Shown here piece by piece: positions 1-64,000 of a DNA stretch of 64,000 nt. Position numbers and translations under genes: made by a program. The notes under the pieces are model-generated. The model was not told the origin of the DNA. It saw only the letters and a list, made by a program, of their open reading frames with translations, and made no database searches. The stretch's first letter is position 1. Every line of letters starts with the position of its first letter. Source of the stretch: Synechococcus sp. (GTDB lineage Bacteria; Cyanobacteriota; Cyanobacteriia; Thermostichales; PCC-7336); contig JBFRWN010000077.1 in assembly GCA_051439605.1 (NCBI GenBank), positions 1-64,000 of the forward strand. Reading direction: 5' to 3'.

Positions 1-120
1 TTGCCCTTGCCTTAAGCTAGTCGTTATCGTCTCTCGGCTCCTATTTCTTTCGAGCATTTGGACGCTGGTTCTCCGACAGGGGACTTTCACCCCATTAGTT
101 CATGCCCATGCCGGGCGTAC
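1..120 (-). mobile_element. 5' end (domain I) of a group IIC-attC intron; remainder and RT ORF lie left of the window
   Basis: Minus strand from 120 reads GTACGCCCGGCATGGGCATGAACTAATGGGGTGAAAGTCCCC...CTAGCTTAAGGCAAGGG, typical of IIC intron 5' ends. It directly follows bottom-strand TTGT (IBS1) of an attC site. Confidence 0.88.
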
Positions 121-187
121 ACAAGGCGCTGCTGTCGGACAAATTTCCCGCTGCGCTCTAAATTTGCCGCAGAGCGCGGCGTTAGAC
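121..187 (+). other. Integron attC site 1, R'' box split by the intron
   Basis: (TA)ACAA-GGCGCTGCTGTCGGAC-AAATTT...AAATTT-GCCGCAGAGCGC-GGC-GTTAGAC: imperfect inverted repeat ending in R' GTTAGAC at 181-187. Confidence 0.9.
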
Positions 188-209
188 CTCCACCTAGAAG
201 GATTCATCA

Positions 210-800
210 ATGAAAGTAGGCCTAATAATCCGAGGACGATGGAGATCTCCAAACCACTCGAAAGATAAGAGACTTGATGATTCACATCAGATCAAGAAAG
301 AAATATTAAAAGAGGTAAAGAGTTACAGAAAATATGTTGTAAAAAATCCAGATATCGATGTTAATTCAGAAGGTAAAATTGTCCTTATAGGGGCAGTAAG
401 AGGGCAATATAAAGGTATAACATTACCAACAGATTTGCATATTCAAGACTTCGGGTTCGTGATTCACCTTACTCGACTGGATGCTAAACACACCGAGGTT
501 CAGTTACTTTTTCCTCTGTCTTTTGAAGAAAATTTGCAGTACGAAAGCCAAGAAATAGAGACCGATTTCTTGGCTTTATCCAGGATCTATATTGTGCCTG
601 ATAACGATGATATTCTTGATGAACTCATAAAGCACATTTTAATTACACACCCTGAGGGCAACCATAGTGTGTTTGTTAGTGTTGTACCTGATGAGAAATC
701 CTGATTAAATTAAACTATTGAGAGAGAATCTTTGGGGGATTTGATAGAATGTCAGGATGTCATTGAATTCCGAACTATTTCTCCTAAACTGCTAAGCTGA
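210..800 (+). pseudogene. Cassette 1 hypothetical protein, probably truncated by two nonsense codons (open part 210-704)
   Basis: After TGA 702-704 and TAA 711-713 the same frame continues (TIERESLGDLIECQDVIEFRTISPKLLS) to TGA 798-800, 7 bp before the next R'' box; low GC. Confidence 0.6.
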
Positions 801-807
801 GGGCTCC

Positions 808-898
808 GTCTAGCATGACGCTGTCCACGGATCGGCAGGCCAGAATGCTCGCTTTTCCCGGTAAATATATACCCGACCGGTACGCTGCAACGTTAGGT
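808..898 (+). other. attC site 2 (degenerate)
   Basis: R'' GTCTAGC 808-814 is one mismatch from the complement of the cassette's leading GTTAGAC; R' GTTAGGT 892-898. Confidence 0.7.
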
Positions 899-1003
899 TG
901 TCAATAGCACAAAATTTAGCAATACTTGTATTGTTTATAAAGATTATTTGCAGAAGTGCTTCTGAGTACAAATGCCGATAGATAATATAATTAAGTCATA
1001 GAG

Positions 1004-1046
1004 CATAGAAGTTCTCTAAGAAATTAGAGAAGAGAGAACTGCTATG
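1004..1046. repeat. 43-bp palindromic mini-element inside ORF-less cassette 2
   Basis: CATAGAAGTTCTCT (1004-1017) and AGAGAACTGCTATG (1033-1046) are 14-bp inverted repeats with one mismatch. Confidence 0.55.
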
Positions 1047-1088
1047 TTTCGACCAAAGAGGTTAAAGTCTGAAAGTCAAGAATAGAGG

Positions 1089-1187
1089 CAGCTAGGAGAT
1101 CTGCTTCAACAGCAGGACGCTGATGATATTCGGAAATAAACCATCAAATTTAGCTTTTGCTCGCGCCGGAGATTGCGACCGTTATAC
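1089..1187 (+). other. attC site 3 (strongly degenerate left half)
   Basis: Right half ...GCGCCGGAGATTGCGACC-GTTATAC with R' at 1181-1187; left boundary approximate. Confidence 0.55.
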
Positions 1188-1209
1188 ATAGAATATGGAG
1201 CTATGAAAG

Positions 1210-1698
1210 ATGAAAGCTAGAGAGCCATGTCCTCTTGCAGGAAAATTTAGCCTTTGGGAGAAAATCTATGCCCAATCTTCATTCATAGCAATGGGAATTT
1301 TTGGCACAGTTGGAATAATTCTCGAAGCTTGGATTTGGGTCATTCCATACATCATTGTCTATTGGTATGGAATTCTAGGGGTAGTTGTGAGGCATTTGAC
1401 TTGTACCAGATGTCCTCACCTATATGAATATGGAGATTGTCTGCAAGCCTCGCCAACCACAATCAAATGGCTTATTAAAAAACGAAAAACGACTCCATTT
1501 AGTGCGTTTGAAAAGTTTCTGTTTTACACGATCTTCATTCTTATTCCGACCTATCCCCTATACTGGTTGCGATTGAATCCAATATTGCTAAGCGCATTTT
1601 GGATAACGGCAAGCATGTGGTATTTAGGTCAGTTTTTCTACTTTTGCAAGCGATGCAGGGTTAAAGAATGCCCTTTTAATCGAGTTGTTTGGGCGTGA
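1210..1698 (+). CDS. Cassette 3: Cys-rich membrane protein of unknown function
   Basis: About four hydrophobic segments, CTRCPH and CKRCRVKEC motifs, GGAG RBS just after R'. Confidence 0.8.
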   Translation: MKAREPCPLAGKFSLWEKIYAQSSFIAMGIFGTVGIILEAWIWVIPYIIVYWYGILGVVVRHLTCTRCPHLYEYGDCLQASPTTIKWLIKKRKTTPFSAFEKFLFYTIFILIPTYPLYWLRLNPILLSAFWITASMWYLGQFFYFCKRCRVKECPFNRVVWA

Positions 1699-1715
1699 GT
1701 TGTTCAAATAATCAG

Positions 1716-1826
1716 ATGTATGACGTGGCAATTCAACCAGGACGCAAATTACGCTGGCGCTTCATGCTCAAAGTCCCTTAGATATACTTCGAGAAAATCC
1801 AGTTTCTTTTTAATGAATAGTTGGCA
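1716..1826 (+). other. attC site 4 (degenerate)
   Basis: R'' ATGTATGAC 1716-1724 matches the complement of the cassette's leading GTTATACAT with one mismatch; L''-like CAATTCAACCAGGAC; R' GTTGGCA 1820-1826. Confidence 0.6.
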
Positions 1827-1849
1827 TCTAAATAAAAGGAGTAAACAGT

Positions 1850-2623
1850 ATGAAGCAGTGGTATGAAGAATTGTTTGAAAATTACGGGATGACATATGAT
1901 AAAGAAAGTTTCACTCAAGGAACCATTGGAGAATGCGATTTTATTGAAAAAGAAATTGATTGCAATAAAAACGCAAGAATATTGGATATAGGGTGTGGAA
2001 CAGGAAGGCATTCAATTGAATTATCCAGAAGAGGCTATTACGTTGTTGGAATTGATTTGTCAGAATCACTTTTGAAACGCGCAAAAGAAAAAGCAACCGA
2101 GCGGAATCTGAAAATAGAGTTCCAAAAGAATGACGCCAGAAGCCTTAATTTCTTTCATAAATTCGACTTGGCCATAATGCTGTGTGAAGGCGCATTTCCT
2201 TTGATGGAAACCGATGAGATGAATTTTAAGATTCTCCAAAATGCCGCCAACGCTTTAAAACCAAACGGTAAATTGATTTTTACCACCTTGAATGGTTTGT
2301 TCCCTCTGTTTCATTCAGTCAAGGAATTCATCAACAAGGGCTGTACAGAAGGCACTTTATCAGAGAATACGTTTGATTTAATGAAATTTAGAGATTATTC
2401 AATCTATGAAACTGTAGATGATGAAGGCAAAAAGAAAACAATTCACTGTAATGAAAGGTATTACGTACCATCGGAAATAACTTGGCTATTGAAAACGCTG
2501 AATTTTAAAACTATTGATATATTCGGGGCAAAACTAGGTGCTTTTACAAGGGATGACAAATTGACAACTGAAGATTATGAAATGCTAGTGATAGCGGAAA
2601 AAAAATGCAAACAACTGCATTAA
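1850..2623 (+). CDS. Cassette 4: class I SAM-dependent methyltransferase
   Basis: ILDIGCGTG motif I, VVGIDLS, LKPNGK; AAGGAG RBS; stop codon inside the attC. Confidence 0.92.
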   Translation: MKQWYEELFENYGMTYDKESFTQGTIGECDFIEKEIDCNKNARILDIGCGTGRHSIELSRRGYYVVGIDLSESLLKRAKEKATERNLKIEFQKNDARSLNFFHKFDLAIMLCEGAFPLMETDEMNFKILQNAANALKPNGKLIFTTLNGLFPLFHSVKEFINKGCTEGTLSENTFDLMKFRDYSIYETVDDEGKKKTIHCNERYYVPSEITWLLKTLNFKTIDIFGAKLGAFTRDDKLTTEDYEMLVIAEKKCKQLH

Positions 2624-2680
2624 ACCCGACTGACGATTCCGCCGCGATCCATTGTCAGCCGGTTATGCGGAGCGTTAGGC
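2605..2680 (+). other. attC site 5 (last of the array)
   Basis: R'' ATGCAAAC (one mismatch to the complement of leading GTTGGCAT); GCATTAAACCCGACTGAC pairs with GTCAGCCGGTTATGC; R' GTTAGGC 2674-2680. Confidence 0.85.
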
Positions 2681-2694
2681 TATCCTTTCGCTAA

Positions 2695-2858
2695 GAGAAT
2701 GTTTGAAAAGGTATTGGCTGTGATGTTAAGCACTACAGGATCCCCCCTAGCCCCCCTTGGGAAGGGGGGAAACAGGCTCAAAAGTCCCCCTTCTTAAGGG
2801 GGATTTAGGGGGATCTGGATAGTTTTGATAAATCGTCAGGGACTTTTAAAACATCCTC
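2695..2858. mobile_element. 164-bp MITE with IS5-family (IS1031-like) ends containing an inverted pair of REP-like hairpins
   Basis: TIRs GAGAATGTTTGAAAAG / CTTTTAAAACATCCTC (2 mismatches), flanking TAA duplication at 2692-2694 and 2859-2861, no ORF. Confidence 0.8.
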
Positions 2859-2861
2859 TAA

Positions 2862-2945
2862 GCCACGATCGCAGCAATAGAGGAAACAGGCGATCGCGCT
2901 TCGTTCAAAGGCTACGGCCCCGAACAGGGATAAAGCTAATTACTA
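2862..2945 (+). pseudogene. dapL: Remnant of a second dapL allele
   Basis: 2862-2930 aligns ungapped to 3775-3843 (57/69 nt); encodes [23 protein letters not shown] then in-frame stops. Confidence 0.85.
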
Positions 2946-3010
2946 GACGATTGAAACTGATAAAGCAATGGCAATGACTTGGAGCAAGCGAAAACCTGAA
3001 GCCTCAAACA

Positions 3011-3043
3011 TCCCCCCCTTCCCAAGGGGGGCTAGGGGGGATC
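3011..3043. repeat. REP-like hairpin unit left of DUF559 gene
   Basis: TCCCCCCCTTCCCAAGGGGGGCTAGGGGGGATC; near-exact reverse complement of 2739-2770. Confidence 0.85.
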
Positions 3044-3044
3044 G

Positions 3045-3416
3045 ATGCCCCTAACCACCAGCAACTACCACCTCCCCTACAACCCCGCCCTAGTAGCCAG
3101 AGCCAAAGAACTCCGCAAAAACATGACCCCAGCGGAGAAAAAACTATGGAACCAGTATCTAAAGAAATTCAAATTCAGAGTTCTCAGACAACGCCCCATC
3201 GACCATTTCATCGTTGACTTCTATTGCCCCAAGCTCAAGCTCGTCATTGAGATTGACGGAGACAGCCACTTTACGGATGAGGGACAAGCCTACGATCGAG
3301 AACGAACTCAAAGATTGGAAGGCTATGGGTTGAGGGTGATTCGATTTACGAATCAGCAGGTTTTTCGCGAGTTTGAGAGGGTTTGCGAGCAGGTAGAGCT
3401 TTGGATCCCCCCTTGA
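3045..3416 (+). CDS. DUF559 / Vsr-like PD-(D/E)XK endonuclease domain protein
   Basis: AKELRKNMTPAEKKLW, RQRPIDHFIVDFYC, LVIEIDGDSH, D..R...L..G.RVIRF.N signature. Confidence 0.92.
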   Translation: MPLTTSNYHLPYNPALVARAKELRKNMTPAEKKLWNQYLKKFKFRVLRQRPIDHFIVDFYCPKLKLVIEIDGDSHFTDEGQAYDRERTQRLEGYGLRVIRFTNQQVFREFERVCEQVELWIPP

Positions 3417-3441
3417 TCCCCCCTTCCCAAGGGGGGCTAGG
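3404..3441. repeat. REP-like hairpin unit right of and overlapping the DUF559 stop
   Basis: GATCCCCCCTTGATCCCCCCTTCCCAAGGGGGGCTAGG; direct repeat of the left unit. Confidence 0.85.
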
Positions 3442-3612
3442 TGGCGGGTGGGTTGGGAAATTTCTGCAATCGAGCTGTAGATTATCTTCCGGTGTTGAAG
3501 CTGTTGGCCCGATCTTGATTATTCCGCAATCTACGGGACACTTCGGGCGAGTACTGGAGCGGGTCGCAGTTTATCGCTAAGCTGTTGAGTGCGTTGTAGC
3601 AACCCTCCCAAC

Positions 3613-4848
3613 ATGGCAACCATTAACGACAATTTTCTCAAGCTAAAAGCAGGCTATCTGTTCCCCGAAATTGCCCGTCGAGTCAAGGCATATGCGGAAG
3701 CAAACCCCGACGCTCCCATTATTAAGTTGGGGATTGGCGACGTAACAGAACCCCTGCCAGAAGCCTGCCGCACAGCCATGATTGCGGCCGTGGAGGAAAT
3801 GGGCGATCGCGCAACATTCAAAGGATACGGCCCCGAACAGGGATACGGCTGGTTGCGAGAGGCGATCGCCACAACCGACTTCCAATCCCGAGGCTGCGAC
3901 ATCGACGCCTCCGAAATCTTCATCTCCGATGGAGCCAAGTGCGACTGCGGCAACATCCTGGATATCTTCGGCCACAACAACACCATCGCCGTTACCGACC
4001 CCGTCTACCCCGTCTACGTAGACACCAACGTCATGGCCGGTAACACCAGAGAGGCAGACGACAGCGGCAAATACGGTGGCTTGGTCTACATGCCCATCTC
4101 CGCCGACAACAACTTCACCGCCGAAATCCCCTCCCAAAAAGTAGACCTGATCTACCTCTGCTTCCCCAATAACCCGACTGGTGCAACCGCCACCAAAGAG
4201 CATCTGCAGCAGTGGGTGGACTACGCCAAAGCCAACGGCTCCATCATCCTGTTCGACGCTGCCTACGAAGCCTTCATCACCGACGACTCCCTGCCCCACT
4301 CCATCTACGAAATTGAAGGGGCGCGGGATTGCGCGATCGAATTCCGCTCCTTCTCTAAAAACGCAGGGTTTACCGGCACCCGCTGCGCCCTAACTGTCGT
4401 ACCCAAATCTCTAACCGGCAAAGCTGCCGACGGCTCCGATGTAGAGCTACACCAACTGTGGAACCGCCGCCAATCCACCAAGTTCAACGGCGTGTCCTAC
4501 ATCGTGCAGCGGGGGGCAGAAGCGGTCTACTCTGCTGAAGGTAAAGCCCAAACCAAAGCCCTGATTGCCTTCTACTTAGAAAATGCCCGCATCATTTGCG
4601 AGCAGCTCACTACCGCTGGCCTGCAGGTTTACGGTGGCGTTAACGCTCCCTACGTCTGGGTTAAAACCTCCAACGGCCTCTCTAGCTGGGATTTCTTCGA
4701 CAAGCTGCTGACTGCCACCCACATTGTGGGCACCCCCGGCTCCGGCTTCGGCGCTGCAGGCGAAGGCTACTTCCGCATTTCCGCCTTCAACAGTCGCGAG
4801 AATGTGAACGAGGCCACTCGCCGGATTGTGGAGAAGTTCTCTGTCTAG
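3613..4848 (+). CDS. dapL: LL-diaminopimelate aminotransferase
   Basis: [45 protein letters not shown] (PLP lysine); ATG 3613 preferred. Confidence 0.97.
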
Positions 4849-4873
4849 TTGCCAAACAGCAGCAGCTTGCCTA

Positions 4874-4972
4874 TATATCGGTGGTCATCTCAGTTAAGTC
4901 AGACAAACAGTTCTATTCTTAGGCAGGGGTCTGGATAGCTGAGATGTCCTCAGCATCTTGACGGTCGCTACA
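4874..4972 (+). repeat. ~95-bp dispersed repeat, copy 1
   Basis: GTCATCTCAGTTA...TAGCTGAGATGTCCTCAGCATCTTGACGGTCGCTA; similar to four other intergenic loci. Confidence 0.75.
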
Positions 4973-4992
4973 AAATTGGCATGACTTCGATT

Positions 4993-5030
4993 TCAAAAGC
5001 CCATCTGCGAGTAATCCAGATGGGCTTTGA
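4993..5030 (-). terminator. Intrinsic terminator hairpin between convergent dapL and ureC
   Basis: AAAGCCCATCTG-N9-CAGATGGGCTTT. Confidence 0.7.
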
Positions 5031-5056
5031 CGTTGAATGTGTTTAAGCTCGTCAAT

Positions 5057-6775
5057 CTAAAACAGGAAATACCGCTGCGCCATCGGAAGCACCTCTGCCG
5101 GCTCGCAGGTCAGTAACTCTCCATCTGCGCGAACCTCGTAAGTTTCGGGATTCACTTCAATGTGCGGAGTCTCGGTATTCAGCTTCAAATCCGCTTTACT
5201 AATTTCCCGACAGTTTCCCACCCCAAACACTGGCCGCTGCAGTCCCAACTGCTCGGGGATGCCGTTTTCTACCCCCGCTTGCGACATAAATATCAGGCTA
5301 GTTTGCTCCATCGCTTTACCAAAGCCCCCAAACATGGGACGGGAATGCACCGGCTGCGGTGTAGGAATCGAGGCATTCGGGTCTCCCATTTGGGCGTATG
5401 CGATCGTCCCACCCTTCAACACGAGTTCCGGTTTGACCCCAAAAAACGCCGGCTTCCAAATACATAGGTCAGCCAGCTTTCCTACTTCGATAGATCCAAT
5501 GACAGTATCGAGACCGTGGGCAATCGCTGGACAAATCGTATACTTAGCCACGTACCGCTTGGCCCGATGGTTGTCATTGCGATCGCTATCCTGCGGCAGC
5601 GGTCCCCGCTGATCCTTCATCTTGGAGGCGGTCTGCCAGGTGCGGATAATCACCTCTCCCACCCGCCCCATTGCTTGCGAGTCGGAGGCAATAATGCTGA
5701 ACACTCCCATGTCGTGCAGGATGTCTTCTGCGGCAATTGTTTGCGGACGAATGCGGGATTCGGCAAACGCCACATCCTCCGGCACATCCTTACTGAGGTG
5801 GTGGCACACCATCAGCATGTCAAGATGCTCTTCGATTGTATTCACCGTGAAAGGACGAGTGGGGTTCGTGCTGCTGGGTAGAACGTTGGGCTCAGAGGCA
5901 ATTCGAATAATGTCGGGGGCATGGCCTCCCCCCGCCCCTTCCGTATGAAACGTGTGGATCGTGCGACCGTTGATGGCGGCGATCGTATCCTCTACAAAAG
6001 CAGACTCGTTTAACGTATCCGTATGAATCAGCGCCTGAATATCGTATTGGTCGCAAATATCCAGGCAAGTATCGATAACTGCTGGAGTCGAGCCCCAGTC
6101 TTCATGCATTTTTAGGCCGCAAGCCCCCGCTTCCACCTGTTCTGCTAATGATTCGGGCAAAGAGCTATTGCCCTTCCCGAAGAATCCCAGATTCAGCGGA
6201 AATGCTTCTGCTGCTTGAAACATCTTGCCGAGATTCCAGGCTCCTGGCGTACAGGTCGTGGCATTCGTGCCCGTTGCAGGGCCGGTGCCCCCTCCCAACA
6301 GGGTGGTTACGCCAGAGGCGATCGCAAATTCGCACAGCTGCGGACAAATGAAGTGAACGTGAGTGTCCAGCCCCCCGGCAGTCACAATCGTGTTTTCCCC
6401 GGCGATCGCTTCAGTTGAAGCACCCACCACCATTCCGGGGGTGACCCCATCCTGAATGTTCGGATTTCCAGCTTTACCAATCCCAACAATGTAACCATCC
6501 CGAATCCCGATATCTGCTTTGACGATTCCCCACCAATCCAGAATCAGGGCATTGGTAATCACGACATCTAATGCCCCCTTGCCTCGGGTAGCCGTCGGCG
6601 ATTGTCCCATCCCATCCCGAATGGTTTTTCCTCCCCCAAACTTGACCTCTTCTCCATAGGTGGTGAAATCCCGTTCCACCTCAATCGCGAGTGAGGTATC
6701 GGCCAATCGCACGCGATCGCCCACTGTCGGCCCGTAGCTGCTGACATACTGGCGGCGGGGAATTTCCAGGGTCAT
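5057..6775 (-). CDS. ureC: Urease subunit alpha
   Basis: [44 protein letters not shown]. Confidence 0.99.
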
Positions 6776-7009
6776 GACGACAATCCTAACGGGTCTGTTT
6801 GCGTGTATATCACACCCACACCCAGTCGCAAGCCCCTTTGCACCGATTCATAACAATCAATCAGTAGCCAGAGGATTTGCAACATCGAATAATTTGGTAG
6901 AAGTCACACGCTGTGCCTCAAAACACTGTTCAGAGAAATCCTTATGTGGACAAAACTGGAGGAACGTAAGACAGTAGAGTCCAAATAGGTGTTCTGGCGA
7001 GAGTTACCG

Positions 7010-7393
7010 ATGGGACTAATTTCTACAAGGCAATACGATCGCACGCTCCGCTTTGTGAATGATGTTGCGCGCATAATTCGCACTAGCCCCCCCGTACAGA
7101 TTATTCGACGGCTGCATGCCCAATCATTCGCCGAAGTACAACAGGCACAGGCCGGCATCGAGCGCCACTATCAATTTCAGCAGCGTCACCCCTCCCAACC
7201 CACTCCCCCTCGCCAATCTCATCCCCGATCGGATGCGTCCCCAGCGAATGGAATGCCTCGTCCCCTGCCTCCCTCCAACCGCAGGCCGATGGGCCAGCTC
7301 CTGCCGCCTTCCCCCCGGACCCAACCCAGATCCCAACCCCCTACGCCATCTCCTGACCCGCAACCTTGGCAACGGGACTATCGCGATCGCTAG
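7010..7393 (+). CDS. Hypothetical protein with Pro/Gln-rich tail
   Basis: Only plausible ORF in the gap; helical-looking N-terminus. Confidence 0.6.
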   Translation: MGLISTRQYDRTLRFVNDVARIIRTSPPVQIIRRLHAQSFAEVQQAQAGIERHYQFQQRHPSQPTPPRQSHPRSDASPANGMPRPLPPSNRRPMGQLLPPSPRTQPRSQPPTPSPDPQPWQRDYRDR

Positions 7394-7609
7394 CGGAAAG
7401 TCTTGGCGAGTTAGGCAACCCTTTCCCACTCGGGTGATTGTAAGGGGTACTGTCCAAGAAACTTTTTCTGCCAAACAGTGACAGATGGACGCTCAATCTC
7501 CTAAGATGATAGACCGTGACTAATAATTGCTCGGATCGGGTTTAAGGCAGCCAGTTGCTGAACCATTTAGCACTCTGATTGGCTCCCGTACGGCAGGGAA
7601 AATTGAGAA

Positions 7610-7981
7610 ATGACTTACGCAATTGTCGAGACAGGTGGTAAGCAGCTTTGGGCAGAGCCCGGTCGCTTCTATGACGTGGAGCTGCTGAAGGATGAACCCG
7701 ATTCGGTCATCGATCTCTCTAACGTCTTATTGGTCAACGACGGAGAAGATGTCACCGTCGGTCAACCCTACGTCAAAGGGGCAGTGGTTAAGGCCAGAGT
7801 CCTGCAACACCGGCGTGGCCCCAAGGTTATCGTCTACAAGATGAAGCCCAAGAAAAAAACCCGCAAGAAGAACGGTCACCGTCAAAACCTCACTCGTTTG
7901 ATGATTGAGTCCATCGAAATCGGTGGTAAGTCCCTGGGCGCAGATGTTGCGGCAGCACCTGCCGAAGATGCAGCCGAATAA
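7610..7981 (+). CDS. rplU: 50S ribosomal protein L21
   Basis: [26 protein letters not shown]. Confidence 0.99.
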
Positions 7982-8030
7982 TCAACTTTAAGTTTATTGT
8001 CCGCACAAGTGCAGAAAAGGAGTAAGGTCT

Positions 8031-8312
8031 GTGGCACACAAAAAAGGAACCGGTAGTACTCGGAACGGCCGTGATTCTAATGCTAAACGCCTAGGAGTTA
8101 AACGCTACGGCGGTCAAAAAGTTATTCCTGGTAATATTTTGGTTCGTCAGCGTGGCACGAAGTTCCACCCTGGCGTCAACGTGATGAAGGGAAGCGATGA
8201 CACCCTGTTTGCGGTTGCAGAAGGTATCGTATGCTTCGAGCGTTTCGGTAAAAAGCGCCAGCGTGTCAGCGTACGCTCTGCCGAAGAAGTAGCTGCAGCG
8301 ACGACTACATGA
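8031..8312 (+). CDS. rpmA: 50S ribosomal protein L27
   Basis: [24 protein letters not shown]. Confidence 0.99.
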
Positions 8313-8393
8313 CCCAAATAACCAAAATCTTGGATTTGCTCCACCTCTTGGTGCGGTGGAAAAGATAATCATCAATTCTTAACTTTCTTAATC

Positions 8394-8419
8394 AGCTCCA
8401 GGTTATCTGGAGCTTTTTT
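8394..8419 (+). terminator. Intrinsic terminator after rpmA
   Basis: AGCTCCAG-GTTAT-CTGGAGCT followed by T run. Confidence 0.8.
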
Positions 8420-8544
8420 CTTTTTGGCATATTGCAAAGATATCCATCCTTGCCGTGGGATTGTTGGCAAGGATGAAACCTGTGACTGCTGAATTGGAAA
8501 AACTCTAGCGATGTGTGGCAAAGACCGCGGGAGTGAATCAGCCA

Positions 8545-9102
8545 TTAACTGTGGGAAGACCCTTCTGCAAAAACTTCATCTAAAGGCACTTCCAGAGCAT
8601 CGATGGTTTTGCTCCAAAAATTCATGAAGCTGATGACCGCAGTCAGTTCCACAATGTCTGCTTCACCTAGCAAAGATTTAAGACGGTCAAAAAACTCGTC
8701 AGTAACGAGCATAGAGGGGACAGTGATACGTTCAGCATATTCAATTGCCAACTGCTCTAGCTCGGAGAAAATGGGATTGTTGCGGGCTTTTGCAACTGCC
8801 GCAATCTTGGCGTCGCTGGCACCATGCTTCTTCGCCTGCAGCGTGTGGTAGGGAACGCAGTAGTGGCGGCAACCATTAATCTGGGAAACACGAATGCTGA
8901 CCAGCTCCTTCAATTCTTCAGAGAGGTTGGGGTTAGGGGCATGAATGGCACCATACAGCGTCATTGCAGCGCGCATCAACTGCGGCTTGTAGGCCATGGT
9001 TCGCAGGGGATTAAGCGCTGTCCCGTAATGCTTTTCTAGGGTGTCGTAAACCTTTTGGACTTGCTTGTCAGCATCGGCCGCTTCAACAGGAGGAATCCGC
9101 AT
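8545..9102 (-). CDS. AhpD/carboxymuconolactone decarboxylase family peroxidase-like protein
   Basis: ELVSIRVSQINGCRHYCVPYH motif (CxxxC variant of CxxC). Confidence 0.85.
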   Translation of the reverse strand: MRIPPVEAADADKQVQKVYDTLEKHYGTALNPLRTMAYKPQLMRAAMTLYGAIHAPNPNLSEELKELVSIRVSQINGCRHYCVPYHTLQAKKHGASDAKIAAVAKARNNPIFSELEQLAIEYAERITVPSMLVTDEFFDRLKSLLGEADIVELTAVISFMNFWSKTIDALEVPLDEVFAEGSSHS

Positions 9103-9207
9103 GGCAGATTTCTTAATTCTTCAAACTGCTTAAGCACTTTACCGCGTTTTGGTCAGGGTATGGATCTACTTTTTGCATGACAATTGACGGGGATCCAGCT
9201 ATCAGAA

Positions 9208-9942
9208 TTAAATCATTCCGGAGGCTTCCAACCAGGCTCCTAAACCAAATAAGCCATCTACCACCAAAGTAAACAGCACAGCACCGCTAAACGCCCACCA
9301 ATGCAGCTTTGCATTGCCTTGGCGATCTTCCCCCTGCCAAACACCAAACATACCGACAACGAGCAGTACCAGGGCCAGAATAACCGCACTCACCAAACCC
9401 AACTGTGACTGCATTTTTAAAATCGCATCCAGCATCGCCCCCGTAAGAGCGACATCTGAAACAGTGGGTTGCATAGCGGCTCGCCATTGGGGCAGAAGAT
9501 TCACAGTGTGAATGTAAAGGTCGGTGATAGCGGTACCGAACAGAGAACCCAGTAAGAAGTAGTTGCCGACTCTGGCAAACCCCCGCCACAGCCCCCAAAT
9601 TGCGATAGGCAAGGCGATCGCCTCGATAGGCATATGCCAAAGGGGCTCAGTGCGAAGCCAGCCCCAATACAGAGACCCACACAGCCAGGTCAGGGTGAAG
9701 CCGTACAGCAGACTCCCCCAGATGCGGTACGTGCGTAAAGAGAGCATGTGCAGGCTGAGGCAAAGCCACGGCACAGTCAGCACCAAGCTCACCCAGGGGG
9801 CACTACGAACCAACGGGGCTTGAACAAATACGGGTAACGACACCAACGCCCCAGCTGACAAAAAGACAACGGAGGCAGTGCTCAAGCTGATGGCGCGAGG
9901 CCCAGCTGATGGCGATGCGATTGGGGGAAATGAGGAAGACAA
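9208..9942 (-). CDS. Conserved cyanobacterial membrane protein (DUF3120-like)
   Basis: LVSLPVFVQAPLVR, GSLYWGWLR.EP.WH.PIEA, GTAITDLY. Confidence 0.8.
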   Translation of the reverse strand: MSSSFPPIASPSAGPRAISLSTASVVFLSAGALVSLPVFVQAPLVRSAPWVSLVLTVPWLCLSLHMLSLRTYRIWGSLLYGFTLTWLCGSLYWGWLRTEPLWHMPIEAIALPIAIWGLWRGFARVGNYFLLGSLFGTAITDLYIHTVNLLPQWRAAMQPTVSDVALTGAMLDAILKMQSQLGLVSAVILALVLLVVGMFGVWQGEDRQGNAKLHWWAFSGAVLFTLVVDGLFGLGAWLEASGMI

Positions 9943-10130
9943 GATGCGCAGTGCCGAAACTGAGTTAATTTTACTTAAGTTAACATGAGGTAGCTCGAAC
10001 GGACGGAGCCTAAATCCTTAGCTTCATCATGCGGGGGTGGGACGTAGTACTGCCCCTGCTTTGTCGAAGCTGTTCGATCGCCATTGCTTGACCGTTTGCA
10101 ACAGAACGGACTGTCTTTGATTGTGAGACA

Positions 10131-11048
10131 TTGCTAGTGACCGCTACTGCTCCCACTTTTGCCCGCGCTAACGCCACCTGGCAATGGCAGGAATACTCAT
10201 TGCCTTATCGGGTGGATGGCGATCTCGATGCCCCGCCTGTGGTTTTAGTGCATGGATTTGGGGGATGTATTGGTCATTGGCGCAAGACTGCAGCGGAGCT
10301 GTCGCAGTCTTACCGCGTGTATTCCATTGACTTATTGGGGTTCGGGGCCGCCCCCAAGCCGCCGATTAACTACACGTTTGAGTTGTGGGGAACACAGCTG
10401 GTTGAGTTTTGTCAGCAGGTGGTGGGTCGCCCCGCCACACTAGTGGGTAACTCGGTAGGTTGCATTGTGGCGCTGCAGGCGGCTGTGTTTGCGCCTGAAT
10501 GGTGTCAAAGCACCGTCCTGATTAATTGCTCTCTACGGCTGCTGCACGAACGCAAGCGCAGCTCTCTATCGCTGGCACAGCGCTTGGGGACACCAGTCAT
10601 GCAAAGGGTGCTCAGGTTTAAACCTGTGGGTCAGCTGTTTTTTAAGCAAATTGCTCAGCGGCGATCGCTGCAAAATATTTTGAAGCAGGCCTATCGGCGT
10701 CACGAAATGATTACAGATGAGCTACTCAATATTTTGCTAGAGCCCGCTCGCGATCCCGGTGCTGCAGATGTGTTTATTTCTTTTGTGAATTATTCCTCTG
10801 GACCTTTAGCGGAGGATCTCTTGCCTAAAATGCAGGCTCCCGTGGCAGTGATTTGGGGGGAGAACGACCCGTGGGAACCGCTGGATCTGGCGCGCGAATT
10901 TGAAAATTTCGACTGCGTACAGCAATTTGAAACCATTCCAAATGCGGGACACTGTCCTATGGATGAAGCGTGGCAAGAAACGAACGCAATCTTGCGGGGA
11001 TGGCTGCAGCGGATTGAGTCTTCTGCGGTTTCTGCGCGGCATTCGTGA
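10131..11048 (+). CDS. Alpha/beta fold hydrolase
   Basis: LVHGFG, IDLLGFG, GNSVG nucleophile, WGENDPW, GHCP. Confidence 0.92.
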   Translation: MLVTATAPTFARANATWQWQEYSLPYRVDGDLDAPPVVLVHGFGGCIGHWRKTAAELSQSYRVYSIDLLGFGAAPKPPINYTFELWGTQLVEFCQQVVGRPATLVGNSVGCIVALQAAVFAPEWCQSTVLINCSLRLLHERKRSSLSLAQRLGTPVMQRVLRFKPVGQLFFKQIAQRRSLQNILKQAYRRHEMITDELLNILLEPARDPGAADVFISFVNYSSGPLAEDLLPKMQAPVAVIWGENDPWEPLDLAREFENFDCVQQFETIPNAGHCPMDEAWQETNAILRGWLQRIESSAVSARHS

Positions 11049-11084
11049 ATGTGTGCTCTTTTTATTTCACTTCCTTTTTGATTT

Positions 11085-11587
<503 letters not shown>

Positions 11588-11698
11588 AAACACAGTCATT
11601 ATCAATTAGTTCAAAGTCTCAATAAAAATCAGCCCGACGTCAAAGCAGGGCCGAGGGATAGCGATACATGGCAGAAGCTGAAGGATGGAGCTAGAGGT

Positions 11699-12541
11699 CT
11701 AACGTCGATAATCAGGGTTTCTGGGGCGATCGCCATTGCCGTAGTTCCCTTGAGATTCTCGGTAGCCAGAGTTGTCCCCATAACCACCGGAGTTGCGACC
11801 GTAGTCGTCATAGTTTTGGGACGAGCCGTAGTTAGGTGGCACACCGTAGCCAGAGTTGTCGTCATAGCTGATTGCCCGATCGTCATATCCTCGCTGCTGA
11901 GGTTCGTTGGGTTTCCGACCGCCAGGGGCTACCGATAGGGCGGAAGAGGTTAAGCCCTTCGCGTTGACGTACTCTAAATTGCGCTGACGAATCGTGAAAT
12001 CGTAATTGCTTTTAGTGCGACCTTCCAGTTCGCGGATTTTTAGCCAGGCACTGAGTAGCAACCCTGCTGCCTGCTGCTCGGTATATCCGTTTTGAGAGGC
12101 ATGGCGGATCGCATATTCGTCAGCAGAGATTTGAGCTTTCTGCCCTTTCTCGGAGCGACGGAGCAACAAGAATGCTAGCAACGCCAGTCCTCCAGCGAGG
12201 CCAATCCCCAAATTGTCAGACATCTGCATCTCGACCAGAAAACCAGTGGCACCGGCTCCCAGCAGAGCGGGATAGAGCAGGAGCGCAGCCCAGTTATTCC
12301 CCATTGAAATTTCGGTGGCTAGGCTGGCCTCCCGCAGGAAATACATTTTTTGTTGGTCAGTGGAGAGTTGTTCCCAGCGGTTTAAATCAATGGCAAACCG
12401 AGAGCGATCTTGCCAGGGAAACCGCCAAAGGGGCTGCACCACTTTGCTCTGGTCGTCGGTTCCGATCTCAATCGCAACGTCGCCGCGAATTTCGAACGGC
12501 AGATAGTTGATCAGGCGATCGAAATTGGTGGAATCGTACAT
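11699..12541 (-). CDS. DUF3318-like membrane protein with G/Y/D/N low-complexity tail
   Basis: Two TM segments, ADE.AI..A...GY; ATG 12541 avoids overlap with ttcA. Confidence 0.7.
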   Translation of the reverse strand: MYDSTNFDRLINYLPFEIRGDVAIEIGTDDQSKVVQPLWRFPWQDRSRFAIDLNRWEQLSTDQQKMYFLREASLATEISMGNNWAALLLYPALLGAGATGFLVEMQMSDNLGIGLAGGLALLAFLLLRRSEKGQKAQISADEYAIRHASQNGYTEQQAAGLLLSAWLKIRELEGRTKSNYDFTIRQRNLEYVNAKGLTSSALSVAPGGRKPNEPQQRGYDDRAISYDDNSGYGVPPNYGSSQNYDDYGRNSGGYGDNSGYRESQGNYGNGDRPRNPDYRR

Positions 12542-12668
12542 GCCTAGATAAGCCGTCAAATAGCAATGATGGATAGGATACAGCAGCTCAGTGCGCTGCG
12601 ATGTCTCTTTAGGATAGCCTTCATCGGCAATAACAGTTGCTGGACAAGCTTTCGATAAACGCTCGCTC

Positions 12669-13541
12669 TCACGTTTGTTGGCGCAGCCCCACAAAATCAA
12701 ACAGCTCGCGATCGCCCAACTGAGACAGCGACACATTCTGAATACTGCGGAATAAACGCTCAATCCGCCCCGGATCGTCCCGCTCCCAATCCTGCAGCAT
12801 CTGCTTAATCAGCCCCCGCTGCAAATTCTCCTGCGATCCGCACAAGTTACAAGGAATAATCGGAAAATTCCGCGCTCGTGCATACTTTTCGATTTCGCGC
12901 TCCGAGCAGTAGGACAGCGGGCGAATAACCACATGCTTGCCATCGTCGCTCAACAGCTTGGGCGGCATCGCCTTCAACCGCCCACCGTGGAACATGTTGA
13001 GGAATAGAGTTTCCACGATGTCATCCCGATGGTGACCCAATGCGATCTTGGTAGCCCCCTCCTCGCTAGCTACCCGGTAAAGGATTCCTCGCCGCAACCG
13101 GGAACACAGCCCGCACATCGTCTTCCCCTCCGGCACCACCCGCACCACCGTGCTATAGGTGTCTTCCTCCACAATCCGATAGGGCACTCCTAGATCGTCT
13201 AGATACCGCGGCAAAACCTCTGTCGGAAACCCCGGCTGTTTTTGATCCAGATTCACCACCAACAGCTCAAAATTGACCGGAGCACGTCTTTGTAGACTTA
13301 ACAGCAAATCCAGCATGGTGTAGGAATCTTTGCCCCCAGACAGGCAGACCATCACGCGATCGCCCTCTTCCAACATGCCGTAATCTATGCTGGCCTTGCC
13401 CACCAACCCCCGCAGCCGAGCCTGCAGCTTTTTGAAATTCTTAGAGGATCGTGCGGCGGTGGCCTTCGAACTGCTTGCTTCAGAAGCAGGTTCTAAAACA
13501 ACTGGCTTAGTTGCAATAGCGTCGGGTGATGTTGCTGGCAT
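12669..13541 (-). CDS. ttcA: tRNA 2-thiocytidine(32) synthetase
   Basis: SGGKDS PP-loop, [41 protein letters not shown]. Confidence 0.96.
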
Positions 13542-13624
13542 CGGGCAACTCGAAAGTGGTGTTTAAGGCCTCTATTGTAAGTTTGTCTGGCAGGCTGGGA
13601 AATGGATGGGATTGAGGTGCAGGG

Positions 13625-14233
13625 ATGACAAGTTTAAGTGGTCAAGAGCAGGAAGCGATCGCATCAGCAGTGGCCTATCTGCGATCTGAGACGAACAAGA
13701 AGCCAGAAGCAGCAGCCGTCGTCTCCGCTCTAGTGGCTGCCGAAAAATCTGCCAAGCAAGCTCAGTCAGACTATTTCCTCTCAGACCTCACCGGCACCTG
13801 GCAGCTGGGCTTCATTACCGGCACTAAAAAAGCGCGCAAGACAGCGGGAGCCGCATTTGGGATAGGTCGTTTTCTACCCAAATTTCTGGCCGTTACGATC
13901 GCTTATTCCCAGGCAGAGGAGGATAGCGATCGCGGTTCCGTGCGCAACTCCGTCCGCCTAGGCTCTCTAGAATTTGCCCTTTCCGGTCCAATCAGCTTCC
14001 ACCCCAAAAGCAATATCCTTGCCTTTGACTTCATCCACATGACTGTATCCATGGCGGATGTGGAACTGTACTCTGGTGACGTTCGCGGTGGAAGCGAGCA
14101 AGCCGCAAGTTTTTACGATGCACCTTTAAAAGAGAAAGCTTTCTTCACCTACTTCGCGATCGCCGATGACTATATTGCCGCCCGTGGCAAAGGAGGAGGG
14201 CTGGCCCTCTGGACGAAGACCAGCCCTGATTGA
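13625..14233 (+). CDS. Conserved cyanobacterial hypothetical protein (fibrillin/lipocalin-like)
   Basis: L.GTWQLGF, IAARGKGGGLALW. Confidence 0.7.
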   Translation: MTSLSGQEQEAIASAVAYLRSETNKKPEAAAVVSALVAAEKSAKQAQSDYFLSDLTGTWQLGFITGTKKARKTAGAAFGIGRFLPKFLAVTIAYSQAEEDSDRGSVRNSVRLGSLEFALSGPISFHPKSNILAFDFIHMTVSMADVELYSGDVRGGSEQAASFYDAPLKEKAFFTYFAIADDYIAARGKGGGLALWTKTSPD

Positions 14234-14261
14234 ATGTTCAAGCTCTCGGCCGGCGTAGCCG

Positions 14262-15281
14262 TTAAACCTTAGCCGTCAGGTTCTCCATCAGCCTCGGAAT
14301 GTTCTCCTCCCACTTTCGAGGCTCGCTAGCGCGGCGAATATTGCGCCAGATCTGGGTGGCGGCCAAAGTGCCATCAGCCACCGCGATCGTCACTTGGTTT
14401 AGCCCTTGCTTTAAATCTCCAAGTGCAAAGATGCGATCGTGCGAGGTTTGAGCCATGTTATTGGTGACTAAATTCTCACCGTTCCACTCCAACCCCTCAA
14501 TCCCCTTGAGGTACTGATTGTGATACACCGACCCCATGGCTACTAAGCCAGTGGTGGCCTCAACCACCTGACCGTCTACCAGTTCGACACCGCTCAACTT
14601 GTGGTTTTCCCCTAAGAACTTAGCGATCGGGGCTTCGTACAGCGGATAGCCCCGTTCTGCTAGCTTGCGCTTCATCTCGTCGCTAACTTCAAACAAACCG
14701 TGGGTCAACACCGAGATATAAGGGGTAAACCAATCCAGCACGAACGCGGCATTAATCTGACCTTCCGACCCGGCTATCAGCACAGTCTTTTGGTCCCACA
14801 TGTCGTAGCCGTCGCAAATCATACACACATGCAGCGTGTAGCCTGCATAATCATAGACATTTTGCATGTTGTCGAGCTGGGGAAGCTTATCGATCACTCC
14901 AGAGGCCGCAATTAAATATTTGCTGCGGAATACAGGATGAATGCCCTCCTTTTTTCCCACTTTGACTTGCACGGAAAAGGTATCCCCTTCATCCGTGACT
15001 GCTTCCACATAGCCGCGCAAGTAATCCGCCCCCCACCCAAGCGCCTGCTTAATTCCGTGCTGGATGATGTCACGCCCAGGCGTGTCAGGGTCAAAGCCCA
15101 AATAGTTGCGGGTGTCCTGCATCCAAAACGATCGCCCTCTACCCTTTTCCACAACCAAACACTTGAGACCGTAGCGGGCCAAATAGATTGCAGCAGATAG
15201 GCCACCCATACCGCCCCCCACCACAATGGCGTCGTAGACGGTATCAAGGCGAGTGTCGAGATTTTTGCTAGATAGTTTCAT
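14262..15281 (-). CDS. Thioredoxin-reductase-like FAD disulfide oxidoreductase (Slr0600/DDOR-like)
   Basis: GGGMGG FAD motif, CMICDG redox pair, FALGD; NADPH GxGxxA motif degenerate. Confidence 0.85.
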   Translation of the reverse strand: MKLSSKNLDTRLDTVYDAIVVGGGMGGLSAAIYLARYGLKCLVVEKGRGRSFWMQDTRNYLGFDPDTPGRDIIQHGIKQALGWGADYLRGYVEAVTDEGDTFSVQVKVGKKEGIHPVFRSKYLIAASGVIDKLPQLDNMQNVYDYAGYTLHVCMICDGYDMWDQKTVLIAGSEGQINAAFVLDWFTPYISVLTHGLFEVSDEMKRKLAERGYPLYEAPIAKFLGENHKLSGVELVDGQVVEATTGLVAMGSVYHNQYLKGIEGLEWNGENLVTNNMAQTSHDRIFALGDLKQGLNQVTIAVADGTLAATQIWRNIRRASEPRKWEENIPRLMENLTAKV

Positions 15282-15441
15282 AGCAACCCTCTGAGTCGGG
15301 CTAGAAGAGAAGTCAAAAAAGCAGACGGCTTAGTGTTGCGTCCTAAAGCTTTGATTGTAGGCTGTTTGCCTAAGAAGTACATGCGGCAATCGCCCGCAAG
15401 GGCCAAGGCGATCCCTGCAGGCGCGAATTCTAGACGTTCAT

Positions 15442-16014
15442 TTAGCCAACGAACTCTAGACGGGGCTCGGACACCTTACCCGCTTCGGCTCCCTTTAAGT
15501 AAGCCAGCATCGTGTCTGCATCGGAGACTTCAAAGGGGTCGGTGGGGCAGTTATCGCCAAAATTTGGCTCGGAGAAGAGCTTCTCGATCTTGCCGTCATT
15601 CACCAGCATGGAATATCTCCAAGAACGCATGCCGAAGCCTAGATTAGACTTGTCCACCAACATGCCCATCTTGCGGGTGAATTCACCGTTGCCATCGGGA
15701 AGGAGGTAAACGTTCTTGGCACCAATTTTGAGTCCCCACTGGAACATCACAAAGGCATCGTTAACAGATACACAAATAATTTCGTCAACACCTTGAGCCT
15801 TGAACTCATCGTAAAGTTCTTCGTACCGGGGCAGGTGGTTAGAGGAGCAGGTTGGAGTGAAGGCTCCAGGCAGAGAGAAAACGACAACCTTCTTGCCACC
15901 AAAGATCTCTTGAGTGGTTTTGTCCTCCCACCGATAGGGGTTAGGCCCCGGCAAAGATTCATCACGGACGCGAGTCTTAAAGACAACGTCAGGTAAGCGT
16001 TCAATTACAGCCAT
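15442..16014 (-). CDS. Type II peroxiredoxin (Sll1621-like)
   Basis: [34 protein letters not shown] 16014 with RBS. Confidence 0.96.
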
Positions 16015-16095
16015 ATCTACCTTTCTGTAAGTAAAAAAACTTCGTTGAGTGAAACCACTGTTGGCTGCGCTTGTTTCAGCGCGTGCCGCCATAAA

Positions 16096-16110
16096 TCAGA
16101 ATAATTCTTA
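16096..16110. promoter_or_regulatory. Putative Per box
   Basis: TCAGAAT-A-ATTCTTA 7-1-7 inverted repeat (one mismatch) between divergent prx and perR. Confidence 0.6.
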
Positions 16111-16282
16111 GATAAGAAGAATTCAATAGTTATAATTACTTACTTATGCTTGCATCATTTAAATAGGACTTATTCTGTCCAAATGGTAAGATAGTAACCT
16201 GATATATCTAAAGCTGAACTCGCTTTGGAGCCATACTCCTTAGAGCTCGTTGGGTTGGAGTCGTTCATTAAGGAGCTAACAA

Positions 16283-16699
16283 GTGCAGACGGATCGAATC
16301 GTTCAAACCCTAAAATCCAGAGGACTGCGGGTCACACCGCAGCGGTTTGCCGTTTACTCCAATCTGCTTGACCGCACTGACCACCCCACCGCCGAACAAA
16401 TTCTGGTGGATCTCAATCGTGACGCACCTACTTCTTCCCAAGCCACCGTCTACAGCTCTCTGCAGGCGCTTCGTAATGTCGGTCTAGTCCGCGAAGTGTT
16501 GCTGGAAGAGGGGGTCTGCCGGTACGACGCGAATGTAGAACACCACCATCATTTCCGCTGCAACAATTGCGGACACATTGAAGATATTGCTTGGCAACAA
16601 TTACAGGACATGAGTTTTCAAAAGTTGAGATCCGGTTTGCAAGTCGACGACTATGAAGTAATCGTTCACGGTCTGTGCGAAAACTGCCAGCAAGATTGA
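16283..16699 (+). CDS. perR: Fur-family peroxide regulator
   Basis: GLRVTPQR, HPTAE, HHHFRCNNC, HGLCENC; divergent from type II prx. Confidence 0.88.
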   Translation: MQTDRIVQTLKSRGLRVTPQRFAVYSNLLDRTDHPTAEQILVDLNRDAPTSSQATVYSSLQALRNVGLVREVLLEEGVCRYDANVEHHHHFRCNNCGHIEDIAWQQLQDMSFQKLRSGLQVDDYEVIVHGLCENCQQD

Positions 16700-17040
16700 G
16701 AGGCGGTCTTCTGCTGCCGAACCTCCTTTGAGGAGCTAAAAAAGTGTGGCTTACTCGATCAGTCACCAGTATGCAAGCTGTGTACACTCGACATCACGAA
16801 ATTAAGAAACCTGAATGTAAGTTCTGGACCTCAGCACAGTTCAGTGATGGAGTCCCTATTCAGGAGTTATCGTTCAGAACATTTGTGACCCAAAACACGT
16901 TCGATTACTTGCGGAAAGGGTGGCCAACAGATCGCTATTTTCTTGGATGGCTATACCCTTCGCCATCTTTGATCTACGCGATCGCAGACTTTGAGCCTCA
17001 GACGACTGATGCCGAGCATTGTGAGGCAGGGTTACGGTGA

Positions 17041-17631
17041 CTACGCACAACGACGAAACACTTCCTGCTGAATCGCAGACAAGTTACTGGAAAGATCGGC
17101 CTTCAGACGTCGCTGCACAACTTGGATGGGCATTTTACGGGGGGGAAGAATCGTGATGGCATAGCTCAGCCTCGTGATATCGCCTAAATCTGAGAGCTTC
17201 CAGCATCCAAAAAATTCAACAAAGTCCCCCTCCACCATCGTGAAATCAATCCGCTCGGTGGGAGCAGTTTCCATCTTCAACGTGACAGCCGCCGAAAATT
17301 TGAGAAACGACAACTTCTGCACCCCCACCTGCCGCAACAGAGTGCAACCATCTTCCTCACCCACCACACAGCTTTCTGCCAAGTTAGGGATAAAGTCAGC
17401 CAACCCTTCGTAGTCTGTCAGCACGTCCCACACCGACTCGCAAGCATGGGGAATATCGATACAGGCTTCTAGGCAGCGCTTGCGTCCTTCTAGCTTTTGA
17501 ATCGTGACATCGACTGCGCTCTCTAACGCCGACGGTTGACTGCCATCAATTCCTAGATTGAGTTCGCTGCCATTCAGTAATGCATCATCGGACAACTCAC
17601 CCGCGACCGAATCAGATGGAGAGCTAGACAT
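17041..17631 (-). CDS. SRPBCC / polyketide cyclase-dehydrase family protein
   Basis: VWDVLTDYE.LADFIPNL, MVEGDF..F.G.W; ATG 17631. Confidence 0.88.
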   Translation of the reverse strand: MSSSPSDSVAGELSDDALLNGSELNLGIDGSQPSALESAVDVTIQKLEGRKRCLEACIDIPHACESVWDVLTDYEGLADFIPNLAESCVVGEEDGCTLLRQVGVQKLSFLKFSAAVTLKMETAPTERIDFTMVEGDFVEFFGCWKLSDLGDITRLSYAITILPPRKMPIQVVQRRLKADLSSNLSAIQQEVFRRCA

Positions 17632-17748
17632 ACATAATCCGCCGTAAACCGCCAAACAAATCCTTGGAATTACTATAATGCCCTGCGATCGCGCCTCGAA
17701 ACCACTAGAATAGTAGGCTCCAACGCGAACAGCTGTAGGAATTGTACT

Positions 17749-18837
17749 GTGGATTCCATTCGTCCTAACCTGTTGAGCTTGCAGCCCTACGAAGCAGAGG
17801 TGCTGCCCGACATCGACAAGCTCGATGCTAACGAGTACCCCCAAGACCTACCTGAGTGGTTTAAGAAAAAACTCTCGCTGGTGTGGGAAAAAGGTATTCA
17901 TAGCAATCGATATCCCGATGCTAGCCATCGTAGCCTCAAACGGGCAATCGCCGATTATGTTGGGGTTCACCCTGCCCAAGTCAGTTTGGGTAACGGTTCT
18001 GACGAGTTGATCCGCTCAATTTTGATTGCCACCTGCTTGGAAAATCGTGGTGGCATCTTGGTTTCTCCACCGACGTTCTCAATGTACGGCATCATCGCCC
18101 GCACCCTTGGCGTCCCCGTAGTCTCTGTTCCCCGTGACCCCGTCACCTTCGCTCTGGACTTACCCGCAATCGACGCGGCAATCGCCCAAGCGCAGGCGGA
18201 GGGCAATCCCATTCGAGTGGTATTTCTGGTTTCCCCCAACTCCCCAACCGGCACGATGCTATCTCAAGCCGATTTGAAGTGGGCTGGATCGCTCCCAGAA
18301 TCCATCATGGTGGTGGTGGACGAAGCTTACTTTGAGTTCAGTCAAACCAGCGTGGTTGGGGAACTGGCCCAACGACCCAACTGGGTGGTGCTGCGCACCT
18401 TCTCCAAAGCTTTTCGACTGGCGGCCCATCGAGTAGGCTACGCCATCGCCAACGTGACGATTACACGCGTATTTGAAGCCACCCGCCTGCCCTACAACTT
18501 ACCGGCCATATCTCAGTGGGCGGCCCAGCTGGCGTTAGAATCAGCCGACGAGCTCCTGGCGGACATCCCCGACATTGTGCGAGAGCGCGATCGCCTCTGG
18601 GCAGAGTTGCAACTGATGCCAGGGGTCCAGGTATGGCCCAGTGGCGGCAACTTCCTCTACATCCGCGTACAAAACTGGGATTTAGGCGATCTCCAGAAGG
18701 CACTGATCGTTCAAGGCAGCGGCATCCGCCACACTGGAGGTGGTTTGCGCTTAACAATCGGTACCCCAGAAGAGAATCAACGCTGCCTTAGCAACCTGCA
18801 GCACGTCCTCAAACTGCTACCCCAAACCACGGCATAG
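17749..18837 (+). CDS. hisC: Histidinol-phosphate aminotransferase
   Basis: KLDANE, NRYPD, GNGSDELI, VDEAYFEF, LRTFSKAF.LA..RVGY. Confidence 0.93.
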   Translation: MDSIRPNLLSLQPYEAEVLPDIDKLDANEYPQDLPEWFKKKLSLVWEKGIHSNRYPDASHRSLKRAIADYVGVHPAQVSLGNGSDELIRSILIATCLENRGGILVSPPTFSMYGIIARTLGVPVVSVPRDPVTFALDLPAIDAAIAQAQAEGNPIRVVFLVSPNSPTGTMLSQADLKWAGSLPESIMVVVDEAYFEFSQTSVVGELAQRPNWVVLRTFSKAFRLAAHRVGYAIANVTITRVFEATRLPYNLPAISQWAAQLALESADELLADIPDIVRERDRLWAELQLMPGVQVWPSGGNFLYIRVQNWDLGDLQKALIVQGSGIRHTGGGLRLTIGTPEENQRCLSNLQHVLKLLPQTTA

Positions 18838-18996
18838 CGAGCCGCTAGTTCGCGCAAAATCGTCTTCCATCAGTGACTGACCTCGGGGTTTTGTCCCGCA
18901 CTCTACTATCGATCTCCTTTGCTCCACTTGTGAAACGATCCCGCTTTCGGTCACTCTGGATCCTGTTGACATTATGCCGGATCGAGCGGAGAGCGC

Positions 18997-19839
18997 ATGC
19001 CTAAGAGCATGGAGTTGGCCAAGCGGCTAGATATTGCTACTGAAGCTGCTAATGCAGCCGGAGCAGTCCTGCAACAGTTGCAGGGTAATTTGCGGGATGT
19101 ACAGGAAAAACGTCCTGGAGATTTAGTCACGGAGGCAGATCGTCAAGCGGAGGCCATTGTTCTAGAGATCTTGCAGCGGCATTTCCCCCAAGACAGCTTC
19201 TTGGCAGAAGAATCGGGAGTACTAGGGGAGTTCGACACAGATGGCTTTCTATGGGCCATTGACCCCCTCGATGGCACCACTAACTTTGCCCACAGCTACC
19301 CTGCTGCTGCGGTTTCGATTGGTCTGTTATGCAATGGGGAGCCGATTTTGGGGGTTGTGTTCGATGTTTTCCGTAACGAACTCTTTCGTGCCTGCAAGGG
19401 AATGGGTGCCACCTGCAACCGTCTTCCCATCCAGGTTTCTAGAACGCCAGAGTTGAGAAATAGCCTGCTCGTGACGGGGTTTGCCTACGACCGACGGGAA
19501 ACCTCCGACAATAACTACGCGGAATTCTGTCACTTCACCCACCTCACCCAAGGGGTGCGACGAGGGGGGTCTGCCTCGGTAGATTTAGCAGGGGTGGCAA
19601 TGGGTCGACTGGATGGCTACTGGGAGCGGGGGCTATCTATCTGGGACATCGCCGCCGGGATTGTCTTAGTCAGAGAAGCCGGAGGGATTGTGACCGCCTA
19701 CGATGGCTCCCCTCTGGACATCAAATCTGGTCGCCTGCTGGCCACCAACGGTCAGGTACATATGGCCATTCAACAGGAGCTCAGCCGAGTCGCTCCACTC
19801 AATCAAAATCTGCCCCAATATCCTGCTGTCACTTACTAA
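18997..19839 (+). CDS. suhB: Inositol monophosphatase family protein
   Basis: DLVTEAD, WAIDPLDGTTNF, WDIAAG. Confidence 0.92.
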   Translation: MPKSMELAKRLDIATEAANAAGAVLQQLQGNLRDVQEKRPGDLVTEADRQAEAIVLEILQRHFPQDSFLAEESGVLGEFDTDGFLWAIDPLDGTTNFAHSYPAAAVSIGLLCNGEPILGVVFDVFRNELFRACKGMGATCNRLPIQVSRTPELRNSLLVTGFAYDRRETSDNNYAEFCHFTHLTQGVRRGGSASVDLAGVAMGRLDGYWERGLSIWDIAAGIVLVREAGGIVTAYDGSPLDIKSGRLLATNGQVHMAIQQELSRVAPLNQNLPQYPAVTY

Positions 19840-19867
19840 GCGCCCCTGCGTTTCATCCTCCCCGCAC

Positions 19868-21529
19868 ATGTCAAAGGAACTCCTTACTAGCCGCTCTAAT
19901 ATCATCCGCCATCTGTTACTAGCCAGCCTGCTTGCAATAATCGCTTCATGTGCGAAGACAAATACTCCGCAAGAGTCCATCACAGAAGAAGTCTCGGCCC
20001 TCAACAAGGAAGCGATCGCCGCAGACCCTAACAGAGCTGATGATGTCAATCCTAGATACATTCCTAGCGAGATCGGTCCTCAGGAATCAGAAAGCGACAA
20101 TCCCCCCAGTATCTCTGCAGATACAACCGCCACAAGTTCTGAGATCTCCAGTGCAGACCTACCTTCAGAACCATCAACAACAGCTGATGACAAGTCCCCA
20201 GAAATAGTCTCAAACATTCCTGCAGCCAATATCGACCTAGCTGAGGACTCTGAACCGACCAGAACTTCAGAACCCGAACCTTTGGCAGGGGGTAAGACAG
20301 GGGACGATGAGATAGCCACTCTAGATGAAAGAGCTAGCGATCGCGAAGCTGTAGATGAAACTGATGGAGAGATTGCAGCATCTCCAGACAGCGAGACCGA
20401 CCCCAACAGCGAAAATTCCAGTGGCGACACCAGTGCCGAAGAGGTCAGCCCTGGAACTGAGACCACAAACATTCGAGATCGCCAGTGGCGCCTTGTAGAA
20501 AGTCGCGGCACCTTACGAGCAGGTCTGGACCCCACCATCGGCTATGCTTACCTGCGCACAAATCCTGATGCCCTCCACTATGAAGGGTTCGAGTGGGATA
20601 TCTTTCAGGCGATTGCAGCAGAACTCAATGTGGCGATCGAACCCATTTATATCCCTTGGGCAGAACAGCTCAACGCTCTGCGAGACAATCGCGTCGATAT
20701 TATCTTTGGGGGGCGCGAGGCAGCAGGAGTCAATCCAAAGGATTTCCTGACTACTGCCCCCTACTACCTCAGTCCCCAAAGAATCGTGGTTCGTACACAA
20801 AATTCCAAGGAAATTCGGCACCTATCCGATTTATTTGGGCAAAAAGTGGGCATCGTAGCAGACAGTGCAGGAGCCGCAATTCTTGAAGTTTTCAACAGAG
20901 ATCGCGCCAATGCCCTGCACCTAGTGAACAGTAGCAACCCATCTCATTTATTCGAGCAGTTGCGACAAGCCCAATTGGATGCAGTCGTCATCGATCAGCC
21001 CATTGCTGTGGCTGAGATCGAACGATCTGTAGCCCACAGCTCCGATCCACAGCACTTGCAGCAGCCCTCCAGTGATAAGACAGACCCCTCCCTTAACCCA
21101 GACCCCACAAGTGCAGAGGAACGGTCCCCTAGCGAAGTCAGCTTGGCGGGTAATGCTTCAACCTCAGCAAGCGCAGTCCACAGTGAAGCAAGCTATGATG
21201 AAGCATCGAATCAAGAAGAGGGAAGAGTTAGAACAGCCTCTGAGAATCGAGACCTCAGCTCCGCTAGCCTATCGACGCTCCACTTACCCTCACAGTCGGC
21301 GAGTTCGGGCAAGAGCGAACCAGACGGTGCAGGCCAATTGTCGGTTGAAAACGCGAGCGTCTCGGGTCCGGTGCCATTAAGTATGGTGGGAGAACCCATG
21401 TTTCCAACCCCTTTAGTAGGGATCGTCAAAGCGGATCACGCTTCGCTGAGGCAAGCCATTGATGGAGCAATCTTCAACCTCGAGCGTGACGGAACCATTG
21501 CAGCCATTTTGGAGAAGTGGGAGTTATGA
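19868..21529 (+). CDS. Lipoprotein, family 3 (amino-acid type) solute-binding protein with long disordered inserts
   Basis: Lipobox LAIIASC, GTLRAGLD, GFEWDI, PYY, LDAVVID, DGTIAAILEKW. Confidence 0.8.
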   Translation: MSKELLTSRSNIIRHLLLASLLAIIASCAKTNTPQESITEEVSALNKEAIAADPNRADDVNPRYIPSEIGPQESESDNPPSISADTTATSSEISSADLPSEPSTTADDKSPEIVSNIPAANIDLAEDSEPTRTSEPEPLAGGKTGDDEIATLDERASDREAVDETDGEIAASPDSETDPNSENSSGDTSAEEVSPGTETTNIRDRQWRLVESRGTLRAGLDPTIGYAYLRTNPDALHYEGFEWDIFQAIAAELNVAIEPIYIPWAEQLNALRDNRVDIIFGGREAAGVNPKDFLTTAPYYLSPQRIVVRTQNSKEIRHLSDLFGQKVGIVADSAGAAILEVFNRDRANALHLVNSSNPSHLFEQLRQAQLDAVVIDQPIAVAEIERSVAHSSDPQHLQQPSSDKTDPSLNPDPTSAEERSPSEVSLAGNASTSASAVHSEASYDEASNQEEGRVRTASENRDLSSASLSTLHLPSQSASSGKSEPDGAGQLSVENASVSGPVPLSMVGEPMFPTPLVGIVKADHASLRQAIDGAIFNLERDGTIAAILEKWEL

Positions 21530-22623
21530 CACTGAGTGTGGGCACACCAATTATTGATGCAGGCTTGGCCAAATACGAGCCTGATTATTATGCAATTTTG
21601 GGTGTTCCCCTCAATGCCGATACTCGCCTGATTCGTAAAGGGTACTTAAACACAGCCAAGCGACTTCATCCAGATCGTTACATTGGTGAACCCGAAAAGC
21701 GCGTTACCGCCAACTGGTTATTTTCTAAGCTCATTAGCCCCGCCAGCGAAGTCCTCAATCGAGAGAAAGATCGGATTGAGTACCGCGAGGTGCTGCGGCT
21801 AAGGGTAAAACGGCTGATGTCTTTGCCCCCTGCAGATGTCTGGCCTCAATCCCACCATGCCGATGCGCTGCTTCAGGCTACGGATCTAGAATCCACCTAC
21901 AGAGATACCATTATCAATCTGGCAGACCATCAGTACTCGGACTTGGAAAAGGCCGTAACCTGCACCGGGGAACTAAGCAAAGTTAACTTGGCCTATCTCC
22001 TGCTGAGCAATGGGTACAAAGTAACATCAGAGGTCACACTAGCCTCAAGCACCTCCGAGAAAGCAGTTATCCCTGTCAAGAAAACTTCTCTTACCACTCC
22101 CGAGCCATCAGAAGGTAGCCAACAGGTCCATAGTCATTCCAGTGGCTACAAAGCTAGCGCACATAAGACCCATGCCCCCCGTACCTCAACAACTTCTAGT
22201 GCTTCTGGACTAAGCACTGAGAACGCATCTACCACTTTCCCTCCTCCCGAAGAATCGAATCCCATCGAAAAGCCCGGCGAGAAACGCTTCCAGCAGGCTA
22301 AAAAAATGATGCAGAGAAAACTCTATAAAGAGGCCATCCAATACCTCAATATTGCCATCAGTACAGATCCCCAGAACCCAGATTACTTCTACGAACGCGG
22401 ACTGGCCTATCTAAAGCTCAACAATGCACCTAGAGCTCGTCAAGATTTCCAAAAGGTTCTCGCTCTCTCTCCAGAACACCCACAAGCTCTTAAGAAAATG
22501 GCCACCATGGGACACAGCATGGGCTCCCAAAAAACAACAGCGAAAGCCACCCCTGCGAACGCCTCTAGCAGAAGCACGCCAACAGAAAAGAAAGGAGTGT
22601 TTGGCCGCTTATTCAATCGCTAA
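21526..22623 (+). CDS. J-domain protein with C-terminal TPR
   Basis: DYYAILGV, LHPD, C-terminal TPR (YYERGLAY...QDFQKVLALSP); ATGA overlap with upstream gene. Confidence 0.9.
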   Translation: MTLSVGTPIIDAGLAKYEPDYYAILGVPLNADTRLIRKGYLNTAKRLHPDRYIGEPEKRVTANWLFSKLISPASEVLNREKDRIEYREVLRLRVKRLMSLPPADVWPQSHHADALLQATDLESTYRDTIINLADHQYSDLEKAVTCTGELSKVNLAYLLLSNGYKVTSEVTLASSTSEKAVIPVKKTSLTTPEPSEGSQQVHSHSSGYKASAHKTHAPRTSTTSSASGLSTENASTTFPPPEESNPIEKPGEKRFQQAKKMMQRKLYKEAIQYLNIAISTDPQNPDYFYERGLAYLKLNNAPRARQDFQKVLALSPEHPQALKKMATMGHSMGSQKTTAKATPANASSRSTPTEKKGVFGRLFNR

Positions 22624-22937
22624 TGCTCGGGAAATTAGCTTTTGTAGCGATCTTCTTCAAGTCTGCCGGACACTCGAACCACCCAGAACTCTTGCTAAGC
22701 ACAGGCCTGTCTGTCCCGACTCAAATGGCGAAAGCAAAAAAATCTCTATTACCTCTCTTATCGCGCTGTGGATCGACTGTCTGAAGAGTGAGGTTCTTGA
22801 GATGTTTTCAAGAGTTTGGCCATTATCAAGCCATTCCAGTTTGAATCTTCCAACACCACCGCCCCAGAAATAATATTCCGGGGCATCTAGGATTTTGTGC
22901 CACTAGAGACTACACCAGCAACATCGATTGATATTTG

Positions 22938-23768
22938 CTATGAGTTAATTGGATCGTACTTTGCTGTTCTAACCTGCGTTGCTAAGCCGAGCTTCTTCAA
23001 TACCTTAACTGCTATCCAGGTTGCATCAACTTCCCACCAACGGAGACCGTGGCGAGCAGAATAGGGGTAGGCATGGTGATTGTTGTGCCACCCTTCACCA
23101 TAAGCAAGTATGGCAACCCACCAGCAGTTTTTCGATTTATCACCGCTCTCAAAGTTACGGTATCCAAACTTATGGGTGGCACTATTCACTAGCCACGTAC
23201 TGTGGTAGACCATGACGAGTCGAACAAACACCCCCCAGACGACAAAACTCCAGCCACCCCAGAAATATAGGAGCGTCCCCAAAATGAACTGAGGTAGCAG
23301 GAAAAATTTCTGCATGAACTCGTAGAAAGAGTCACCGTTCATATCCCCCGTGTAACGACGAATTTGCTCTTGTGGAGGAGGAGAGTACATCAACCACCCC
23401 ATGTGGCTCCACCAGAACCCCTTATTGGAATCGTGAGGATCGTCGGAAGTATCTGAGAACTTGTGGTGAATGCGATGCATGCCCACCCAGTCAATCGGGC
23501 TTCCTTCTGCAGTCAAAGTTCCCAGCGTCGCCAGAATGTACTCTAACCACTTGGGTGTCTTGAAGCTGCGGTGAGCAATTAAACGGTGGAAGCCAAGGGT
23601 AATGCCCAAACCACCTGTGATCCAGTGAAGGGCAACTGCCAATCCAACCGCAGCCCAACTAAAGGTGAATGGAGCAAAGAGAGCGCCACCATGGATGATG
23701 GTCATAAAGATAATGACAGGCCAGTTGAGCTGCTGCCGCGCCTGTGGGGGAAGGGATGTTGTAGTCAT
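22938..23768 (-). CDS. desC: Delta-9 acyl-lipid desaturase
   Basis: HRLIAH, HRIHH, HNNHH boxes. Confidence 0.95.
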   Translation of the reverse strand: MTTTSLPPQARQQLNWPVIIFMTIIHGGALFAPFTFSWAAVGLAVALHWITGGLGITLGFHRLIAHRSFKTPKWLEYILATLGTLTAEGSPIDWVGMHRIHHKFSDTSDDPHDSNKGFWWSHMGWLMYSPPPQEQIRRYTGDMNGDSFYEFMQKFFLLPQFILGTLLYFWGGWSFVVWGVFVRLVMVYHSTWLVNSATHKFGYRNFESGDKSKNCWWVAILAYGEGWHNNHHAYPYSARHGLRWWEVDATWIAVKVLKKLGLATQVRTAKYDPINS

Positions 23769-23821
23769 AAAACTTATATTAAGGGCTTTTGACCAATCTT
23801 TTTTGAGAATAATTTCAATAA

Positions 23822-25042
23822 ATGCACGAACATCTAAACCCAGTATTCCGAAACATTGACAACATCGTTCAGATGAATTTGGAGCGCGTTCTCAGTGCTT
23901 TTCGGGATCATCGCATCGGCGCGCGGCATTTTTCGAGTGTGTCGGGTTATGGTCATGACGATTTAGGTAGAGAAGCGCTCGATCGCGTGTTCGCCCAGGT
24001 CATGGGAGCAGACGCGGCAGCAGTGAGGGTGCAGTTTGTGTCGGGAACCCACGCGATCGCCTGTGCCCTATTCGGCGTGCTGCGACCTGGCGATGAATTG
24101 TTGGCTGTAGCTGGGGCCCCTTACGACACCTTGGAAGAGGTGATTGGCTTGCGGGGGGACAACCAGGGATCGCTGCGGGAGTTTGGTGTGACCTACCGAC
24201 AGGTGGAGCTAACCAACGAGGGCAGGGTGGATTGGAATGCTTTAGCCGAAGCCGTTGGACCAAACACCCGCATGGTACACATTCAGAGGTCCTGTGGCTA
24301 TGATTGGCGGCCCAGCCTAACGATTGCAGATATCGCGCGAGTGGTGGGGAGCATTAAACGGCAGAACTCGAATACGGTCTGTTTTGTGGATAACTGCTAC
24401 GGGGAATTTGTCGAACCGCAGGAACCCTGTCATGTCGGAGCAGATTTAATTGCGGGATCGCTGATCAAGAACCCGGGCGGAACCATTGCACCTGCCGGTG
24501 GTTATGTTGCGGGACGAGGGGACCTGGTAGAACAAGCAGCCTGCCGATTGACTGCCCCCGGAATTGGTCGAGAGGGCGGGGCAACCCTCGACCTCAATCG
24601 ATTGCTGTTTCAGGGGCTTTTTATGGCGCCTCAAGTGGTGGGGGAAGCGGTGAAGATTGCCCACTTAGGGGCCGCCACGTTTCATACCATGGGATATGCA
24701 GTCTCCCCTTTACCGGAGGAACCCCGCACGGACGTCATTCAAGCCATTCAGTTGGGATCGGCGGAAAAAGTGCAGGAATTTTGCCGAACGATCCAAAAGC
24801 ATTCGCCGATTGATTCCTACCTGGATCCAGTGCCCGATCGCATTCCAGGGTATGCGGATGCCGTCGTGATGGCGGGGGGAACGTTTATTGAAGGCAGCAC
24901 CCTGGAACTCTCAGCCGATGGGCCGTTGCGGGAACCCTTCACGGTGTTTTTGCAGGGGGGAACCCACCTCAGCCACGGAGCACTTGCCATCGAAGCAGCA
25001 GCGGCAGCCATTCGTCAGCTGGAGGACCCTAGCAAAGGATAA
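23822..25042 (+). CDS. Methionine gamma-lyase / aluminium-resistance (YnbB) family PLP protein
   Basis: GYGHDDLGR, VSGTHAI, DNCYGEF, GSLIKNPGG, ELSADGP. Confidence 0.92.
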   Translation: MHEHLNPVFRNIDNIVQMNLERVLSAFRDHRIGARHFSSVSGYGHDDLGREALDRVFAQVMGADAAAVRVQFVSGTHAIACALFGVLRPGDELLAVAGAPYDTLEEVIGLRGDNQGSLREFGVTYRQVELTNEGRVDWNALAEAVGPNTRMVHIQRSCGYDWRPSLTIADIARVVGSIKRQNSNTVCFVDNCYGEFVEPQEPCHVGADLIAGSLIKNPGGTIAPAGGYVAGRGDLVEQAACRLTAPGIGREGGATLDLNRLLFQGLFMAPQVVGEAVKIAHLGAATFHTMGYAVSPLPEEPRTDVIQAIQLGSAEKVQEFCRTIQKHSPIDSYLDPVPDRIPGYADAVVMAGGTFIEGSTLELSADGPLREPFTVFLQGGTHLSHGALAIEAAAAAIRQLEDPSKG

Positions 25043-25157
25043 TCCCAGCAGTTCTAATGGGTTGCCATCAGTGGGGGAGTCTCTTATCCCGCGCTATGCT
25101 CGCAGTTCGGGAGGGATGATATTGCGATAATCTCCGTAAAGGTGCAATCTCGCCACG

Positions 25158-25250
25158 TTTAGATGTGGCTATTTCAGCTCAGGCAGTTAGGTCTAGCCTC
25201 AGTCAGGATGTGCGAACGTGAAATGGCCAAGCGATTTGACGGTCGCGATA
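25158..25250 (+). repeat. ~95-bp dispersed repeat, copy 3
   Basis: GGCTATTTCAGCT...GTGAAATGGCCAAGCGATTTGACGGTCGCGATA. Confidence 0.65.
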
Positions 25251-25323
25251 ACTGCGAGACATCTGGGCATTCATCCCCAGGGTGCTTTTGGGGGCAGTCG
25301 ATGTAAGTATCTGTGAGGCGATC

Positions 25324-27324
25324 GTGGAACAAGGGACGTTGGTTGAATTTCGCCTCCAAGGCGATCGTCAGCTGGCCGTAGTGCAGGGTAAGGAAGGCAA
25401 GAAGAATCTACTGTTGTCAGTAGCCTCTGGCCAGACCCATTCTGTACACCCTCGGCAGATCACCTATGTCTTACCTGGTGAGGGATACAAGAGTGAAGAG
25501 ATTGCTTCATTCATCGATCGGGTTGAGTCTGAACTCGACGCTGACAGTTTGGAAATTGCTTGGGAGTTTTTGCTGGAGGAGCAACAGTCTGTGAAACCTC
25601 CCGAACTTGCAGAAATTCTATTCTCCAGTACTGAAGCCTCTAGCGTATATGCCGCTTACCGCATGCTGAGCGAGGATCGCCTGTATTTCAAGCAAAAAGG
25701 GGACGCGTTCGAACCTCGCTCGCAAACCCAAGTGGCAGAAATCAAACACCAAATTGAGGTCACCGAACGCAAGGAGCGGGAGAAAAATGAATTTGCAAAT
25801 CGCCTGCAGCAGGCATTAACGAACGGTGGAGGAGTGTCTTGGACCCCATCCGATCGCCTGCGCCTGGAATCACTAGAGCGATTTGCACTGTATGGAGAGG
25901 AGGCATCTGACAAGGCAAAAGCAATCGCCCTGCTAGAGCAGCTGCAGAGGGGAGCCAGTGCAGACGTTGCTTTCCAAACGCTGGTCGATCTAGGACTGTG
26001 GGATATTCACGAGAATCTCGAACTGCGCCGATCTCAAGCCCCTAGAGAATTTCCCGAGACCGTAAAGGAAGCGGTGCAACATTTGTTGGAGAGCCCACCA
26101 GAGGACAACAGCGATCGCCGCGATCTGACCCACCTGCACACCTACACCATTGACGATGCCAGTACACGGGAAATTGACGATGCCCTCAGCATCGAGTTTC
26201 TGGAGGATGGACGACAACGACTATGGATTCACATTGCTGACCCCACCCGCTGGGTTCTACCAGGATCCGAATTAGATGTAGAAGCCCGCAAGCGGGTAAC
26301 GACTATTTACCTGCCTGAAATTGTCATTCCCATGTTTCCACTAGAACTGGCAGCGGGACCGATGAGCTTACGGCAGGGAGAAATTTCCAGTGCTCTCAGT
26401 TTTGGCGTCGTGCTGGATGAAGTTGGGGAGATCGAGGATGTGGAAATTTGCCCTAGCCACATCAAGGTGTCTTATCGGCTCACCTACGATGACGCCGACG
26501 AGATGCTCGAGATGGGGGTGGAGAAAGAACTGACGGAGATCGCAGCAGCGGCGCAGTTGCGCTATCGCTGGCGCATCGATCGCGGAGCGATAGACATTGG
26601 CTTGCCGGATCAGGACATCAAGGTAGTGGATGGTGTGCCGTCGATTGGGGTGATCGACGATACGCCATCCCGGCAGATGGTGGCCGAGATGATGGTACTG
26701 TCTGGGGCTGCCGCCGCACAATTTTGCGCGGAGCGAGAGATTGCTGTCCCCTACCGCACCCAGCCTGCACCAGAGTTACCATCAGAAGACGAGCTGGCCC
26801 TGTTTGGGAACGGTCATGCTCGCTCGTTTGCCATCATGCGCTGCATGAAAAAAGGCGAAGTCTCTACCGCCCCCGATCGCCATGCTGGGCTAGGGCTAGA
26901 TTTCTACAGTCAAGTGACCTCACCCATCCGTCGCTACAGTGACTTGATCGCCCATTATCAAATCAAAGCAGCCCTCAGCGATCGCGAGCCACCATTTGAT
27001 GCCCATAGCCTGAAGGATGTGGTAGCCAGCCTGGGAGCAGTAGCGGGGGAATCAGTGATGATAGAGCGACAAACTAACCGCTATTGGAGCATGGAATTTT
27101 TGCGCCTGCGATCGGATGTTGTCTGGCGCTCCTTAGTTCTGGGGCATTTGCGAGAACATGAGAATTTGGCATTGGTCATGCTGGATGAAATTGCGTTTCG
27201 CATTCCAGTGAGATTCAAGCGGCATGTGAACCCAGGGGAATGGGTACAGTTGCAGGTGACAGAGGTACATCCCCGTGGAGATCGAATTGATTTTGAAGAG
27301 GTCACTGCAAGCGACACCGACTAA
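25324..27324 (+). CDS. rnb: RNase II/R family exoribonuclease
   Basis: TIDDASTREIDDALS, TSPIRRYSDL; GTG 25324 gives MEQGTLVEFR. Confidence 0.93.
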   Translation: MEQGTLVEFRLQGDRQLAVVQGKEGKKNLLLSVASGQTHSVHPRQITYVLPGEGYKSEEIASFIDRVESELDADSLEIAWEFLLEEQQSVKPPELAEILFSSTEASSVYAAYRMLSEDRLYFKQKGDAFEPRSQTQVAEIKHQIEVTERKEREKNEFANRLQQALTNGGGVSWTPSDRLRLESLERFALYGEEASDKAKAIALLEQLQRGASADVAFQTLVDLGLWDIHENLELRRSQAPREFPETVKEAVQHLLESPPEDNSDRRDLTHLHTYTIDDASTREIDDALSIEFLEDGRQRLWIHIADPTRWVLPGSELDVEARKRVTTIYLPEIVIPMFPLELAAGPMSLRQGEISSALSFGVVLDEVGEIEDVEICPSHIKVSYRLTYDDADEMLEMGVEKELTEIAAAAQLRYRWRIDRGAIDIGLPDQDIKVVDGVPSIGVIDDTPSRQMVAEMMVLSGAAAAQFCAEREIAVPYRTQPAPELPSEDELALFGNGHARSFAIMRCMKKGEVSTAPDRHAGLGLDFYSQVTSPIRRYSDLIAHYQIKAALSDREPPFDAHSLKDVVASLGAVAGESVMIERQTNRYWSMEFLRLRSDVVWRSLVLGHLREHENLALVMLDEIAFRIPVRFKRHVNPGEWVQLQVTEVHPRGDRIDFEEVTASDTD

Positions 27325-27551
27325 TACTCGGGGACATTTCAATATCGAGTGCATCTAGCCAACGTCTGGCGCAGCAATCAGGTTGCTACAGTCTCTATAA
27401 TGAAGCCTTGTTGAATACCGCCAAGCGGTCTATTCCGAAACACAAGCTCTTGTCATCAAATACCCACATATCGAGAGTGAAGCTTAAATCTCGTACCAGT
27501 CTTAGATACTCTCTCTAGAATCAAAATGGCCCTCTTCCACAGGATTGACCC

Positions 27552-28676
27552 ATGGATACTGCTGCCGTCCTTCCCCTTCAAGCTCCTAAAGATGTCTCAG
27601 TCGAAGAAATTCAAGCGGAACTGAGTAATATCTGGACAGCCAAAGGGGATAGCGTTGCCGCCCGTGCCGCCACCTTTAACCTGATTGTTTACGAATCCCC
27701 CGAACGCCATAATCTCGCCCTACCCTCCACTGTTGAGGCGATCGCCGCTCAAAATCCCTGTCGCGTCATTAACCTCCAATCGATGCCAGAGGGGCAAGGG
27801 AACGTTCTTCAAGCTCAAGTAGCCGCATACTGCCCCATTCGCCAAGACAAAGGCTCGCTCGTATGTTGCGAATACATCACGCTACAAGCGTCCCCAGAAG
27901 CATTTGAACGCACCTGCAGTACAGTGTCCTCTCTGCTAATTGCCGACCTGCCAACCTATCTGTGGTGGCAGGGGGACTTAGACCTGCAAAGCCGTCTATT
28001 TCAACTGTTGGTGAACACCAGCCATCGCATCATTGTTGACTCCAGCACCTTTGTTTACCCAGAAGAAGACTTGCAGGAGGTGCATCAGCTGGCCAAGGGA
28101 GGCAACTATGTTGGTGACCTCAACTGGCGTCGCCTGAACTCCTGGCAAGAACTCACCGCCCAAGCTTTCGATCCACCAGAAAGACGGGATTCTTTGGGTG
28201 AGATCGACCGCGTCACCATCGACTACCAAGCAGACAATCCCTGCCAAGCTTGGATGTATTTGGGCTGGTTTGCCAGCCGTTTGGGATGGCAACCGGTATC
28301 CCGCCTGCAAACTACTGAGCACGACTACTTAATCGATCGCCTCACCTTTAAAAATGACCATTGTGAGGAAATTCAGGTAGAGTTAGCCTCTGTCCCCACC
28401 ATCACCCCTACTCGCGGAGAGCTGGTGGGACTGCGGCTCAACTCTACCAATCCCAATGCCGATGCGTGTACTGTTTTGTGTTCCGAAACCACCGGCTGCA
28501 TGCGCATGGAGGTGAAGGGTGGAGCCCAAAGCTGCCGCATTCAGCAGGTGTCTCCCATCGAGCAACTGACGGCAGAGACGCTACTGGCCCAGCAACTGCA
28601 GCGTGCGGGTCAGGATGCACTGTACGAAGAGTCCATTGCCATGGTGCAGCAACTGTTGAATGCACCCGCGCCCTAA
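27552..28676 (+). CDS. opcA: Glucose-6-phosphate dehydrogenase assembly/activator protein
   Basis: LQAPKDVS..EI..EL..IW, AYCP, CCEYITL, DLNWRRL..WQELTA, CTVLCSETTGCMRME. Confidence 0.93.
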   Translation: MDTAAVLPLQAPKDVSVEEIQAELSNIWTAKGDSVAARAATFNLIVYESPERHNLALPSTVEAIAAQNPCRVINLQSMPEGQGNVLQAQVAAYCPIRQDKGSLVCCEYITLQASPEAFERTCSTVSSLLIADLPTYLWWQGDLDLQSRLFQLLVNTSHRIIVDSSTFVYPEEDLQEVHQLAKGGNYVGDLNWRRLNSWQELTAQAFDPPERRDSLGEIDRVTIDYQADNPCQAWMYLGWFASRLGWQPVSRLQTTEHDYLIDRLTFKNDHCEEIQVELASVPTITPTRGELVGLRLNSTNPNADACTVLCSETTGCMRMEVKGGAQSCRIQQVSPIEQLTAETLLAQQLQRAGQDALYEESIAMVQQLLNAPAP

Positions 28677-28949
28677 TCGTTAAAGATCCGGGACCCGGCT
28701 CAGAAATTTTGGCAGAGAGTGGACTATCAACATCAATGGCGTACAAGATTGATGGCGTGCCAGATTGATATCTGCCCGCCTCGCAACGCTTTTTCTGAGA
28801 AAAACTATGCCTTGGAGACAGGTCGCAAGAGGGATTTTTAGCAGGAGGAAGGAGCGATCCCCTGATCACGTCTAGGTTCTAGCGGTATTTCCCCGAGACA
28901 TCCATCAACTTCTGATAGACTATTTAAACATTAAGAAATACAAAGTTTC

Positions 28950-29903
28950 ATGAATGTACTGATAGTCGGCGCCACCGGAACACTGGGTCGTCAAGTCGCT
29001 CGAAAGGCGATTGAGGCCGGTCATTCGGTCACTTGCATGATTCGCAATCCCGAGAAAGCTGCGTTCTTAAGCGAGTGGGGGGCAACTATCAAGGTTGGGA
29101 ACCTAGTTCGCCCGGAAACCCTACCGTTCTGCCTCAAAGATATCGAGGTGGTGGTAGACTGCGCGACTGTACGACCCTCCAGTAACCGCAGCGTGAAAGA
29201 GGTGGACTGGGACGGCAAGGTTGCTTTAATTAATGCCGCCCGTGCTGCCGAGGTCAAGCAGTACATATTTTTCTCCATCTTCCGCTCGGAGGAGTTCCCG
29301 AATGTTCCGCTGATGATCTGCAAGTACCATGTCGAAGAGTATCTAAAACGTTCAATGGTGCCCTACACCATTTTTCGCCCCTGTGGATTCATGCAGGGGT
29401 TGATTGGGCAGTACGCTATTCCCGTTCTGGAAGAACAAGTGGTATGGACCACCGATCCCCCCACCCCAATCGCCTACATCGACACCATCGACGCCGCCAA
29501 AATTGCTGTCAAGGCGATCGGTCACGAGGGTGCTATCCGACAGACATTGCCCCTCTCTGGCAGCAAGGGATGGGAACCTCGAGAAGTCATTGCCCTCTGC
29601 GAGCGCATGTCCGGCAACCGGGCCAAAATCAGCACCATGCCCTTGGGTCTGTTGCGGGGTGCACGAAAGGTACTGAACTTTTTCCAATGGACTTGGAATA
29701 TTGCCGATCGCCTGGCATTCTCCGAGGTACTCGCCAGCGGTAAGCCCATGCAGGAGGATATGGAGCCTGTCTACGAGTTGCTAGACATCGATCCCAGCGA
29801 GTTGACCACCCTAGAGGGGTATCTGTTGGAATACTTCGAGCGCATCATGAAGAAGTTGCGCGACTCTAAATACAAAGATCCCCGCAAGATGACGAGGTTC
29901 TAA
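28950..29903 (+). CDS. ycf39: Ycf39 / NmrA-like atypical SDR (PSII assembly)
   Basis: GATGTLGRQ, AFLSEWGA, VDWDGK, GLIGQYAIP, DRLAFSEV. Confidence 0.92.
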   Translation: MNVLIVGATGTLGRQVARKAIEAGHSVTCMIRNPEKAAFLSEWGATIKVGNLVRPETLPFCLKDIEVVVDCATVRPSSNRSVKEVDWDGKVALINAARAAEVKQYIFFSIFRSEEFPNVPLMICKYHVEEYLKRSMVPYTIFRPCGFMQGLIGQYAIPVLEEQVVWTTDPPTPIAYIDTIDAAKIAVKAIGHEGAIRQTLPLSGSKGWEPREVIALCERMSGNRAKISTMPLGLLRGARKVLNFFQWTWNIADRLAFSEVLASGKPMQEDMEPVYELLDIDPSELTTLEGYLLEYFERIMKKLRDSKYKDPRKMTRF

Positions 29904-30300
29904 ACCCCTGTCACTCCCCATCACTCGAGATGGTCCAAATGAGTGAAAGGTCAGCTAACACAATGGGCGTAGGGCAGATTTGAGCAAATAGTATTTGTTG
30001 GGGTTTGCAGATTGAATCTTTGACTGAGAGTGTTACCAACAGTTGTGCCGTCCCGAAATAAGCAACTGTTCTACACGGTACTGACCCTGATTTTCAGCAT
30101 AACTGCTGTGATTGAAGCAATCCGCGATCCACTTACTGTTGAAAGATTCTTAAGGAAATCTCCGCCATCTCCACAGGGTGGGAACTCTTGCCGAACAGGC
30201 GCAACCCTTGCACACAAAACGTTGCACGGTTTGGCCGGACAATCTCTATTTCACCACCAGCTATGGCTATGCTGAGAACGGAGCGTAGGAAGAAGATTCG

Positions 30301-31467
30301 ATGGCCGATATTGGTATTCTGACAGCCCAAGCCCAGGATCGTCGTCGCGGCCAAATTCACGTTTATGACGGCGACGGCAAGGGTAAGTCTCAGGCAGCAT
30401 TAGGGGTAGTCTTGCGCTCGATTGGCTTAGGAATTGAAGACCAAGTCCCCAGCCGCGTACTGTTGATGCGGTTTTTAAAAGGGCCAGGTCGCCAGTATGC
30501 CGAGGACGCGGCGATCGAAGCACTGCAGCGAGGGTTTCCCCACCTGATTGACCAGTTACGGACGGGGCGAGGGGAATATTTTGACGAGAGTGGCATTACC
30601 AAGTTTGACCGTCAAGAGGCTCGACGGGGTTGGGATGTAGCAAAAGGGGCGTTGGCTTCAGGCTTTTATTCGGTGGTGGTGCTAGATGAACTGAACCCCG
30701 TTCTCGATCTCGGTCTGCTCCCCATTGATGAGGTGGTCAGCACCCTGAGACACAAGCCCAATCAACTGGAGGTAATTGTGACGGGGCGGGGGGCACCCGA
30801 GCCGCTGATTGAGATTGCCGATTTACATTCGGAAATGCGTCCTGTGCGGGCGGCTGGTGATGCACACAATATATTCCTGAATGGCAATGGAAACGGGAAT
30901 AGCCGCCATCACTCGTTTAGCGGCATCGAGATTTATACGGGAGCCGGTAAAGGCAAGTCTACGAGTGCTCTCGGGCGAGCATTACAGGCGATTGGTCGCG
31001 GGATCAGCAAGGATTTATCCCATCGCGTGTTAATTATGCAGTGGCTGAAGGGGGGATCGGGCTACACGGAGGATGCCGCAATTCGCGCCCTGCGGGAAAC
31101 GTACCCCGAATTGGTGGACCATCAGCGCTGCGGTCGCGATGCGATCGTATGGCGGGGTAAGCAGCAGGAAATCGACTATGTGGAGGCCGAGCGCGGTTGG
31201 GAGCTGGCTAAGGCTGCGATTACGTCTGGTCTGTACAAGACGATTATTTTGGATGAGTTGAACCCCACAGTAGATCTAGAACTCCTGGAATCAGAACCGA
31301 TAGTACAGGCGCTGCTGCGCAAACCCAAAGATACCGAGGTGATTATTACAGGGCGCTGTCACGATACGCTGCCCTACTTTGACCTAGCCACGGTGCATTC
31401 GGAAATGGTATGTCACAAGCATTATGCCGAGCACGGGGCAGATTTGAAGCGAGGGGTTGATTATTAA
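30301..31467 (+). CDS. cobO: Cob(I)yrinic acid a,c-diamide adenosyltransferase, tandem two-domain cyanobacterial form
   Basis: Two G.GKGKS P-loops, two LDELN and TGR motifs. Confidence 0.9.
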   Translation: MADIGILTAQAQDRRRGQIHVYDGDGKGKSQAALGVVLRSIGLGIEDQVPSRVLLMRFLKGPGRQYAEDAAIEALQRGFPHLIDQLRTGRGEYFDESGITKFDRQEARRGWDVAKGALASGFYSVVVLDELNPVLDLGLLPIDEVVSTLRHKPNQLEVIVTGRGAPEPLIEIADLHSEMRPVRAAGDAHNIFLNGNGNGNSRHHSFSGIEIYTGAGKGKSTSALGRALQAIGRGISKDLSHRVLIMQWLKGGSGYTEDAAIRALRETYPELVDHQRCGRDAIVWRGKQQEIDYVEAERGWELAKAAITSGLYKTIILDELNPTVDLELLESEPIVQALLRKPKDTEVIITGRCHDTLPYFDLATVHSEMVCHKHYAEHGADLKRGVDY

Positions 31468-32006
31468 GAGCGCAACGATCCTTGAGATACCTGAGGCTCA
31501 GGAATTTGAAGGGGGTAGCCGATCGCGATCTCTCGAATAGTGGATAGAAGGAAGTCTGCGGCTGACAGCTTAGTTTCGCGATCGCCTTCAACCCACCCCA
31601 AAACCACCTGGGGATTTTTCCAGAGTTGCAGATGCTCCACCGCCGGATCGGCACAAAACAGCTGCTGTCCGCCACCAAACGCCAGCGCATTTAAGTGCGT
31701 TATCCAATCATGGCTGAGGCGAAATACGGGAACGCGATCGCTCGTCCACACACACCAACCATCCACTAGGACTTTTGCGACCACCTGCGGAGTCTGTAAC
31801 ACCGCCACCCGCACGGCTCCATAGCTAAACCCGATCGCCACACAACCGCAATCGAGAAGAGACAATTGCTTCTCCGATGGCTCCCACAAAATCTCCCAGT
31901 CAGGGTCTCGATGCGCTGCCAAAAACTGTCGGAATCGTTGATTCGCCAATCGCGCTCCAGGGAAAAACTCTGCCCCTCCAAACACAGCGATCGCGATCTT
32001 GACCAT
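31464..32006 (-). CDS. Hypothetical alpha/beta-hydrolase-like protein
   Basis: IGFSYG, VDGW, RLSHD..TH, V.HLQLW..P. Confidence 0.7.
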   Translation of the reverse strand: MVKIAIAVFGGAEFFPGARLANQRFRQFLAAHRDPDWEILWEPSEKQLSLLDCGCVAIGFSYGAVRVAVLQTPQVVAKVLVDGWCVWTSDRVPVFRLSHDWITHLNALAFGGGQQLFCADPAVEHLQLWKNPQVVLGWVEGDRETKLSAADFLLSTIREIAIGYPLQIPEPQVSQGSLRS

Positions 32007-32078
32007 ACAATCTTCCCTATGCCCTCCACTTTTACCCCACGACTGTTAAGCTGACATCGTTTTGCATCGAGATGAGCA

Positions 32079-32846
32079 ATGGAATGGCGATCGCTGGCGG
32101 ATAACTGGCTGCTGCAACCACAGTCCCCAAAAGGAATCGTGCATTTTCTGGGTGGGGCATTTGTCGGAGCAACCCCTCATATTGTTTACGATGCCCTGCT
32201 ATCTAGTTTGGCAAAAGCAGGTTATCTAGTGGTCGCCACATCTTACGTGACTGACCCAAACCACCGCCGGATTGCATCTCAAATCGCATCCGACTTTCAG
32301 ACTGCTTTGGCAGCACTGTCGACTGCTCAAGATCTTCCCATCTTTGGACTGGGACACAGTTTGGGTTGCAAGCTGCATATTCTTAACAGCTGCCAGGAGG
32401 TTACTATCCCATCGCCATCAAGACGAGCGGGCAATATACTGATGGCTTACAGTAATGCTAGTTTCCGGGGAGATTTACCGAAATGGATGCCATTGGAGTT
32501 CCAACCATCTCCTGAGGAGACTGAAGCCCTGATCGATCGCTACTACGCGCTGAACCGAACCTTATTAGTGAAGTTCGAGAGGGACAGCATCGATGACATC
32601 GCAGCTCTGAATCAGCAACTAGCTCAAAAGTTAGGCTCCTTTTTGGACTATCAATTAATGCCTGGGGATCACGGAACTTGTGCAGGGGGACGCTATCCTC
32701 TCCCAACCAGCCAAGAATTTAGTCCCCTGGATGCGATTGGGCAGTATTTGTATCAAAGTCTGACCCAAGAGAATCAAATGCTTCATAGCGTTGTGCGCAT
32801 GTGGCTGGATCGTCAGCTCCAGCTCCTACGTAGCACGGTAGATTAA
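32079..32846 (+). CDS. DUF1350 family hydrolase-fold protein
   Basis: HFLGGAFVG..P, GHSLGCKLH, EF.PSP.ET. Confidence 0.85.
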   Translation: MEWRSLADNWLLQPQSPKGIVHFLGGAFVGATPHIVYDALLSSLAKAGYLVVATSYVTDPNHRRIASQIASDFQTALAALSTAQDLPIFGLGHSLGCKLHILNSCQEVTIPSPSRRAGNILMAYSNASFRGDLPKWMPLEFQPSPEETEALIDRYYALNRTLLVKFERDSIDDIAALNQQLAQKLGSFLDYQLMPGDHGTCAGGRYPLPTSQEFSPLDAIGQYLYQSLTQENQMLHSVVRMWLDRQLQLLRSTVD

Positions 32847-32963
32847 GGTCCTTATCTGAAAGAACCTAAGTTCACTCTAAGCAGCTCTTTTCGTCTGCTC
32901 AACGAGACAATCAGGATCTATGGCAGGGGGAGAATCAGAGCGTCAGCTTGAGTCAAGCTCAGG

Positions 32964-33944
32964 TTAGGTCATGATAGCGGTTAGAAACGGCTCTAATCTG
33001 ATAAAGAGGGGACCCATAAGGCGATCCATGAGTCTTGCGACCTTAGGTTTTCCAAGCAAGGGAACCCATCTTGCAATCGCATTTTGAATGGGCTTCCACG
33101 CTAAGCATCGGTGTTTGTTAACGAATTTCAGCTTCCTTTCGCTATAGCTGTTCTTCAAGGGAAGATTCCATTTCTCACTGAAGCGATCTACGGTCTCTCG
33201 GGCAGCTGACTCATTCCAACGCCAAAGGAAGAATGGCAAGTCCCCCATCGCAAAGGGAGGGGGGGTAACGTAAGTGACCCTGGATGATGGATCCACGTAG
33301 ATTTCTTCGCCTGATTCTCGAACGCTCAAGGCAAAATCGAGATGTTCGTTGGAAGTTTTGAGTCCCTCGTCGAAAGGTCCTAGTTTTTCAAAAGCAATGG
33401 TTTTCGCCAAAGTACAATGGAATTCAATCGTTTCAGTTTTCTGTCGCTGTAAATTCGACGAGATCGAAGAAAGCTTCCTGCCACGATACAGATGCCGTTC
33501 GTAAAATTCCCGTTGGCCTCCTTCTTCTCGAAAATGAGCAAGTCCTCCAAACATGTGGATCGTTTCATCTTTGGGGTCTCCCTCAAAGTACAGGGGGCCA
33601 ACAACCCAAGCTCCTGTTTCATCAGAACATCGAATTAATGCCCGCAACCAACCGGGGCTTACTACAAGGTCATTATCAACGAAAACAACATACTCTGTTG
33701 TGACGTGAGGTAAGCTTAAATTCCTTGCTTGATTGGGTCTCAAATAGTGGTTCTTTCGTATAAGCTTGAAGCCTTTCTCCTTAGAAGAGACCTCTAAATA
33801 GCGCTTAATGCCGCGAGGAGAGCCTCCATCTATGTAGATTAAGTCAAACGGGACTTCTGTATTCTCGTAAATGCTATTTAAAGATTTTTCCGTGTAGTTA
33901 AATCTCTCACGGGGGGAAACAACAATAGTTACTCTCGGCCGCAT
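32964..33944 (-). CDS. Glycosyltransferase family 2
   Basis: VTIVV.PRERF, ARN, FVDND, EHLDF. Confidence 0.88.
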   Translation of the reverse strand: MRPRVTIVVSPRERFNYTEKSLNSIYENTEVPFDLIYIDGGSPRGIKRYLEVSSKEKGFKLIRKNHYLRPNQARNLSLPHVTTEYVVFVDNDLVVSPGWLRALIRCSDETGAWVVGPLYFEGDPKDETIHMFGGLAHFREEGGQREFYERHLYRGRKLSSISSNLQRQKTETIEFHCTLAKTIAFEKLGPFDEGLKTSNEHLDFALSVRESGEEIYVDPSSRVTYVTPPPFAMGDLPFFLWRWNESAARETVDRFSEKWNLPLKNSYSERKLKFVNKHRCLAWKPIQNAIARWVPLLGKPKVARLMDRLMGPLFIRLEPFLTAIMT

Positions 33945-34162
33945 GAACCCAACCTAATTAAAAATACTGGTGCAACGAATCAAAAAATCACTAGAAATAA
34001 AATCTATCAGTATAAAAATATATTTATTTATGTGTCATCTTCAGTATAAACACTAGTTTATATTTGTCAAGTAAGTGTTCTACAACAGACACTAAGATAC
34101 TCTGTATACTTTTGATGGTCGAGTCATATCAACCTCATACATCAGGAAAGTCGTTTTTTGCT

Positions 34163-35161
34163 ATGCCAAGTCAGACAGTTTTTGAAAGCGATCTTCGCAC
34201 CGCCAAGTCCTCGTGTTTGGTCTCGGTCATCATGCCTGCCTATAACGTTGAGAGGTACTTGATGCAGGCGGTAAAGTCTATCCTTAACCAAACACACAAC
34301 AATCTAGAGCTTATTATTGTCGATGATTGCTCGCTGGATTCCACTTTGGAGTTGGCCCACGCCTGTGCGAAGGAGGATGCTCGGGTAAAAGTAATTGCAA
34401 ACTCTGCGAACCAAGGGGCAGCTGTTGCCCGAAATTTAGCTTTGGATGCAGCTTCTGGTGACTGGGTCGCGATTGTCGATTCCGATGATTGGCTGTCTTC
34501 CCAACGATTGGAGGTATTGCTGCAGAAGGCTGAGGAAAGTTCTGCTGACTTGATGGCGGATGATTTTGGATACGTAAATGATGGAGAAAAACTGCCTAGG
34601 ACAACGTTTGTCGAGCGCAACGGCGATGTCTACAGTAAAGGGCTGACTCAAATTGAAACAATGTTCTACGTCGATTCCAAGCATTGGACGGTCAGTCCCG
34701 GCATCCTCAAGCCCTTAGTGCGCCGATCGTTTATCGAAGAACAATGCATTCGCTACAAAGATGAAATTCGTCTGGGACAAGATTTCTTCTTTTACCTAGA
34801 TTGCTTGATTCGCGGGGCACGTTTTTTCATTTACCCAGAGGTCCATTATTACTATCGTATTCGTTCCAGTTCGGTCACTAATCTTAGTAAGGTCAAGCAT
34901 GCAAATTACAGAATCAAGGGACTGACTCAAGTTCTAGCTTCCGATCAATTGCTAGGCGAACCCGAGCTGTATCGAGCTTTGCTCAACAAACGCAATAATT
35001 TCCAAATGTGGCGTGAGACACTATCGGTGAGAGATCGACTTCGGAACAAGCGGTACCTTTCAGCAATGGCAATGGCGGCGAGAAATCCTGGTGTCTTAGT
35101 TAGGTTAACCGAGGGACTCCAAAAGCATTTTCAGGGTAGGGACCTTAGACGAGCTAGTTAG
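34163..35161 (+). CDS. Glycosyltransferase family 2
   Basis: VSVIMPAYN, IVDDCS.D, ARN, VDSDD; start uncertain (34115 or 34163). Confidence 0.9.
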   Translation: MPSQTVFESDLRTAKSSCLVSVIMPAYNVERYLMQAVKSILNQTHNNLELIIVDDCSLDSTLELAHACAKEDARVKVIANSANQGAAVARNLALDAASGDWVAIVDSDDWLSSQRLEVLLQKAEESSADLMADDFGYVNDGEKLPRTTFVERNGDVYSKGLTQIETMFYVDSKHWTVSPGILKPLVRRSFIEEQCIRYKDEIRLGQDFFFYLDCLIRGARFFIYPEVHYYYRIRSSSVTNLSKVKHANYRIKGLTQVLASDQLLGEPELYRALLNKRNNFQMWRETLSVRDRLRNKRYLSAMAMAARNPGVLVRLTEGLQKHFQGRDLRRAS

Positions 35162-35381
35162 AGAGCTAGCGAAAGCCCATAATGTTGACGATTACAAGCA
35201 TTAAAGTTCAGTCCTGTTTTAGAAAGATGCTGAACAGTAATCATAAGGAAGAAACACTATCGGAAAGCGATATATTCGAAAGTTCTAACGTGTTTATCAA
35301 ATATCTTTCACGTAGATAATGCAGAAGTAGTAATAGCAATAAAGTTCGTTAAACTCAAAACCTCATTACTTCCGACTTCGA

Positions 35382-38300
35382 TTATATAAACTGAATTCTA
35401 TAGGTTTTAATTTCAAAAGAGCTAAAATGGCAGCTAAATCTGCTGTTCTCGAATGGCAGAAACTCTTGCCCATGTTCCAATAAATTACAGCGTTGAACGG
35501 CTGCGATCGCCCATTTTAGCCGCACCGTTGCTTTAACAGATAATCCGTGTGCTTCGTACAGTCGTAGAATCCACGCCAACCCATCCTGCGATCGTTTAAA
35601 CGCTGCCATCACAATATTGTCAGCATCAACCTCCAATACAGCTCCAGCCCCTATCCACTTTCCACTCAAAGCCACAAGTGGGTGATTGAGTTCGTACCCT
35701 CGTCGGACAACACCCGCCATTCGCCAATCTCCCTCGTGAGGTAAAACACAGTAGGTGAACTCGTGCAGACCCAAATCGGAAGTGGGGTGGGGCCAAGTGG
35801 GGGACTTGAGTAACGTTATTCGCAAGCAACCTGGCTGAGCATCGTAGCCATATTTGCAGTCGTTGAGCACCGCCAACCCCATGCTCTCAGCAGCCATATC
35901 TGCCCACCGCAGAGCGGGTACCTCCCACTTGGCAGCCTCCATCGCAGTTGCGCGCATCGTACTCCGGGCGATCGCCCCAAACGGGATTTCGTAGGTGGCG
36001 GTAGGTGCGGTGAAACTTAGCGGAAATGCAGCCTTGAGCAGAGTGTGGGTATCCTGCCAGTCCAACTGTGTATGAACGAAAAGCTGTGGATTACCAGCCT
36101 CTAGCCGTAGGGTTTGAACGATCGTCGATTGCCGAAATAGGCGAACAATGCGGACAGAACCGCGTAGTGGACCAGTTTCAACCACTTCTCGTGATATTAG
36201 TTTGAATTCTGGCAGAGGGTTAGAGTCGTAATCCGGATCGATGTTCCAAGCGTCCCAGTATTGACCGCGATCCTCAAAACATTGCAGCGTGGCGGGAGCG
36301 GAGAGTAACGGGCGTTGGGTGCGTTTATCGAATATCTGCAGGATGTTACCAGAGGCTGGATCGATTTGGACACTGACGAGCGCATTTTCCAGGAGATCGC
36401 GGTCTACCCGTATATCTGAGGCAACAGGCACATCCATAAGCCGACCGATCTGCTCGTAGCAGGCAGCCCCCAGACTGGGTACCGTCGCCCGAAACAGAAT
36501 TCCCCCATCCACTTGCTGAATCGGCAGCACCGCTTGAGTTTGCAGATCCCGCAGGGCGTAAACATCTTCCTCTGTAACCAGCATCACCAGCTGAGATCGC
36601 TCCCAATTCAAACCATTCCACAAACAGATTCGCTCGCCAGACGCCTCTGCCAAGAGAGGCGCAACCTGTTGCTGACAAATCTCGCGCACCGTTACGTCAG
36701 CCCGATCGGCATCCTCAAAGACTTCTGGAATCGCCGTTCCAGGCAAAATATCGTGAAACTGGTTGGTTAAAAACTGCTGCCAAGCATCAGTCAACGGCTT
36801 CTGAGGATACTCTAGGTATTTCTCGATCGCCGCGATCGATCTCAAACATTCCACGGTTCCCAGCAACACTTCGAGCTGTCGGTTTTGCCGCTTGCGATCG
36901 CCTTTAGTGGTATAAGTACCGCGATGCAGCTCCAAATACAGCTCGTCATCCCACACCGGCAGTTCCAGGAAAGGCAACGACTGTTGCAGGTGATCGAGAA
37001 ATTGGTCGATGGTGCCAGGTTCCAGCACAAAAAACAGGTCATCCCTGGCCCAACTTCGGGCCACATTGAGCATGTCCGCTGTCGGTCCGCCACCGTGGTC
37101 CCCCACACCGTACAGCCAGACCACCTCCGACAATTCATGATTGTCTCGTAACAGTGTCGAGTATTGGGCGATCGCCTCCGGATCGACACCCTGTCCAATA
37201 TCGTTCGAGAAATACGTCAGGATGCGGGAGCCATCTAACCCCTGCCACCAAAATACCTGATGAGGAAATGGGTTGCTGTCATTCCAGGTCAGCTTCTGAG
37301 TGATGAAAATTTCAAACCCACTTTGGCGCAAAATTTGGGGCAGTTGCCAACAAAATCCAAAACTGTCGGGATTCCAAGCTACGCGAATCGGGCGATCGCT
37401 CAACCCCTTGAAATATTCCTTACCATACAAAATTTGCCGCACCAACGATTCACCGATAGGGAGGTTGCAATCTGGCTCTACCCACATGCCACCGGTGATT
37501 TCCCACCACCCCCGATCGATCGCCTGTTTCACTTTCTCTAGCAGGGATGGATATTTCTCCTCAAGCCACCAATAGGACAGTGCCGTACTTTGGTTGAAGG
37601 TCATGCGGGGAAACTGCCTTTGCAGGTGTAATACCGACTCAAAGGTACGTCTAACCACCTCTCGCGTTTCGGAAATGGGCCACAGCCAAGCCACATCAAT
37701 GTGGGCATTCCCCAACAGCATGACTCGCCGCTGCTTTAACCTCTGCCCTAACGGCAACAGCTCCTGGCGCAGTTCCGCCAATTGTTGCCACACCTCCCCA
37801 GTCACCTCGCGGTTCAGCAGGTGATGCAACCGCCCTAACCATGCCGCTCCATCCCAAATCCCCAGCCAATCCCCCCGACAGATCCACAGCACCGCCAGCT
37901 CGTCAGCAAATCGCCCCGGATCGCAGGCACGCTCTGGATACTCGATCTCGATCTGAGATGTCTGCAATGCTCCATCGTCATGTCCGGGGCTTTGCAGCCG
38001 CACCTCCACTTGAAATGACTGCCCGGGACGGGCATCCCCCGTCAACAACAGGCGGCAATCGCGATCGAACAGATCCCCTTCATACCTGAGATTGCCATTC
38101 ACCCATATTTCCCCCCAGTCCGCCCACCAAGCTAATTTGATTCGGATCGCAGCACCAGCCAGCGGTAACTCCTGCAGCGTCCGCGGAATCTCCCAGTTGA
38201 CTGTAAACTGCTGCCGCTGGTCCCGAACCCACATCCAAATTTGGCGGGCCTCTTCGATCCAAGCGGAGTGCTCACCTCGACTATCGCGCACATCCCACAG

Positions 38301-38423
38301 AGACATCAGCTGGATCCGCGACCAACGGCGCAACGCCGCGATTGCCATCTGCCATTCTTGTTCGAACTGATTTAAAGGCTCAGACTTATCTAGAGGTTCA
38401 ACCACGCCGCCGCCAGGATACAC
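35382..38423 (-). CDS. Alpha-mannosidase (GH38)
   Basis: AHIDVAWLW, GGMWVEPD, W.PDSFG, GDHGGGPT, ELYLELHRG, QFHDILPG. Confidence 0.95.
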   Translation of the reverse strand: MYPGGGVVEPLDKSEPLNQFEQEWQMAIAALRRWSRIQLMSLWDVRDSRGEHSAWIEEARQIWMWVRDQRQQFTVNWEIPRTLQELPLAGAAIRIKLAWWADWGEIWVNGNLRYEGDLFDRDCRLLLTGDARPGQSFQVEVRLQSPGHDDGALQTSQIEIEYPERACDPGRFADELAVLWICRGDWLGIWDGAAWLGRLHHLLNREVTGEVWQQLAELRQELLPLGQRLKQRRVMLLGNAHIDVAWLWPISETREVVRRTFESVLHLQRQFPRMTFNQSTALSYWWLEEKYPSLLEKVKQAIDRGWWEITGGMWVEPDCNLPIGESLVRQILYGKEYFKGLSDRPIRVAWNPDSFGFCWQLPQILRQSGFEIFITQKLTWNDSNPFPHQVFWWQGLDGSRILTYFSNDIGQGVDPEAIAQYSTLLRDNHELSEVVWLYGVGDHGGGPTADMLNVARSWARDDLFFVLEPGTIDQFLDHLQQSLPFLELPVWDDELYLELHRGTYTTKGDRKRQNRQLEVLLGTVECLRSIAAIEKYLEYPQKPLTDAWQQFLTNQFHDILPGTAIPEVFEDADRADVTVREICQQQVAPLLAEASGERICLWNGLNWERSQLVMLVTEEDVYALRDLQTQAVLPIQQVDGGILFRATVPSLGAACYEQIGRLMDVPVASDIRVDRDLLENALVSVQIDPASGNILQIFDKRTQRPLLSAPATLQCFEDRGQYWDAWNIDPDYDSNPLPEFKLISREVVETGPLRGSVRIVRLFRQSTIVQTLRLEAGNPQLFVHTQLDWQDTHTLLKAAFPLSFTAPTATYEIPFGAIARSTMRATAMEAAKWEVPALRWADMAAESMGLAVLNDCKYGYDAQPGCLRITLLKSPTWPHPTSDLGLHEFTYCVLPHEGDWRMAGVVRRGYELNHPLVALSGKWIGAGAVLEVDADNIVMAAFKRSQDGLAWILRLYEAHGLSVKATVRLKWAIAAVQRCNLLEHGQEFLPFENSRFSCHFSSFEIKTYRIQFI

Positions 38424-38557
38424 CCGCCGTCCAGCCTAGCCTCCGAACAGCCCATACCCCACTCGCCTTTAAGGCGATCGCCCAGAAAGCGATCGCCCAG
38501 GAACAAATGATTGTCACTAACAATATGGGCGACGGGTTAATTGCCGCACGCGCTCAT

Positions 38558-38998
38558 CTACGCCCGGACTTCGCGTACGGCGCGACGCAAGAGGCCCAGA
38601 CGAATCCATTCAATACATTCTTGTTCGGTGGGAAAAAGCTTTGGAGCAGCAATATTATTAAGCCCGTAAGGAGCGTAGTGATCGTAGTAGTACTTCCCTG
38701 CCGCTTTGTATAAAACTACAAGATTATTTAAATAGGTGTAGCGGTGACGGAAATACTGCTCTGGACCACCCACAGCGTCAGCCTTATCCAAGTGGGCTTT
38801 AGCCGCCTGGACTACCTCATAAGGATCTTCAGTGAAGCAACCCGCGGGATTTTCAGCTTTATGCCACTGATGTTGGTAACCGTATCCAGCTAGCAAGACA
38901 TAGGAATAAAGCGATCTTCCTGAAAGATTACCGGCAAGGAAGGGAATAATAAGAAAGCCACGATGGGCAACCGACTTTTCATACAGATACCGTTCCAT
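38558..38998 (-). CDS. Conserved cyanobacterial hypothetical protein
   Basis: YEKSV..RGFLIIPF, HKAENPA, YYDHYAP..LNNIAAPKLF; ATG 38998. Confidence 0.75.
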   Translation of the reverse strand: MERYLYEKSVAHRGFLIIPFLAGNLSGRSLYSYVLLAGYGYQHQWHKAENPAGCFTEDPYEVVQAAKAHLDKADAVGGPEQYFRHRYTYLNNLVVLYKAAGKYYYDHYAPYGLNNIAAPKLFPTEQECIEWIRLGLLRRAVREVRA

Positions 38999-39166
38999 AG
39001 CCTCTGTCCCCGTACCTACCGCAATCTGAAATAACTGAAATAACCCGCCGTCCAATTAAACTTTTGGACGGCTGTTAGTATTTCCACAATAGTACAAACC
39101 CCTACATAACATCGCGCATTCTCAGTATTTCTTCTTAGATTGAATGTCTTTCCCTGAAGGATTGGA

Positions 39167-39188
39167 AGTATTTTATACATAAAATACT
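39167..39188. promoter_or_regulatory. Perfect 10-2-10 palindrome, candidate operator
   Basis: AGTATTTTAT-AC-ATAAAATACT in an AT-rich upstream region. Confidence 0.45.
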
Positions 39189-39318
39189 GATATATTCGCA
39201 GGACTGAGCAATCTCATTACGCAATATCACTGATAACAGCAGTCAATCCGCTGAGCATGGTCATCACCCCACCCCCATACGGGAGCTGGGGCTGGTGCCG
39301 TACAGGAGATAGCTTGAG

Positions 39319-39888
39319 CTATAAATCTCGATAAAAGATTAAGGCATCAATAAAACACCCATTATCGAGCTGTACGGCATTGGGAATGCAACCAAGTTTG
39401 GTAAAGCCCAGTGACTTCCAAATTGCAATTGACGCACGATTCGTTGCAAACACTAAGTTGAACATAATCCCCCGGTAGCCCAGTTGCTTGGCTAAGGGCA
39501 AAGCCGATGTCCCCATGAACCGACCAATACCTTGTCCACGGTAGGCGGGCTGCACGATAAATCCCGCATTACAAATGTGGCTTCCGCGCCCAATGAAATT
39601 GGGCTTGATGTAAAACGCCCCCAAGATTGAATCATCCCCCCGTACCACGTAAGCTCGACCAGCCAACCAGTAAGCAGCAAACTCGCTCTCAGACAGAGGA
39701 CTCTGTTGGGGGTAGGAGTCTCCTTCCATCACCACTAGGTTGAACAAGCTGTAGACAGAGGGGATCTCCTGCTCGCGCATCTCGTTTAACTCAACGGTCA
39801 ATTGACTCTTGAGCTTGGTTTGCAGAGGCAGTTGTATCGTCATCTCCGGGGCTGCGGTAACTGTTATTTGAGTGAGAGCGATCGCCAT
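39319..39888 (-). CDS. GNAT family N-acetyltransferase
   Basis: KPNF.GRGSHICNAGF, RGQGIG, FNLVFATN..S...W..LGF; start may be 39843. Confidence 0.9.
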   Translation of the reverse strand: MAIALTQITVTAAPEMTIQLPLQTKLKSQLTVELNEMREQEIPSVYSLFNLVVMEGDSYPQQSPLSESEFAAYWLAGRAYVVRGDDSILGAFYIKPNFIGRGSHICNAGFIVQPAYRGQGIGRFMGTSALPLAKQLGYRGIMFNLVFATNRASIAIWKSLGFTKLGCIPNAVQLDNGCFIDALIFYRDL

Positions 39889-40032
39889 AAGTCACAAAGC
39901 ATTCCAGTATGGACTTCCCAGCAATCGCAAAAGGAGATTTTTGCGTGCAAGATATCACTCTTACGAAAAAACGACCCAACCGCAGTTGCAGTAGGTCGCT
40001 GAAAATCAGCCAAGACAATTGTCTAAGCCCAA

Positions 40033-40112
40033 TGCGGACGGAGGGACTCGAACCCTCATGGTTGCCCACACGCCCCTCAAGCGTGCGCGTATACCGATTC
40101 CGCCACGTCCGC
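40033..40112 (-). tRNA. trnL: tRNA-Leu(GAG)
   Basis: GCGGACG acceptor stem, CACGC-TTGAGGG-GCGTG anticodon arm, variable arm, GGTTCGAGTCC T arm; CCA not encoded. Confidence 0.96.
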
Positions 40113-40215
40113 AGCAGAAGCAAGCATAACATCGAAGAGACTGACTTAGCCACCGAACTACTAATATCCTGAAATGGGAGACAATCTTGCTCTATCCCCC
40201 AATTTTGAAGACACC

Positions 40216-40521
40216 ATGCAAAACCTGTTTGCCCTATCCCTATTCCCTTACCTAGCCTTTTTGTATTTTCTGACCCGTACCCCCTCAACCCCCCGAATCG
40301 CCCTCTGGGGGTTTTACCTCCTGCTAGTATTTGTTGCAATCACCATTCCAGCTGGCATTTATTCCAAAGTTCATTACGGAACTTCACTGGCTAACGTCGA
40401 TTGGCTGCATGGGGGGGCTGAAAGCTTTTTGACCCTCTCCAATATCGTAGTGGTGCTGGGGTTTAGGCAAGCGTTAGCAGTCCAGCAAATCCCTCCATCG
40501 GACATCGCCAAACCAGACTAA
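40216..40521 (+). CDS. DUF3593 / Ycf49-like small membrane protein
   Basis: LFALSLFPYLAFL, LANVDWLHGGAESFLTLSN. Confidence 0.85.
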   Translation: MQNLFALSLFPYLAFLYFLTRTPSTPRIALWGFYLLLVFVAITIPAGIYSKVHYGTSLANVDWLHGGAESFLTLSNIVVVLGFRQALAVQQIPPSDIAKPD

Positions 40522-40624
40522 ATTTTCGATCGAGGCTCAATCTGGGAGCAACAAAAGATTTCGATCGCCTAGAAGCATAGGACCGCTCAGCTATCCAGGA
40601 CCCTAACTTTGCTAGATGGCGCCT

Positions 40625-41383
40625 TTATAAAGAGCTAGCGTTGAGGCTATCGGCTTCTCCTTGAGTGAGTGGCAAATGCAGACCGCATTCCTGTTTCAAA
40701 CCATGGAAACGGGTATCCCGCTCGTTTTCGTTCCCCTGCTGCGGGCGGCTAGTATGCCAATCGCCCACAGTGGTATAGCCCAGATCGAAGAGGGGGTGAT
40801 AGGGCAAGTTGTGAGCAGTTAAATATTGGTAAATATCTCTGGCGTTCCAGTGCAGGATGGGATGGACTTTGCAGATGTCAGACTGAACTTCAACCCGCTT
40901 CAGGGTCTTGCGATGATCGGTTTGGTCAGCCCGCAACCCCGCCAGCCAAGCCTGAGCTTTAAGCTCACCTAGCGCCCGCCACATGGGCTCAACTTTGCGA
41001 ATTTGGTTGTAGCGCTCTAGGGATTCGAGGGTGTTGTCCTCCCACAGACGCCCGTACAGCGTTTCCATACGGGCGGGACTGATGGGGGACTGGTAAACCT
41101 TGATATTGAGTTTGAGAAGCTCGATAAGCTCCTCTGCAAACTGATAGGTCTCAGGGGGCAAGTATCCGGTATCCACCCAAATCACGGGGATATTGGGCAC
41201 AATTTGCGTCACGAGGTGGAGCATCACCGCAGCTTGGATGCCAAAACTGCTGCTCATCACCAGGCGATCGCCAAACTTTTTGACCACCCACTCCACAACT
41301 TGTACGGCGGTTGCATCGGATAACTCTTGGTTAGCCGTATCGAGGTCGATGGAGAACTGGCGTTCGAGGGGCTTCGAAATCAT
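40625..41383 (-). CDS. cysH: Phosphoadenosine phosphosulfate reductase
   Basis: [24 protein letters not shown]; no Fe-S CC/CxxC motif. Confidence 0.95.
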
Positions 41384-41673
41384 ATAGGCAGAATTTTTAG
41401 CACCGATGCGGCTGTATACAAGATAAGCAAGGTACAGCCCCCAACTGTGGAAAGCATCTTCATTTAGGTTACTAGACAAAGCTACAGCCGCGCAGTCGGT
41501 TATTCACCCCCGGCCACAATCTCAAACTTTTTTTAAATGACTTGCCCAAAGCAAATCCCTGCTTCGAGCTGCGGTGGATTCTCTTGGAAGAACTGCTTGA
41601 CCCCCACAAGCGGGGCAAGTTCTCGCTAGTATTCTTGGGGTACTTCTATTAATGTCAGTTCACCAGCACCTTT

Positions 41674-43083
41674 ATGACCTCAGAGGAGATCTCGTTTGGC
41701 ACGGACGGATGGCGCGGCCCCATTGCCAAAACATTTACGCTGGCCAATGTCCGCAAGGCAACCCGGGCTATTGCCCTCTATCTGGAGGGGGCTTACTCGC
41801 GATCGCGCCCGGTGGTAGTGGGATACGACACGAGATTTTTGGCCGATCGTTTTGCCTACCATGCAGCCCAAGTTCTAATTTCCCAAGGATGGCGGGTTCT
41901 TTTGACCAAGAGCCCTTGCCCCACCCCTGCCATTGCCTATGCCGCCGCTTTGAGGCAGTCTGCTGGAGCACTGATGTTTACCGCCAGTCACAACCCTGCA
42001 ACCGATTGCGGCCTGAAATACATCCCGGACTATGCAGGGCCAGCAACCCAAGACATTACAGACGCCATTACCCGCCACTTGCCAGAGGTTTCCTCTCAAC
42101 CACTAAAGGCACTGCTAATAGCACCGGAAACCTTCGATCCCCGTCCTACTTATCTGAATGCGGTTTACTCGCTGGTGGATGTGGAGAGCATTCGGGCAGC
42201 CCGCTTGAAAGTAATCTACGATGCTCTATACGGCTCCTCCCAAGGCTATTTAGATGAGGCGCTCCGCTATTGTGGCTGTCGCTTGAATACGTTGCATAAC
42301 CGCCGAGATGTCTTATTTGGCGGAGAGATGCCTGACCCCAAGCCTCATCAGCTCAAAGCACTGTCTCAGAAGACGATCGCCCAGGGCGCTGATGTGGGGA
42401 TGGCGAATGACGGCGACGGAGATCGGTTTGGGATTGTGGACGAACTCGGTCAGTTCGTCCCGGCTAACACCATCATGCTGATTTTGGCTCGTCACCTGCT
42501 CAAACATCGTCAGCAAACCGGCGCCATCGTCCGCACAGTGGGCAGCACCCATCTGCTCGATCGCCTCGCTAACCGCTACTGTCTCGAGCTTTACGAAACC
42601 CCGGTTGGCTTTAAATATATTGGCGAAAAGATGCGCCAGACCCAAGTCTTGATTGGGGGGGAAGAGTCCGGTGGACTCAGCATCCTCGGTCACATCCCTG
42701 AAAAAGACGGCATTCTAGCCAATTTGTTAGTGGCAGAGGCAATGGCCGTGGCCCAACAACCCCTCAGCCGGATGGCAACGGAGATCCTGGAGGAACTGGG
42801 AGGACCGACGTTCAACCACCGCATCGATCTGCAGTTGACGGAGCAGCGCAAAGGACTCGTTATGCGGACACTACAGAACCGTCCCCCCGAACGGGTAGCA
42901 GGCCTATCTGTCGAAAGAGTAGGACTGCTGGATGGAGTCAAGCTCTATTTAGAGGACGATAGTTGGCTGTTGGTGCGGCCCTCTGGAACAGAGCCGCTAC
43001 TGCGTATTTCAATGGAAGCCAAATCCCTCGAAAGTCAAAAGGCTTTGGCGATTGCAATGAGCAAATGGGTGGATGAGATATAA
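41674..43083 (+). CDS. Phosphoglucomutase/phosphomannomutase family protein
   Basis: FGTDGWR, TASHNP, DGDGDR, GEESGG, RPSGTEP. Confidence 0.95.
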   Translation: MTSEEISFGTDGWRGPIAKTFTLANVRKATRAIALYLEGAYSRSRPVVVGYDTRFLADRFAYHAAQVLISQGWRVLLTKSPCPTPAIAYAAALRQSAGALMFTASHNPATDCGLKYIPDYAGPATQDITDAITRHLPEVSSQPLKALLIAPETFDPRPTYLNAVYSLVDVESIRAARLKVIYDALYGSSQGYLDEALRYCGCRLNTLHNRRDVLFGGEMPDPKPHQLKALSQKTIAQGADVGMANDGDGDRFGIVDELGQFVPANTIMLILARHLLKHRQQTGAIVRTVGSTHLLDRLANRYCLELYETPVGFKYIGEKMRQTQVLIGGEESGGLSILGHIPEKDGILANLLVAEAMAVAQQPLSRMATEILEELGGPTFNHRIDLQLTEQRKGLVMRTLQNRPPERVAGLSVERVGLLDGVKLYLEDDSWLLVRPSGTEPLLRISMEAKSLESQKALAIAMSKWVDEI

Positions 43084-43115
43084 CCACCCCTTTGATATCC
43101 AAACTATAGGCCCAG

Positions 43116-43211
43116 TTATCGCTGCCGCCATTTCAGTTAAAACAGACAGAGCTATGCCTAGACAGGGTTTTAGATACCTGAAGTAGCCTCAGCGACTTGA
43201 TGGTCGCTATA
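43116..43211 (+). repeat. ~95-bp dispersed repeat, copy 4
   Basis: CATTTCAGTTAAAACAGAC...CTGAAGTAGCCTCAGCGACTTGATGGTCGCTATA. Confidence 0.7.
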
Positions 43212-43318
43212 CCCGTCACCCTAATCACCTCACAGAATGGTTAAAACTTAGTAGGCTGCCAGCAAAGGTGGATCCATCAATCCCGTTAATTCCACAAAGT
43301 GAGAAAATATCGAGCTCT

Positions 43319-44029
43319 ATGAAACCGCCCTGCCGTCTATCATTAGTCGTGCCCACCCTCAATGAAGGTGCCACGATCCAAGCGTTGCTTCGGCAGCTGG
43401 TTTCCGTCTTGGATGAGTTCATTCCAGGATCGTACGAGCTGTGGGTGGTGGATGATAACAGCACAGACAATACGCAGGAACAAGTGAGGACAGTTCAGTC
43501 CCTCTATCCGCAAATCCAACTGTTGCAGCGGCTCACAGAAAAGGGATTGGCCTCGGCGGCAATCGCTGGTTGGCACCAGGCCCAGGGGGAAATATTGGGG
43601 GTCATAGATGCGGATTTACAGCATCCCCCCAAAATCTTGCCATCGCTGCTGCAGGAGATTGATGCGGGTGCCGATCTGGCGATTGCAAGTCGGTATACCG
43701 CACGAGGACAGGTGGAGCGCTGGAGTAGATGGAGACAGGTAGCATCTAGATTCGCCGCATGGCTAGGGCTGATGATACTGCCGCGTGCGTTGGCTGGCGT
43801 GCGAGACCCCATGAGTGGTTTTTTCGTGGTGCGACGCTCGGCGATCGCCGACTGTAACCTAAAGCCGATGGGCTACAAAGTACTGCTGGAGATTTTGGTG
43901 AAGGGGCACATTCACCGCATCAAAGAGGTCGGTTACAGATTCGACATTCGGCAGGGGGGGCGCAGCAAAGTGAGTTGGCAACATGCCATTGTGTATGTAG
44001 TGCATCTACTCAGGTTGCGATTTAGCTAA
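43319..44029 (+). CDS. Polyprenol-phosphate mannosyltransferase-like GT2
   Basis: VVPTLNE, VDDNS.D, DADLQHPP, DPMSGFF, GYK.LLE. Confidence 0.9.
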   Translation: MKPPCRLSLVVPTLNEGATIQALLRQLVSVLDEFIPGSYELWVVDDNSTDNTQEQVRTVQSLYPQIQLLQRLTEKGLASAAIAGWHQAQGEILGVIDADLQHPPKILPSLLQEIDAGADLAIASRYTARGQVERWSRWRQVASRFAAWLGLMILPRALAGVRDPMSGFFVVRRSAIADCNLKPMGYKVLLEILVKGHIHRIKEVGYRFDIRQGGRSKVSWQHAIVYVVHLLRLRFS

Positions 44030-44158
44030 TAACCGCAGCGAGCCTACCGTATTAGACGGTAGAGACGGAGCAGCCCCAAATAAATGGAACAATCATCTGG
44101 ATATTCGAGGCCAATTTTCATGGGTTAGTGAGAGCAACACCACCTATCCGTTTGCCAC

Positions 44159-44650
44159 TTAAAAGGACAGACCCAGCTTAAGACCCAGCAGCGCGTGGGT
44201 AAACATAACGGCCAAAGCAGCACTACCCAAATAGGCATGGGTTTTGCGCAAGCCAGCTCGATCGCTGAAGAACTTAGAGAGCAGAGAGTTGGTGGCCAAT
44301 AACGCAATCACCACTGACCCCGTCCAAAAATGGGTGCTCTGCAGGATAGGCTGCTTTTGCATCACAAGAGACAGAATCCCACCGGTGTAGCCAAGGCTGA
44401 TGAAGCCAAACATCAGCTTAGCAATCAAACTGTGATCTTTGAGATTCTTTTGCTTCTGTTCATCATCTTGACTCAAGCGACCCGACCAGCCAGCGTAGGC
44501 GGCAGAACTCCCCATCGCAAAGATCACAATGCCCATCATCAGAGGGTGACCCCAGTGGGTGATGGGAGCGGGCAGATCGAGGGAGCGGAAATAGGAGGCA
44601 ATAGGTTCCAGTTTCTGGGCGAGGGCAAGACCCGTAGTCGTCATATCCAT
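44159..44650 (-). CDS. DUF4079 family membrane protein
   Basis: HWGHPLMM, S.HFWTG, HAYLG, HA.LG conserved histidines. Confidence 0.82.
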   Translation of the reverse strand: MDMTTTGLALAQKLEPIASYFRSLDLPAPITHWGHPLMMGIVIFAMGSSAAYAGWSGRLSQDDEQKQKNLKDHSLIAKLMFGFISLGYTGGILSLVMQKQPILQSTHFWTGSVVIALLATNSLLSKFFSDRAGLRKTHAYLGSAALAVMFTHALLGLKLGLSF

Positions 44651-44910
44651 AACAAGTTCGAATGTTGGGAGCGTAGATATAAATATTTATTACAGTAACC
44701 TGAAGTCTTCATCACACTTGTATTTCTCGCTGCCAAGCACGACTTCAGTTCCTGATAGGCGACAGAGCCGCGCTCTCTGGGCTCAGCGCCAAATGGGATG
44801 TGCTACTTTTATTTGTTGAATTTCAAGAGGTCGAAGCGGTCAGTTGGTTACAGCCTATGGACTCAACCCAGCTGGTTTGTCCTTAATTCATGAGGTACGC
44901 AGGAGAGCGC

Positions 44911-45888
44911 ATGACCCCCCCTACAATCTCGGTCGATCGCCTCACAAAGGTTTACGGCGATTTCAGCGCCATTCAAGATGTCAGCTTCGATGTGCAACCG
45001 GGGGAAATCCTCGGGTTTCTCGGCCCCAACGGTGCCGGTAAAACCACCTCCATGCGCATCCTCACTGGCTATCTACCCGCCACCTCCGGCACCGCTTATA
45101 TCGCTGGCTATGATGTCACCGAAAACTCGATGGAGGTGCGCAAGCGTATTGGCTATTTGCCAGAAACGCCCCCCTTGTATCTAGATATGACGGTGGAAAC
45201 CTACTTGGGGTTTGTGGCGGAAATTAAGCGGGTGCCGGCAGGCGACCGGATGGCGCGGGTCAATGGGGCTATCCAGCGCTGTAACTTGGCGGAGAAGCGC
45301 CACAGCTTGATTCGCAAACTCTCAAAGGGATTCAAACAGCGGGTGGGGATTGCCCAAGCCTTGGTGCACGATCCCCCTGTGATCGTGTTGGACGAGCCGA
45401 CAGTGGGTCTCGACCCCAAGCAAATTATTGACGTCCGCAACCTGATTAAAGGATTAGCAGGGGAACGCACCATTGTCCTGTCAACCCACATCCTGCCAGA
45501 GGTCAGCATGACCTGCGATCGCGTGGTCATTATTAATCAGGGTCAGGTAGCGGCCACCGGTACCCCCGCAGAACTCACCCAACAGTTACGGGGCCAGCAA
45601 CAGCTACAACTGAAGCTGGCGGGCGATCGCGACTCGATTACCCGCGCCATTGAAGAACTACCCAATCTCAAGCTGGAGAGCTTGGAGGCAGTACCCGCCA
45701 GCGACTCCCGTTGGAATCTACTACTGAGTTATCCTGCAGGCGGCGATATCTGGATACCCCAAGTGGCCTCGCGCTTGGTGTCAGGGGGAATTGACATCTT
45801 CGAGATGCGCCAAGCACAGGCGTCTCTGGAGGACATCTTCCTACAGCTCACGACCCAAGAAACCGCTGCCAGCAAGGCTGATGAGTGA
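44911..45888 (+). CDS. ABC transporter ATP-binding protein (GldA-like)
   Basis: GPNGAGKTT, LSKGFKQR, LDEPT.GLDP. Confidence 0.93.
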   Translation: MTPPTISVDRLTKVYGDFSAIQDVSFDVQPGEILGFLGPNGAGKTTSMRILTGYLPATSGTAYIAGYDVTENSMEVRKRIGYLPETPPLYLDMTVETYLGFVAEIKRVPAGDRMARVNGAIQRCNLAEKRHSLIRKLSKGFKQRVGIAQALVHDPPVIVLDEPTVGLDPKQIIDVRNLIKGLAGERTIVLSTHILPEVSMTCDRVVIINQGQVAATGTPAELTQQLRGQQQLQLKLAGDRDSITRAIEELPNLKLESLEAVPASDSRWNLLLSYPAGGDIWIPQVASRLVSGGIDIFEMRQAQASLEDIFLQLTTQETAASKADE

Positions 45889-45965
45889 GGCACCACTTGA
45901 ATGTCTTTTGAACAATGGTCCAGTTTTAGACAGAATTTACTACTGAAGCAGAGGAGAGTGAGTCG

Positions 45966-46754
45966 ATGGGAAGCGTAATCGCCATTCTGCGAAAAGAATT
46001 ACGGGGGTACTTTGCCTCTCCTACTGCCTACATCGTTACCGCAGCTTTTTGGCTGCTGTCAGGCTTTTTTCTGATGGGATCGCTCGTCGATTCAGTTGTC
46101 ACATCGTTAGAGGTGGATCGGTACGTACAACAGTTGGGCCAACCGCAGGATTTTGATGCCGGGACTATATTTGTGCAGCAATATCTAGGGGTGCTTGGGA
46201 TTCTGTTTTTGTTTGTGCTGCCGATGTTGACAATGGGGTTGTACACCGAAGAGCGCCGCTACGGCACGATGGAGCTTTTGGCTACGTCTCCTTTGACAAA
46301 CTGGTCGGTAGCAGTGGGGAAATGGCTTGCTTCCATGATTTGGTTCATCTCCATGCTAGTGCCCATGATGGTATGCGAGGTTTTGGCGCTGAGTAGCACC
46401 GACCCGGGCATGAACTATCTAGCTTGGGCAGTAGCCCACATCGGTCTCATTTTGGTGGCAGGGGCCATTCTGTCGCTGGGGTTATTTGTTTCGTCACTGA
46501 CGGAAAATACACTGGTGGCGGCGATTGGTACCTTTGGGTTGGTCTTATTTTTATGGGTGCTAAATGTTGGAACGGGTCCGGAGGCTGGGGCCATCGGCCG
46601 TGCAATAGGACATCTATCGTTGCTGCGCCACTATCAGGAATGGCTGCGGGGAATCGTCAGCACTAGCAGCTTAGCGTTATTTGCGAGCTTAACAGTGCTG
46701 GGTTTGTTCCTAACGGTGCAATCGGTGGAAGTCCTGCGATGGCGTCAGCATTAG
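45966..46754 (+). CDS. ABC-2 type permease (GldF-like)
   Basis: KELRGYFASP.AY, EERRYGTMELLATSP, six TM segments. Confidence 0.9.
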   Translation: MGSVIAILRKELRGYFASPTAYIVTAAFWLLSGFFLMGSLVDSVVTSLEVDRYVQQLGQPQDFDAGTIFVQQYLGVLGILFLFVLPMLTMGLYTEERRYGTMELLATSPLTNWSVAVGKWLASMIWFISMLVPMMVCEVLALSSTDPGMNYLAWAVAHIGLILVAGAILSLGLFVSSLTENTLVAAIGTFGLVLFLWVLNVGTGPEAGAIGRAIGHLSLLRHYQEWLRGIVSTSSLALFASLTVLGLFLTVQSVEVLRWRQH

Positions 46755-46782
46755 GTCAATTTCGAGACCTCGGCGATCGAGC

Positions 46783-47016
46783 TTACTGTCCAGACTCGGG
46801 TACCCATCCAGACCCTGTTTCAAACAAATTTTGGGCTGCCTCCCAAATCGATTGGGGGGTTAAGTCCAGCAGTACCGACAGCAGAATCAAAATCACCAAT
46901 ACTCCCAATGCCGCAAAGATAGTGGTTTTGACCACTTTTACGAGCCAAACGATCGCGATGATCCCAATGACGACCGCCGCCAGCGCCGCTATAGTTTCAA
47001 CCCCTATCACACCCAC
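46783..47016 (-). CDS. Small two-TM hypothetical protein
   Basis: WLVKVVKTTI..A pattern between two hydrophobic helices. Confidence 0.65.
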   Translation of the reverse strand: MGVIGVETIAALAAVVIGIIAIVWLVKVVKTTIFAALGVLVILILLSVLLDLTPQSIWEAAQNLFETGSGWVPESGQ

Positions 47017-47448
47017 CAGCCTGCTAAATCACTGAATTAATCGCAGCCTACCAAAGATGACATTTTCTAGGGTAGAGAGAGATAAGCAGGGTTCACGGAA
47101 AAATACAGGAGACCGTTTCATCAGCTCGAGCCCGCCAAATGTTGTTGCAAGTAAAAAGCGCTCCCTCCGAGATTGGAGGAAGCGCTCGTCCTGCTTGCGT
47201 ATCGGTAAATTGTCAATGGACCACAAGCAAAAATTACTTATCTTGCCAGGGTAAGTTACCTTGTTCGCCAAAGATTTTGGTCTTGCCTGCCTGAACATCC
47301 TTGTAGATGTTGTATGCTGCCCAGCCAGCAACCATGATAATCGGGGCCAAAACAACCAGTACACGCCAATCCATAGTTAACCCTACTTTTATAAAAACAT
47401 TGCTGTTAGATGGATTGTAATCGATCTCGGCTTGAGAATGAAGGCTGG

Positions 47449-49911
47449 CTAGACACTCTCTGCAGAGACAAGATTGATGTCTGTGACGGACTCTCCAGCA
47501 GCGGTGGATAACAGACGAGCCCCCGTACTGGACCGATCTTGGAGGGGAATATTGTCTACCGATATACGCAACACCCGAGCCTTATCCGTCACCCAATTCA
47601 GAGTGCCGCCTTCAACCGCAGTCATCGCCCCCACCAGCCGATCGGATTTGAGCTTGAACTGCATGCCCTGCATTCCAACTTTGCCCCGTTCCATCAACCG
47701 TATCGAGCGAGCCATCATCCGCTTCGCATATCCTTTCGCTGAAACAAACACGATCGAATCCTGAGGTTGCATCAAGGCCATGCCCACCAACCACTCTTTG
47801 CGGCGCAGGCGAATGGCCTGATTGCCCATTGCAGTCCGTCCCATCAGAGGTACTTGCTCGGTATCCAGCGGCAAGCGCAACACCCGTCCTGCCGACGTGG
47901 CGATCGCCACACTTTGCTCTGGGCTGGCCGTACACAATACTGCCCAGCCAATCGCATCGTCCTCCTTCACCTTCGCCACTGTTAATCCACGGGCCGTAAT
48001 GGTGGCAAATTCTGACAGCATCACCCGTTTGAGGCGCCCCTTTTGAGTCAGTAACAGCAAGTGAGCGTTTTCGGGATATTCACTGAGGGCAAAGGTTGCG
48101 ACGATATCCTCCTGAGTCGGCAACAAAGATACTAGAGTAGAACCGCGCGATCGCCCGTTAGTGGCGGGAATCTCGTGCACCTTCATGGAGTACATTCGAC
48201 CCGAAGCGGTAAGAGCCAGAAAATCTTGGTGCAGGCGGGTGGCTTGCGCCTGAATCACCACATCCTCCACATCCTCCTGCAGCCCCTCTCGAGCCTTGGC
48301 ATGGCGCTCGAAAGCGGCAGGCAGCAGGCGACGAACGTAGCCTTTCTGGGTGATTTGCAAAACCACATCGCTATCGGGTATTAAATCCACTTCTTCAATG
48401 GGCTGCGTTTCTTCCGCCACCAGTCGAGTCAACCTTTCGTCGGCAAACCGCTTTTTCAGGCCGCGCAATTCTTTTTTGAGGTGCTTGAGGAATTTAGCGC
48501 GATCGCCCAGCAGTTCCTCCAATTCTGCAATCTTGGCAATAACCTCCTGCTGTTCGGCAGCAATGCGATCGCGCTCCAGTCCCGTTAATCTCCGCAGCGG
48601 CATTGCCAAAATGGTGTCTGCCTGATAGGCCGTACAGTCCAATAGCTCCTGCAACTGCATTTTTGCGGTAGCCCCATCAGGAGCATTTCGCAACAGGTCG
48701 ATTACATCGTCTAGATGGGCTAACGCCAGCAGCTGAGCCCCCAGTTCCTCAGATTTTTTGCGATAGCGCCCTAAATCTTGCTCGAAGACTTTGGTGCGGG
48801 TTTCGATGCGGAAATCGAGGAACACCTGCAATGCCTCTTTCAGAGAAAGCTGCTTGGGCTCGTTTTCCACCAGTGCCAGCAAAATCGCTCCGTAGTTAAT
48901 CTGTAACTGGGTGGAGCGATACAAATGCTTGAGCACAATATCCGGGCTGGCATCTTTGCGCAATTCAACCACGACGCGGATGCCGGTGCGATCGCTTTCA
49001 TCCCGCAGATCGGCAATCCCCTCAAGGCGCCCTTGATTGGTCAAGTCCGCAACTTTTTCAATCCATGATGCTTTATTCACCTGATAGGGAAATTCTGTCA
49101 CCACGATGGCAACACGACGATGCCGACCCTTGCCGTGCTTGATTTCCTCCACGTGAGTAATACCCCGCAGGGGGATCGAGCCGCGGCCGCTGGTGTAGAC
49201 CTCCCGCAGCCCCTTCGTACCAACAATCTCCCCTCCCGTAGGAAAGTCAGGAGCGGGCACGTACTTCATCAACTCCGCAGAAGTCAATTCTGGGCGATCG
49301 ATGAGCGCCAACAGACCATCCACCAGTTCTCCCAGGTTATGAGGGGGGATTTTTGTCGCCATCCCCACCGCAATCCCATCAGAACCGTTAAGTAACAGCA
49401 TGGGGAGCTGCGTGGGCAATACCGTGGGCTCCTGTTGCGATCCATCAAAGTTGGGGGCAAACGGAACAATATTTTCATTCACCTCGGCCAGCATGCCGTC
49501 GCTACTGACCTCCGACATGCGGGTTTCGGTGTATCGCATTGCCGCTGGAGGGTCGGCATCCACCGATCCAAAGTTGCCGTGCCCCTGCAACAGCGGATAG
49601 CGGCTGGAAAAGATTTGCACCATCCTCACCAGAGCGTCATACACCGCCTGATCTCCGTGGGGATGGTACTTACCCAGCACGTCCCCAACAACACGGGCGC
49701 ATTTTCTAAACGGACGATCGGGGGTTAATCCGAGTTCGTGCATGGCATACAAAATCCGCCGATGCACCGGTTTGAGTCCGTCGCGGGCATCGGGCAGTGC
49801 CCGCCCCACGATCACGCTCATGGCATATTCCAGGTAGGAACGCTCCATTTCCTCCAGCAGAGAAATCGGTTGAATATTTCCGGCTGCAGGGTCAAAAGTC
49901 GCTTCTGTCAT
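47449..49911 (-). CDS. Type IIA topoisomerase subunit A, second cyanobacterial paralog (GyrA/ParC-like, no GyrA-box)
   Basis: [30 protein letters not shown]-terminal pinwheel repeats. Confidence 0.93.
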
Positions 49912-50056
49912 GGGTTCCGGGCAGTTATCGGCGGTTCGTTGTTCACCAACTTACCCCAAACTTTTCCGGTGATACGAGTTTATGGAGCACGAGTTCTGCA
50001 GATTATCTAGAAATGGAGATCGCCCATCTCCCCAAAATGAAGTCGGTGGAAGGGTT

Positions 50057-51286
50057 CTAGAAGGGGGAAACAGACCGGATGGGGCCGTTGTAGGCAACGG
50101 TCGTTTCAAAGGTCGATTTATCAACCACCACCTCCGATTCAATCGACGGGTTCACAGCGTCAGGAGGCCCTCCCAGAAAGGTGAAGACCCAGCGATCCCC
50201 CTCGTCTTTGTAAGGGGCATCGAGGGCGGGGCCATGCATACTCACCTCAGCCCGATAGTTTGCGAGACCGCCGTTGAGGCGTTCCGCCGCCTGGCGAGCA
50301 TAGTTTTTAGCTGTGGTGATTCCAGGTTCAGTCAGAGGAGCGAAGGGGGTTGTTGCGTCCACAACGGGAACCGCATTGGCTTCGGGAGCAATTGGGGCAG
50401 GGTTAGGCTCTGGAGATTGGCTGAGTTGAGCCTCAGAAGGGCGATCGGTGCCAACATTACTGGTAGATAGTGCAGCCGTGCGAATGGGTCCGTTGTAGAT
50501 CACGCTAGTTAGCAAAGTCGTTTTATCGACCGCTACCTCCGACTCAATCGAGGGGTTCACAGCACCTGGAGCCCCCCCCAGAAAGGTGAAGACCCAGCGA
50601 TCCCCTTTGTCTTGGTAGGGCGCTTCGAGAGCGGGGCCATGCATGGCCGCTTCAGCCCGATAGTTTGCGAGACCGCCGTTGAGCTTTTCCGCAGTCTGGC
50701 GGGCATAGTTTTTGGCTGTAGTGACATCTCCAGGTGCAGCCAAAGGGGCATCGAGGGTCGTTGGAGCCACTACGGGCACCGAATTGGGTTCGGGAGCAGT
50801 TGGGGCAAGGTTAGTTCGTGGCGATTGACTGAGTTGAGCATCAGGAGAGCGATCGCCACCATCATCAATGGTAGAAAGTGCAGCAGTGCGAATGGGGCCG
50901 TTGTATAGGACGGTGGTCTCTAACGTCACCTTGTGGACGCTAACTTCGGTTTCCACCGTGAACCGCTGGCTGTCAGGTGCCCCCCCTTGAAACGTGAAAA
51001 TCCACCGATCGCCTCCATCCCGGTAAGGGGCCTCTAGAGCCGGGCCATGCATGGCAGCTTCTGCACGATAATTCGATATCCCTCCATTGGCCCGCTCGCC
51101 TGCCTGCCGAGCTAAGTTCTTAGAAGCGGTAATCGTTCCTGGGGTCAGCGGAGGGACTGGGGCGATGAGAGGAGCAGACCCTGGATTGGGAGAAAAGCTA
51201 GGCTCAGATATGGGCTTGGCTAAGACAGGAATTGCAAAGGGCAAAACTGCTGGCGTGAAAAGCAGCAGGGAAACAATCAGTCGCAT
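50057..51286 (-). CDS. Secreted protein with three tandem copies of an uncharacterised domain
   Basis: Signal peptide; KN.ARQ..E..NGG..NYRAE..MHGP ... YNGPIR three times; GGAGA RBS. Confidence 0.85.
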   Translation of the reverse strand: MRLIVSLLLFTPAVLPFAIPVLAKPISEPSFSPNPGSAPLIAPVPPLTPGTITASKNLARQAGERANGGISNYRAEAAMHGPALEAPYRDGGDRWIFTFQGGAPDSQRFTVETEVSVHKVTLETTVLYNGPIRTAALSTIDDGGDRSPDAQLSQSPRTNLAPTAPEPNSVPVVAPTTLDAPLAAPGDVTTAKNYARQTAEKLNGGLANYRAEAAMHGPALEAPYQDKGDRWVFTFLGGAPGAVNPSIESEVAVDKTTLLTSVIYNGPIRTAALSTSNVGTDRPSEAQLSQSPEPNPAPIAPEANAVPVVDATTPFAPLTEPGITTAKNYARQAAERLNGGLANYRAEVSMHGPALDAPYKDEGDRWVFTFLGGPPDAVNPSIESEVVVDKSTFETTVAYNGPIRSVSPF

Positions 51287-51637
51287 CGCAAAATCTCCGT
51301 TCTGTTGAATCGACATCCGATTCGTCAAACAGCGGTTGTCTCATGTACGAGTCGGTGGACTCGCCAAGAGCCTCCTCCAACCTTGGTATTTGGGTCCCGC
51401 TTGTATTCAATTCGCTGAAAACACAGTTTCCGAGCGTAACCTATTGAGATTAATTCTGCGATCTTGTACAGACCCAAAAAACGGGAATCCACACAGAAAA
51501 ACCTGCGGATGTGAGTAAGTTGCGCAACCAATCTGTGCAACTGCAGTTCTGCTAAAAGCATTACGGACGTAGCGATCGCCCCAGGAATATGTCACCCTAG
51601 CCTGTATGCAAATTTTGGAGCGGCATCGCAACGTTCA

Positions 51638-52894
51638 ATGGATACCATTCGCGCCATTAAAGGAACTCACGACCTGTTACCCGACACAATCGGGATATGG
51701 CAGCATATCGAATCGGTGTCCCAGCGCATCATGACAGCAGCGGGCTACAAAGAAGTTCGCACTCCCATTTTTGAACAAACTGACTTGTTTGTGCGCGGGA
51801 TCGGTACCGCCACTGACATCGTCAGCAAAGAGATGTACAGCTTCACTACCCGAGGAGAAGACAACATCACGCTGCGGCCAGAAAATACTGCCGGAGTAGT
51901 CCGAGCCTTTATTCAACACAAACTGCACGCCATTGGCGACGTACAGAAATTGTGGTACCTCGGCCCTATGTTCCGATACGAGCGTCCGCAAGCGGGCCGC
52001 CAGAGGCAGTTTCACCAATTGGGCCTTGAGTCTATCGGCAGCGCCGATCCTCGGGCGGATGCCGAATCCATTGCGATCTGCGTCGATATCCTCAAGGAAT
52101 TGGGTCTCCACCACTTAGTCGTCTCTATTAACTCCGTAGGTCGGGGAGAGGATCGCGCCAACTACCGCGAAAAACTGATCGAGTACTTGACGCCCTTCAA
52201 AGCGGAGCTTGACGTCGACTCTCAAGCTCGCCTCACCCGCAACCCTCTGAGGGTGTTAGACAGTAAAAGCAAGCGCACGCGAGAGATTGTGGCGGATGCT
52301 CCCAAGCTGCTGGATCACTTGAGCGCTAGTTCAAAGGAACATTTCGATCGCGTCTTATCTCAGCTAGAGCGGCTCGGCATTGACTACGCGATCGATCACA
52401 AACTCGTTCGCGGTTTGGATTACTACACACACACTGCTTTTGAAATTCAATCTAACGATTTGGGGGCACAAAACGCCGTCTGCGGCGGAGGTCGCTACGA
52501 TGGGTTAGTGGCTGAGCTAGGTGGTCCTGAAACCCCAGCAGTCGGGTGGGCCATGGGACTGGAACGGATTGCCATCCTCTTGCAGCAACAGGGATTCCAA
52601 GCCGAGCCCCTCATGGACGCCTACACTATTTCCCGCGGCCAATTGGCAGAGGACGCAGCCTTAGCTATCGCTCAAGAGTTGCGGCGAGCTGGAATTGCCA
52701 CTGGATTAGATTTAAGCGGAGGGAAATTTGCCAAGCAGTTCAAGCGGGCAGACCGGAGTGGAGCCAAATGGGCTTTGGTGCTGGGGGAGGATGAGGTGTC
52801 TAGGGATGTGGTGCAGGTCAAACACCTAAAAACGGGAGACCAAAAGGAAGTCAACCGGAGCGAGCTGGTGGAGTTCTTGAGGGGCGATCGCTAA
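51638..52894 (+). CDS. hisS: Histidine--tRNA ligase
   Basis: LRPENTAG, FRYERPQAGRQRQF, LVRGLDYY, GGGRYDGL. Confidence 0.98.
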   Translation: MDTIRAIKGTHDLLPDTIGIWQHIESVSQRIMTAAGYKEVRTPIFEQTDLFVRGIGTATDIVSKEMYSFTTRGEDNITLRPENTAGVVRAFIQHKLHAIGDVQKLWYLGPMFRYERPQAGRQRQFHQLGLESIGSADPRADAESIAICVDILKELGLHHLVVSINSVGRGEDRANYREKLIEYLTPFKAELDVDSQARLTRNPLRVLDSKSKRTREIVADAPKLLDHLSASSKEHFDRVLSQLERLGIDYAIDHKLVRGLDYYTHTAFEIQSNDLGAQNAVCGGGRYDGLVAELGGPETPAVGWAMGLERIAILLQQQGFQAEPLMDAYTISRGQLAEDAALAIAQELRRAGIATGLDLSGGKFAKQFKRADRSGAKWALVLGEDEVSRDVVQVKHLKTGDQKEVNRSELVEFLRGDR

Positions 52895-53013
52895 GCGCAG
52901 CAGCACCCCCCAGATTATGGGTTCACCAAGGGAAACTCATCCCTGCCCCGCCGCTATCCCATTTGATTTGCTAGCTCATTTAATTCTGTTAATTAACGGT
53001 GTAGAGGTAAATC

Positions 53014-55233
53014 ATGATTTTTTGGGCCAAACCAATTGATGGCACGGAGTGGATAGAACTCCCCCCTTCTGGAGGGACAATACTTTCGGGGGTCTACAAC
53101 ATCGCCGTTCAATCCCCTCAGCCCCATTTCACGATTATTTCTCACCTCCGCCAGTTCCGTCCCGAGGGAGATCCACCCAAAGAGGTACTCTGGGAGACTC
53201 AACATACCAGCCAAACCAACAATGAAGGGATTGGTTGGGTAGCTCAAGAGATCGAGCTCGGGGAGGGCTGGTGGCAGATTGGCTGCAGCGATGCCGATCT
53301 TGTGGCCGAATTATTTGGTGAAAATCCCCAGAACGCCGTCACGTTCCAGGTGATTGCGGTTACCCAGGCTGGCCCCACCCCAGATCGGTCTGCTCTTCTG
53401 GGGGATTTCACAGAGGCTGAGGCCGAACAGACCGCTGATATTCAGCCAGCTGCCGAACGCTCCGGCAATCTCGGCTCACTCGATACCACAGCAACCCCAA
53501 CAGAAATCTTCGTAAAGGACAGTGAATGGGGAGCTGATTTTGAGGAAGGGGTACGCATGATATCTGCCCCCTCCCAGCCAAGGGGGGACTTTTCTTTAGT
53601 GCAGTCCCAATTCACAGCACTTCCCGGAGAAGTGGTAACACTAACAGGACATACCCAAAGATCGGGACAACTATCCATTACTGCTTTCACCGAAAATTCC
53701 ATTTTGGTGCGGGAAGTCCAGAGGGTACAGCTCTTAGCTGGAGCTCAAACCTCAGCATTTAGCTTTCGGCTATCGTTACCTAGCACCTGGACAGGCCATC
53801 CCTTGACCGGCATTGCCGAGCTTTTTCCCGACGATGGCAGAGAACCACTGACCTTCGATTTCACAATCGCGATCGCTGCTGAGACCGCTCCTCCTGGTTC
53901 AGAAACAGACTCTTCTGGATCTCTCAACCAAGCAAAGCTCCAGCCAACTGATTTTGACAAAGCTCAAGACACAACCGTCCCTGACCCCATCTTCCAATCC
54001 CCCAACAACCCGATTCCATCGATCAATTGTGTGGAAAACAAGGATAGTTCAGCCGATCCTCAACCAGAGAACGCCCCCCTCTCGGAGGTGGAAGCAGCGA
54101 TAGCCGAGTCCCAACCCTACGAGCCCCAATTGGAGCCTGTTCGTTCTCTAGAAAAAGAGCTTCCCCCAGAAGTTCAACAGTATTTAGAGTTGCAAAGGGA
54201 CTTGGAGACAGCCACAACACGGTCCGAACTTGCCTCCCACATCCAGCTACCAGATTGGACACAGACCCCTTCAGAGCCACAACAGCAACAAGAGCAAGCA
54301 GCAGACCTCATTGGTCCCGACTCCAGCAATCTCGACTCCAGTACCAGCATTGATTCTCAACCCATAGAAGAAGAGCTCCTGTTCCCGGCGATCGCATTTG
54401 CCAGCCCCCGCAGCCCCGATCAGACCCTTAACAGGTTGGTCGAGCTAGCGCGCGAGGCTGCAATTGTAGCAGAGCAAACTCAGCAAACCCATAAACAACA
54501 CCTCTATCAACAAGAGGAGATCCCCGAGATACTGAACGGAGTCATTGGACAAGCCGTGGCATACGCTTCTCCAGCCACTCCGAACCAAGTCGCAAGTCCA
54601 CAACAGACCCCAGGCCAGTCTCCAATGCTCGCAAGCATTCGAGAAACCATTGCGCTAGCTGGAGCCCCCCGATCGCTAGAACAACAGCCCGTGCAGCTTG
54701 GGCGTAAAAGGCTAGACAACGCAATAGCCAAAAGTATTGCCAACGCAGCCACAATCGAGCAGCCTGTCAACCAAGAATCCCGAGAATCCAGCAACCTAGA
54801 ATCCAGCGACCTAGACTCTGCTGTACCGAAATCCGCCACTCAAGAATCCCTAGCTCAAGAACCAAAAGATCGGGAAACCAGCCTTGATGATGCCAGCGGA
54901 CTCGAACTCAGCATCCCAGCTTCATTACGCAGTGGCGATTTGGTGACTGTAGTATTGCGCTTAACCCATCCAGAATTGCCCGCTTGCATCAAGCTTTGGG
55001 TGAACGACATCGAAACCGACAGTGTTATGGATGGTCCCCGCTGGATTCTAGATTTTACAGAAGACCAAGGAGTGCTCACTGGCGTCACCCACTTAACCGT
55101 CCCTAGCCGCGTCCAATTCTTACAATTCAACGCGAGCGCTTACCACAAGCTTCCATCCCTTGGCGAGCAAAACTCAGAAGGCGAAGAACCCGTAGCAGCA
55201 GTGACCTTGGAACGCAGGGTTTCTCCTCGATAG
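53014..55233 (+). CDS. Large acidic hypothetical protein
   Basis: Long ORF filling the gap; beta-rich termini (KLWV.D...DGPRW) around a disordered centre. Confidence 0.75.
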   Translation: MIFWAKPIDGTEWIELPPSGGTILSGVYNIAVQSPQPHFTIISHLRQFRPEGDPPKEVLWETQHTSQTNNEGIGWVAQEIELGEGWWQIGCSDADLVAELFGENPQNAVTFQVIAVTQAGPTPDRSALLGDFTEAEAEQTADIQPAAERSGNLGSLDTTATPTEIFVKDSEWGADFEEGVRMISAPSQPRGDFSLVQSQFTALPGEVVTLTGHTQRSGQLSITAFTENSILVREVQRVQLLAGAQTSAFSFRLSLPSTWTGHPLTGIAELFPDDGREPLTFDFTIAIAAETAPPGSETDSSGSLNQAKLQPTDFDKAQDTTVPDPIFQSPNNPIPSINCVENKDSSADPQPENAPLSEVEAAIAESQPYEPQLEPVRSLEKELPPEVQQYLELQRDLETATTRSELASHIQLPDWTQTPSEPQQQQEQAADLIGPDSSNLDSSTSIDSQPIEEELLFPAIAFASPRSPDQTLNRLVELAREAAIVAEQTQQTHKQHLYQQEEIPEILNGVIGQAVAYASPATPNQVASPQQTPGQSPMLASIRETIALAGAPRSLEQQPVQLGRKRLDNAIAKSIANAATIEQPVNQESRESSNLESSDLDSAVPKSATQESLAQEPKDRETSLDDASGLELSIPASLRSGDLVTVVLRLTHPELPACIKLWVNDIETDSVMDGPRWILDFTEDQGVLTGVTHLTVPSRVQFLQFNASAYHKLPSLGEQNSEGEEPVAAVTLERRVSPR

Positions 55234-55356
55234 GGCCTATCAAGCGCTTTCCCATTTTGAAATGCATGGACCTAACTAGGCGTGAATGTAAACACCTGAA
55301 ATCCCGCTGCATTGCTGACTATGCGAAAGCTGACAGCTAATGAGTTCCGCTCAACC

Positions 55357-55374
55357 GTTACAAATATTTATGAA
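55357..55374 (+). promoter_or_regulatory. Possible HLR1 (RpaB) site upstream of crtR
   Basis: GTTACAAA-TA-TTTATGAA; second half-site has two mismatches. Confidence 0.3.
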
Positions 55375-55512
55375 GCTCAATCTACCTTATACTAAAGTGT
55401 CATTTGGCGTTCACCAGTCCACCTCCAGTTTGGTCTAGCGTCTGACATTTTATAAACGGTTCCCAATAGAATCACCCCTTTAGTAAATCGCTGACTAAAT
55501 AAGGAGATATTC

Positions 55513-56472
55513 ATGACTATGGCGGGGAAACGAAAGTCAATCCCACGCGAGTTAGTCGGTGCACCCGATTCGCTGTTCAATCTGAACGTCTATTTATTCT
55601 TAGGCTCAATCTGTCTGTTCGTTTCCTGCTTTTTTGGCTATACAACGTGGAACTGGCCCCGTTGGATGGTGTTCTGGCTCAACTTTGCCGCCCTCTACGT
55701 CCTCGGGACCGTTATTCACGACGCTTCCCATGGTTCTGCCCACAAAATCCGCTGGGTCAACGAAGCAATGGGTCATGGTTCAGCTTTGCTGCAGGGGTTT
55801 GTGTATCCCGTTTTTAAATGGGTACATATGGAGCACCACGCTAACGTCAACGATCCCGAGAACGATCCCGATCACTATGTATCCACCGGCGGTCCCCTTT
55901 GGCTGATTCCGGTACGCTTCTTCTACCACGAAGTATTTTTCTTTAAGCGCCAGCTTTGGAAGAAGGGCAAGTACGAGTTTCTAGCTTGGGCTCTCAGCCG
56001 TTTGCTAGTGGTCTGTACCTTCATTTTGGCCATTCACTACGGCTACACCGACTATGTACTGAACTACTGGCTTCCCCCCGCTTTTATCATGGGGCTTTTA
56101 TTGGGACTGTTCTTTGACTATCTGCCCCACCGACCCTTCTTAGAAACTGCCCGTTGGTATAACGCTCGCGTCTATCCCAGCATCATCACCAACATCCTGC
56201 TGTTGGGTCAAAACTATCACCTGATTCACCACCTATGGCCCACTGTGCCCTGGTACAAGTATCAAGCGGCTTATCGTTCAGCAAAGCCCATTTTGGATGA
56301 AAAAGGCTGCGACCAATCTTTAGATATTTGGCGCAATGGGAAGGAGATTGGCAGCTTCTTGTATGACTGCGTACTTGGGATCCGCCCCCACTCACATAAC
56401 CAACCTACTGATGAAGGCGAGAAAACCAATGACACTCAGCCTGAGGAAGAGAACAAAACTGCATCTGCATAG
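55513..56472 (+). CDS. crtR: Beta-carotene hydroxylase
   Basis: HDASH, HMEHH, NDPENDPDH..STGGPLWLI, GQNYHLIHHLWP. Confidence 0.93.
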   Translation: MTMAGKRKSIPRELVGAPDSLFNLNVYLFLGSICLFVSCFFGYTTWNWPRWMVFWLNFAALYVLGTVIHDASHGSAHKIRWVNEAMGHGSALLQGFVYPVFKWVHMEHHANVNDPENDPDHYVSTGGPLWLIPVRFFYHEVFFFKRQLWKKGKYEFLAWALSRLLVVCTFILAIHYGYTDYVLNYWLPPAFIMGLLLGLFFDYLPHRPFLETARWYNARVYPSIITNILLLGQNYHLIHHLWPTVPWYKYQAAYRSAKPILDEKGCDQSLDIWRNGKEIGSFLYDCVLGIRPHSHNQPTDEGEKTNDTQPEEENKTASA

Positions 56473-56512
56473 TCTTTCTGCATCAGGGTAGAGCAGCAAT
56501 AGCTAAAAAATA

Positions 56513-56538
56513 AGCGATCGCCCAATTGAGCGATCGCT
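56513..56538. terminator. Hairpin of two HIP1 sites between convergent genes; probable terminator
   Basis: AGCGATCGC-N8-GCGATCGCT preceded by an A run. Confidence 0.5.
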
Positions 56539-56753
56539 GTTTCATTGGGGGACGCTGAAACAATACAACTAACCTAATTACTCTAGAGAAAGTTTCCGAA
56601 CAAACGGCGATCGTTGGGTTAGGGGATGGTTAAGAAACATCCTCAAAAAGTCCCTCGTATACCCAATATCTCGTCAGTAGGTTCGTCTGACTGAGGCATC
56701 CATCCTTGCAAATTGGACGATCGTCCTGTGACAACACACAGTCCGAACCAACA

Positions 56754-58004
56754 TCAGGTCAGTGATAAATAATAGCGATCGAGTTTAAATAGTGTCCTCA
56801 AGAGAACAGTCGCTCCCTGGACACACTGTTCGGGAGAGGTATACTCCTCTCCCGAGTGGCTGACGCCCTCTCGACTGGGCACAAAAATCATTCCCATATC
56901 TGTAAACCGCCCTATTTCCTGGGCGTCGTGGCTGGCGCGACTGGGCAAGTGCGTATAGCTGAGTCCCAAGTCTTCACAGCTCTCTACAATCAGTGATTGC
57001 ACCTCTGCTGTCGCTAAAGTCGGCTTGAGCTCTAACTCTGGTTTGATGCGTATTTTGGTTCGGGTAGCCACGGCCACACTTTCAATCTTGCGCTTGAGTT
57101 GAGCCAGCATGTGTTCGATCTCTTGTTGGGACAGACTGCGCATATCCAAACACATCTCCACAAAACCAGGAACGGTGTTAATCGTATTCGGCCAGACTTG
57201 AACCGCACCCACTGTGGCCACCGGATCGCCAGGAAAATGTCTCGCCATATCTTCCACCGCCAGTATGAGCTGAGCAGCAGTAGTCAGGGCATCCCGGCGC
57301 ATGTGCATGGGGGTAGTACCTGCATGGTTCGTCTGTCCTTGAATGGTGATTCGAAAACGCTGCTGGCCAACAATCCCTTCCACCACACCAATATCGCACT
57401 CTAGAACCTCTAACACTCCCCCCTGCTCCACATGCAACTCTAGAAAACAAGCGATATCATCTGACGTGCGGCGGGCTGTAGGTAGCCGCTCCCAGTTTCC
57501 CCCGGTTCGACTAAGGCAGTCTTGAATGGAAACACCATCAGAGGTGATGTAATGCTCTGGATTTTCAGGGGCAGATCCTGCCATAGATTTTGAGCCCACC
57601 ATAGTCCGCTCTTCATCTGCAAAGGCAATCACCTCAAAGGGATGCTGCAGTAGCAGATCGTTCTCTTGCAGAACCCGAGCTACCTCCAATCCGGCTAGAA
57701 CTCCCAAGGCTCCGTCGAATCGCCCCCCCGACGGAACAGTATCGATATGAGAGCCAGTCGCAAGAACGGGCAAATCTGGTTCTAGGCCAGGATAAGTCCC
57801 GATCAGATTGCTGGCGGAATCAATGCGGATAGCCATACCCGCTTCCTGCATCCACTGGCTAACACGATCGCGAGCCGCGATATCTTCCAATGAGAAGGCC
57901 AAACGCCGAACGACCCCATCTTCTTGTCTCCCGATCTTGGCGAGCTCATTGACGTTGCTATTGAGGCGATCGCCGTTGATGGTCAGGCCGGTTGTGTTAG
58001 TCAT
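56754..58004 (-). CDS. M20 Zn-dependent amidohydrolase (allantoate amidohydrolase / N-carbamoylase, HpxK/AllC-like)
   Basis: GSHIDTVP.GG.FDG.LG, ELHVEQG, NHAGTTPM, HDAQ, G.SH..E. Confidence 0.88.
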   Translation of the reverse strand: MTNTTGLTINGDRLNSNVNELAKIGRQEDGVVRRLAFSLEDIAARDRVSQWMQEAGMAIRIDSASNLIGTYPGLEPDLPVLATGSHIDTVPSGGRFDGALGVLAGLEVARVLQENDLLLQHPFEVIAFADEERTMVGSKSMAGSAPENPEHYITSDGVSIQDCLSRTGGNWERLPTARRTSDDIACFLELHVEQGGVLEVLECDIGVVEGIVGQQRFRITIQGQTNHAGTTPMHMRRDALTTAAQLILAVEDMARHFPGDPVATVGAVQVWPNTINTVPGFVEMCLDMRSLSQQEIEHMLAQLKRKIESVAVATRTKIRIKPELELKPTLATAEVQSLIVESCEDLGLSYTHLPSRASHDAQEIGRFTDMGMIFVPSREGVSHSGEEYTSPEQCVQGATVLLRTLFKLDRYYLSLT

Positions 58005-58080
58005 TGCTCAAAAGCGATATAAATTCATATCCGTTTAAAGATTAGCCATGGTTTTCAACACGCTAATCGAGCCCCCTAGC

Positions 58081-58175
58081 TATAGTCTTTGACATTTTAG
58101 TTGGGACGTAAGTTTCTATACCCAGTCATAGATTGGGATAGCTAAAATGTCCTAAGCGACTTGACGGTCGCCATA
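58081..58175 (+). repeat. ~95-bp dispersed repeat, copy 5
   Basis: TATAG..GACATTTTAGTT...TAGCTAAAATGTCCTAAGCGACTTGACGGTCGCCATA. Confidence 0.75.
58108..58148 (+). promoter_or_regulatory. Consensus NtcA-activated promoter facing hpxD
   Basis: GTA-AGTTTCTA-TAC (58108-58121), 21 nt, TAAAAT (58143-58148). Confidence 0.5.
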
Positions 58176-58299
58176 TGACCGTTGCCAATACAACAGACAC
58201 TGTTGCTAGATTAAGTCACGATCGGGGAACGTTTGGCGAAACTTTCTGTAATCTGAGCACATCGCTGAGCAGTGGTCTGTGTCTGCAATGGGAGATGGT

Positions 58300-59340
58300 A
58301 TGACTGCGACTAAAGACAGAACCCAGGTTTATCCCAGAAACTGCACCTTCTCTCCATCCGATTGGGATGCACTGGCTCCCTTCTGGTATCCAATTGCCTT
58401 TAGCCATGACATTGGCAATCGCCCCCATGCCACCACGTTGCTGGACCAACGGCTGGTCATTTGGAAAACCGCTGCCGGTCTGTCGGTGGCCAACGATATT
58501 TGTCTGCATCGGGGGGTGCCCCTCAGCATGGGACATGTGGCAGACGAACATCTAATCTGCAAATACCACGGCTTTCACTACGACGCCGCCGGTCAATGCA
58601 CCCTAATTCCAGCTAACCCTGCCGCCAGCATTCCCTCAAAGCTCTGTCTCAGAACCTATCCGGTACGCGAAGCCTACGGTTTGGTATGGACGACTCTCGC
58701 TGGAGAAGATACTTCCCCGTTTCCAAAGTTTCCCGAGTGGAGCGATCTGGATTATCAGCACATACTGCCGGATAGTATCGACCTGGATGCGGCGGCGGGG
58801 CGGCAGATGGAGGGGTTTCTGGATGTGGCCCATTTTGCTTGGGTGCATGCGGAGTCTTTTGGCGATCGCGATAACCCCTACGTACCCAAATATAAGGTTG
58901 TCCCTACGGCCCACGGTGTCAGAGCAGAATATCTCAGTACCGTCAGCAACTTTCCTAAGGGGTTACAGGATCGTGCTCCAACGGATTTTAAGTGGCTACG
59001 AGTATTCGACGTTTTCCTCCCCTTCACTGCATTATTGCGGGTTCATTTTCCCGATGACGGACGGCTATGTATTCTCAATGCCGCTTCTCCGATGTCCGCC
59101 CGCAAAACCCGCGTATTTTGTCCCATCTGCCGCAATTTTGATAAGGACCAACCTTTAGAACCGGTGTACGAGTTTAACTACCAAATTTTTAACGAGGATA
59201 AAGAGGTAGTGGAGGCTCAATATCCCGAAGATCTGCCCCTCGACTTGCGAGCCGAGTCACACATTGAAGCGGATAAAACCTCAATTGCCTATCGCAAGGG
59301 GCTAGCAGGACTGGGGTTGAGCAAAATATACACGGCTTGA
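58300..59340 (+). CDS. hpxD: Rieske non-heme iron oxygenase, hypoxanthine/xanthine hydroxylase-like
   Basis: CLHRG...CKYHG Rieske motif, EGFLDVAHFAWVH iron site, N-terminal P..CTF...DW as recalled for Klebsiella HpxD; purine gene context. Confidence 0.78.
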   Translation: MTATKDRTQVYPRNCTFSPSDWDALAPFWYPIAFSHDIGNRPHATTLLDQRLVIWKTAAGLSVANDICLHRGVPLSMGHVADEHLICKYHGFHYDAAGQCTLIPANPAASIPSKLCLRTYPVREAYGLVWTTLAGEDTSPFPKFPEWSDLDYQHILPDSIDLDAAAGRQMEGFLDVAHFAWVHAESFGDRDNPYVPKYKVVPTAHGVRAEYLSTVSNFPKGLQDRAPTDFKWLRVFDVFLPFTALLRVHFPDDGRLCILNAASPMSARKTRVFCPICRNFDKDQPLEPVYEFNYQIFNEDKEVVEAQYPEDLPLDLRAESHIEADKTSIAYRKGLAGLGLSKIYTA

Positions 59341-59462
59341 AAGCGTAACCTCGTTCAAACAATTCACCTGCTCGATCTTGTTTGAGGAAAATTTTAAGTC
59401 ATGTCATTGCAATGCAAATCGTTAAGAATTGGCAATTACGAGCGCTTGTTTGTTCCGAACAA

Positions 59463-60887
59463 CTAGTCGCGTGGTCCTGGCAAAATCATATTCAAGAACA
59501 ATGCACACAAGCCACCAGTTGAAATCCCCGATGAGAAAATGTTCTTCACCAGCGGTGGCATTTGGTCCAACAGGTCAGGAGCATACACAACCCCGAGCCC
59601 CAGACCTAAAGACGTTGCCAAAATAATCGACGATCGCTTCGTAAACCGAATCGCGGACAAAATCCGAATGCCAGCAGCAGCCACACTGCCAAACATCACA
59701 ATCGTTGCCCCACCCAACACTGCCTGCGGCACCGCCTGAATCACCGCCCCGATCGCCGGAAATAAGCCAGCAACGATAAAGAAGCCCGCAATGAAATACC
59801 CCACGTAGCGGCTGCCCACCCCTGTTAGCTGAATGACCCCATTGTTTTGACTAAATGTGGTGTTAGGAAACGTATTCAAGCAGGCAGCAATCAAAGAGTT
59901 AATCCCATCCCCTAGCACACCCCCCTTAATCCGGCGCATATAGACATCTCCCCGAATGGGCTCCCCCGTAATGGCAGAGGTGGCGGTTAAGTCGCCAATC
60001 GACTCGATGGTCGTCATCAGAAACAGGAATGCAAACGGAATAAAGGCAACGGGGTTAAACCCAAACCCAAACCGAAACGGTACGGGTAAAGAAATCGCAG
60101 GCACGCTGCCGAGGGCGCTGAGGTCCACCAGCCCCATCACAGAGGCAAACAAGTAACCTACGATCAGTCCTACAGCAATAGACACCATCCTCAAAAACGG
60201 ATTGCGGCTGCTGTTCAAGACAATGATGGTCACCAAAACCAACACAGCCAACCCTAAGTTTTGCAGGCTGCCAAAGGTACCGGTCTCCTTTGCCGCAAAC
60301 CCGCCACCCATCGCCGTAACACCAACGTTAATGAGGGTCAAACCAATCAGCGATACCACCGTTCCCGTCACCAGGGGGGTAATAATCTTGGCGGCAAACT
60401 GAAGAAACCGACTGAAAACAATCTCAATAAACGAGCCCACAAAGCACAGCCCGAAAATTGTCCCTAGCGCATCCTCCGGCGACGTTCCGCTGGCGATTGC
60501 GGCGCTACCCGCCGCAATAATCGGCCCAATAAACGCAAAACTTGTCCCTTGAATGCTGAGTAAGCCGGAGCCCACGGGTCCGAGCCGTCTCACCTGAATA
60601 AAAGTGGCAATCCCCGACACAAACAGCGACATGCTCACCAAGTAGGCGGTCGTTTCTGCAGCCAACCCCAGAGCTCCGCCAATAACTAAAGAAGGCGTCA
60701 CAATACCGATGAAACATGCCAGCACGTGCTGCACAGCTGCAAAAACCGACTGCTGGATCGAGGGCACATCGTTCAAGCCGTAGATCAAATCTGTGGCGGA
60801 AGACACGGCAGTTGACAAAGGCTCTTCGGGGGGCGGCTCTCCAGAATCCAATATCCTTTCCATGCCCAGCTCGTCGATATTTGCCAT
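59463..60887 (-). CDS. NCS2/NAT xanthine-uric acid permease
   Basis: QH in TM1, GTSFAF, ESIGD, FSQNNGVIQLTG signature. Confidence 0.93.
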   Translation of the reverse strand: MANIDELGMERILDSGEPPPEEPLSTAVSSATDLIYGLNDVPSIQQSVFAAVQHVLACFIGIVTPSLVIGGALGLAAETTAYLVSMSLFVSGIATFIQVRRLGPVGSGLLSIQGTSFAFIGPIIAAGSAAIASGTSPEDALGTIFGLCFVGSFIEIVFSRFLQFAAKIITPLVTGTVVSLIGLTLINVGVTAMGGGFAAKETGTFGSLQNLGLAVLVLVTIIVLNSSRNPFLRMVSIAVGLIVGYLFASVMGLVDLSALGSVPAISLPVPFRFGFGFNPVAFIPFAFLFLMTTIESIGDLTATSAITGEPIRGDVYMRRIKGGVLGDGINSLIAACLNTFPNTTFSQNNGVIQLTGVGSRYVGYFIAGFFIVAGLFPAIGAVIQAVPQAVLGGATIVMFGSVAAAGIRILSAIRFTKRSSIILATSLGLGLGVVYAPDLLDQMPPLVKNIFSSGISTGGLCALFLNMILPGPRD

Positions 60888-61046
60888 CGCTGCACCTACT
60901 TCTTCAATGGCCGTTTTAATTGGGTTGAAGCTAACAGCAATACCCTTTGGCGAATGTTTAGAACGAACAATAGTTAGTTTGTCTCATCAGCATTAGGATG
61001 CAGGCAAGAGCAGTGGGGTTCCCCGCGAAAAAACACGGATTGCAGC

Positions 61047-62207
61047 ATGAACCACCTGAAGGCGATCGTTATTGGAGCAGGGATGGGGGGACTCACCGCC
61101 GCCATTGCTTTAGAACAGGTGGGCTATACCATCGAGATTTACGATCGCGTCCGGGAGCTTCGTCCAGCAGGGGCCGGAATTTCCCTCTGGTCGAATGGGG
61201 TGAAGGTGCTCAACCGCTTAGGGTTGGGGGCAGAGATTGCTTGCATCGGCGGCCCCATGAAACGCATGAGCTACATTACGAAAGCTGGTGAAGTGCTGAA
61301 CGACTTTAGCCTGCAGCCGCTGGTGAATACGGTGGGGCAATGTCCCTATCCGGTGGCGCGAACAGATTTGCAGCGCATGTTGTTGGATGCCTTTGGTCGC
61401 GATCGCGTACAGCTCAATTCAAAATGTGTCGGGGTGGAGCAAACAGACGAGACCGTCACCGCAATCTTTGAGGACGGTCGGCAGGCTATAGGGGATGTAC
61501 TGGTGGCAGCGGACGGGACTCACTCGTTCATCCGCAACGTAGTTGTTGGCCAAAAAATCGAGCGGCAATACGGCGGCTACCTTAACTGGAATGGTTTGGT
61601 GGAGATGAGCGATCGCCTAGCCCCCCCCTACAGCTGGGTGATTTACGTCGGGGACGGGCAGCGAGCCTCTATGATGCCGGTGGGGGGCAATCGCTTTTAT
61701 TTCTTTTTTGATGTTCCGCTTGCTAAGGGAACTCTGCCACTAGGGGATGCCCGCACAGAACTCTCCCATTATTTCGAGGGGTGGGCGCAGCCGGTGCAAA
61801 ACTTGATTGGGGAGCTGGATCCTGCCAAAACCAATCGGGTGGAGATTCACTACGTAGAACCGTTATCCACCCTAGTCCGTGGACGCATTGCCCTGTTGGG
61901 GGATGCCGCACACAGCACGACACCGGATTTGGGGCAGGGGGGCTGCCAGGCGATCGAGGATGCTTGGGTGCTGACCAACCATCTAGCATCAAGCTCGTTA
62001 GGGGTAGCCGATGCCCTGCAGCGGTACCAGGCCGACCGCAAAGAGCGCACAGCCACTATTGTGCGTAAAGCCCTAAAACGGGCGCACATGATTCATAACC
62101 ATGACCCAGCCCGCACCCAACAGTGGTACACAGAACTAGCCCGAGAGGATGGATCCAAAATTATGGATGCAATATCGGCAGTGATTCTAGAGGGTCCGCT
62201 CCATTAG
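61047..62207 (+). CDS. hpxO: FAD-dependent urate hydroxylase
   Basis: KAIVIGAG.GG, GY.NWNGLV, RAS.MPV...RFYFFFD, GDAAHSTTPDLGQGGC, WY.EL..EDG, GPL end. Confidence 0.9.
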   Translation: MNHLKAIVIGAGMGGLTAAIALEQVGYTIEIYDRVRELRPAGAGISLWSNGVKVLNRLGLGAEIACIGGPMKRMSYITKAGEVLNDFSLQPLVNTVGQCPYPVARTDLQRMLLDAFGRDRVQLNSKCVGVEQTDETVTAIFEDGRQAIGDVLVAADGTHSFIRNVVVGQKIERQYGGYLNWNGLVEMSDRLAPPYSWVIYVGDGQRASMMPVGGNRFYFFFDVPLAKGTLPLGDARTELSHYFEGWAQPVQNLIGELDPAKTNRVEIHYVEPLSTLVRGRIALLGDAAHSTTPDLGQGGCQAIEDAWVLTNHLASSSLGVADALQRYQADRKERTATIVRKALKRAHMIHNHDPARTQQWYTELAREDGSKIMDAISAVILEGPLH

Positions 62208-62224
62208 TGGCCTGCACTAACCCG

Positions 62225-64000
62225 CTAGATTTTCAAATACTTTTGCATCGTCTGAACTGCTGATTTTGACGCCAACCACTCTTCAGCCATCGCAGCATTC
62301 ATCGGGCGATCGAATAGATACCCCTGGCCAAATTCGCAGCCTAGTGCAACGATTTGATCTAGCTCACCATGCTCTTCAATTCCTTCAGCGATGACCTTTA
62401 ATTTCAAGGTGTGTGCCAACGTGGTGATTGCGCGTGTAATCTCGTAACGTGCTGAGGTACTGTCTATCTGGCTAACAAAGCATCGGGGAACTTTTACGAT
62501 ATCCACGGGTAATTGCTGTAAGTAGGCTAGCGATGAATATCCAGTACCAAAATCATCAATACTCAATCGAATTCCTTTGCGTCTAATTGCCATCACCGTC
62601 CGCATCGTTTCTAGAGACCGCTCCATCAGGGTGCTTTCTGTAATTTCTAGATGCAGCCGATTTCCCGCTAGCTTATGTCGATCGAGCACTGAATCAAGCT
62701 TAGTCAAAAAATAAGGATCGAATAATTGCTTCCCAGACAAGTTGACGTTGACGGTCAGCCTATCCGAGTGACTGTAGCAACTCTGCCAATATTGAAGGGT
62801 TCGGCAAACTTCATTTAGCACCCACTCTCCAATCGGTTGAATGAGCTGTGAATCTTCAGCAACCTTGATGAAGTGGCCTGGAGTAATTAATCCTTTCTCA
62901 GGATGATTCCAACGGATTAAGGCTTCAAATCCTGAAAGTTGTCCGGTACGCAATGAAACAATTGGCTGATAGTATAACTCGAACTCTTGGTTGTCCAGTG
63001 CCCTTCTGAGATCGTTTTCTAGGCTCAACGTGCTTAAGGCTTTGTCGTGCATAGAGGCATCAAAAATTTCGAAGCGATCTTTCCCTGCCGCTTTGGCTGC
63101 ATACATTGCCAGATCTGCATCGCGCAGAACATCTAGCGCATCGCGATGACCTTCCCCTCCTAACACAATCCCAATACTGGCAGTGGCAAAAAAAGTACGA
63201 TTGTCTATTTTTAGCGGTTGCCGAAGGATTTGCTGAATACGCTCTGAAAGTACGATGGCGTCTTGCTCTGATTGGATATTTTCAAGCAGAATCGCAAACT
63301 CGTCTCCTCCAAGTCTGGCCAAAGTGCCCTTTAAAGGCATTAGAGTTTGCAAGAGCCGAGAAACTTTCACGAGGAAAAAGTCGCCAGTCATATGTCCATA
63401 ACTATCGTTAATTATTTTAAATCGATCGAAGTCAAGAAAAAGAACAGCAAAGTTAGACGCGATATTTCCACGCATTGTCTCTAGGACTTCTGTTAGCCGC
63501 TTGAGAAAGAAACTGCGATTGGGCAAGTTTGTCAAACCATCGTAACTAGCATCGTGAATTAATTGCCTTGCCATCCAGTTAAACGATGTAGATAAAATTC
63601 TCAGTTCGTGAATATTTCCCCGAGGAACTTCTCGATTCCAATCACCTTTTGAAATATCATGACTGGCGGTGCTCAGCTGTTTAATTGGCTGCACAACCCA
63701 ATGAGCAATGATTATTCCTATAGCCAATGCAACTGCTAATGCCATTAAGCTCAGTTGAGTCGTTGTCCGGGAATTGGCATTGATGCTTGCCATGAAATCA
63801 CTTTCTGGCACCACCACCACAATCCGCCAATTAAGTCCCCATTCATCTCGATAGGGAGTAATTTTTGCCAGATGATGTTCTCCTTTGAACTGAAAATTAA
63901 AATGATAGGTCCCCTCGATCCTCTCAATTGCACCAAATTCTTCTTGAAGATATTCAGTTGCCCCTTTAATCAGGGTATTAGAGCTTTGGGTAGCATCCAT
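62225..64000 (-). CDS. Membrane sensor diguanylate cyclase/phosphodiesterase (sensor-TM-HAMP-GGDEF-EAL), 5' end outside the window
   Basis: W.IVVVVPESDF, HAMP, ARLGGDEF, FEALIRW, DDFGTGYSSL. Confidence 0.93.
   Translation of the reverse strand: MDATQSSNTLIKGATEYLQEEFGAIERIEGTYHFNFQFKGEHHLAKITPYRDEWGLNWRIVVVVPESDFMASINANSRTTTQLSLMALAVALAIGIIIAHWVVQPIKQLSTASHDISKGDWNREVPRGNIHELRILSTSFNWMARQLIHDASYDGLTNLPNRSFFLKRLTEVLETMRGNIASNFAVLFLDFDRFKIINDSYGHMTGDFFLVKVSRLLQTLMPLKGTLARLGGDEFAILLENIQSEQDAIVLSERIQQILRQPLKIDNRTFFATASIGIVLGGEGHRDALDVLRDADLAMYAAKAAGKDRFEIFDASMHDKALSTLSLENDLRRALDNQEFELYYQPIVSLRTGQLSGFEALIRWNHPEKGLITPGHFIKVAEDSQLIQPIGEWVLNEVCRTLQYWQSCYSHSDRLTVNVNLSGKQLFDPYFLTKLDSVLDRHKLAGNRLHLEITESTLMERSLETMRTVMAIRRKGIRLSIDDFGTGYSSLAYLQQLPVDIVKVPRCFVSQIDSTSARYEITRAITTLAHTLKLKVIAEGIEEHGELDQIVALGCEFGQGYLFDRPMNAAMAEEWLASKSAVQTMQKYLKI

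What the first reader, a model, noticed from the sequence alone, without database searches (positions are those of the whole stretch)
1..187. Group IIC-attC intron inserted at the canonical position of an attC site
Seen: the minus strand reads attC hairpin, then TTGT, then GTACGCCCGGCATGGG...GGGGTGAAAGTCCCC, and the TA of the R'' TAAC is displaced. Known: IIC-attC introns insert in the attC bottom strand after TTGT, antisense to the cassettes. Inference: a retroelement is parasitising a cyanobacterial cassette array. Its first pentamer is GUACG rather than the usual GUGYG.
Basis: partly seen in the sequence, partly recalled or inferred. Interest (0 to 1): 0.75.

Follow-up and report, generated by a model that had tools for sequence, protein, structure and literature searches.

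The report
attC-homing group II intron, cyanobacterium
The left edge of this window is the start of a self-splicing mobile intron of a known integron-targeting kind, sitting backwards in a gene-cassette recombination hairpin of a cyanobacterium; it is an ordinary member of that kind in a host group where the papers I could search do not describe it.

Summary
On the minus strand an imperfect hairpin (187..121) opens with an R'-type heptamer and ends in TTGT. It is followed at 120..1 by the first 120 nt of a class C group II intron. The window starts at a contig start, so the rest of the intron cannot be retrieved.

The same intron end (97-100% identical) closes three other contigs of this genome, each behind a different attC-like hairpin. 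Two further contig ends carry its 3' end, with a domain V/VI match.

A 1.94 kb relative in a same-genus genome encodes an RT plus maturase with no endonuclease domain. Its best solved match is GsI-IIC RT.

In RT trees the cyanobacterial family nests in a supported clade with introns taken from class 1 integron arrays and with the Nitrosomonas europaea intron. A loop in domain I co-varies with the last exon bases (EBS1-IBS1).

GUACG is not odd: 23 of 26 lineage members start that way, including all 6 integron-type references.

Verdict: a new member of a known kind (IIC-attC), multi-copy here. Whether this particular copy is full length is unknown. The scan has already met such introns in other cyanobacterial genomes.

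The parts
1..120 (-). First 120 nt (start of domain I) of a class C, attC-lineage group II intron; cut by the contig start
   Evidence: One search gives the sequence. One search shows window 1 is C77:1. Searches show the same 120 nt at 99-100% identity at the ends of C111 and C104, and 97-99% at C132. One search finds the continuation on C104 matching RF02001 positions 1-49 (30.2 bits, E 0.0088, cut at the contig end). One search gives 90% identity to the G002 copy over the 167-nt 5' query (C104 copy), whose next 167 nt score 133 bits on RF02001.
121..124 (-). TTGT, the last four 5'-exon bases (IBS1); its GT is the first half of the split R'' core
   Evidence: In 18 of 26 aligned lineage members one domain I loop holds the exact 4-nt complement of the member's own last four exon bases. 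The block is shown.
126..177 (-). Imperfect hairpin of the attC bottom strand (L boxes plus variable loop), with two bulged bases on its 3' arm
   Evidence: One search gives the structure, -15 kcal/mol, z -1.43. One search shows that the whole site forms one long hairpin once a complementary 3' half is added.
181..187 (-). R'-box heptamer (fits RYYYAAC on the bottom strand; GTTAGAC on the + strand, the cassette boundary)
   Evidence: A + strand ORF starts 23 nt further on. Reference class 1 integron attC sites found begin with the same kind of heptamer followed by GCC.
210..704 (+). Cassette-like ORF (164 aa) antisense to the intron; no Pfam family
   Evidence: The stretch 188-2600 has 37.9% G+C against 51.9% for 5001-64000.
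808..898 (-). Second, weaker attC-like candidate (R'-type heptamer at 898..892; poor R'' half)
   Evidence: by eye only. The fold does not give a single clean hairpin.
1210..1698 (+). Cassette-like ORF (162 aa), no Pfam family; a GTTATAC heptamer lies 23 nt upstream at 1181-1187
1850..2623 (+). SAM-methyltransferase ORF (257 aa), cassette-like
   Evidence: Methyltransf_25, 4.7e-21.
2606..2680 (-). attC-like site overlapping the end of the methyltransferase ORF; R'-type heptamer at 2680..2674, long imperfect stem, and TTGT followed by T near its 3' end
   Evidence: sequence and fold. Coordinates were counted from those outputs.

Best explanation
Window 120..1 (minus strand) is the 5' end of a mobile group II intron of class C that belongs to the attC-targeting (IIC-attC) lineage. 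It reverse-spliced into the single-stranded bottom strand of an integron-type attC hairpin, directly after TTGT, splitting the R'' core. It therefore lies antisense to the cassette genes on the + strand. Target choice rests on two things: the DNA hairpin, which takes the place of IBS2, and a 3-4 nt pairing between the last exon bases and an EBS1 loop about 200-250 nt into domain I. The element is multi-copy in this genome, with at least four 5' junctions, which is why the assembler broke the contig inside it. Shown: the sequence, the junctions, the class, the lineage of close relatives, the orientation and the EBS1-IBS1 covariation in relatives. Inferred: that this particular copy is full length, that it splices and is still mobile, and that the hairpin is a site an integron integrase would use.
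For: Junction and copies. Four contig ends carry the same intron start, each behind a different hairpin that opens with an RYYYAAC-like heptamer and ends in TTGT (3 of 4) or GTGT (1 of 4). Two contig ends carry the 3' end, with RF00029 at 41.9 bits against a cut-off of 40, each followed by T.

Class. The C104 copy matches RF02001 positions 1-49. The full relative in G002 scores 133 bits on RF02001 and 58.9 on RF01998. Its IEP hits TIGR04416 (327.9 bits), RVT_1 and GIIM and nothing else. The best PDB match is GsI-IIC RT at 346 bits, against LtrA at 123 and the T. elongatus IIB RT at 84.

Lineage. In the careful tree of 33 rows, the 13 cyanobacterial rows form a clade (100/99). Together with Methylocalor they join 7 integron-type rows at 98/97, excluding 8 other class C rows. 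In the quick tree of 81 rows a 41-row clade (SH-aLRT 96) holds the integron references, N. europaea and the cyanobacterial family. The integron references were verified by context: they lie inside class 1 arrays and antisense to the cassettes.

Target pairing. 18 of 26 members have an exact 4-nt complement in one aligned loop, with ACAA/TTGT, ACCA/TGGT and ACCT/AGGT. By my reading, 25 of 26 are complementary over the last three bases, with four pair types.

Context. The adjacent ORF is antisense at 6 of 6 junctions. Integron integrases score over the TIGR02249 cut-off on C88 (451.8 bits) and C7 (371.8 bits). The cassette stretch is low in G+C.
Against: The 3' half of this site and the intron body are not on the contig, so neither the R'' split nor the full length of this copy is seen directly.

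The hairpin's energy is unremarkable: z is -1.43 here and +0.48 for the C111 site, and only C104 (-2.54) and C132 (-2.49) stand out.

No attC covariance model was run, and my own attC scanner did not discriminate.

The integrases are on other contigs. At least one copy (C98|C132) lies among ordinary-looking chromosomal genes, and one (C104) lies next to a TrwC relaxase, so not every target is in a cassette array.

The lineage test used relatives' RTs, not this genome's own, which is unassembled.

The G002 site has a poor R''.

The C104 match to RF02001 is 1.8 bits under the gathering score.
Confidence: 0.88

Rival explanations
1. This particular copy is a dead remnant (a 5' fragment or an ORF-less derivative), not a full-length intron with an RT gene.
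For: Relatives decay often. G002 holds a 756-nt 5' fragment beside its full copy, and the full copy has an RT/X frameshift. The G039 copy runs about 750 nt from 5' end to 3' match with no RT ORF. G042, G035 and G049 lack intact ORFs. Only two 3' junctions were found for four 5' junctions.
Against: All four 5' ends are 97-100% identical, which speaks for recent copying. Contigs of the likely source run cover parts of the RT region at high word depth (about 320-350). They carry a 2-nt insertion exactly at the G002 frameshift site, which puts RT and X in one frame there. A repeat of about 2 kb explains the contig breaks, and contigs under about 3.1 kb are absent from the assembly.
Confidence: 0.3
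2. It is an ordinary class C intron behind a terminator-like hairpin, and the attC likeness of the site is coincidental.
For: Class C introns in general insert after hairpins (PMC4424553, passages read). The hairpin energy is not significant. No attC model was run. Some copies sit among non-cassette genes.
Against: There is no T run after the stem; TTGT is there instead. In contrast, 5 of the 10 clear non-lineage class C introns sit behind T runs and 9 of the 10 start GUGYG. All four sites open with an RYYYAAC-like heptamer at the matching distance. The C132/C98 pair gives 7 of 7 complementary R boxes. The RT lineage is that of integron introns.
Confidence: 0.06
3. The cyanobacterial family is a separate class C lineage that came to target attC sites independently of the named IIC-attC lineage.
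For: The family is only 52-53% identical in RT to the integron references. It forms its own fully supported clade. The deep named members G.s.I1 and the Methylomirabilis and Allochromatium introns were not in my trees.
Against: It is nested between the integron references and the N. europaea intron inside a clade with SH-aLRT 96, and 98/97 in the careful tree. It shares GUACG, the TTGT target and the position of the EBS1 loop with them.
Confidence: 0.07

Closest known systems
Group IIC-attC introns of class 1 integrons (S.ma.I2 / E.c.I7 / Kl.pn.I1 type; Leon et al. 2010, PMC3001079, abstract, passages from a term search, section 14 with Table 3 read)
   Same: They insert in the attC bottom strand after TTGT, antisense to the cassettes. 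They start GUACGCCC, have a 441-451 aa IEP with RT and X only, and carry the EBS1 loop at the same aligned place. The RT clade is shared.
   Different: RT identity is only about 52-53%. The host here is a cyanobacterial chromosome or MAG, not a proteobacterial resistance plasmid. No sigma-70-like outward promoter was found by the simple scan in window 1-120, whereas the 2010 paper reports Pout in most members.
N.e.I1 of Nitrosomonas europaea (named IIC-attC member in PMC3001079, Table 3)
   Same: It shares the supported RT clade. It is preceded by TTGT. It is 59% identical to the cyanobacterial family.
   Different: It starts GUGCG, not GUACG.
Class C introns that insert after intrinsic terminators (general IIC; PMC4424553, passages read)
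   Same: They share the ribozyme class, an En-less IEP and the need for an upstream hairpin in place of IBS2.
   Different: Here the hairpin carries R boxes and is followed by TTGT, not a T run. The RT lies outside the sampled terminator-type clades of Bacillota, Burkholderiaceae, Alphaproteobacteria and Acidobacteriota.
Earlier findings of this scan in other cyanobacterial genomes (e1-3081782, e1-5205843, e1-7819493)
   Same: All report attC-splitting class C introns in cyanobacteria, including ORF-less copies of about 700 nt.
   Different: Here the element is seen only as contig-end pieces, with at least four junctions in one genome.
IS1111-attC insertion sequences (mentioned in PMC3001079 discussion)
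   Same: They are another mobile element family that parasitises attC sites, antisense and near the 5' end of the site.
   Different: They are DNA transposons with a transposase, with no ribozyme and no RNA-DNA pairing.

Membership tests
Group II intron, class C (IIC) | Class C-type domain I RNA | tested here: met
   The G000 copy on C104 matches RF02001 positions 1-49 at 30.2 bits, E 0.0088, cut by the contig end and 1.8 bits under gathering. The G002 copy, 90% identical over the 167-nt 5' query (C104 copy), scores 133 bits on RF02001 and 58.9 on RF01998. The window's own 120 nt lie upstream of what Rfam models.
Group II intron, class C (IIC) | Catalytic domain V and domain VI at the 3' end | tested here: inconclusive
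   RF00029 scores 41.9 bits (cut-off 40) at two contig ends of G000. These ends cannot be linked to the window's own copy.
Group II intron, class C (IIC) | IEP with RT and maturase (X) domains and no endonuclease domain, closest to class C RTs | tested here: met
   Tested in relatives only. The G002 IEP hits TIGR04416, RVT_1 and GIIM and nothing else. The best PDB match is GsI-IIC RT at 346 bits. The family's proteins are 444-454 aa with PF00078 and PF08388. The G000 interior is unassembled. Contigs from run X1, the possible source, cover parts of the RT region.
IIC-attC lineage | IEP falls in the monophyletic group of attC-inserted introns | tested here: met
   Relatives' RTs join the context-verified integron introns at 98/97. 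They sit in a 41-row clade (SH-aLRT 96) with N. europaea. G.s.I1 and some other named members were not sampled.
IIC-attC lineage | Insertion in the attC bottom strand at TTGT/T inside R'' | tested here: met
   TTGT precedes the intron at 124..121. T follows the intron at both 3' junctions in the genome. For C132 plus C98 the two R boxes are 7 of 7 complementary. The 3' exon of the window's own copy is not available.
IIC-attC lineage | Orientation opposite to the cassette genes | tested here: met
   The adjacent ORF is on the opposite strand at 6 of 6 junctions. In the window this is ORF 210-704 (+).
Integron / CALIN cassette array | attC sites recognised by an attC model, two or more in a row | not tested
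   No attC covariance model is available in Rfam and I built none. By eye there are sites at 121-187 and 2606-2680, with weaker ones at 808-898 and near 1181-1187. My heuristic scanner was not discriminating.
Integron / CALIN cassette array | Integron integrase next to the array | tested here: inconclusive
   IntI genes score over the TIGR02249 cut-off in the genome, on C88 (451.8 bits) and C7 (371.8 bits, partial). There is none on C77, and contig breaks hide any linkage.
Integron / CALIN cassette array | The site is recombined by IntI | not testable with these tools
   This needs a recombination assay.

The most novel reading that the evidence does not exclude
The cyanobacterial branch of attC-homing introns is currently active in this genome. 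It sits in cassette arrays and also at solitary attC-like hairpins beside ordinary chromosomal genes (the C98|C132 site) and on a relaxase-bearing element (C104). Near-identical copies at an attC and at other hairpins are the substrates that the Leon and Roy model needs for joining an attC to a new gene by recombination between intron copies. On this reading the genome would hold live intermediates of cassette genesis.
Probability: 0.12. Interest if true: 0.7.

Novelty: new member of a known kind. Interest (0 to 1): 0.4.

Why it matters
IIC-attC introns are the one retroelement lineage known to specialise on integron recombination sites, and they have been proposed to help create new gene cassettes. 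The published host lists I could read (PMC3001079 Table 3; PMC7923331 passages) are proteobacterial, apart from one NC10 bacterium, two marine metagenome entries and a soda-lake metagenome. Here a large, well-supported cyanobacterial branch appears. Its 444-454 aa RTs come from records named Leptolyngbya, Nodosilinea, Halomicronema, Lyngbya, Phormidesmis and Synechococcus, and this genome holds at least four insertions. That widens the known host range. It offers a natural system with several near-identical copies in one chromosome. It also gives a clean covariation signal for how these introns read their target (EBS1 loop against the last exon bases). The element itself is not a new kind of thing.

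Tried and rejected
Rfam on the window (gathering) and on 1-1500 at E up to 10 gave no group II match. The reason is where the Rfam models start, not absence of an intron.

My own attC scanner (R boxes plus constrained fold) gave 995 hits genome-wide at about 2 per 10 kb and missed the window's sites. I rejected it as not discriminating. An attC covariance model was considered and not built.

BLAST of five attC-like sites against the genome found no related copies, so these sites share no sequence family.

A search for the window's cassette (121-1300) in 6 other genomes of the family found nothing, so no empty site was obtained.

An exact 60-nt scan of metagenome contigs gave 0 hits.

A simple promoter scan of 1-1300 found no outward promoter in 1-120 (1 site, at 898-926, against a shuffled mean of 2.6).

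The look-up of sequencing runs listed no RNA holder, so nothing can be said on expression.

Read laying gave contigs only, from metagenomes. Uncovered bins, depths and copy number are not interpretable, and I use only the covered pieces and the 2-nt insertion.

Léon & Roy 2009 (PMC2714756, PMC2747902) are not held. Quiroga & Centron 2009 was not available. These may already list cyanobacterial members.

I counted the coordinates instead.

Full report
**What is in the sequence.**
- On the minus strand the heptamer GTCTAAC lies at 187..181 and an imperfect inverted repeat at 177..126.
- TTGT lies at 124..121. From 120 down to 1 comes a sequence that opens GUACGCCCGGCAUGGG and contains GGGGUGAAAGUCCCC.
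- The window is G000:C77:1-64000, so position 1 is the first base of a contig. Nothing lies to the left.
- Rfam finds no group II match on the window at gathering or on 1-1500 at E up to 10.
- That is not evidence against an intron. In the full-length relative the intron starts at L028:5359 and the first Rfam domain I model (RF02001) starts only at 5241. The first ~118 nt are simply not modelled.

**The element is a repeat that broke the assembly.**
- The same 120-167 nt close three more contigs: C111:5705-5824, C104:4591-4757 and C132:124-1, at 97-100% identity.
- Homology stops within about 11 nt upstream of GUACG. Beyond that each copy has a different flank.
- The 47 extra bases on C104 match RF02001 positions 1-49. 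The score is 30.2 bits at E 0.0088, cut by the contig end and 1.8 bits under gathering.
- Two other contig ends (C96, C98) carry an identical 3' end, with RF00029 (domains V/VI) at 41.9 bits against a cut-off of 40.
- Those ends finish in ...GAU and are followed by TAGGT and TATGC.
- No contig holds the interior. The smallest contig is 3,130 nt, and the only GIIM match in the genome belongs to a different intron on C13.
- There are thus at least four insertions, with two 3' junctions assembled.

**Relatives.**
- The 167-nt 5' piece matches 8 of 61 genomes searched, counting G000. The hits are one same-genus genome, one same-order genome and five same-class genomes.
- G002 (same genus, one contig) holds a copy of about 1.94 kb (L028 5359..~3423), 90% identical over the 167-nt 5' query, plus a 756-nt 5' fragment. 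The two copies share 82 nt of upstream flank.
- Its IEP hits TIGR04416 (327.9 bits), RVT_1 and GIIM and nothing else. It is split by one frameshift between the RT and X parts.
- The G002 RT is identical to P0001, to which a source gives a Synechococcus name.
- At 64-80% identity there is a large family of mostly 444-454 aa proteins. Their records are named Nodosilinea, Halomicronema, Leptolyngbya, Lyngbya and Phormidesmis, and many sit on ~2 kb contigs.
- The copies in G042, G049 and G035 have no intact ORF. The G039 copy spans only about 750 nt from 5' end to 3' match, without an RT.

**Class and lineage.**
- The best solved relatives of the G002 RT are class C enzymes: GsI-IIC RT at 346 bits and the 7uim, 5hhj and 5hhl chains at 243-254 bits.
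- By contrast LtrA scores 123 bits and the IIB maturase 6me0 scores 84.
- For lineage references I took introns from plasmid records and checked their context. L042 (two copies), L043, L044, L051 and L053 lie inside class 1 integron arrays, antisense to the resistance cassettes, with intI1 at the end.
- L053 follows arr-2, as the Kl.pn.I1 entry does in Table 3 of PMC3001079.
- The careful tree has 33 rows under LG+G4:
  - The 13 cyanobacterial rows form a clade at 100/99.
  - With Methylocalor they join at 98/95.
  - Together with the 7 integron-type rows they form a clade at 98/97. This clade excludes 8 other class C rows (Burkholderia, Sinorhizobium, Bradyrhizobium, Sulfobacillus, Lactobacillales).
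- A genome-contig scan gave 78 loci. I used 54 of them. The other 24 were mostly near-duplicate Acidobacteriota and Alphaproteobacteria.
- Two of the 54 (L066, L121) were dropped for ORFs under 300 aa. Four near-duplicate rows were also dropped.
- The resulting quick tree has 81 rows:
  - A 41-row clade (SH-aLRT 96) holds the integron references, the Nitrosomonas europaea intron (a named IIC-attC member in PMC3001079) and the cyanobacterial family (16 rows, 100).
  - It also holds introns from Methylococcales, Chromatiaceae, Sulfuricella, Dechloromonas, Desulfobulbaceae, Nitrospirota, Spirochaetota and Endozoicomonas.
  - 32 other class C rows lie outside it.

**The 5' pentamer.**
- A regex for the 5' end hit 41 of 93 loci scanned.
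- Among the 26 lineage members I then aligned, 23 start GUACG, including 6 of 6 integron-type reference loci. The other three are Sulfuricella (GCGCG), Dechloromonas (GUGCG) and N. europaea (GUGCG).
- Among the 10 clear cases outside the lineage, 9 start GUGYG and one starts GUACG (L110).
- GUACG is therefore a mark of the lineage, not a peculiarity of this copy.

**The target.**
- All four G000 5' exons have the same layout: an RYYYAAC-like heptamer, a few unpaired bases, a long imperfect stem with bulges on its 3' arm, then 4-5 unpaired bases ending in TTGT (3 of 4) or GTGT (1 of 4).
- Energy alone is weak support. The z-scores are -1.43 (window), +0.48 (C111), -2.54 (C104) and -2.49 (C132).
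- The C132 5' exon and the C98 3' exon together give R boxes that are 7 of 7 complementary and an 89-nt single hairpin.
- The flanks of the integron reference introns give the same picture. Intact reference attC sites found begin and end like the window's site.
- The neighbouring ORF is antisense to the intron at 6 of 6 junctions.
- In the window the + strand carries two ORFs without a Pfam family (210-704, 1210-1698) and a methyltransferase (1850-2623).
- That stretch has 37.9% G+C against 51.9% for the rest of the window.
- It has none of the window's 58 HIP1 octamers (1.2 expected by chance). For 2.9 kb, however, zero is only mildly unexpected.
- A urease alpha gene follows at 5057-6775.
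- Integron integrases score over the TIGR02249 cut-off on C88 (451.8 bits) and C7 (371.8 bits, at a contig start).
- Not every copy is in an array:
  - The C98|C132 site lies among regulators and transporters.
  - C104 carries a TrwC relaxase.

**How the target is read.**
- I aligned the first 520 nt of 26 lineage members. One hairpin loop, about 200-250 nt into the intron, holds the exact complement of the member's own last four exon bases in 18 of 26.
- The pairs are ACAA for TTGT, ACCA for TGGT (G002) and ACCT for AGGT (Sulfuricella).
- Reading the block printed, 25 of 26 are complementary over the last three bases. There are four pair types: ACA/TGT, ACC/GGT, CAA/TTG and CAC/GTG. The exception is L095.
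- This is the EBS1-IBS1 pairing expected for class C introns, which use a hairpin in place of IBS2 (PMC7923331, passages read).
- G000's own loop lies in the unassembled part.

**Is this copy whole?**
- Contigs from four metagenome runs were laid on the G002 intron. One of the runs may be the source of this genome.
- Short high-depth pieces from that run cover parts of the RT region. A 1,579-nt contig from a second run covers most of 3816-5319.
- Both runs show a 2-nt insertion exactly behind L028:3876, the last base of the last RT codon before the G002 frameshift. By my frame arithmetic this puts RT and X in one frame.
- This suggests that an intact IEP exists in the sample. It does not show that the window's copy is full length.

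**Known or new.**
- PMC3001079 and PMC7923331 define the lineage as I found it: bottom strand, TTGT/T in R'', antisense orientation and a monophyletic IEP group.
- The host table of the 2010 paper has no cyanobacterium.
- Two full-text searches found no paper on such introns in cyanobacteria:
  - attC + group II intron + cyanobacteria gave 2 papers.
  - integron + cyanobacteria + group II intron + cassette gave 5 papers.
- Three key papers were not readable (and Quiroga & Centron 2009).
- This scan has already reported attC-splitting class C introns in other cyanobacterial genomes, ORF-less ones among them.

Noticed in passing
window 2640-3040: A roughly 400-nt element is bounded by long inverted repeats made of G and C runs. 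It folds end to end (-85 kcal/mol for 2615-3050) and contains HIP1-like GCGATCGC. It looks like a MITE inserted between an attC-like site and the DUF559 ORF.
   Followed up: no
window 6325-6624 (+): Rfam matches 5_ureB_sRNA (85.8 bits) antisense to the urease alpha gene at 5057-6775 (-). This is probably conservation of the coding sequence rather than a real sRNA.
   Followed up: no
window 188-2600: G+C is 37.9% against 51.9% for 5001-64000, and none of the window's 58 HIP1 octamers lies before 2890. The first three ORFs look recently acquired.
   Followed up: partly
G000 C86:2557-2634 and C13:30317-30404: Two further group II introns of other types match RF00029 (49.6 and 45.5 bits). The C13 one has a GIIM ORF interrupted by a TAG.
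   Followed up: no
L028 3524-4862 and L029 (G002): The full copy in the same-genus genome has a frameshift between the RT and X parts. A second copy is a 756-nt 5' fragment that shares 82 nt of upstream flank with the first, so the site and intron were duplicated together or the sites are paralogous.
   Followed up: partly
L030 3208-~3955 (G039): This is an ORF-less derivative of about 750 nt with domain I-IV and 3'-end matches but no RT. The genome holds four 5' ends, three of them near contig ends.
   Followed up: partly
L036 701-1573 (G000 C104): A TrwC-type relaxase gene lies 3 kb from an intron-bearing attC-like site, so this copy may sit on a plasmid or integrative element.
   Followed up: no
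L076 813-882 and 3893-3962: Two RF00029 matches of equal score lie 3 kb apart in an Endozoicomonadaceae contig. These are probably tandem copies of a lineage member.
   Followed up: no
L069, L070, L076, L094: Spirochaete and Endozoicomonas members of the lineage sit behind ...TTG rather than ...TGT, and their EBS1 loop reads CAA. The register of the target has shifted within the lineage.
   Followed up: partly
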